In this document: piece by piece, positions 1 through 24,000 of the stretch
Layout: every line of letters starts with the position of its first letter
Position numbering within the stretch: position 1 is the first letter of the stretch
Assembly: GCF_900106565.1 (NCBI RefSeq)
Contig: NZ_FNNJ01000002.1
Coordinates: forward strand, 486,786-510,785
DNA from: Lutibacter oricola
Lineage (GTDB): Bacteria; Bacteroidota; Bacteroidia; Flavobacteriales; Flavobacteriaceae
Length of the DNA: 24,000 nt
Direction: 5' to 3'
Made by a program: the position numbers and the translations under genes
The notes under the pieces: generated by a model
The model's database searches: none
Told to the model about the DNA's origin: nothing
Seen by the model: only the letters and a program-made list of their open reading frames with translations

Positions 1-2117
1 TTACCTTCAAATATTCCATTATTACCTGCAATATTTAAGCTTTGAATATTAACACTCATATTTTGAGAAATAACTTGAGTTATTTCATTAACCATACCAA
101 CGTGATCTGCTCCATATAGTTTTAAAATTGCCTTAAACTCTTGTTTAGAAGAGTCAATCCATTTAGCTTGAATAATTCTGTACGCATAGTTTGCTTGTAA
201 ACTAATTGCATTAGGACAATCTTTTTTATGAACTTTAATTCCATCATTAATAGTAATAAAACCAAATACTTTATCTCCTGGAATTGGATTACAACATTGA
301 GACATTTTATAATCTAAACGCTCTTCTTCCTTTCCAAAAACTAAAGAATCGTAATTATCGATTACTTCATCTTTATCAATAGTTTCGTTTGATTTATTGG
401 TACGTTTAATTCTATTTTTAAAGAAATTTACAAACGCATTACTTCTATTAGAAACAAACTCTTTTAACTGATTATTATCTATAGAGCCATTTCCGATTCT
501 AAAAAATAAATCTAAACTTGTTTTTAGTTTAAAATGATTTACTAATTCATTAACTACTTTTTCATCTAAAGTAATTTTTAAATGACGAAGTTTTCTTGTC
601 AAAATTTCTTTACCATCAACAGCAATTCGTTTTTGATCTTCTTTTAACGCATTTTTAATACGAGTTCTAGCTCTTGCTGTTACTACAAAATCTAGCCAGC
701 CAATGTTTGGTTTTTGGCTTTTTGAAGTTATAATTTCAACTTGATCACCACTATTAAGTATATGACTAATTGGTTTTAGTTTACCATTAACTTTTGCTCC
801 TCTACAGCGCATACCAACTTGGGTGTGTATAGAAAAGGCAAAATCTAAAGCTGTTGCATTTTTAGGTAGTGCTTTTAAATCTCCTTGTGGTGTAAAAACA
901 AATATTTCTTTTGAATAAAGATTTAATTTGAAATCTTCAACAAAATCAACAGCATTACTATCGGAGTTTTCTAGCGTTTCTCTAATTTTATTTAACCAGT
1001 CATCTAAACCAGTTTCTTTTTCGTCTTTGTTTTTATATTTATAATGTGCTGCATACCCTTTCTCTGCAATTTCATCCATTCTACTAGATCGAATTTGAAC
1101 TTCAACCCATCTACCTTGTGGCCCCATTACAGTAATGTGTAAAGATTCGTATCCTGTAGATTTAGGTTGGGTAATCCAATCTCGCATTCTAACTGGGTTA
1201 GGAGCAAAATGATCGGTTACTATCGAGTAGATTTTCCAAGCATCAAATTTTTCATCTTTTTTAGTAGAATCGTAAATAATACGAATGGCAAACTTATCGT
1301 AAACTTCTTCGTAAGAAACGCCTTGAGAACGCATTTTTTTACGAATAGAATAAATAGATTTTCTGCGACCTTTTATTTTGTATTTAAAACCTTCAGCAGT
1401 TAAAGATTCACTTATAATATTTGAAAATGTTTCTATATATTTTTCGTGTTCTTCAGTACTTTGAGTTATATTTTTTAAAATATCTTTATAAACATCTGGC
1501 TCAGTATATTTTAAACCTAGGTTTTCTAATTCTGTTTTAATATTATACAACCCTAATCGATGGGCTAGAGGAGCATAGATATAAAGAGTTTCAGAAGAAA
1601 TTTTTACCTGTTTATGTTGCGGCATTGCATCCATAGTTTGCATGTTGTGCAATCTATCTGCAATTTTTATTAAAATTACACGAACATCATCGTGTAAGGT
1701 TAACAACATTTTTCTAAAGTTTTCTGCCTGAACTGAGGCATCCTGATCCTTTTTTAAATGCGATATTTTTGTAAGGCCATTTACAATACGCGCAACGTTT
1801 TCACCAAACAAGCGTTCAATATCTTCTAGTGTATAATCTGTATCTTCAACAACATCGTGTAACAATGCTGCAACAATAGAAGTGGTGTCTAAACCAATTT
1901 CATATGCTACAATTTTGGCAACTGCTATGGGGTGAAATATATAAGGTTCTCCCGTTTTACGGCGCTGAGAACTATGAGCTTCTAATGATAAATCAAAAGC
2001 TTTTCTTATTTCTTTTTTATCTTCTTTAGAAAACGTTTGGTAAGCTCCTTTTAACAAGTCTTTATAACGTTTTGCTATTTCTTTATTTTCTTCTTCAGGT
2101 GTTAAAGTGTATGCCAT
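1..2117 (-). CDS. Bifunctional (p)ppGpp synthetase/hydrolase, RelA/SpoT (RSH) family; C-terminus runs off the left edge of the window
   Basis: Not in the supplied ORF track because it runs off the window edge. My own minus-strand translation from the ATG at 2117..2115 gives MAYTLTPEEENKEIAKRYKDLL...RKTGEPYIFHPIAVAKIVAYEIGLDTTSIVAALLHDVVEDTDYT (HD hydrolase domain). It continues with ...ADRLHNMQTM..., a synthetase region (RKSIYSIRKKM...YESLHITVMGPQGRWVEVQIRS), then TGS- and ACT-like regions. The frame stays open to position 3. Confidence 0.9.
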   Translation of the reverse strand, partial: MAYTLTPEEENKEIAKRYKDLLKGAYQTFSKEDKKEIRKAFDLSLEAHSSQRRKTGEPYIFHPIAVAKIVAYEIGLDTTSIVAALLHDVVEDTDYTLEDIERLFGENVARIVNGLTKISHLKKDQDASVQAENFRKMLLTLHDDVRVILIKIADRLHNMQTMDAMPQHKQVKISSETLYIYAPLAHRLGLYNIKTELENLGLKYTEPDVYKDILKNITQSTEEHEKYIETFSNIISESLTAEGFKYKIKGRRKSIYSIRKKMRSQGVSYEEVYDKFAIRIIYDSTKKDEKFDAWKIYSIVTDHFAPNPVRMRDWITQPKSTGYESLHITVMGPQGRWVEVQIRSSRMDEIAEKGYAAHYKYKNKDEKETGLDDWLNKIRETLENSDSNAVDFVEDFKLNLYSKEIFVFTPQGDLKALPKNATALDFAFSIHTQVGMRCRGAKVNGKLKPISHILNSGDQVEIITSKSQKPNIGWLDFVVTARARTRIKNALKEDQKRIAVDGKEILTRKLRHLKITLDEKVVNELVNHFKLKTSLDLFFRIGNGSIDNNQLKEFVSNRSNAFVNFFKNRIKRTNKSNETIDKDEVIDNYDSLVFGKEEERLDYKMSQCCNPIPGDKVFGFITINDGIKVHKKDCPNAISLQANYAYRIIQAKWIDSSKQEFKAILKLYGADHVGMVNEITQVISQNMSVNIQSLNIAGNNGIFEG

Positions 2118-2164
2118 TGCTTAAAAATACGTTTTAATTTAAATAGATTGCTTACTCTTTATGT

Positions 2165-3397
2165 TTATTTTTTCAAATTTACAATTCGTTGTAACAACGT
2201 AGGGTGTGAGTAATGAAATTTTACATATAAGCTATGTGGTGTTAAATTACTCAAACTATTTTTAGATAATTTTTTTAATGAAGTTATAAGTGGTTTAGCA
2301 CCAAAATTATACTTTGCATAATTATCTGCTTGATATTCAAATTTACGAGATAATAGGTTCATAAAAAATGAAGTTATTTCAGAAATTGGACTGTATAAAA
2401 TTCCAAAAGCAATTAACCCTATATGAAAACTTGCTTTATCAACACCTAAAGCTTGAGATAATGTAAGGTTACCTACCAAAAGTGATAAAATAAACAAAGT
2501 AAGTCCCATTAAAGCTATAGATAAAACTAGATTATAAATAATATGTTTCTTTTTATAATGCCCAACTTCGTGGGCTAAAACAGCTACAATTTCATCTGTT
2601 TCTAAATCATTAATTAAAGTATCATATAATGTTATTCTTTTTTGAGAACCAAAACCAGAAAAATAGGCATTAGCTTTGGTAGATCTTTTAGAGCCATCTA
2701 TAACAAAAATATTATCTAATTTAAATCCTACTTTAGTTGCAAAGTTTTCGATAGCAGTTTTAAGTTCTCCATTTTCTAAAGGTGTTTGCTTGTTAAATAG
2801 CGGTACAATAAGTTTAGAATAAAACATATTCATAAAAACAGAAAACACACTAATTAATAGCCAAGCATATAGCCAAAAATTATTGGTTGTTAATTGGTAA
2901 AACCAAGTAATTAAAGCTAAAATTCCACCTCCAACTATTATTAACATTAGCCAACCTTTAATTTTATCGAGTATAAATAATTTTAAAGTAGATTTATTAA
3001 AGCCAAATTTTTCTTCAATTACAAATGTTTTATAATAGGCGAGTGGTAATGATAACACATCGCTAGAAATAAATATAATTCCGAAGAAAATTAAGGTAAT
3101 CAAAATATTGTTGCTAGAAACTTGTTTAGCTAAACCATCAACAAAAGCAAAGCCATTAAATCCAAAAAATAAAATGGTTAATACTAGTGAAAATGAACTA
3201 GTTATTAACGAGAATTTATAATTAACTTTTTTATATTCCTGAGATTTTAAATATTCTTTTTCATCATAAACATCAGCTAGTTCATTTGGTAATACATCAT
3301 TATAATGTTTAGCGTTTAGAGCATCTAAAATAGTATCAAAAATAAATTTGATTAGTATTATAGCAATTAATATGGTAAAAACAGTAGTTGGAGTCAT
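2165..3397 (-). CDS. M48 family (Ste24/HtpX-like) integral-membrane zinc metallopeptidase
   Basis: 410-aa ORF with several hydrophobic segments. It has the HEXXH zinc motif in LAHEVGHYKKKH and an Ste24-like C-terminal end (YSHPTLLQRI). Confidence 0.85.
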   Translation of the reverse strand: MTPTTVFTILIAIILIKFIFDTILDALNAKHYNDVLPNELADVYDEKEYLKSQEYKKVNYKFSLITSSFSLVLTILFFGFNGFAFVDGLAKQVSSNNILITLIFFGIIFISSDVLSLPLAYYKTFVIEEKFGFNKSTLKLFILDKIKGWLMLIIVGGGILALITWFYQLTTNNFWLYAWLLISVFSVFMNMFYSKLIVPLFNKQTPLENGELKTAIENFATKVGFKLDNIFVIDGSKRSTKANAYFSGFGSQKRITLYDTLINDLETDEIVAVLAHEVGHYKKKHIIYNLVLSIALMGLTLFILSLLVGNLTLSQALGVDKASFHIGLIAFGILYSPISEITSFFMNLLSRKFEYQADNYAKYNFGAKPLITSLKKLSKNSLSNLTPHSLYVKFHYSHPTLLQRIVNLKK

Positions 3398-3400
3398 TTA

Positions 3401-4207
3401 TTAATTTGTTATTATACGTTGTCTAACAGCTTCAAAAACAATAATTGCAGCGCTTACAGAAACATTCATAGAGTCAATTTTTCCATTCATAGGAATAATA
3501 ATATTTTTTGTTGAATTTTGAAGCCATTCATTAGATAATCCTGTGGCTTCAGTACCAACAACTATAGCGCTTGGTTGGTTGTAATCGATAGTGTCGTATG
3601 GTACAGAAGCAGTTAAAGCAGCTCCGTAGATATTTATAGAGTTCTTTTTTAAAAACTCAATAATTTCATTTGTTGAGCCAATTGCAACATTAGTTGTAAA
3701 AATACATCCAACACTCGATCTAATAATATTTCCGTTGTATAAGTCCGTTTTTGGGTTTGCTATTATTACTGCATCAACAGCTGCAGCATCTGCAGTTCTA
3801 AGTAATGCGCCAATATTACCAGGTTTTTCAGGAGCTTCAGCAATTAAAATAAGAGGATTTTTTTTATTGAATTCTAAATTTTCTAATTGATGGTTTTTTT
3901 GTTTTGCAATGGCAATAACACCTTCGGTAGATTCTCGTAAAGCAATTTTTTTATAAACCTCAAACGGAACTTCAATAATGTCAATAGCATCTATATTTTC
4001 AATTAATTTATTTACTGTATCTATCGATGTAATTTCATTGTTAAAAATAACTGTATGTATAGCGTATTTGCCTTGTATAGCTAATGAAATTTCTCTGTAA
4101 CCTTCAATTAAAAACAGCCCTTTTTTTGTTCTAACTTTAGATTTTTCTTTAAGTTGAACAAGCTCTTTAATATATGAATTTTGAGTGCTTGTAATTTTTT
4201 TAAACAT
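3401..4207 (-). CDS. TrmH/SpoU family RNA 2'-O-methyltransferase
   Basis: 268-aa ORF carrying the three SpoU motifs: EKPGNIGALLRTADAAAV, VVGTEATGLS and IPMNGKIDSMNVSVSAAI. It lies 3 nt upstream of the M48 gene on the same strand. Confidence 0.8.
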   Translation of the reverse strand: MFKKITSTQNSYIKELVQLKEKSKVRTKKGLFLIEGYREISLAIQGKYAIHTVIFNNEITSIDTVNKLIENIDAIDIIEVPFEVYKKIALRESTEGVIAIAKQKNHQLENLEFNKKNPLILIAEAPEKPGNIGALLRTADAAAVDAVIIANPKTDLYNGNIIRSSVGCIFTTNVAIGSTNEIIEFLKKNSINIYGAALTASVPYDTIDYNQPSAIVVGTEATGLSNEWLQNSTKNIIIPMNGKIDSMNVSVSAAIIVFEAVRQRIITN

Positions 4208-4232
4208 AAATACAAAAATAGCAGATAATTGG

Positions 4233-5306
4233 CTATAATGCAGAAGTTTTATAGTAATTTATTAAAAGAGATACCATTTTACTGTAACTTCTAATGCCAT
4301 CCTTTTGTTTATTAGCTTTTAAAAAGAAATCGTAGAACCATTTAAAGTACTTTTCTGATCTATTTTGATAAGACATCCAAAAGTTTTGAGAGTTTTGCAT
4401 ATCTTTTAGAATACCTTTATTTATTGTAAGTTTTAACTCTTCAAAAGCTACTTTGTCGTTTCTATATAAATCCGATAAACAGTATCGAAGCGCCATTAAA
4501 TATCCAGAATAATTAAAATATTTACTATCGGAATGTGTTGCAGCTAAAAAGCCAACAAAATTTGCTTCATTTTCTGAAGCAATTCCAATTTGATGTGCTA
4601 TTTCGTGGCAAGCTGTGGCAGCATAATTATTTTTAGGAATTAATCTGTTTACTTGAGCTTCATTAGTAAATGGATTTAAATAACCAGCAAAACCGGCATA
4701 TGTAAGTGGTGTACTTAAAAGAGATTTTTTTACTGATTTATTTTTAATAGTAAAATCGGAGTTTATTTTACCTAAAACTTCGTAGCTTTTAAACGCATTT
4801 TCCTGAATAATAGTTCTATTCATAGGGTTTTCAACTACAATAGAATCGTTTAAAGTTATAGATTTTTGAACTGAATTTAATTTAGTAATTAATTGCTTTG
4901 TAAAGTTTATCAATTCGGTTTTAGAATACTCGGTATTTTCAAAATTCAAGCGTTCATTTATTGGATTTCTATAATAATTTAAGCCCCAACCAACATTAAA
5001 AATAAAATACACAACAGATAAAAATGCTAGTGATTTGTATAGTGTTTTTATAACATCTAACTTTCTGTTTTTTATAAATTTAAATAAACTCAATAAAAGT
5101 AATACTACAAGTAAAAAATATAATAAATCCCCAAAAGAAAATGGAATCCAACCCAGTGTAAAATGTAATATATTCGAAATTATAGGGTAAATCCCTTTTG
5201 AATAATAAGATTCAATAAAACTTGGGTATTGTGCAACAAACTGATAAAATGCCCATTGAAAAATTAAAATGGCAGAAAGAATTTTATACGTTTTTTCTTT
5301 ATTCAT
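4233..5306 (-). CDS. DUF3810-family membrane protein (putative zinc-dependent hydrolase)
   Basis: 357-aa ORF with N-terminal transmembrane segments and a HEXXH-type motif (ACHEIAHQIG). The overall pattern matches the Bacteroidota DUF3810 family as I recall it. Confidence 0.7.
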   Translation of the reverse strand: MNKEKTYKILSAILIFQWAFYQFVAQYPSFIESYYSKGIYPIISNILHFTLGWIPFSFGDLLYFLLVVLLLLSLFKFIKNRKLDVIKTLYKSLAFLSVVYFIFNVGWGLNYYRNPINERLNFENTEYSKTELINFTKQLITKLNSVQKSITLNDSIVVENPMNRTIIQENAFKSYEVLGKINSDFTIKNKSVKKSLLSTPLTYAGFAGYLNPFTNEAQVNRLIPKNNYAATACHEIAHQIGIASENEANFVGFLAATHSDSKYFNYSGYLMALRYCLSDLYRNDKVAFEELKLTINKGILKDMQNSQNFWMSYQNRSEKYFKWFYDFFLKANKQKDGIRSYSKMVSLLINYYKTSAL

Positions 5307-5435
5307 AAATCAAAAGTAGAAAAATAAAAGTTCAGAAAAACATAATAATCAAGTTATTAACATTTTTATGACTTGTTAACAGATAATGTGTAAAAATAAA
5401 AATCAAATTTACCTTTTGTTTCAGCATTTAAAAAT

Positions 5436-5443
5436 TATTTTTG
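5436..5443 (+). promoter_or_regulatory. Bacteroidota -7 promoter box candidate (TAnnTTTG) in the divergent DUF3810/dnaB intergenic region
   Basis: Exact TATTTTTG match to the TAnnTTTG consensus. It is 116 nt upstream of the dnaB GTG, which is rather far. Confidence 0.25.
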
Positions 5444-5558
5444 TTGAAACAATTATACCAAAAAATTGCTTTTCAATTAGAATTAGTGTATTTTCTATTT
5501 CTAAAAAAAGAACAAAGTTAAATTATTGATTTATAAATAAGTATAAATATTTTTTTGA

Positions 5559-7076
5559 GTGAAAAACACACAGCCAGCAACATTTAAAAACAAAAAGAAA
5601 AGTGCAGTAATTAATCTTGAAAAAGGAAAACTACCGCCACAAGCTCTTGATTTGGAAGAAGCCGTTTTAGGAGCAATGATGATTGACAAGAAAGGTGTTG
5701 ATGATGTTATTGACATTTTAAATGATGATGTTTTTTATAAGGAATCTCATCAATTAATTTACAATGCAATTTTTACATTGTTTCAAAATTCTGAGCCAAT
5801 TGACTTATTGTCAGTTTCTAATCAGTTACGAAAAGATGGTAATTTAGAAGCTGCCGGAGGTGATTTTTACATTGTAAACCTTACTCAAAAGGTATCTTCA
5901 TCTGCACATATAGAATTTCACGCACGTATTATTCTTCAAAAATATATTCAAAGAAGATTAATTTCAATTTCTTCAGAAATTATTGAAGAAGCTTATGATG
6001 AAACCGTGGATGTTTTTGACTTGTTAGATGATGCAGAGGCAAAATTATTCGAAGTAACACAAGGAAACTTAAAGAAAGGGTCTGAAGATGCTGAAGGACT
6101 TGTAAACCAAGCAATTAAAAAGATTGAGGAAATATCTAAAAAGCAGGGTATGAGTGGTATAGCTACCGGTTTTACTCGTTTAGATGAATTAACTTCTGGT
6201 TGGCAACCTTCTGATTTAGTTATTCTTGCCGCTCGTCCTGGTATGGGAAAAACAGCATTTGTAATGTCTATGGCAAAAAATATGGCTATTGATTTTAATG
6301 AGCCAGTTGCAATTTTTTCTTTAGAGATGTCATCAGTACAATTAATTACACGTATGATTTCTAGTGAAACCGGTATTTCATCTGGAAAACTTAGAAAAGG
6401 TAGTTTAGAACGTCACGAATGGGAGCAATTAAATGTTAAAGTTAAAAACTTATCTAAAGCTCCAATATTTATAGATGACACACCATCTTTATCAATTTTT
6501 GATTTACGTGCAAAAGCTAGACGTTTAGCATCGCAACACGGAATTAAGATAATTATTATTGATTATTTGCAATTAATGACTGCCGGTAATGCAGCTGGAG
6601 GAAATCGTGAGCAAGAAATTTCTATGATTTCTCGAAACTTAAAAGCATTAGCAAAAGAATTAAATATTCCGGTTATAGCACTTTCTCAGCTGTCTCGTGC
6701 GGTTGAAACACGTGGAGGAAGTAAAAGACCTTTATTATCCGATTTACGTGAATCCGGTGCAATTGAACAAGATGCGGATATTGTGTCGTTTATTTTTAGA
6801 CCTGAATATTATGGTTTAACAGAATGGGATGATGATGAACGTTCTCCTTGTGAAGGTCAAGCGGAGTTTATTTTAGCAAAGCATAGAAATGGTGGTTTAG
6901 ATAATATTAGATTGAAATTTACAGGGCATTTAGCATTGTTTAGCGATTTAGATGATGGATTTGGTAATGAATTCCAATCTAAAATGAATAGTGCAATTGA
7001 AGAGAGTTCTGTATCTCCTTCTGATGCTTTTGACCCACCACCAAGCCAAGGTAATGATGATGGTGTTCCGTTTTAA
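5559..7076 (+). CDS. dnaB: Replicative DNA helicase DnaB
   Basis: 505-aa ORF with a GTG start at 5559. It has the N-terminal LPPQALDLEEAVLGAMMID motif, Walker A (ARPGMGKTAF), Walker B (IIIIDYLQLM), SQLSRAVE and the RESGAIEQDADIV motif. Confidence 0.95.
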   Translation: MKNTQPATFKNKKKSAVINLEKGKLPPQALDLEEAVLGAMMIDKKGVDDVIDILNDDVFYKESHQLIYNAIFTLFQNSEPIDLLSVSNQLRKDGNLEAAGGDFYIVNLTQKVSSSAHIEFHARIILQKYIQRRLISISSEIIEEAYDETVDVFDLLDDAEAKLFEVTQGNLKKGSEDAEGLVNQAIKKIEEISKKQGMSGIATGFTRLDELTSGWQPSDLVILAARPGMGKTAFVMSMAKNMAIDFNEPVAIFSLEMSSVQLITRMISSETGISSGKLRKGSLERHEWEQLNVKVKNLSKAPIFIDDTPSLSIFDLRAKARRLASQHGIKIIIIDYLQLMTAGNAAGGNREQEISMISRNLKALAKELNIPVIALSQLSRAVETRGGSKRPLLSDLRESGAIEQDADIVSFIFRPEYYGLTEWDDDERSPCEGQAEFILAKHRNGGLDNIRLKFTGHLALFSDLDDGFGNEFQSKMNSAIEESSVSPSDAFDPPPSQGNDDGVPF

Positions 7077-8370
7077 AAACAACATAAATAAAAACAATAA
7101 ACTATCTGTATTATCAGTAATATGGACGGTTCTTTTATTATTTGCTACCCAAATATCTCTAGCGTCGTTCATTTTAATCCCTATGGATGATGTAACGCAG
7201 ACAAATCATTTAAAAGCTTACGGTATTACATATTGGTCTTTAAACAAAGGTAATAAGGCAAAATGGTTGTTAAATTATGAAGGAGGTTCATTTCTACTAG
7301 AAGATAATGAAGCTACTAGAAATGAATGTAAAATAAGAGGTGTAACATTTAATGTTATTTCTGATACTGAAGCAGCTCAAATTTTAGCAGAAATTGCGAG
7401 TCCTTCAAAAAATATGGAAGCTGTTGTTTTAGAAAAAGCTCCAAAAATTGCGGTGTATTCACCAAAAAATAAAATGCCTTGGGATGATGCTGTAACAATG
7501 GTGTTAACCTATGCCGAAATTCCATTTGATGTTGTATATGATACAGAAGTGTTAGAAGAAAAATTATTGCTGTATGAGTGGTTGCACTTACATCACGAGG
7601 ATTTTACGGGTCAATATGGTAAGTTTTATGGCTCTTACAGAAGAGCGCCTTGGTATATAGAACAAAAGAAAAATGCAGAAAAATTAGCAACTAGTTTAGG
7701 GTATAAAAAAGTTTCAGAAGAAAAATTAGCTGTGGCCTTAAAAATACGAGATTTTGTAATTGGAGGTGGATTTATGTTTGCAATGTGTTCGGCTACTGAA
7801 AGTTTTGATATTGCACTTTCTGCAGAAGGAACCGATATTTGTGAGACTATGTTTGACGGAGATCCTTCGGAATTAGATTATCACAATCATATAGATTTCA
7901 ACAAAACCTTTGCTTTTAAAAATTATACATTAGTAAAAAACCCAGAACAATACGAGTTCTCTTCGATAGATATGTCTATGAAAAGAAAAGGAATTAGGCG
8001 TACAGCAGATTATTTTTCATTAAAGGAATACTCAGCTAAATGGGATCCAATTCCAACTATGCTTTGTCAAAACCATACTATGCTTGTTAAAGGTTTTATG
8101 GGGCAAACAACATCTTTCGAAAGAGAATCTGTCAAGTCTAACGTGTTAGTAATGGGTGAAGTAGAATCTAATAAAGAGGCTCGTTATATTCACGGTGTAA
8201 AAGGAAAAGGAATGTTTACTTTTTATGGTGGACACGATCCAGAAGACTATCAGCATAGAGTAGGAGATCCAAAAACTGAATTAGATTTACATCCAAATTC
8301 TCCAGGTTACAGACTAATTTTAAATAATGTTTTATTTCCAGCCGCAAAAAAGAAAAAGCAAAAAACTTAA
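7054..8370 (+). CDS. Conserved secreted protein of unknown function, possibly with a class-I glutamine-amidotransferase-like fold; homologues are sometimes labelled 'asparagine synthetase B'
   Basis: The track ORF starts at 6991 inside dnaB. I place the start at the ATG triplet cluster 7054-7062 (MMMVFRFKNNINKNNK). That start is followed by a hydrophobic h-region and an SLA|SF-type signal peptidase site. The GGGFMFAMCSATES stretch resembles a nucleophile elbow. The functional assignment is weak. Confidence 0.6.
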   Translation: MMMVFRFKNNINKNNKLSVLSVIWTVLLLFATQISLASFILIPMDDVTQTNHLKAYGITYWSLNKGNKAKWLLNYEGGSFLLEDNEATRNECKIRGVTFNVISDTEAAQILAEIASPSKNMEAVVLEKAPKIAVYSPKNKMPWDDAVTMVLTYAEIPFDVVYDTEVLEEKLLLYEWLHLHHEDFTGQYGKFYGSYRRAPWYIEQKKNAEKLATSLGYKKVSEEKLAVALKIRDFVIGGGFMFAMCSATESFDIALSAEGTDICETMFDGDPSELDYHNHIDFNKTFAFKNYTLVKNPEQYEFSSIDMSMKRKGIRRTADYFSLKEYSAKWDPIPTMLCQNHTMLVKGFMGQTTSFERESVKSNVLVMGEVESNKEARYIHGVKGKGMFTFYGGHDPEDYQHRVGDPKTELDLHPNSPGYRLILNNVLFPAAKKKKQKT

Positions 8371-8431
8371 TTTGTTAATAATTAGAAATAACTTTAATTA
8401 AAAAAAACATTGTTTCAGAAAACTAAAATGA

Positions 8432-8439
8432 TATTTTTG
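8432..8439 (+). promoter_or_regulatory. Bacteroidota -7 promoter box candidate for the transketolase gene
   Basis: Exact TATTTTTG (TAnnTTTG) 28 nt upstream of the ATG at 8467. An ATTG lies about 20 nt further upstream as a possible -33 element. Confidence 0.4.
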
Positions 8440-8466
8440 CACTAATTATAATTAATTCATATAAAA

Positions 8467-9312
8467 ATGCCAACAACACAACAGCTGCAAGATTTTGCAC
8501 AACAAGTTAGAAGAGATATTGTTAGAATGGTACACGCGGTGAAATCTGGGCATCCAGGTGGTTCATTAGGTTGTAACGAGTTTTTAACGGTATTATATCA
8601 AGAAGTGATGGAATATTCAACTGAGTTTGATATGGACGGTAAAAATGAAGATTTATTCTTTTTATCAAACGGCCATATTTCTCCAGTATTTTATAGTGTT
8701 TTGGCACGTAGTGGATTTTTTCCTGTTGAAGAATTAGCAACTTTTAGATTGTTAAACACACGTTTACAAGGGCACCCAACTACTCACGACAAATTACCTG
8801 GTGTTAGAATGGCATCTGGTTCTTTAGGTCAAGGAATGAGTAATGCAATTGGAGCTGCAGAAGCTAAAAAGTTGAATGGAGATGATAAATTAGTGTATTC
8901 ATTACACGGAGATGGCGAATTACAAGAAGGTCAAATTTGGGAAGCTGCAATGTATGCTGCCGGTAAAAATATAGATAATTATATTGCTACTATTGATTAT
9001 AACGGACAGCAAATTGATGGTTCTACAAATGATGTACTTCCTATGGGAGATTTAAAAGCTAAGTTTGAAGCTTTTGGTTGGACTGTTTTAGATGTTGAAA
9101 AAGGGAATGATATAGATAGTATTAAAGCTGGTTTAGCAGAAGCCAAAGCTTTAACTGGTAAAGGAAAACCTGTTTGTGTTTTATTACATACAGAAATGGG
9201 TAATGGAATTGACTTTATGATGTATACACACGCTTGGCACGGAAAACCACCAAGTGATGAACAACTTGCTGAAGCATTAAGACAAAACCCAGAAACATTA
9301 GGAGATTACTAA
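8467..9312 (+). CDS. Transketolase, N-terminal (thiamine-diphosphate-binding) subunit of a split transketolase
   Basis: 281-aa ORF with SGHPGGSLG and the TPP-binding GDGELQEGQIWEA...IDYNGQQIDG motifs. Its length corresponds to the N-terminal third of a full transketolase. Confidence 0.9.
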   Translation: MPTTQQLQDFAQQVRRDIVRMVHAVKSGHPGGSLGCNEFLTVLYQEVMEYSTEFDMDGKNEDLFFLSNGHISPVFYSVLARSGFFPVEELATFRLLNTRLQGHPTTHDKLPGVRMASGSLGQGMSNAIGAAEAKKLNGDDKLVYSLHGDGELQEGQIWEAAMYAAGKNIDNYIATIDYNGQQIDGSTNDVLPMGDLKAKFEAFGWTVLDVEKGNDIDSIKAGLAEAKALTGKGKPVCVLLHTEMGNGIDFMMYTHAWHGKPPSDEQLAEALRQNPETLGDY

Positions 9313-9342
9313 GTTTTTTTTTAAAAATATTATATATAAAAA

Positions 9343-9375
9343 AGTAGTTGCAACAAGTGTTGTAGCTACTTTTTT
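9343..9375 (+). terminator. Rho-independent terminator after the transketolase N-subunit gene
   Basis: AGTAGTTGCAA (9343-9353) pairs with TTGTAGCTACT (9360-9370) for 11 bp including 2 G.U pairs. The loop is 6 nt and is followed by TTTTT. Confidence 0.6.
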
Positions 9376-9485
9376 AATTTATGTAAATTTTCACATTTTA
9401 ATTGTAAGTTTCCATTTATATTTACAACTATAAAATGGCAAATAAATTAGATTCAATTAATAAAAATTCAATTCTTTAATATATT

Positions 9486-10619
9486 ATGAAAATAGGTATT
9501 GTATGTTATCCAACATTTGGAGGTAGTGGAGTAGTAGCTACAGAATTAGGAATGGCATTGGCACAAAAAGGTCATCACGTTCATTTTATAACATATAAAC
9601 AACCTGTTAGACTAGATTTTATTACAAATAACATTCATTTTCACGAAGTATTTGTTGAAGAATACCCTTTATTTCAATTTCAACCATACGAGTTAGCTCT
9701 ATCAAGTAAAATGGTAGAAGTTGTAGAAATGTACGATTTGGAAATACTACACGTACATTACGCAATACCACACGCATATGCCGCTTATATGGCTAAACAA
9801 ATGCTAAAAGAAAAGGGCATAAATATTAAGGTTGTAACTACATTACACGGTACAGATATTACTTTGGTTGGTAGCCACCCAAATTATAAAAGTGCTGTAG
9901 AATTTAGCATTAATAATTCTGATGTTGTTACAACAGTTTCAGAAAGTTTAAAACAAGATACTTTAAGACTTTTTAATATAAGTAAAGAAATTCATGTAAT
10001 TTATAATTTTATAGATTTTGAAAAATACCCAGAAATTGGTACAGAAGAATGTCAAAGAAGTACTATAGCTAATAAAAATGAACGAATTATAACGCATATA
10101 AGTAATTTACGCCCAGTAAAACGTGCGTGGGATGTAATGGATGTATTTTATAAAATTCAAAAAGAAGTTCCTTCAAAATTATTATTAGTAGGTGAAGGAC
10201 CAGATAGAGAACGAATAGAGTGCCAAGCCAAAGATTTAGGTATTTTAGACCGTGTTTTATTTATGGGTAACAGTAATGAAGTTAATAAATTACTTTGTTA
10301 TTCAGATTTGTTTTTATTGCCTTCAGAAACAGAAAGTTTTGGATTAGCCGCGTTAGAAGCAATGGCAGCTAGAACACCAGTTATCTCTTCAAATTCAGGA
10401 GGATTGCCAGAAGTTAACATTCAAGGTGTTACCGGGTTTTTAAGCAATGTTGGAGATACCGACGATATGGCAAAAAACGGTATTCACATTCTAAAAAAAC
10501 AAGATAGATTAGAAGTATTTAAGCAAAACGCATTAAAGCAAGCTGAAAGATTTAGTTTACCAAACGTATTACCTTCTTATAAAGAGGTTTATAGAGAGTT
10601 AATTACAGATTGTTGTTAA
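9486..10619 (+). CDS. bshA: GT4 glycosyltransferase, N-acetyl-alpha-D-glucosaminyl L-malate synthase BshA (bacillithiol biosynthesis)
   Basis: 377-aa ORF with the characteristic BshA N-terminus MKIGIVCYPTFGGSGVVATELG. It also has the GT4 E-x7-E region ETESFGLAALEAMAARTPVISSNSGGLPEV. Confidence 0.8.
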   Translation: MKIGIVCYPTFGGSGVVATELGMALAQKGHHVHFITYKQPVRLDFITNNIHFHEVFVEEYPLFQFQPYELALSSKMVEVVEMYDLEILHVHYAIPHAYAAYMAKQMLKEKGINIKVVTTLHGTDITLVGSHPNYKSAVEFSINNSDVVTTVSESLKQDTLRLFNISKEIHVIYNFIDFEKYPEIGTEECQRSTIANKNERIITHISNLRPVKRAWDVMDVFYKIQKEVPSKLLLVGEGPDRERIECQAKDLGILDRVLFMGNSNEVNKLLCYSDLFLLPSETESFGLAALEAMAARTPVISSNSGGLPEVNIQGVTGFLSNVGDTDDMAKNGIHILKKQDRLEVFKQNALKQAERFSLPNVLPSYKEVYRELITDCC

Positions 10620-11683
10620 GCTAAATAATAATCTAAAGCATCAATTAAAAGATTTTTTTCAACTTTACAATCAAACTTATATTTTTCGTAATCAGTAAGT
10701 AATACAAAGTTTACTTGGCCACCAACATTTTTCTTATCGTGAATTAAGTATTCCAAAATTGGTTCGTAATCCTCTTTTATAATTGGAGCTTTCGGATAAA
10801 TTTGTAGTAATTGATTTTTAATATATTCTAGGTTTTTAGTTGGAAAACCAAGTAGTTTATCTGATAGATAAGCTTCAGTAATCATACCTATAGCAATAGC
10901 TTCGCCGTGAGTTAATTTTTCTTTAGCATCACTATCTAAAAAGTACGATTCAATTGCGTGCCCTAAAGTATGACCGTAATTTAAAACTTTACGTATTCCA
11001 CCTTCTCTAGGGTCTTCTGTCACAACTTCATTTTTAATTTCAATAGAACGGTGAATTAAACCTTCAATATTACTGATGGAAAGTTCATCAAAATCATTAA
11101 CGTTGTTCCAAATATTAACATCGTAAGTAAGTCCGTATTTAATAATTTCAGCTAAACCAGAACGTAATTCTCTTTCGGTAATAGTATGCAAAAATAATGG
11201 ATCTATTAAAACCATTTCAGGGTCAGAAAATAATCCTATCTGATTTTTTAAAACACCCAAATCAACACCGGTTTTTCCACCAACAGAAGCATCAACCATA
11301 CTTAATAGCGTAGTTGGAATATTTACAAAAGAAATACCTCTTTTAAAAGTTGAAGCTACAAAACCACCTAAATCTGTAATAACACCACCACCAAGGTTTA
11401 TAAGTAAGCTTTTTCTGTCAGCTCCTAACTCGGTTAAAGCATTCCAGACACCAGTACAAGTGTCTAAATTTTTATTCTCTTCACCAGCCTCAATTTCAAT
11501 TATTTCAATAGCCTTTGTTGTAGCTATTTGTTGAAGTAAAATAGGTAAGCAATTTTCATTCGTATTTTCATCAACTAGAATAAAAATTGTTGATGGATTT
11601 TTTTGCAAAATTAAGTCGTTTAATTTAGCGTAAGCTTCCTCTTTAAAATTAACAAAGTAGTTATTTGATAATATTGGTGTCAT
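10616..11683 (-). CDS. aroB: 3-dehydroquinate synthase
   Basis: Carries the glycine-rich NAD motif GGGVITDLGGFVASTFKRG, the GGKTGVD motif and metal-binding histidines (GHTLGHAIE). The track ORF begins at a TTG (11704). I prefer the in-frame ATG at 11683 (MTPILSNNY...). Confidence 0.9.
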   Translation of the reverse strand: MTPILSNNYFVNFKEEAYAKLNDLILQKNPSTIFILVDENTNENCLPILLQQIATTKAIEIIEIEAGEENKNLDTCTGVWNALTELGADRKSLLINLGGGVITDLGGFVASTFKRGISFVNIPTTLLSMVDASVGGKTGVDLGVLKNQIGLFSDPEMVLIDPLFLHTITERELRSGLAEIIKYGLTYDVNIWNNVNDFDELSISNIEGLIHRSIEIKNEVVTEDPREGGIRKVLNYGHTLGHAIESYFLDSDAKEKLTHGEAIAIGMITEAYLSDKLLGFPTKNLEYIKNQLLQIYPKAPIIKEDYEPILEYLIHDKKNVGGQVNFVLLTDYEKYKFDCKVEKNLLIDALDYYLA

Positions 11684-11744
11684 TTTGGATAAAATTTGCC
11701 GCAAATTAAACAGAAAAAAACAAATTAATAAATATTTTGTGAAG

Positions 11745-11752
11745 TATATTTG
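11745..11752 (+). promoter_or_regulatory. Bacteroidota -7 promoter box candidate for the proline dehydrogenase gene
   Basis: Exact TATATTTG (TAnnTTTG) 18 nt upstream of the ATG at 11770. Confidence 0.35.
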
Positions 11753-11769
11753 TTTAAAGACAGTTTATA

Positions 11770-12936
11770 ATGGATAAAATATTTAATAACACCGAAATAG
11801 CCTTTGCGTTAAAGACTAACGTTGAGTTAGATAGAGCTTTCTATTTATTTGAAATGATAAAACGAGAACCTTTAGTAAAAATTGGTACTGTAATGACCAA
11901 GTTTGCTTTAAAAACCCACTTACCTGTTGAAGGAATTATAAGGGCTACAGTTTTTGATCATTTTTGTGGTGGAGTTACTGAAGAAGATTGTATGACTGTT
12001 ATTGAAAAAATGTACACTAAAAGAGTACATTCTGTATTAGATTATTCTGCTGAAGGAAAAGAAGACGAGCAAATGTTTGATTTAACAATGGAAAAAACGT
12101 TAAACAACATTAAGTTTGGTAAAGAAAAGAATAGTGTGCCTTTTGCTGTATTTAAGCCTAGTGGATTTGGACGATTTAAAATTTATCAGAAAATTACAGA
12201 AGGAAAAGAACTTGATGCACACGAAACTGTAGAGTGGAAGCGTATAAAAGAACGTTATGATATTGTTTGCAAAGCTGCTTTTGATAGAGATGTTCCTTTG
12301 TTAATAGATGCAGAAGAAAGCTGGATGCAAACTGCAGCTGATGATTTAATTGAAGAAATGATGATGAAATACAATAAAACAAAAGTTATTGTATTTGGAA
12401 CACTTCAATTATATCGTTGGGATAGATTAGACTATCTTAAAAGCCTTCATAATAGAGCAAATGAACAAGGCTTTAAAATAGGTATGAAGCTAGTTAGAGG
12501 TGCTTATATGGAAAAAGAGCGCGAACGCGCAGAGAAAAAAGGTTATAAATCTCCTATTTGTGCTACAAAGCAAGACACAGATAATATGTATAATGAAGTA
12601 ATGACGTATATGTTTAAAAACATTGATAATATGGCGTTATTTGCTGGTACTCATAATGAAGAAAGTTCTTATTTATTAATGGATTTATTAGCTAAATCTG
12701 GTGTAGATAAGGACGATACTAGAGTATGGTTTGGGCAATTATATGGTATGAGTGATCATATTAGTTACAATTTATCTTCACACAATTATAATGTAGCCAA
12801 ATATTTACCTTATGGCCCCGTAAGAGATGTTATGCCGTATTTAATTAGAAGGGCAGAAGAGAATACATCCGTTGCAGGGCAAACAAGTAGAGAGCTAAAT
12901 TTACTAAAAACAGAGAGAAAACGACGAAAGTTATAA
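11770..12936 (+). CDS. Proline dehydrogenase family protein (monofunctional, PutA-type catalytic barrel)
   Basis: 388-aa ORF. Sequence blocks such as FDHFCGG, SVLDYSAEG, IDAEESWMQ, KLVRGAYMEKER, FAGTHNE and YLIRRAEENTS match the stand-alone ProDH family. Confidence 0.8.
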   Translation: MDKIFNNTEIAFALKTNVELDRAFYLFEMIKREPLVKIGTVMTKFALKTHLPVEGIIRATVFDHFCGGVTEEDCMTVIEKMYTKRVHSVLDYSAEGKEDEQMFDLTMEKTLNNIKFGKEKNSVPFAVFKPSGFGRFKIYQKITEGKELDAHETVEWKRIKERYDIVCKAAFDRDVPLLIDAEESWMQTAADDLIEEMMMKYNKTKVIVFGTLQLYRWDRLDYLKSLHNRANEQGFKIGMKLVRGAYMEKERERAEKKGYKSPICATKQDTDNMYNEVMTYMFKNIDNMALFAGTHNEESSYLLMDLLAKSGVDKDDTRVWFGQLYGMSDHISYNLSSHNYNVAKYLPYGPVRDVMPYLIRRAEENTSVAGQTSRELNLLKTERKRRKL

Positions 12937-13108
12937 GGTAAAACTAAAAAGAGGTTAATATTTACACCTTAAGAAATACTAACATTAACACTTTCTTACA
13001 ATTCTTAATCTTTTAATGTTGTTGAAAATTCGAATTTTGAAACTTTACTTTTATACTAAAGTATGGAATTAAAATAATTCAATTTTATGAAGAATTAGTA
13101 GTTTTCAG

Positions 13109-14431
13109 TTAATCTTCGTCCTCTAAAGCGCGTTCTAAAAGCTTATCATTAAAGTTTTTAGAGCCTTTGGCACCTAATTTTTTAATGTTTTCCACTTTTC
13201 GAATTAGGTTACCATTACCAGTTAATTTTTTCATAGTTCCATCATAAGAGCCTTGCACAGTTTTTAGCTGATTTCCAACCTTAATAAGGTCGTTTGTTAA
13301 ATTCACAAATTGATCGTACAATCTACCCGCTTGTAATGCTATGTCTTGTGCGTTTCTTTGTTGTTTTTCATTATTCCACATACTATCAATAGTACGTAAA
13401 GTAGCTAAAAGCGTAGTTGGTGTAACAATAACTATATTTTTCTCAAATGCTTTGTTATACAGTTGGTTATCTTTATTCAGTGCAGCTGCAAACGCAGGCT
13501 CAATAGGTATAAATAACAATACAAAATCAGGAGAATCAATATCATATATATCTTGATATTTCTTTTCGCTTAATTGTTCAATATGTCTTTTTAAAGAGTT
13601 TACGTGTTCTTTTATTGCAATTTCTTTAGTTTCATCGGTATCAGCATTTACATATTGCTCATAAGCAGTAAGTGAAACTTTAGAATCAATAATCATCTTT
13701 TTTTCATCTGGTAAATGAATTACCACATCAGGTAGTATTCTTTTTCCTTCTTCATTTGTAAAGCTTTGTTGTACAAAATACTCGCTATCTTTCTCTAAAC
13801 CAGATTTTTCCAAAACACGTTCTAATACTAATTCTCCCCAGTTTCCTTGGGTTTTACTATCTCCTTTTAATGCTTTGGTTAAATTAATAGCCTCTTTACT
13901 CATTTGTAAATTCAGCTCTTTTAAACCAAGTAGTTGTTCTTTTAAAGCAGAGTGCATCCCTATACTTTCCTTTTGGGTGTCTTCAACTTTCTTTTCAAAT
14001 GTTTGAATTTTTTCTTGAAGCGGATTTAATATAGATTTTATGTTTTCTTTGTTCTGTTCTGTAAACTTAGACGATTTTTCTTCTAGTATTTTATTAGCTA
14101 AAATTTCAAAATCCTTCGTAAATTTTTCTTGTAGTTTTGAAACTTCTTCTTTATTTGAATCTAATTTTTCTTGTAAAGAATTTAATGCAGAATTTCGTTC
14201 AGCTAGAGTAATATCTAATTGATGTTTCTCTCCTGAAACTGATTCAATTGTGTGTTTTAACTCTTTAATAGTGTTAAAATTAGTGTCTTTTTCTTGAAGT
14301 AATAGTTTGCTTTTAGTTTCAAGTTCAGAAATTACTTTCTCATAACTATTTTTGGTTAAAAGTTTACCAATAACATATCCAATTACAGCAAAAAGAACTG
14401 CAATAATTCCAAAAATTAAATAGTTGTTCAT
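13109..14431 (-). CDS. rmuC: DNA recombination protein RmuC
   Basis: 440-aa ORF with an N-terminal transmembrane helix and a long coiled-coil. The C-terminal RmuC nuclease-like domain shows GNWGELVLERVLE...PDVVIHLP...IIDSKVSLTAY...FVLLFIP. Confidence 0.85.
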   Translation of the reverse strand: MNNYLIFGIIAVLFAVIGYVIGKLLTKNSYEKVISELETKSKLLLQEKDTNFNTIKELKHTIESVSGEKHQLDITLAERNSALNSLQEKLDSNKEEVSKLQEKFTKDFEILANKILEEKSSKFTEQNKENIKSILNPLQEKIQTFEKKVEDTQKESIGMHSALKEQLLGLKELNLQMSKEAINLTKALKGDSKTQGNWGELVLERVLEKSGLEKDSEYFVQQSFTNEEGKRILPDVVIHLPDEKKMIIDSKVSLTAYEQYVNADTDETKEIAIKEHVNSLKRHIEQLSEKKYQDIYDIDSPDFVLLFIPIEPAFAAALNKDNQLYNKAFEKNIVIVTPTTLLATLRTIDSMWNNEKQQRNAQDIALQAGRLYDQFVNLTNDLIKVGNQLKTVQGSYDGTMKKLTGNGNLIRKVENIKKLGAKGSKNFNDKLLERALEDED

Positions 14432-14473
14432 ATCGTTTTGTTATTTTGTAAAAGTAAGAAAATATACTAACTC

Positions 14474-15976
14474 TTAATCTTTTTTTGAATTAGAAAATTC
14501 ATACTTCAATATTGTTTTTTGAAGTATTTTCCAATGATTTCTTAATTGTCTTTTTATTTCAGGAGCATCGAGCTCATCTGCAGCTCTATATGCATATCGT
14601 AAATAATTGCCTCTAAATTTTCGCTGAAAAGGAGTTGTAATTGCTTTTTCTTTTACAAACTCGGTTCTTGTTGAAGGTATAAGTCTTGATTTAACACCTT
14701 TAAAACTATATAACCTATATATTTTCCGTTTAAAAATAGGGGCGTCATCTAATAAATATTTTTCTTTTTGAATTTCAACTCTTTTATGTTTTCTTTTTAT
14801 AGATTCTTTCATTGTTCTATAAAACTTTGCTAAGTTCTTAGATTTTAGTAAAGTTTGATATCCATAAAACTCAAAACCTAAATAATTTAAAGGAATATTT
14901 TTAATTAAGCTATCTTCTTCAATTTTATAGGATTGCAATCTATTGTTATCAATTTTGAAAAGTGATTTTTCTGTTTTCTCAAATGATACTTTTAAATCAA
15001 TCTTATTAATTTCCTCTTCAACAACCTTTTCAATGATTGAAATTTGATCTTTTTTGCATATAACAACAATATCGTCAGAATATCTTCTATAAAATACGTT
15101 ATGTTTTAAAGTTAATCTTTCAATAATAGCTTCATCAAAAGAAAGCATATAAATATTAGCTAAAAGTGCGCTAATAGGTAATCCCTGTGGAATTCCAATT
15201 AATTTACCATCCTTTTTAACTTGGTTTTTATGAATTATTATATCAGAATCAATTAAATCTTTGATACTTTCAAAAAAAGTGTGTTTTCCTATTCTTTTTA
15301 ATCTAGCTAATTCTTTTTCATCAAAATGACCATTTTTAGTTTTCAAATCTTTCAGTTTTACATAAGAAAACCTTGTTATAGCTTTGAATAAATTGTAATG
15401 ATCTTTTGGTAACGTTTTAGTTCCTAATAATTTTGACCAAGCAAGTTTTAACTTTTTATGATTTAAGGTAGGGAAGAAGTTCTCAATATCTAAAACTAAG
15501 GCAACACAGTTTTGTCTTTTTTTAATCTCATTAAATACATCTTTAGCAAAGTGGACATTGTTTTTGAATTTAACTTTATCATCTGTTTCAATTTGTCTAT
15601 AAGCTGTAATTGAATTAGATAACTCAAAGTTTTTACTTAAATATTCTTCGTATTTGGGAGTAATTATTTGTTGTGCATAATATGAATATATGTGGGCATC
15701 AATATGAGAGGCATATAGAATCTTTCTTATTTTTGAATTAGAAACTATTTTATCATTTTCAATTTTTTTATGAGAACGTTTTATTTCTCCATTAAAATTA
15801 GATGTTTTATACCTTCTTTGCTTAATTTCTTTATAAATAAGAGGTGAAAAAGAATGCTTCGTAACTTTTTTAGAATTTGAAACATAATATAATACTCTTT
15901 TTCTAACTGATAATGGTGTTTTGTTAGAAAAATGAGGATATCCTCTGTCTTTAAACCAGTCTTTTTCTTTTATCAT
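14474..15976 (-). CDS. Stand-alone reverse transcriptase (RNA-directed DNA polymerase), UG/Abi or defence-associated (DRT-like) type; clade not assignable by eye
   Basis: All RT motifs are intact. Motif A is LVLDIENFFPTLNH (DIENFF at 15473..15490). Motif B is IPQGLPISALLANIYM (15171..15194). Motif C is RRYSDDIVVI (YSDD at 15071..15082). Motif E is NYLGFEF. The preferred start is the ATG at 15976 (MIKEKDWFKDRGYPHF), giving 500 aa. The track ORF extends 20 low-complexity codons further, to 16036. There is no maturase X/En domain, no retron VTG motif and no fused effector domain. Confidence 0.9.
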   Translation of the reverse strand: MIKEKDWFKDRGYPHFSNKTPLSVRKRVLYYVSNSKKVTKHSFSPLIYKEIKQRRYKTSNFNGEIKRSHKKIENDKIVSNSKIRKILYASHIDAHIYSYYAQQIITPKYEEYLSKNFELSNSITAYRQIETDDKVKFKNNVHFAKDVFNEIKKRQNCVALVLDIENFFPTLNHKKLKLAWSKLLGTKTLPKDHYNLFKAITRFSYVKLKDLKTKNGHFDEKELARLKRIGKHTFFESIKDLIDSDIIIHKNQVKKDGKLIGIPQGLPISALLANIYMLSFDEAIIERLTLKHNVFYRRYSDDIVVICKKDQISIIEKVVEEEINKIDLKVSFEKTEKSLFKIDNNRLQSYKIEEDSLIKNIPLNYLGFEFYGYQTLLKSKNLAKFYRTMKESIKRKHKRVEIQKEKYLLDDAPIFKRKIYRLYSFKGVKSRLIPSTRTEFVKEKAITTPFQRKFRGNYLRYAYRAADELDAPEIKRQLRNHWKILQKTILKYEFSNSKKD

Positions 15977-16447
15977 AGCTTTAAATAAAAAGTAAAAAAG
16001 TTCTCGCACGTATTTACAACAAAATAAAACGTACATCTTTTGAAGATTGAACCATTAGCCAAATTCTCGACTCACGCTGCATTTATACGTTAATATATCC
16101 TAATGAACTAGAAATAATATCAATTATGAAGCAAATAAGTTTAATTACCTCTGTGATACAAACAGTTCTCCAATTTCTTGACCTAAAGGTGAAAGAATGG
16201 CATAGAATTTGTAACTTTGTATTTGAATTAGTTTCTTATGCAACGGTGCTTAAGACATTAATTCAAATGATTACATCTTACCTAATCACCATATTTATTA
16301 ACCCTTTTATAATAAAAGGTTGGATTAAGTGATTGAAATTAATCAATACAATAGTTCAACAAATGTTTTATTTTCTTTAACTAAAGAACTTTCTTACTTT
16401 ATACTGTAAATTTAAGATTTTTAATTAATTTTATAGAAAAATTTGGT
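15977..16447 (-). ncRNA. Candidate RT-associated non-coding RNA/leader region (hypothetical; boundaries unknown)
   Basis: A 471-bp gap sits directly upstream of the RT in a genome whose other intergenic gaps are 3-250 bp. It contains several short hairpins: 16035-16047, 16175-16197, 16303-16319 and 16373-16388. The composite stem 16245-16254/16281-16290 has one position that is G.U only in the RT-sense transcript and A.C in the opposite sense. It also shows atypical stop-codon depletion. I recognised no consensus promoter. Confidence 0.3.
16126..16332 (+). CDS. Hypothetical 68-aa hydrophobic small protein (possible membrane peptide), antisense to the RT leader; may not be a real gene
   Basis: ORF MKQISLITSVIQTVLQFLDL...ICNFVFELVSYATVLKTLIQMITSYLITIFINPFII. 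Its frame is stop-free for 93 codons (16051..16329) in DNA of roughly 25% GC. I found no recognisable promoter or RBS. Confidence 0.25.
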   Translation: MKQISLITSVIQTVLQFLDLKVKEWHRICNFVFELVSYATVLKTLIQMITSYLITIFINPFIIKGWIK

Positions 16448-17203
16448 ATGAAAAATAAATATTCAGTAGGAAGTATTGTTACTTTCAAAACACACCCGTT
16501 ATTTAATGATTTCAGAATACAAGGAGATGGAAAATATGTACCTCCTGTAATGATGGTTAAAGAAGTTTTTATTGAAAATAATAAGAAAAGAACTCACGAT
16601 GAAGAAACTGGTAAAAAAATATCTGATAAGGTTAAATATACTTGTGTTTATTTTGATGATGATAAAAGTCAATTTACCGAAAACACAATTTATGAGAGTT
16701 TTTTAAGATCGTATAAAAAATTAAAAATAGAAAGAATTTCAGAAATTGGTGAATTAAGAGATGATACTGATACAATTATTAAAGAGATAAAAAGTTATTT
16801 TAAAAAACCATTAGTATATAAATTTGGTGGAATAGTTAGGTTTATCACAAAAAAAATAGAAATTTATAAGAAGCGTTCATCAAAAAAAATAACAGAAAAA
16901 AAAGGAGAAATAGAAAAGGATAATATTAAATCAACAATTCAATATGTTGTAAACTATGCTTCTCCTGACTTTGTAATGTGTGGTTTAAAGAAAAATGATG
17001 ATAAAAATTTATTTTATGAAAACGGTCAAGTAAAGAAACAAGTTTCGGAAACACTATTAAAAGTTAAGTGGTTTAATCCAATTCAGAAAAAATTTAGCGA
17101 ACAATTTTTACCAATTGAATTTTTTACAGATAGAATGAATTTTAAATCAGAAGTTTTAGAGGAGGAATTAGTATCAAAAGAGGTAACACCAAATCAAAGT
17201 TAG
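16448..17203 (+). CDS. Hypothetical lysine-rich protein with two tandem YodC/DUF2158-like small beta-barrel modules
   Basis: 251-aa ORF with a visible internal duplication. YSVGSIVTFKTHPLF...PPVMMVKEV...KYTCVYFDDDKSQFTENTIYESFL aligns with YKFGGIVRFITKKIE...SPDFVMCGLKK...LKVKWFNPIQKKFSEQFLPIEFF. This follows the G-x-V-x-hydrophobic...P-x-M-x-V...C/V-x-W/Y-F...F...L pattern of DUF2158. Confidence 0.7.
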   Translation: MKNKYSVGSIVTFKTHPLFNDFRIQGDGKYVPPVMMVKEVFIENNKKRTHDEETGKKISDKVKYTCVYFDDDKSQFTENTIYESFLRSYKKLKIERISEIGELRDDTDTIIKEIKSYFKKPLVYKFGGIVRFITKKIEIYKKRSSKKITEKKGEIEKDNIKSTIQYVVNYASPDFVMCGLKKNDDKNLFYENGQVKKQVSETLLKVKWFNPIQKKFSEQFLPIEFFTDRMNFKSEVLEEELVSKEVTPNQS

Positions 17204-17222
17204 GATTATTATTTATTGTTTT

Positions 17223-17230
17223 TATCTTTG
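17223..17230 (+). promoter_or_regulatory. Bacteroidota -7 promoter box candidate for the acyltransferase gene
   Basis: Exact TATCTTTG (TAnnTTTG) 44 nt upstream of the ATG at 17274. Confidence 0.4.
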
Positions 17231-17273
17231 CCGACCAATGTATCAAATTATTTACGCATTGAGTTATTAACAT

Positions 17274-17819
17274 ATGAAAACAATTACAAAATTTATATTT
17301 CATACTTTATTTGGTTGGAAAACAGTTGGCTTGTTACCAACAGATATAAAAAAGTATATAATTATTGGTGCACCTCATACCCATTGGCAAGATTTTTTTT
17401 TAGGTTTAGCTATAAAACTTTCTCAAAATTCACCTGCAAACTACATCGGTAAAGCTTCATTATTTAAACCACCTTTTGGATTTATTTTTAAAGCTTTAGG
17501 CGGTACTCCTGTTGATAGAAGTAAAAGCGCTAATAGAGTAGATGCTATTATTGATATTTTTAAAGAAAAAGAACAGTTTATATTAGCCTTATCTCCTGAA
17601 GGCACAAGAAAAAGAAACGACAAATGGAAAACAGGCTTTTACCATATTGCTAAAGGCGCAAACGTACCAATTGTTATGATGACTTTTGATTTTGGTAAAA
17701 AGCAGGTTAAACTTTCTGAACCTTATTATTTAACCAATGATATGGAAAAAGATATGAACTTTATTTATGATTTTTATAGAGGAGTAAAAGGTAAAATCCC
17801 TGAGTATTTCAACTTATAA
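17274..17819 (+). CDS. 1-acyl-sn-glycerol-3-phosphate acyltransferase family (PlsC-like) protein
   Basis: 181-aa ORF with the acyltransferase H-x4-D block (APHTHWQD) and the EGTR block (LSPEGTRKR). Confidence 0.75.
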   Translation: MKTITKFIFHTLFGWKTVGLLPTDIKKYIIIGAPHTHWQDFFLGLAIKLSQNSPANYIGKASLFKPPFGFIFKALGGTPVDRSKSANRVDAIIDIFKEKEQFILALSPEGTRKRNDKWKTGFYHIAKGANVPIVMMTFDFGKKQVKLSEPYYLTNDMEKDMNFIYDFYRGVKGKIPEYFNL

Positions 17820-17822
17820 AAC

Positions 17823-17855
17823 AAAAAAACCTACTAAAAATAGTAGGTTTTTTTT
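17823..17855. terminator. Bidirectional rho-independent terminator between the convergent acyltransferase and gcvT genes
   Basis: The sequence is A7-CCTACTA-aaaa-TAGTAGG-T8. The 7-bp G/C-containing stem can be extended by A/T pairs, and a U-run follows the hairpin on either strand. Confidence 0.8.
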
Positions 17856-17870
17856 ATGTCTATTTTAAAA

Positions 17871-18953
17871 TTACCCTTTATAAAAAGGCAATCTAACAAC
17901 TTTAGCTTTTAAAGTTTTCTTTCTTACTTGAATATATATTTCAGTATCTCTTTTAGAAAATTCTTTAGCAACATAACCTAAACCAATAGCTTTTTTTAGA
18001 GAAGGACTCATAGTTCCAGAAGTAACTTCTCCTATTTCATTTCCATCAGCATCAACAATAGCGTAGTGCTGACGAGGAATTCCTCTATCAATCATTTCAA
18101 ATGCCACTAATTTTTTAGTTACACCTTCTTCTTTTTGCTTTTTTAAAGCTTCAGAATTAGTAAAGTTCTTCGTAAACTTAGTAATCCACCCTAAACCAGC
18201 TTCAATAGGCGATGTTGTGTCGTTTATATCGTTACCGTATAAGCAATAACCCATTTCTAAACGTAAAGTATCACGAGCAGCTAAACCAATTGGTTTTATT
18301 CCGAAGTCTTTACCAGCTTCAAAAACTTTATTCCAAACTTGTTCAACTTCACTGTTTTTACAGTAAATTTCAAAACCACCAGAACCAGTATAACCCGTTG
18401 CCGAAATAATTACGTGATCAATACCAGCAAAATCGGCAACCTTAAATGTGTAAAACTTAATAGCCGATAAATCTTCCGAAGTTAAACTTTGCATTGCTTC
18501 AACAGCTTTTGGACCTTGAATAGCTAATAAAGAATAACCTTCAGAGATGTTTTTCATCTCAGCATTCATAGAATTATGAACAGAAATCCAGTTCCAATCT
18601 TTTTCTATATTAGAAGCATTTACAACTAATAAATAAGTTTCTTCTTTTACTCTGTAAACAATTAAATCGTCTACAATACCACCTTTATCGTTAGGTAAAC
18701 AACTATATTGTGCTTCTCCAATTTCTAATTTAGAAGCATCATTAGATGTTACAAACTGTATTAATTCTAATGCAAACTCTCCTTCAATTAAGAATTCTCC
18801 CATATGCGAAACATCAAAAACACCAACTCCAGTTCTTACAGTTTCGTGTTCAGCGTTAACTCCTTCATATTGTACTGGCATATTGTAACCAGCAAATGGT
18901 ACCATTTTTGCACCTAATTGTTCATGTATATGCGATAATGCAGTATTTTTCAT
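17871..18953 (-). CDS. gcvT: Glycine cleavage system aminomethyltransferase (T protein)
   Basis: 360-aa ORF whose sequence is typical of GcvT throughout: [37 protein letters not shown] and [11 protein letters not shown]. Confidence 0.95.
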
Positions 18954-19110
18954 TGTAGTTATTTTTTAGGTTCGCTAAATTACTAATAATTGTAATATTT
19001 AATCTGTATTAAGTTATCATATCTCTATCAATAACTTTCTTTTTAAACAAAGAATTAAAGATAGATGTAGAAATGTGTTAGTCTAAACAAAGTAAGCTTC
19101 AATATTTTTC

Positions 19111-19118
19111 TATATTTG
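19111..19118 (+). promoter_or_regulatory. Bacteroidota -7 promoter box candidate for the aminopeptidase gene
   Basis: Exact TATATTTG (TAnnTTTG) 28 nt upstream of the ATG at 19146. Confidence 0.4.
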
Positions 19119-19145
19119 AGCTAAATTTATTGGTAATATTCAAAA

Positions 19146-20606
19146 ATGAAGAAATTTCAACTACTATTAGTCTTAACTTTATGTTTTTTATTGAATGTAA
19201 ATGCTCAGCACCAACATTTACCTCAAGATTATTTAAGTAAAGACTTTCATAAAGAAAGAAGAGAAGCTTTACGAAACTTAATGCCAAAAAATAGTGTTGC
19301 AGTATTTTTCGCAAACCCAGTAAGAAATAGAGCAAATGATGTTAATTTTCATTACCATCAGGATCCAAATTTTTATTATTTAACAGGTTCTAACGAGCCA
19401 CATTCTTTGGTTTTAATTTTTAAAGAAAATCAAACTGTAAATGGAAATGTTTTTAATGAAGTTTTATTTGTTCAAGAGCGAAATGAAACAGCAGAGCTTT
19501 GGGATGGAAAAAGGCTTGGAATAAAAGGCGCACAAGATGATTTAGGTTTTAGAGTTGCATATAATGGTAAGGACTTTAAAAGCTTTAATCTAGACTTTTC
19601 AAAATTTAACAAGGTGCTTTTTGAAGCTTTTAATAACGATGTTAGAAACTCTAATAACACAGCAGATTTATTTGATTTAATTAAAACATTTAAAAGTAAA
19701 ATCTCATACAGTTTATTAAATGCTGAAACTGTAAAAAGTGATGATAATTTTTACAGTAGTAAAAAATCGAATTTAAACTTGTTGCCATATTATATGGCCA
19801 CGTTACGAGAAATTAAAACAAAAGAAGAATTAAAACTATTAAGAAAAGCAGTTGATATATCTGCAGTTGGACAAATTGAGGTAATGAAAGCAATGCACCC
19901 AAAAATGTCTGAATTAGAAGTGCAAGGAATTCACGAATTTGTTTATAAAAAATACGGAGCAGAATACGAAGGTTACCCATCAATTGTTGGAGCAGGAGGT
20001 AATGGTTGTATTTTACACTATATAGAGAATAATAAAACCGAAATTGAGGATGGTAAGTTAGTTTTAATGGATTTAGGAGCAGAATACCACGGCTACACGG
20101 CAGATGTTACAAGAACAATACCTACAAACGGAAAATTTTCTAAAGAACAAAAAGCTATTTACGATTTGGTATTTAAAGCACAAACCGAAGCAATTAAAGC
20201 TTGTAAAGAAGGTGCACATTTTGGGAAACTAACAATTGTTTCGCAAAAAATAATAAATAAAGGTTTAGCTGAATTAGGTATTATTTCTAATGAAAAAGAG
20301 TATCATACATATTTTCCTCACGGAGCATCGCATCACATTGGTTTAGATGTTCACGACACTTCAAATTATGGCAAACTTAAAGAAAATATGGTAATTACCG
20401 TAGAACCTGGTATTTACATTCCAAAAGGTAGTGATTGCGATGAAAAATGGTGGGATATTGCTGTTAGAATTGAAGATGATATTTTAATTACTAAAAATGG
20501 ACCAGAAAACTTATCTGCAAGAGCGCCAAGAACTTCTGAGGCTATTGAAAAAATGATGCTACAGCCTAGTGTACTTGATGGTTTTTTACTTCCTCAATTA
20601 GATTAG
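19146..20606 (+). CDS. pepP: Secreted Xaa-Pro aminopeptidase (M24B, aminopeptidase P family)
   Basis: 486-aa ORF with an N-terminal signal peptide (MKKFQLLLVLTLCFLLNVNAQ). It has an AMP_N-type N-domain (FHYHQDPNFYYLTG). M24 metal ligands appear in LMDLGAEYHGYTADVTRT, HGASHHIGLDVHD, EPGIY and RIEDD. Confidence 0.85.
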   Translation: MKKFQLLLVLTLCFLLNVNAQHQHLPQDYLSKDFHKERREALRNLMPKNSVAVFFANPVRNRANDVNFHYHQDPNFYYLTGSNEPHSLVLIFKENQTVNGNVFNEVLFVQERNETAELWDGKRLGIKGAQDDLGFRVAYNGKDFKSFNLDFSKFNKVLFEAFNNDVRNSNNTADLFDLIKTFKSKISYSLLNAETVKSDDNFYSSKKSNLNLLPYYMATLREIKTKEELKLLRKAVDISAVGQIEVMKAMHPKMSELEVQGIHEFVYKKYGAEYEGYPSIVGAGGNGCILHYIENNKTEIEDGKLVLMDLGAEYHGYTADVTRTIPTNGKFSKEQKAIYDLVFKAQTEAIKACKEGAHFGKLTIVSQKIINKGLAELGIISNEKEYHTYFPHGASHHIGLDVHDTSNYGKLKENMVITVEPGIYIPKGSDCDEKWWDIAVRIEDDILITKNGPENLSARAPRTSEAIEKMMLQPSVLDGFLLPQLD

Positions 20607-20609
20607 AAA

Positions 20610-21107
20610 TTATTTTTTTAATACATAACTAAATTTCATTTCTTGCTCTTCTTTTCCATTTTCTTTGAAAACAACATACATATCTAAGTTGTTTTCATCT
20701 ATTAAATCAAAAGTTAAACCATCAAAATAGGCTTTATGCTTTTCAATTTTAACTAGCTTAAAATCAGTTGTCTCATTTTTTTCTTCCCAACCTTTTAAAT
20801 CTTTCGAAAAATGTTTAATACGTAAAATTAACGTGTTATTTTCTTCAGAAATAGCACATAACTCATAAAAACTTATTTCACCTCCTTCGGTAACGAGTTT
20901 AAACGAACCCATCATTGATTTTCCATAAGGATCCGACCAAATTTCTTCTACAAAACCACCTAAAGCTTCACCTGTCCAATAGCCAGAAATCCACGAAACA
21001 TCGGTAAGAGTTGCTTTTGGAGATTTAGAATTGTTTAATTTTAATGTGTTTTGAGATGTTATACTTAATGTACATATTAAGCATAAAAAAGCTAGGTAAA
21101 ATTTCAT
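20610..21107 (-). CDS. Small secreted protein of unknown function (DUF6265-like as far as I can recall)
   Basis: 165-aa ORF with a signal peptide (MKFYLAFLCLICTLSITSQ). The WISGYWTGEALGGFVEEIWS block is the basis for the family guess, which is tentative. Confidence 0.6.
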   Translation of the reverse strand: MKFYLAFLCLICTLSITSQNTLKLNNSKSPKATLTDVSWISGYWTGEALGGFVEEIWSDPYGKSMMGSFKLVTEGGEISFYELCAISEENNTLILRIKHFSKDLKGWEEKNETTDFKLVKIEKHKAYFDGLTFDLIDENNLDMYVVFKENGKEEQEMKFSYVLKK

Positions 21108-21161
21108 TTAAAAAAAATTTAGTTACCTAGCTAATTTAATAGTTTTATTTTAATTAAGTGT

Positions 21162-22457
21162 TTACTTAGTTTCTATTAAGTATTGTTTTAGCTCTTTGTA
21201 AGTAGAAATAACTTTAGAAACTTTCTCTTTATCAATAACATCTAAAATCTGTTGTGGGTACTCGATAGTATCACCTAAAACTGGCTCAACTACATCTAAA
21301 AACTTCACGGGATGTGCCGTTTCTAAGAAAATTCCTTGTGCTTTATTATCTTTTAGATACTTTTTTAAACCTAAATAACCAACAGCTCCGTGTGGATCTG
21401 CAATATAGCCACTTTCGGCTTTAATTTCTTTCATTGCATTTTTTGTAGTAGCATCATCAAAAGAATAAGAAGTTAAGTTTTTCTTTAACTTATCGTCATT
21501 TTTATAAATTTCTTGAATTCGAATAAAATTACTCGGATCACCTACATCCATTGCGTTAGAAATAGTTTGTTTAGAAGGTTTTGGGCTATAAACTCCAGTT
21601 TTTAAATAATTAGGAACAATGTCATTTATGTTTGTTGAAGCAATAAATTGCTTAATTGGTAAACCTAATTGCTGCGCCATAATACCAGCGCAAATATTTC
21701 CAAAATTTCCACTTGGTACAGAAAAAACCAAGTCTTTCTTTTTGTTTTGTAATTGTTTGTAAGCAAAAAAGAAATAAAACATTTGTGGTAACCAACGAGC
21801 AACGTTAATAGAGTTTGCAGAAGTTAAATTTCTCTGAGACGTTAATTCTTCATCTAAAAAAGCAGTTTTAACCATTGCTTGGCAATCGTCAAATGTACCA
21901 TTAACTTCTAGAGCTTTAATGTTTTGCCCTAAGGTAGTTAGCTGTTTTTCTTGAACATCGCTCACTTTTCCGCTAGGATATAGAATTACAACATCTACAC
22001 CTTCAACACCTAAAAAACCACTTGCAACGGCACCACCAGTATCTCCAGAAGTAGCAACTAAAACAGTAACTTTAGTAGCGTTTTTTTCTTTGTTGAAATA
22101 TCCAAAACAACGCGCCATAAAACGCGCTCCTACATCTTTAAATGCCATTGTAGGACCGTGAAACAATTCTAAAGTTGATATGTCTTCAGTAATTGGAACA
22201 ACCGGAAAATCAAAGCTTAAAGTTTCTTCAATAATTTGCTTTAATTCTTTTTCTGGAATTTCATCAGCAACAAATTGTTTAATTACTTCGTAAGCAATTT
22301 CAGTATTAGTAAAGTATTCTATATGATTAAAAAAATCTTTTTCTAAGGGTGTAATACTCTCAGGAAAATACAATCCTTTATCTGGTGCTAATCCTTTTAC
22401 CACAGCTTCTTTAAACGAAACGTCTGGTGCTTTTTTATTTAAACTGTAAAAATTCAT
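21162..22457 (-). CDS. thrC: Threonine synthase
   Basis: 431-aa ORF with the PLP-lysine motif HGPTMAFKDVGARF and the SGDTGGA and SGNFGN blocks. It is the last gene of a thrA-thrB-thrC operon. Confidence 0.95.
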   Translation of the reverse strand: MNFYSLNKKAPDVSFKEAVVKGLAPDKGLYFPESITPLEKDFFNHIEYFTNTEIAYEVIKQFVADEIPEKELKQIIEETLSFDFPVVPITEDISTLELFHGPTMAFKDVGARFMARCFGYFNKEKNATKVTVLVATSGDTGGAVASGFLGVEGVDVVILYPSGKVSDVQEKQLTTLGQNIKALEVNGTFDDCQAMVKTAFLDEELTSQRNLTSANSINVARWLPQMFYFFFAYKQLQNKKKDLVFSVPSGNFGNICAGIMAQQLGLPIKQFIASTNINDIVPNYLKTGVYSPKPSKQTISNAMDVGDPSNFIRIQEIYKNDDKLKKNLTSYSFDDATTKNAMKEIKAESGYIADPHGAVGYLGLKKYLKDNKAQGIFLETAHPVKFLDVVEPVLGDTIEYPQQILDVIDKEKVSKVISTYKELKQYLIETK

Positions 22458-22488
22458 TTTTTATTCAATTATGAATTATTAATTTCAA

Positions 22489-22518
22489 ATTACGAATTGA
22501 TAATTTCAAATTCGTAAT
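22489..22518 (-). promoter_or_regulatory. Intercistronic stem-loop between thrB and thrC
   Basis: ATTACGAATT (22489-22498) and AATTCGTAAT (22509-22518) form a perfect 10-bp inverted repeat with a 10-nt loop. It overlaps a 12-nt direct repeat TAATTTCAAATT (22480-22491 and 22501-22512). Confidence 0.4.
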
Positions 22519-22527
22519 AGATAATTA

Positions 22528-23451
22528 TCAATTAATTATTTTTATTCCTTGCTTATTAACTTTCGAAACGTGTACATCGTATTTAATACCTACTTTATTA
22601 TAAGCAGCTTTCATTGCTTCACCAACATTTAATGCTGTTTCTTCTCCTTTACTTAAAGCAAAAATAGAAGGACCAGAGCCAGATATACCACAACCTAAAG
22701 CACCTGCTTTTATTGAATTCTTTTTAACCGAATCAAACGCAGGTATTAAAATAGAACGTATTGGCTCAATTATATGGTCTTGAAGAGATCGACCAATTAA
22801 ATCGTAATCTTCAGTATACAAACCACTAATTAAACCTCCAACATTTCCCCATTGCTTAATAGCGTCTTTTAATTGCACGGTTGTTCTTAAAATTTCACGT
22901 GCATCAGAAGTTTTAACTTCAATTTGAGGGTGAATTACCGTTGCATATAACTCAGAAGGTGTGTTTACACTTATAATATCTAAAGGTTCATAGCTTCTTA
23001 CTAATGTAAATCCACCAAAAAGGGCAGGAGCTACATTATCTGCGTGCGCAACACCTGTTGCTAAACGCTCACCTTCCATAGCAAAGCGAACCAAATCGCT
23101 TGTATTGAAAGGCTTTCCTAATAACTCATTAATTGCCCAAACTGCACCTGCAGAACTAGCAGCACTGCTACCAATTCCACTACCAGGTTTAATACGCTTA
23201 ATAATTTCTATTTCAAAACCGTGGGTTGCTTCAGCTTCTGCTAACAAAGCCAAACCTGCAACACCTGCAACATTTTTATGAGTTTCTAACGGTAAATCTT
23301 GACCTTCTATTTTAGAAATTATAATTCCATTTTCAGGAATTTTACGAATAATCATTTCATCACCAACATTATCTAACGCCAAACCCAAAACATCAAAACC
23401 GCAAGAAACGTTTGCTATTGTAGCCGGAGTAAAAATCTTTAACTCATTCAT
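22528..23451 (-). CDS. thrB: Homoserine kinase
   Basis: 307-aa ORF with the GHMP kinase motif PGSGIGSSAASSAGAV. Its position between thrA and thrC supports the call. Confidence 0.9.
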   Translation of the reverse strand: MNELKIFTPATIANVSCGFDVLGLALDNVGDEMIIRKIPENGIIISKIEGQDLPLETHKNVAGVAGLALLAEAEATHGFEIEIIKRIKPGSGIGSSAASSAGAVWAINELLGKPFNTSDLVRFAMEGERLATGVAHADNVAPALFGGFTLVRSYEPLDIISVNTPSELYATVIHPQIEVKTSDAREILRTTVQLKDAIKQWGNVGGLISGLYTEDYDLIGRSLQDHIIEPIRSILIPAFDSVKKNSIKAGALGCGISGSGPSIFALSKGEETALNVGEAMKAAYNKVGIKYDVHVSKVNKQGIKIIN

Positions 23452-23454
23452 AAT

Positions 23455-24000
23455 TTAATTGTTACCAATTCTAATAATATCGGCAAATAATCCAGAGGCA
23501 GTAACATCTGCACCAGCACCAGCACCTTTTATAATTAACGGTTGAATAGGATATCTTTCTGTAAAGAACAATACAATATTATCACTTCCATCTAAATTAT
23601 AAAAAGGATGATCTGAAGGTATTTCATTTAAACCAACTTTAGATTTTCCATTGTCAAATTCTGCAACAAATTTTAATCTACAATCATTTGCAGCCGCTTT
23701 TTCATAAATTTTATTGAAATGTGCAGCTTCAGATTTTAAAGTTTCTAAAAAATCTGGAACAGAGTCTGCATCTAACGATGCTTTTGGTAAAAACGAATCA
23801 TTTTCAATATCGCTTAATTCTAATTTTGTTCCGCTTTCACGAGCTAAAATTAATATTTTACGCATTACATCCACACCACTTAAATCGATACGTGGATCAG
23901 GCTCTGTATATCCTTGAATTCCTGCTTGGTCAACAACTTCAGCAAAAGAAGTTTCGCTATTAAAATTATTAAACACAAAGTTTAAGCTACCAGACAGAAC
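23455..24000 (-). CDS. thrA: Bifunctional aspartokinase/homoserine dehydrogenase, C-terminal part only (N-terminus lies beyond the right edge)
   Basis: The track starts it at a GTG (23976). The frame stays open to 24000 (VLSGSLNFVFNNF...), which matches the conserved ILSGSLxFIF block of the homoserine dehydrogenase domain. The C-terminal end GAGAGADVTASGLFADIIRI is typical. It sits 3 nt upstream of thrB. Confidence 0.9.
   Translation of the reverse strand, partial: VLSGSLNFVFNNFNSETSFAEVVDQAGIQGYTEPDPRIDLSGVDVMRKILILARESGTKLELSDIENDSFLPKASLDADSVPDFLETLKSEAAHFNKIYEKAAANDCRLKFVAEFDNGKSKVGLNEIPSDHPFYNLDGSDNIVLFFTERYPIQPLIIKGAGAGADVTASGLFADIIRIGNN

What the first reader, a model, noticed from the sequence alone, without database searches (positions are those of the whole stretch)
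14474..15976. Intact stand-alone reverse transcriptase of the UG/Abi (defence-associated) kind inside a block of core genes
The sequence shows a 500-aa protein with every catalytic RT motif intact (DIENFF, PQGLPIS, YSDD, LGFEF). There is a ~100-aa N-terminal extension beginning KDWFKDRGYPHF. An ~80-aa insertion lies between the motif-A/2 region (LDIENFFPTLNH) and the PQG motif, and a basic ~150-aa helical C-terminal tail follows. It has none of the hallmarks of the well-described RT classes. There is no group II intron RNA around it, with only 42 nt downstream. It has no maturase/endonuclease domains, no retron VTG/NAxxH motifs and no visible DGR TR/VR pair. By elimination it belongs with the defence-associated 'unknown group'/Abi RTs (DRT families). 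A single-gene RT plus a long upstream non-coding region is the layout of DRT2 (UG2) and DRT9 (UG28). The clade is my inference, not something I can read off the sequence.
Basis: partly seen in the sequence, partly recalled or inferred. Interest (0 to 1): 0.85.

Follow-up and report, generated by a model that had tools for sequence, protein, structure and literature searches.

The report
DRT2 reverse transcriptase with gene-building RNA
The reverse transcriptase is real and belongs to the known antiviral DRT2 family, but it is not stand-alone: it has two partner genes and an upstream structured RNA whose central 186 bases look like a template for building a repetitive toxic gene, as in the Klebsiella DRT2 system.

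Summary
The 500-aa RT at 14474..15976 (-) is intact. It is a DRT2/UG2 enzyme: PADLOC Drt2 E=1e-135 and solved KpnDRT2 structures E~4e-53 over the full length. It is not stand-alone. The divergent upstream gene matches the catalogued RT-associated YodC protein (E=3e-92), and the downstream gene matches RT-associated RmuC (E=6e-228). This is "variant 2" of UG2 in Mestre et al. 2022.

The 471-nt gap upstream of the RT encodes a ~412-nt structured RNA on the RT strand. Across 36 Flavobacteriaceae loci, 60 proposed pairs are 91% paired and 43 show compensatory changes. Its hypervariable centre is bounded by two GUA triplets. The distance between them is a multiple of 3 in 33 of 38 loci (186 nt here). 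In each of those, the head-to-tail concatemer of the reverse complement has exactly one stop-free frame with an in-frame ATG (0.55 of 31 expected by chance). These are the sequence hallmarks of the DRT2 "Neo" mechanism, in a divergent, uncharacterised clade.

A Bacteroidetes-type promoter split across the repeat junction is visible in about a third of relatives, but not in this window. The locus sits among housekeeping genes and is syntenic across many genera. No cDNA or defence phenotype could be tested.

The parts
14474..15976 (-). DRT2/UG2 reverse transcriptase, 500 aa, catalytic YSDD intact
   Evidence: PADLOC Drt2 PDLC03757 E=1e-135. NCBIfam Drt2 scores 374.5 bits against a cutoff of 390. 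PDB 9c0i/9lje KpnDRT2 E~4e-53 over residues 6-459. More than 2400 homologues; the best 120 are 70-88% identical and come from many Flavobacteriaceae genera.
15989..16400 (-). Predicted structured ncRNA (~412 nt) on the RT strand. A 5' scaffold and a 3' scaffold enclose the template. The RNA is closed by helices P1 (16400-16384 with 16005-15989), P1b and P2.
   Evidence: Alignment of 36 loci. RNAalifold gives 43 pairs. Pair counts: 96.9% paired, 30 pairs with compensatory changes, 0/500 shuffles reach this, and slid controls give 30-50%. Adding P1b gives 60 pairs and 43 compensatory. Many G-U pairs fix the strand. The single-sequence fold is -97 kcal/mol, z=-4.8.
16407..16414 (-). Candidate -7 box (TAAATTTA, close to the Bacteroidetes TAnnTTTG) of the ncRNA/RT promoter, ending 6 nt upstream of the 5' end of P1
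   Evidence: These columns are invariant or nearly invariant in all 36 loci: A35 and T39 invariant; T34, T38, T40 and A41 at >=90%. The promoter consensus is from my own knowledge (Bayley 2000; Chen 2007). Inference only.
16089..16274 (-). Hypervariable template region, 186 nt, beginning with GUA-1 (16274-16272). Its reverse complement, concatenated head to tail, has one stop-free frame of 62 codons per unit.
   Evidence: The unit length is a multiple of 3 in 31/36 loci plus L040 and L042. P(a shuffled W unit has an open frame)=0.0075. The sense strand is never open.
16086..16088 (-). GUA-2, the triplet just 3' of the template that repeats GUA-1. It is the proposed re-annealing site for template jumping, analogous to ACA-2 of KpnDRT2.
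   Evidence: Identity between the two boundaries is 1.00/0.81/0.81 at exactly these three positions and at background level on either side. The ACA analogy is from PMC12039810.
16221..16268 (-). [quoted passage not shown] The structure is conserved across loci while the sequence is not.
   Evidence: ViennaRNA folds of the first 70 nt of each template give a mean z of -2.75 (W: -4.9), against -0.87 for the next 70 nt. The hairpin is also present in the MFE fold of the whole RNA.
16126..16332 (+). Antisense ORF as it reads on the genome (68 aa). Its ATG at 16126 is the in-frame start at unit offset 37. Beyond 16274 it leaves the template and reads into the scaffold.
   Evidence: It has no family match. 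A gene caller annotated the equivalent ORF in L040 as an 80-aa gene.
16448..17203 (+). RT-associated YodC-like protein, 251 aa, made of two beta-rich barrel domains. It is transcribed divergently from the ncRNA/RT.
   Evidence: PADLOC RTasYodC E=2.9e-92. A relative lies next to the RT in 36 of the 37 loci that hold a full-length RT: divergent in 35, on the same strand in L036, and undetected only in the distant Persicobacter locus L045. AF2 model pLDDT 87.7. Foldseek against PDB gave only weak SH3/Tudor/KOW-like matches. No Pfam hit.
13109..14431 (-). RmuC with an N-terminal TM helix, 42 nt downstream of the RT on the same strand. No terminator lies between them, so the two genes are probably co-transcribed.
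   Evidence: Pfam RmuC E=2.6e-108. PADLOC RTasRmuC E=5.8e-228. NCBIfam PRK10361 full length, E=7e-100, but 335 bits against a cutoff of 810. No terminator-like site between RT and RmuC. A relative follows the RT in 28 of the 35 reference-genome loci with a full-length RT. It is retained in L039, where the RT module is deleted.

Best explanation
This is a chromosomal DRT2 (UG2) retroelement of the YodC/RmuC-associated variant. One transcript probably carries a ~412-nt structured ncRNA, the RT and rmuC. By homology with Klebsiella DRT2, the RT binds the rigid 5' and 3' scaffolds of the RNA. It reverse-transcribes the loosely held 186-nt central loop, starting next to GUA-2 and ending at GUA-1. 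The cDNA 3' end (TAC) then re-pairs with GUA-2, so the template is copied again and again (rolling-circle reverse transcription). Once made double-stranded, the concatemer carries a repetitive open reading frame of 62 codons per unit that exists only after concatenation. Expression of that frame is expected to arrest growth of an infected cell (abortive infection).

Shown here: the RT family, the ncRNA structure and its strand, the template boundaries, the multiple-of-3 unit length, the single stop-free antisense frame, and the partner genes with their synteny.

Inferred only: cDNA synthesis, the trigger, second-strand synthesis, transcription and translation of the product, toxicity, and any role for YodC (possibly a nucleic-acid-binding regulator) or RmuC.
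For: RT family: PADLOC Drt2 E=1e-135, with the next family (UG17) at 1e-23. KpnDRT2 structures 9c0i/9lje match at E~4e-53 over the full length.

ncRNA: conserved 5' and 3' blocks flank a hypervariable centre. 43 pairs are 96.9% paired, 30 have compensatory changes, and 0/500 shuffles reach this. An extra helix, P1b, is supported. G-U pairs place the RNA on the RT strand.

Template: the strand antisense to the RT carries a 180-384-nt stop-free frame in all 36 loci, while the sense strand is ordinary. The GUA-to-GUA distance is a multiple of 3 in 31/36 loci (binomial 9e-11). All 31 concatemers have exactly one open frame, against 0.55 expected. Two further loci obey the rule. All three frames relative to the conserved flanks are used, so the flanks are not conserved for coding. 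The microhomology between the boundaries is exactly 3 nt. Every open unit has an in-frame ATG.

Promoter: a Bacteroidetes-type promoter split across the junction (TTTG/TTG, then 19-22 nt, then TAnnTTTG at unit offset 1-2) is seen in 9 of the 11 loci that carry the -7-like box there.

Published DRT2 features used for comparison are from PMC12039810 and bioRxiv 10.1101/2024.05.08.593200.
Against: No experimental data exist for this clade. In the window's own unit I could not find a promoter for the neo-sense strand. Substitutions within template families show no third-codon-position bias (217/203/231), so the peptide sequence itself is not under visible purifying selection. Five related loci have units of 181, 182 or 185 nt and only a finite ORF of 56-58 aa. 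The NCBIfam Drt2 score falls just below its cutoff. The locus is not in a defence island. The RT is better conserved than the neighbouring RmuC. No close relatives were found on plasmids or viral contigs. All of this is unusual for a defence gene.
Confidence: 0.7

Rival explanations
1. The RT and ncRNA do make cDNA, but the system is not a Neo-type abortive-infection device. It would be a domesticated, vertically inherited module whose output acts through YodC and/or RmuC, for example in DNA repair or recombination control or in stress-induced dormancy. The open frame would then be secondary.
For: The locus sits among housekeeping genes. It is syntenic with rmuC across many genera. The RT is more conserved (74.8%) than RmuC (70.1%). 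No close copies are found on plasmids or viral contigs. There is no amino-acid-level constraint on the putative peptide. All three proteins are catalogued as associated with one another.
Against: This reading gives no reason for the stop-free frame, the multiple-of-3 unit length or the in-frame ATG. The module is dispensable: it is deleted in L039 with rmuC kept, and decayed in L038. rmuC is absent downstream in 7 of the 35 reference-genome loci with a full-length RT. Hypervariable templates and divergent YodC classes look like the outcome of an arms race.
Confidence: 0.15
2. The antisense open frame is an ordinary small gene (68 aa here) transcribed from the chromosome in the same direction as YodC. 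The RT has nothing to do with its expression.
For: An ATG-to-stop ORF exists on the genome at 16126..16332. A gene caller annotated the equivalent ORF in L040. An exact TAACTTTG box lies upstream in the same orientation inside the template.
Against: A conventional gene gives no reason for the distance between two conserved non-coding triplets to be a multiple of 3 while the reading frame relative to them varies among loci. It also gives no reason for the segment upstream of the ATG to be stop-free in frame, so that the circular permutation stays open in 31 of the 31 alignment units whose length is a multiple of 3. There is no codon-position bias. The ORF overlaps a covariation-supported RNA on the other strand.
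Confidence: 0.07
3. A stand-alone, single-gene DRT, possibly DRT9-like with protein-primed homopolymer synthesis. The neighbouring genes would be irrelevant.
For: In KpnDRT2 the RT plus its ncRNA is sufficient for defence (PMC9226505). Accessory genes may therefore be dispensable here too.
Against: The Drt2 HMM outscores every other UG family by more than 110 orders of magnitude. A YodC-like gene lies next to the RT in 36 of the 37 loci with a full-length RT. The template architecture is of the DRT2 type, not the DRT9 type.
Confidence: 0.03

Closest known systems
Klebsiella pneumoniae DRT2 (UG2) RT-ncRNA 'Neo' system (Tang et al. 2024; Wilkinson et al. 2024; PDB 9c0i)
   Same: The RT is homologous over its full length. 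A structured ncRNA lies directly upstream on the same strand. The least conserved part is a central template held between a 5' and a 3' scaffold. The template is flanked by a repeated trinucleotide. The unit length is a multiple of 3. The reverse-complement concatemer has a single stop-free frame with an internal ATG. The neo frame is antisense to the ncRNA. In a third of relatives a promoter is split across the junction.
   Different: RT identity is only ~30%, and the RT is 75 aa longer. The ncRNA is ~412 nt against 281 nt, and I saw no sequence resemblance between the two. The unit is 180-192 nt (62 aa) against 111-129 nt (~40 aa). The flanking triplet is GUA rather than ACA. Where a promoter is visible, its elements follow the Bacteroidetes -33/-7 consensus rather than the sigma-70 -35/-10. 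A long hairpin occupies the 5' third of the template. Two associated genes are present (YodC-like and RmuC). The locus sits in a syntenic, core-genome position rather than on mobile elements or in defence islands. Nothing here has been tested experimentally.
UG2 'variant 2' of Mestre et al. 2022 (RT + cluster 315 YodC protein ± cluster 433 TM-RmuC), as encoded in the PADLOC models Drt2, RTasYodC and RTasRmuC
   Same: All three proteins match these models strongly, and the gene order fits the description in PMC9226505. This locus is a member of that variant.
   Different: That work catalogued the gene association and noted an upstream non-coding region. In the library I could search, no paper describes a template, a Neo-type frame or a mechanism for this variant. 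Tang et al. state that Neo annotation was 'more challenging' in divergent DRT2 clades.
DRT10/UG17 and telomerase-like tandem-repeat synthesis
   Same: UG17 is the second-best PADLOC family (E=1e-23). It too is a class 2 UG RT that copies a short ncRNA template repeatedly.
   Different: DRT10 makes short non-coding repeats, is protein-primed, and uses a SLATT effector (abstracts listed). Here the unit is 186 nt with a protein-coding signature, and the RT is clearly UG2.

Membership tests
DRT2 / UG2 | RT sequence belongs to the UG2 clade | tested here: met
   PADLOC Drt2 E=1e-135 and 6e-99, with the next family at 1e-23. KpnDRT2 PDB chains match at E~4e-53 over the full length. Distant plasmid relatives are annotated drt2 by PGAP. 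Caveat: the NCBIfam equivalog scores 374.5 bits, just under its cutoff of 390.
DRT2 / UG2 | Intact catalytic YxDD and RT motifs | tested here: met
   YSDD, PQGLPIS, DIENFF and LGFEF are present in the translation and invariant in 19 homologues.
DRT2 / UG2 | Structured ncRNA immediately upstream of the RT on the same strand | tested here: met
   Covariation-supported helices: 96.9% paired, 30-43 compensatory pairs, 0/500 shuffles. G-U pairs fix the strand. z=-4.8 for the window's own sequence. There is no Rfam family for it.
DRT2 / UG2 | Template flanked by a repeated trinucleotide that allows template jumping (ACA-1/ACA-2 in KpnDRT2) | tested here: met
   A 3-nt repeat sits exactly at the two edges of the hypervariable region, but it is GUA, not ACA. 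Jumping itself was not tested.
DRT2 / UG2 | Unit length divisible by 3, and a single stop-free frame across the junction on the strand antisense to the ncRNA (neo) | tested here: met
   In the window: 186 nt, one open frame, P(shuffle)=0.0075. Across loci: 33/38, with 31 of the 31 alignment units whose length is a multiple of 3 open against 0.55 expected. Five relatives fail.
DRT2 / UG2 | Promoter reconstituted only across the repeat junction | tested here: inconclusive
   None was recognisable in the window's unit. Of 36 related loci, 11 carry TAnnTTTG (0-1 mismatch) at unit offset 1-2, and 9 of these have TTG/TTTG 19-22 nt upstream in the preceding unit. The consensus used is from memory (Bacteroides/Flavobacterium -33/-7).
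DRT2 / UG2 | RT-dependent concatemeric cDNA, toxic Neo protein, phage defence | not testable with these tools
   Needs experiments.
UG2 variant 2 (Mestre 2022) | Adjacent gene with a YodC (COG5475) domain, cluster 315 | tested here: met
   PADLOC RTasYodC E=2.9e-92, covering 1-233 of the protein and 2-219 of the 219-position profile. A relative lies next to the RT in 36 of the 37 loci with a full-length RT. Pfam does not detect DUF2158 directly.
UG2 variant 2 (Mestre 2022) | Optional TM + RmuC gene, cluster 433 | tested here: met
   PADLOC RTasRmuC E=5.8e-228. An N-terminal hydrophobic helix is visible in the translation. However, the protein has the ordinary full-length RmuC architecture, and it stays in place when the RT module is lost. 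The link may therefore be synteny rather than function.
DRT9 / UG28 | RT of the UG28 clade | tested here: not met
   UG28 is not among the 25 best PADLOC families. The Drt2 match is more than 110 orders of magnitude better than any other UG family.
Group II intron RT | Maturase-type RT inside an intron RNA | tested here: not met
   TIGR04416 scores 69.6 bits against a cutoff of 300. No intron RNA appears in the Rfam scan of 13000-18500.
Retron | Retron RT with msr/msd | tested here: not met
   The best retron model scores 57 bits against a cutoff of 235. PADLOC retron RTs score ~1e-11, over the palm motifs only.
DGR | TR/VR repeat pair near the RT | tested here: not met
   Only short, AT-rich, chance-level repeats occur in 11000-20000.

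The most novel reading that the evidence does not exclude
A DRT2 system has become a fixed, syntenic part of the Flavobacteriaceae core genome, with an RT under stronger constraint than its housekeeping neighbour. Its reverse-transcribed segment behaves as a swappable cassette. Scaffolds stay nearly identical between sister species while the template is replaced outright. The same template types recur across genera. Only the 'openness' and the hairpin are selected, not the peptide sequence. This pattern would mean either frequent lateral exchange of templates under diversifying selection, or RT-mediated rewriting of the locus's own template. In both cases YodC and RmuC would act as regulators or processors of the hairpin-rich cDNA.
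Probability: 0.12. Interest if true: 0.8.

Novelty: new variant of a known kind. Interest (0 to 1): 0.6.

Why it matters
[quoted passage not shown] Its discoverers reported that Neo genes were hard to find in divergent clades. This analysis gives explicit, testable coordinates for a Neo-type template in a Bacteroidota clade. The template has a longer unit, a different jump triplet and, in some relatives, the Bacteroidetes promoter grammar. The clade also carries two uncharacterised partner proteins and is present across many marine and freshwater Flavobacteriaceae. If confirmed, the mechanism would be shown to be ancient and adaptable. It would also give a handle on what YodC and RmuC add. Finally, it would warn annotators that these templates get called as 'hypothetical protein' genes.

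Tried and rejected
Rfam scan of 13000-18500 at a permissive threshold: only chance-level hits, mostly on the terminator at 17823-17854, and nothing on the ncRNA.

Codon-position test for protein-level selection on the template: no bias found.

Search for a neo-sense promoter in the window's own unit: nothing convincing. The sigma-70 scan is at chance level, 28 hits against 29.4 expected.

Rescuing the five non-multiple-of-3 loci with alternative boundaries or microhomologies: no consistent solution. Three of them have an in-frame stop just upstream of the ATG.

Extending P1 outward in the alignment: this fails in most sequences because of a bulge or register shift.

Testing whether RT and RmuC co-diverge: only a weak correlation, rho=0.28. 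An earlier version of that script timed out.

Viral-contig and plasmid searches: only relatives at 30-39% identity. The Persicobacter megaplasmid homologue has no YodC neighbour.

DGR-type repeats: none.
Full report
**Observation.**
The start at 15976 (MIKEKDWF) is the real one. The protein is 100% identical to a 500-aa Lutibacter oricola protein, and the homologues share the N-terminus MxKxKDWFKDRGYPHF. All quoted RT motifs are present, and Pfam RVT_1 matches at E=9e-17. The surrounding genes are housekeeping: M48 peptidase, SpoU methylase, DnaB, transketolase, a GT4 glycosyltransferase, AroB, proline dehydrogenase, an acyltransferase, GcvT, Xaa-Pro aminopeptidase and ThrC.

**Family.**
No argument by elimination is needed. 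The RT matches the PADLOC Drt2 models at E=1e-135 and 6e-99, and the next family (UG17) is at 1e-23. It matches the solved Klebsiella DRT2 structures (9c0i, 9lje, 9lv7) at E~1e-53 over residues 6-459. The NCBIfam Drt2 equivalog scores 374.5 bits, just under its cutoff of 390. Group II intron and retron models score far below their cutoffs. No intron RNA and no DGR-type repeats are present. The N-terminal extension, the insertion before PQG and the C-terminal tail all align with KpnDRT2, so they are features of the family.

**Not stand-alone.**
- The divergent 251-aa gene at 16448..17203 matches PADLOC RTasYodC at E=2.9e-92.
- The gene 42 nt downstream (13109..14431) is RmuC. It matches Pfam at E=2.6e-108 and PADLOC RTasRmuC at E=5.8e-228.
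- Mestre et al. 2022 (PMC9226505) describe exactly this layout as the second of three UG2 variants: RT + YodC-domain gene (cluster 315), in some members with a TM-RmuC gene (cluster 433).
- The species-representative genome scan returned 39 loci, 35 of them with a full-length RT. In 34 of those a YodC-like gene is divergent from the RT across a 378-514-nt gap (441-485 nt in all but two). In L036 it lies upstream on the same strand.
- RmuC follows the RT in 28 of those 35 loci.
- The flanks outside this triad change between genera.

**The upstream RNA.**
An alignment of the 36 intergenic regions shows two strongly conserved blocks around a hypervariable centre. RNAalifold predicts 43 pairs. On the alignment they are 96.9% paired. 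Thirty pairs show compensatory changes, none of 500 shuffles reaches the observed values, and sliding the partners drops pairing to 30-50%. A further 10-bp helix that I proposed (P1b) has 8 pairs with compensatory changes. Abundant G-U pairs would be A-C mismatches on the other strand, so the RNA is read in the RT direction.

In window coordinates:
- the RNA runs from about 16400 to 15989;
- it is closed by a 17-bp terminal helix and ends 13 nt before the RT start codon;
- the sequence alone folds at -97 kcal/mol, z=-4.8;
- a nearly invariant TAnnTTTA box ends 6 nt upstream of the 5' end and is a plausible Bacteroidetes -7 element (inference);
- no terminator-like site separates the RNA, the RT and rmuC.

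**The template.**
The hypervariable centre is bounded by two conserved triplets, both GUA. Identity between the two boundaries is 1.00/0.81/0.81 at exactly these three positions and at background level around them. Four results follow.
1. On the strand antisense to the RT, every one of the 36 loci has a stop-free frame of 180-384 nt over this region. The sense strand looks like shuffled sequence.
2. The distance from GUA-1 to GUA-2 is a multiple of 3 in 31 of 36 loci (105, 180, 183, 186, 189 or 192 nt; binomial P=9e-11).
3. In all 31, the head-to-tail concatemer of the reverse complement has exactly one frame without stops, and the sense strand has none.
4. Dinucleotide shuffles give an open frame in 1.8% of cases on average, so 0.55 would be expected against 31 observed. 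For the window itself (186 nt) the figure is 0.75%.

Two more loci fetched from the closest relatives (RT 88% identical) have unrelated templates of 183 and 189 nt that also obey the rule. All three frames relative to the conserved flanks are used. This excludes the idea that an ordinary ORF spans the flanks. Only head-to-tail joining explains why the length must be a multiple of 3. Every open unit has an in-frame ATG; in the window it is at 16126.

These are the features that define the DRT2 Neo mechanism: template between scaffolds, flanking triplets (ACA there), units of 111-129 nt divisible by 3, and a neo frame antisense to the ncRNA (PMC12039810; bioRxiv 10.1101/2024.05.08.593200).

**Differences and gaps.**
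- *Dimensions.* The unit is half as long again as in Klebsiella, the triplet differs, and the ncRNA is ~130 nt longer.
- *Template hairpin.* In most template families the first ~55 nt of the template form a long hairpin whose sequence differs between families. It might favour snap-back priming of the second strand, but this is speculation.
- *Promoter.* A promoter split across the junction is recognisable in only part of the family. Eleven of 36 loci carry TAnnTTTG (0-1 mismatch) at unit offset 1-2, overlapping the GUA. Nine of these have TTG/TTTG 19-22 nt upstream in the preceding unit, and three have the exact TTTG-N20-TAnnTTTG. In the window's own unit I found no convincing promoter.
- *No peptide-level selection.* Within template families, substitutions are spread evenly over codon positions (217/203/231). 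Selection therefore keeps the frame open but does not visibly preserve the peptide.
- *Finite-ORF subclade.* Five loci forming one subclade have units of 181, 182 or 185 nt. Their ORF crosses the junction and stops 4-5 codons later, giving 56-58 aa.

**Evolutionary setting.**
- The best 120 RT homologues are 70-88% identical and come from many Flavobacteriaceae genera.
- Mean pairwise identity among 28 loci is 74.8% for the RT, 70.1% for RmuC and 48.9% for YodC.
- No close relatives were found on viral contigs or plasmids. The best are 30-39% identical, and several of the plasmid ones are annotated drt2.
- The module is nevertheless dispensable. One Lutibacter MAG keeps gcvT, the acyltransferase and rmuC, but only the last 43 RT codons. 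An Aquimarina genome has a frameshifted remnant.
- Template identity is uncoupled from RT identity. Two Mariniflexile species have 92% identical RTs and unrelated templates, whereas one template type recurs in six genera.
- RmuC has the ordinary full-length RmuC architecture. Its link to the RT may be synteny only.

**YodC.**
An AF2 model (pLDDT 87.7) shows two beta-rich domains, mirrored by an internal DNA repeat. Foldseek against PDB gives only weak SH3/Tudor/KOW/PWWP-like matches. Sequence searches find nothing. A nucleic-acid- or protein-binding accessory role is a guess.

**Verdict.**
The finding is a genuine DRT2 system of an already catalogued three-gene variant, so the RT itself is not new. 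What appears new is the evidence that this divergent Bacteroidota clade carries a Neo-type template with its own grammar. I found no paper on this in the searchable library, and it addresses a gap stated by Tang et al.. I put 0.7 on the rolling-circle/Neo mechanism. The main rivals are a domesticated non-Neo function (0.15) and a conventional small gene (0.07).

Noticed in passing
window 6991-8370 (+): A 459-aa GTG-initiated ORF overlaps the 3' end of dnaB. It has no Pfam or NCBIfam match.
   Followed up: partly
window 17823-17854: A perfect 14-bp bidirectional terminator hairpin lies between the acyltransferase gene and gcvT. It attracts several spurious sub-threshold Rfam sRNA hits.
   Followed up: no
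window 16656-16684 and 16995-17023: An internal direct repeat in the YodC-like gene (DDDKSQFTEN / NDDKNLFYEN) mirrors the two beta-barrel domains of the AF2 model. This suggests a tandem domain duplication.
   Followed up: partly
L040:1006-1248 (-): A public gene caller annotated the antisense template ORF as an 80-aa protein. Neo-type templates are likely to sit in databases as 'hypothetical proteins'.
   Followed up: partly
L003, L007, L004, L012, L021 (template regions about 5700-5990): In this subclade the units are 181, 182 or 185 nt. The ORF is finite (56-58 aa), crosses the junction and ends …NTSNNK*. Three of the five loci have an in-frame stop just before the ATG.
   Followed up: partly
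L039:4814-6200; L038:6001-6355: Natural losses of the module. In a Lutibacter MAG, the YodC gene, the ncRNA and all of the RT except its last 43 codons are replaced by ~1.2 kb of unrelated non-coding DNA, while rmuC is kept. Aquimarina agarivorans retains only a frameshifted C-terminal RT fragment.
   Followed up: yes
L036:3038-5544: In a Bacteroidota MAG the YodC-like gene lies upstream on the same strand as the RT. The RNA scaffold is still conserved between them, and the RT is split between two frames.
   Followed up: partly
YodC genes of L001-L035: YodC-like proteins fall into two divergent classes, 35-43% versus 47-86% identical to the window's protein. The classes track neither RT identity nor template family. 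In L031 and L033 the gene is split between two frames.
   Followed up: partly
window 16212-16219 (+): An exact Bacteroidetes -7 box (TAACTTTG) lies inside the template on the YodC/neo-sense strand, without a -33 TTG. It could drive yodC, antisense transcription of the ncRNA, or neo expression.
   Followed up: no

What the first reader, a model, noticed from the sequence alone, without database searches (positions are those of the whole stretch)
15977..16447. 471-bp gene-poor leader directly upstream of the RT: candidate structured ncRNA/template with stop-codon depletion on both strands
This is by far the longest non-annotated gap in the window; other gaps are 3-252 bp. It sits exactly where DRT2/DRT9/DRT3-type systems encode their essential ncRNA. 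Seen directly: in DNA of roughly 25% GC, one plus-strand frame is stop-free for 93 codons (16051..16329). One RT-sense frame is stop-free for 50 codons (16086..16235) and another for 34 codons (16148..16249). Between 16146 and 16227 only one RT-sense stop triplet occurs in any frame. My rough estimate assumes a ~0.08 stop probability per codon. On that basis a 93-codon open frame somewhere in a 471-bp region has a chance of a few percent. In DRT2, rolling-circle reverse transcription of a ~120-nt ncRNA segment creates a tandem-repeat cDNA carrying a never-ending ORF. A template for that mechanism must be stop-free in one frame. I cannot tell which segment or strand, if any, would be templated here. 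Several short hairpins exist (16035-47, 16175-97, 16303-19, 16373-88). A composite stem 16245-54/16281-90 pairs better in the RT-sense RNA (G.U) than in the antisense RNA (A.C). All of these stems are AT-rich and could arise by chance.
Basis: partly seen in the sequence, partly recalled or inferred. Interest (0 to 1): 0.8.

Follow-up and report, generated by a model that had tools for sequence, protein, structure and literature searches.

The report
DRT2-type template RNA upstream of RT
The 471-bp "empty" gap encodes a roughly 415-nt folded RNA that belongs to a DRT2-type antiviral reverse transcriptase, and its middle is a 186-nt template that would read as an endless gene if copied head-to-tail, extending a recently discovered defence mechanism to a little-studied branch found in marine Flavobacteria.

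Summary
The gap 15977-16447 lies between a DRT2/UG2 reverse transcriptase (minus strand) and a divergent YodC-like gene. This is the YodC/RmuC-associated "variant 2" of UG2.

Comparison with 36 related Bacteroidota loci shows a minus-strand RNA of about 415 nt (~16400 to ~15985). It has a conserved 5' scaffold and a conserved 3' scaffold, held by eight covarying helices. These include a 15-bp terminal helix and a long-range pseudoknot-forming helix.

Between the scaffolds lies a hypervariable template, 16089-16274 (186 nt), flanked by a short direct repeat (GTA...GTA).
- Template length is a multiple of three in 31 of 36 aligned loci and in the distant L036. Scaffold lengths show no such rule.
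- Every one of those templates has exactly one stop-free frame on the strand antisense to the RNA, with an in-frame ATG.

This is the anatomy of a DRT2 "neo" template. It differs in size (186 vs about 120 nt), in repeat motif (GTA vs ACA) and in promoter type. A Bacteroidota-type promoter forms only across the repeat junction in about a third of the loci, but not visibly in this window.

No cDNA or expression data exist, so rolling-circle copying is inferred. I rate it a new variant of a known kind.

The parts
15985..16400 (-). Whole predicted ncRNA (about 415 nt), RT-sense. Both ends are approximate.
   Evidence: The 5' end is inferred from the conserved -7-like box and the start of helix H1. 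The 3' end is inferred from the end of H1. The RT-sense RNA folds at -97.1 kcal/mol, z = -5.15. The opposite strand gives -73.7, z = -2.9.
16406..16414 (-). TAAATTTAC, a conserved TAnnTTTAC box. It resembles the Bacteroidota -7 promoter element (TAnnTTTG) and lies just upstream of the RNA 5' end.
   Evidence: Nearly invariant across 36 loci. Its reading as a promoter rests on my knowledge of the Bacteroidota consensus; I did not test it.
16275..16399 (-). 5' scaffold. H1 5' strand 16385-16399; H5 5' strand 16352-16358; hairpin H2 16332-16347; H3 16323-16329 pairing with 16281-16287; hairpin H4 16303-16319.
   Evidence: Alignment A1; pair counts; an independent RNAalifold run recovers H1, H2, H3, H5 and H6; coordinates.
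16272..16274 (-). GTA-1, the proposed 5' end of the template (included in the repeat unit).
   Evidence: The G is invariant. T and A each match the downstream copy in 83% of loci. In L008 an in-frame stop lies immediately outside it.
16089..16274 (-). Proposed template, 186 nt (= 62 codons). The reverse complement (plus strand) is the repeat unit.
   Evidence: The homologous interval is 105/180/183/186/189/192 nt in 31 of 36 loci and 177 nt in L036. Each interval is stop-free in one antisense frame. It is hypervariable: the window's unit is at random-level identity to all others. It is strongly self-folding, with mean z = -3.3.
16086..16088 (-). GTA-2, the proposed re-priming site just 3' of the template (not in the unit).
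   Evidence: Conserved ACGTA. In L001 an in-frame stop lies 3 nt outside it.
15990..16085 (-). 3' scaffold. H7 16074-16077 pairing with 16008-16011; hairpin H6 16057-16072; H5 3' strand 16048-16054 (crosses H7, giving a pseudoknot); hairpin H8 16035-16047; H1 3' strand 15990-16004.
16051..16329 (+). Its core (16089-16274) is the neo-like frame. The extensions into both scaffolds are incidental.
   Evidence: The frame used over the conserved flanks differs between loci.
16126..16128 (+). First in-frame ATG of the unit (unit position 38). A second in-frame ATG lies at 16267-16269.
   Evidence: All 31 units have at least one in-frame ATG.
16212..16219 (+). TAACTTTG, a perfect Bacteroidota -7 consensus inside the unit on the neo-sense strand. 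It has no TTG at proper spacing.
   Evidence: Function untested.
14474..15976 (-). DRT2/UG2 reverse transcriptase, 500 aa.
   Evidence: PADLOC Drt2 E = 1e-135. Pfam RVT_1. Solved K. pneumoniae Drt2 (PDB 9c0i) E = 3.7e-53.
16448..17203 (+). YodC-like RT-associated protein, 251 aa, divergent from the RT.
   Evidence: PADLOC RTasYodC E = 2.9e-92. Present upstream of the RT in 35 related loci and in L036.
13109..14431 (-). RmuC-family protein, 440 aa, directly downstream of the RT.
   Evidence: PADLOC RTasRmuC E = 5.8e-228. Pfam RmuC. Downstream of the RT in 30 related loci.

Best explanation
The gap encodes the non-coding RNA partner of a DRT2-type reverse transcriptase.

Shown by comparison:
- The RNA is made from the RT strand.
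- Its two ends pair, and a conserved 5' scaffold and 3' scaffold enclose a fast-evolving 186-nt loop.
- That loop is kept at a length divisible by three.
- It is flanked by a GTA...GTA direct repeat.
- It is free of stop codons in one frame of the complementary strand and contains an in-frame ATG.

Inferred by analogy with K. pneumoniae DRT2:
- The RT binds the scaffolds and copies the loop from GTA-2 towards GTA-1.
- The cDNA 3' end (...TAC) re-anneals at GTA-2, and the loop is copied again and again.
- After second-strand synthesis, the head-to-tail cDNA carries a repeat-spanning open reading frame of 62 codons per unit: LIYPNELEIISIMKQISLITSVIQTVLQFLDLKVKEWHRICNFVFELVSYATVLKTLIQMIT.
- Expression of this frame during phage infection arrests the cell.

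Unknown: the roles of the conserved YodC-like and RmuC neighbours.
For: (1) RT identity. PADLOC Drt2 E = 1e-135. Solved Drt2 9c0i E = 3.7e-53. The YodC and RmuC neighbours match the models for UG2 'variant 2'.

(2) Structured RNA on the RT strand.
- 56 pairs in 8 helices are 89.4% paired, against 79.7% in shuffles (0 of 500 reach it).
- 45 of 56 pairs show changes on both sides, against 23.8 expected.
- The covariation score is 0.341, against 0.169 in shuffles and at most 0.161 when partners are slid.
- RNAalifold independently finds the terminal and long-range helices.
- G.U cells outnumber A.C cells 182 to 80.
- Fold z = -5.15 on the RT strand, -2.9 on the other.

(3) Rule of three.
- The distance between scaffold anchors is 129/204/207/210/213/216 nt in 31 of 36 loci.
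- 5'-scaffold lengths split 11/12/13 over the three residues mod 3 (my count from the lengths printed).
- The distant L036 (RT 46% identical, different gene order) gives 177 nt.

(4) Stop-free frame.
- All 31 units have exactly one stop-free antisense frame: 0 stops, against 11.2 and 4.2 per unit in the other two frames.
- The stretch upstream of the first in-frame ATG is open in 31 of 31 loci, against 3 of 31 and 9 of 31 in the other frames. An ordinary gene does not need this.

(5) All three frames relative to the junction are used in different loci. The flank conservation is therefore at nucleotide level, not protein level.

(6) Stops lie immediately outside GTA-1 or GTA-2 in some loci.

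(7) Junction promoter. In 12 loci from about four unrelated template families, a -7 box starts the unit. TTG lies 19-22 nt upstream in 10 of 12 only in the head-to-tail arrangement, and in 0 of 12 in the genome arrangement.

(8) Published DRT2 places the neo ORF antisense to the ncRNA, with unit length divisible by three and a weakly conserved template.
Against: - There are no RNA, cDNA or phage data for this clade. Rolling-circle copying, template ends and translation are all inferred.
- Five loci of one subclade have units of 181, 182 or 185 nt and no endless frame.
- In this window, no promoter spanning the junction is seen.
- Substitutions between related units show no third-codon-position excess (0.281/0.255/0.280 per site). 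There is thus no direct signature of selection on the protein sequence.
- The loci are related, so counts of loci overstate the number of independent events.
- The flanking repeat is only 3 nt.
- The template ends rest on alignment anchors that I chose.
Confidence: 0.75

Rival explanations
1. The plus-strand frame is an ordinary small gene (16126..16332, 68 aa, hydrophobic). It would be transcribed from the chromosome, perhaps together with the YodC-like gene, and merely overlap an antisense RNA.
For: An ATG-to-stop ORF exists in the window. An open frame with an ATG sits at the same place in all 36 loci. The five exceptional loci behave like finite ORFs.
Against: - The frame is kept open upstream of the ATG in 31 of 31 loci, against 3 and 9 of 31 in the other frames.
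- The rule of three applies to anchors that lie outside the ATG-to-stop ORF.
- C-terminal ends fall in different frames and at different places over a nucleotide-conserved RNA scaffold.
- There is no codon-position bias.
- The sequence is unrelated even between genomes whose RT is 84% identical.
- No family match in Pfam or PADLOC.
Confidence: 0.08
2. The RNA is a real DRT2-type scaffold, but its cDNA product works differently in this YodC/RmuC clade. For example, the product could be a repeated DNA or a tandem array of finite small genes acted on by RmuC, rather than one never-ending protein.
For: - Tang et al. report that Neo annotation in divergent DRT2 clades was 'more challenging', suggesting alternative mechanisms.
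- Five loci give finite 56-58-aa ORFs that end just past the junction.
- There is no selection signal on the protein sequence.
- Two extra conserved genes accompany the RT.
Against: 31 of 36 loci plus L036 keep both divisibility by three and a stop-free frame across the junction. A product that is not translated through the junction would have no reason to keep these.
Confidence: 0.12
3. A type I toxin-antitoxin-like pair: a small hydrophobic toxin ORF on the plus strand, held in check by an abundant antisense RNA, with no role for reverse transcription.
For: The peptide is hydrophobic and predicted helical. The structured RNA is fully antisense to it.
Against: - The RNA scaffolds extend about 125 nt and 100 nt beyond the ORF core, and their ends pair with each other.
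- The element is strictly linked to a DRT2 RT in all loci.
- This model does not predict the rule of three or the open leader.
Confidence: 0.03
4. The gap is only a divergent promoter/5'-UTR region, and the open frame is chance in AT-rich DNA.
For: Two divergent genes flank the gap. Rfam finds nothing. Simple sigma-70 and terminator scans are at background.
Against: The covariation, the conservation pattern, the open frame present in 36 of 36 loci and the shuffle test all contradict it.
Confidence: 0.01

Closest known systems
Klebsiella pneumoniae DRT2 ncRNA and neo template (Wilkinson et al. 2024, PMC12039810; Tang et al. 2024, PMC11100668)
   Same: - Homologous RT.
- The ncRNA lies directly upstream on the RT strand.
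- Conserved, pseudoknotted 5' and 3' scaffolds surround a weakly conserved template.
- A 3-nt direct repeat sits at the template ends.
- Unit length is divisible by three.
- The stop-free frame with an ATG is antisense to the RNA.
- The repeat peptide is hydrophobic and predicted helical.
- In a subset of loci, a promoter is completed only across the junction.
   Different: - RNA of about 415 nt, against 280.
- Unit of 180-192 nt (186 here), against 111-129.
- Repeat GTA, against ACA.
- A 15-bp helix joins the RNA ends.
- No detectable sequence similarity of the RNA.
- Promoter elements, where seen, are Bacteroidota-type (TTG-N19-20-TAnnTTTG), with the -7 box at the very start of the unit.
- RT of 500 aa, against 425.
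- Conserved YodC-like and RmuC genes accompany the RT.
- One subclade lacks the endless frame.
UG2 'variant 2' (RT + YodC cluster 315 ± RmuC cluster 433) of Mestre et al. 2022 (PMC9226505)
   Same: Exactly this gene set. The PADLOC models RTasYodC and RTasRmuC match at full length.
   Different: That work classified the proteins and reported group-specific ncRNA predictions upstream of UG2 RTs. It did not report a template, a repeat unit or an ORF. Its supplementary figures could not be read here.
DRT9 and DRT10 (other Class 2 UG RTs with an ncRNA; PMC12483538, PMC12632851)
   Same: An RT plus an upstream structured ncRNA that templates repetitive DNA.
   Different: They make protein-primed homopolymer or short tandem repeats and need no coding frame. 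The RT here scores as Drt2, and neither a Drt9 nor a UG28 model is among the 25 best of its 35 PADLOC matches.
Retron msr/msd RNA
   Same: A structured RNA next to its RT whose ends pair, with an internal segment that is reverse transcribed.
   Different: Retron RT models score far lower (E about 1e-11 to 1e-14). Retrons have no rule of three and no ORF in the cDNA.

Membership tests
DRT2 (UG2) defence system | Reverse transcriptase of the UG2/Drt2 clade | tested here: met
   PADLOC Drt2 E = 1e-135 and 6e-99. Solved Drt2 chains 9c0i/9lje E about 1e-53 over residues 6-427.
DRT2 (UG2) defence system | Structured ncRNA encoded immediately upstream of the RT on the same strand | tested here: met
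   Covariation in 8 helices; RNAalifold; G.U excess on the RT strand; fold z = -5.15. Transcription itself was not tested.
DRT2 (UG2) defence system | Conserved scaffolds, including a pseudoknot, flanking a poorly conserved template | tested here: met
   The scaffold is 87-93% identical between genomes whose templates are at random-level identity. Helix H5 crosses H7. Homology of individual helices to the K. pneumoniae RNA was not tested.
DRT2 (UG2) defence system | Short direct repeat (ACA...ACA) at the template 5' end and just 3' of the template, for template jumping | tested here: inconclusive
   A repeat exists at the equivalent places but reads GTA...GTA (G 100%, T 83%, A 83%). Covariation within loci beyond the consensus is weak (P = 0.04). 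Actual jumping cannot be tested here.
DRT2 (UG2) defence system | Repeat unit divisible by three, with one stop-free frame antisense to the ncRNA that spans the junction and contains a start codon | tested here: met
   Window unit: 186 nt, frame open, ATGs at 16126 and 16267. The same holds in 31 of 36 loci and in L036. It is not met in 5 loci of one subclade.
DRT2 (UG2) defence system | Promoter reconstituted only across the repeat junction | tested here: inconclusive
   Not seen in the window, where there is only an internal -7 box at 16212-16219. It is seen in 10 of 12 loci that carry a -7 box at the start of the unit.
DRT2 (UG2) defence system | RT-dependent concatemeric cDNA, phage-triggered double-stranded product and growth arrest | not testable with these tools
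   Needs cDNA sequencing and phage assays.
UG2 variant 2 (Mestre et al. 2022) | UG2 RT co-located with a YodC-domain protein, in some members also with a TM-RmuC protein | tested here: met
   RTasYodC E = 2.9e-92 and RTasRmuC E = 5.8e-228. Conserved across related loci. Description.
Rfam RNA families | Match to a curated covariance model | tested here: not met
   Best hits score 15-17 bits against gathering thresholds of 50-64.

The most novel reading that the evidence does not exclude
In the YodC/RmuC-associated branch of DRT2, the template is a rapidly replaced cassette. It is unrelated between genomes whose RT is 84% identical and whose scaffold is about 90% identical. In one subclade the head-to-tail cDNA would encode a tandem array of complete 56-58-aa genes, with a stop just past the junction, rather than a never-ending ORF. 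That would mean endlessness is dispensable. The output of these systems, possibly processed by RmuC or read out through YodC, would then be more varied than the K. pneumoniae paradigm.
Probability: 0.2. Interest if true: 0.75.

Novelty: new variant of a known kind. Interest (0 to 1): 0.6.

Why it matters
[quoted passage not shown] The authors noted that Neo could not be readily annotated in divergent clades.

This locus gives a concrete, testable template for a Bacteroidota clade:
- exact ends (16089..16274);
- the predicted junction sequence;
- the repeat peptide;
- the RNA helices.

It also shows which features are general and which are lineage-specific.
- General: scaffolds around a variable loop, a 3-nt flanking repeat, the rule of three, and an antisense stop-free frame.
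- Lineage-specific: motif sequence, unit size, promoter type, and accessory YodC/RmuC genes.

In addition, such gaps should not be annotated as empty, nor the plus-strand frame called as an ordinary 68-aa gene.

Tried and rejected
- **Rfam scan of the gap.** Only sub-threshold noise.
- **Sigma-70 promoter and terminator scan.** At background, and the wrong promoter type for this phylum.
- **8-nt direct repeat TACATCTT** (16032-39 and 16272-79, 240 nt apart) as template ends. Rejected because the in-frame TGA at 16048 lies inside it and the identity beyond TGTA is specific to this window.
- **A third conserved TGTA after hairpin H8 as the jump site.** This gives an endless frame in only 4 of 35 loci.
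- **ATAAAT shared by both flanks as the repeat.** The spacing is 212 nt, which is not divisible by three.
- **Junction-spanning promoter in the window.** None found. Counts of -7-like boxes are equal on the two strands (69 vs 65).
- **Codon-position test for protein-level selection.** Negative.
- **RT-sense open frames.** Within chance.
- **AlphaFold of three repeats.** All-helical but low confidence (pLDDT 54), so weak evidence only.
- **Mestre et al. supplementary ncRNA figures.** Not held as text.
- **Literature search for DRT2 together with YodC.** No paper.

Full report
**Setting**

- The gap 15977..16447 separates a minus-strand reverse transcriptase (14474..15976) from a plus-strand gene (16448..17203).
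- The RT scores as Drt2 in PADLOC (E = 1e-135). It aligns to the solved K. pneumoniae Drt2 RT (9c0i, E = 3.7e-53).
- The plus-strand neighbour matches the PADLOC model RTasYodC (E = 2.9e-92). The gene downstream of the RT (13109..14431) matches RTasRmuC (E = 5.8e-228) and Pfam RmuC.
- This gene set is the second variant of UG2 described by Mestre et al. 2022.
- In published DRT2, a 280-nt ncRNA upstream of the RT carries a 120-nt template flanked by ACA...ACA. The template is copied into head-to-tail cDNA. The never-ending ORF (neo) lies on the strand antisense to the ncRNA.
- With the RT on the minus strand, a neo-type frame is therefore expected on the plus strand.

**Observation**

- The 93-codon plus-strand frame (16051..16329) was never reached in 300 shuffles: mean longest frame 43.7 codons, maximum 86.
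- The RT-sense frames (50 and 34 codons) are within chance.

**Related loci**

- A scan of one genome per species returned 39 loci, mostly Flavobacteriaceae, with RT identity of 46-84%.
- 35 of them have the YodC-like gene divergent from the RT at a near-constant distance: 438-520 bp by approximate boundaries, and 378 bp in L026.
- RmuC follows the RT in 30 related loci, while the outer flanks differ.
- The strand antisense to the RT carries a 60-128-codon open frame at the same place in all 36 sequences, the window included.

**Conservation pattern**

- A nearly invariant TAnnTTTAC box (window 16414..16406, minus strand).
- A conserved 5' region down to ...GATTAGnnnnnnTGTA.
- A middle of about 186 nt that cannot be aligned between subgroups.
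- A conserved 3' region from ACGTA to about 14 nt before the RT start.
- The window's template is at random-level identity to every other template (60-69% against a shuffled baseline of 62%). Its nearest relatives nevertheless share 84% RT identity and 87-93% scaffold identity.

**RNA structure**

I joined the two conserved regions without the template into alignment A1. I then tested eight helices taken from a column-pair scan.
- The structure is 89.4% paired, against 79.7% in shuffles.
- 45 of 56 pairs show changes on both sides, against 23.8 expected.
- The covariation score is 0.341, against 0.169 in shuffles. No shuffle of 500 reached any observed measure.
- Sliding the partners gives a covariation score of at most 0.161.
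- RNAalifold, run independently on A1, recovers the terminal helix, the long-range helix and three hairpins.

The helices in window coordinates:

| Helix | Position | Note |
|---|---|---|
| H1 | 16399..16385 with 16004..15990 | 15 bp; joins the RNA ends |
| H5 | 16358..16352 with 16054..16048 | Crosses H7, giving a pseudoknot |
| H7 | 16077..16074 with 16011..16008 | |
| H2, H4, H6, H8 | local hairpins | |
| H3 | 16329..16323 with 16287..16281 | |

- G.U cells outnumber A.C cells 182 to 80, so the RNA is RT-sense.
- The 416-nt RT-sense RNA folds at -97.1 kcal/mol (z = -5.15). The opposite strand gives -73.7 (z = -2.9).
- Templates are themselves strongly folded in RT sense (mean z = -3.3; 27 of 36 below -2). 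In many loci the minimum-energy fold shows a hairpin of roughly 50 nt starting a few bases after GTA-1, even though the sequences are unrelated.

**Template and frame**

- The distance between a 5' anchor (GATTAG) and a 3' anchor (GCGTGAG) is 129, 204, 207, 210, 213 or 216 nt in 31 of 36 loci.
- 5'-scaffold lengths take many values and split 11/12/13 over the residues mod 3 (my count from the lengths printed).
- A conserved G(T/A)A lies 13 nt after the 5' anchor, and a conserved GTA lies 11 nt before the 3' anchor. The G is invariant at both sites. T and A each match in 83% of loci.
- Taking the unit from GTA-1 (included) to the base before GTA-2 gives 105-192 nt, and 186 nt in the window (16089..16274).
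- All 31 units divisible by three have exactly one frame that stays open when the unit is joined head to tail. Each has an in-frame ATG.
- Stops per unit are 0, 11.2 and 4.2 in the three frames.
- The segment from the unit start to the first in-frame ATG (mean 39 nt) is open in 31 of 31 loci in that frame. In the other two frames it is open in 3 and 9 of 31.
- All three frames relative to the junction are used in different loci (19, 9 and 3 loci). The conserved flanks are read in different frames, or hit a stop. Flank conservation is therefore not protein conservation.
- In L008 a stop abuts GTA-1. In L001 a stop lies 3 nt beyond GTA-2.
- The distant locus L036 (RT 46% identical, YodC on the same strand as the RT) has the same scaffold motifs. 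Its GTT...ACGTT spacing is 177 nt, with an endless frame.

**Promoter**

- In 12 loci from about four unrelated template families, the unit begins with a Bacteroidota-type -7 box (TAnnTTTG or a near match).
- A TTG lies 19-22 nt upstream in 10 of 12 when units are joined head to tail, and in 0 of 12 in the chromosomal arrangement. This mirrors the junction-dependent promoter of K. pneumoniae DRT2, but in the host's own promoter dialect.
- The consensus I used comes from my knowledge of Bacteroidota promoters, not from a tool.
- In the window no junction-spanning promoter is visible. The only strong element is TAACTTTG at 16212..16219, inside the unit.
- If that box works, the chromosomal copy would yield only a 21-codon ORF from the ATG at 16267 to the stop at 16330. 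The concatemer would yield an endless one. This last point is inference.

**Exceptions and weak points**

- Five loci of one subclade (L003, L004, L007, L012, L021) have units of 181, 182 or 185 nt.
  - Their indels lie between GTA-2 and the ATG.
  - The head-to-tail product would encode a finite 56-58-aa ORF ending NTSN(N)K just past the junction.
  - Oddly, in these five the distance from GTA-1 to a third conserved TGTA after H8 is 237 or 240 nt. I cannot explain this.
- Substitutions between related units show no third-position excess. Openness, length and an ATG are conserved, but the peptide sequence is not. This fits published remarks on Neo but is no positive proof of translation.
- A three-repeat AlphaFold model is all-helical at low confidence (pLDDT 54).
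- Nothing here shows transcription, cDNA synthesis or defence.

**Comparison and novelty**

- The locus passes the DRT2 tests that sequence can address: RT clade, upstream same-strand structured RNA, scaffold/template layout, and unit divisible by three with an antisense stop-free frame and ATG.
- It differs in repeat motif, unit and RNA size, the terminal helix, promoter type and accessory genes.
- Tang et al. state that Neo annotation in divergent DRT2 clades was 'more challenging'.
- No paper in the library combines DRT2 and YodC.
- I therefore rate it a new variant of a known kind.
- My confidence is high that a structured DRT2-type RNA is present, about 0.75 for the rolling-circle endless-ORF reading, and about 0.55 for the exact ends 16089..16274.

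Noticed in passing
window 16089-16274, compared with L001 and L002: The template is unrelated (random-level identity) between genomes whose RT is 84% identical and whose RNA scaffold is 87-93% identical. L002's template instead resembles those of Formosa and Algibacter loci (L022, L030). This suggests cassette replacement or very fast divergence.
   Followed up: partly
L003, L004, L007, L012, L021 (upstream regions): In this one subclade the unit is not divisible by three. The head-to-tail product would encode a finite 56-58-aa ORF ending NTSN(N)K just after the junction. In the same five loci, the distance from GTA-1 to a third conserved TGTA after hairpin H8 is 237 or 240 nt.
   Followed up: partly
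window 16032-16039 and 16272-16279: An 8-nt direct repeat TACATCTT lies 240 nt apart. One copy spans GTA-1 and the other the 3' side of hairpin H8. Only the TGTA part is shared in other loci.
   Followed up: yes
window 13109-14431 (-): An RmuC-family gene with an N-terminal hydrophobic segment directly follows the RT in 30 related loci, while the outer flanks change. It looks like part of the module. Its role is unknown.
   Followed up: partly
window 16448-17203 (+); L036 1951-2565: The YodC-like gene is divergent from the RT in 35 loci. In the distant L036 it lies on the same strand, upstream of the RNA. The link to the RT is therefore kept but the orientation is not.
   Followed up: partly
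window 15977-16036 (-): The longest ORF of the RT starts at an ATG at 16036 and would add 20 residues overlapping the RNA 3' scaffold. Homologues show the true start at 15976, so gene callers may over-extend the RT.
   Followed up: yes
window 16212-16219 (+): A perfect Bacteroidota -7 consensus TAACTTTG lies inside the template on the neo-sense strand, 47 nt before the in-frame ATG at 16267. It has no TTG at proper spacing.
   Followed up: partly
templates of all 36 loci (RT sense): In many loci the minimum-energy fold of the template shows a hairpin of roughly 50 nt starting a few bases after GTA-1, although the sequences are unrelated. The same bases must also stay stop-free on the other strand.
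   Followed up: partly
window 17274-18953 and 11770-12936: The flanking genes look like housekeeping genes: an acyltransferase (Pfam Acyltransferase), and ORFs that by eye resemble the glycine-cleavage T protein and a proline-dehydrogenase. The acyltransferase and the glycine-cleavage-like ORF are shared only with some of the related loci (Lutibacter, Tenacibaculum, Polaribacter). The module does not sit in an obvious defence island here.
   Followed up: partly
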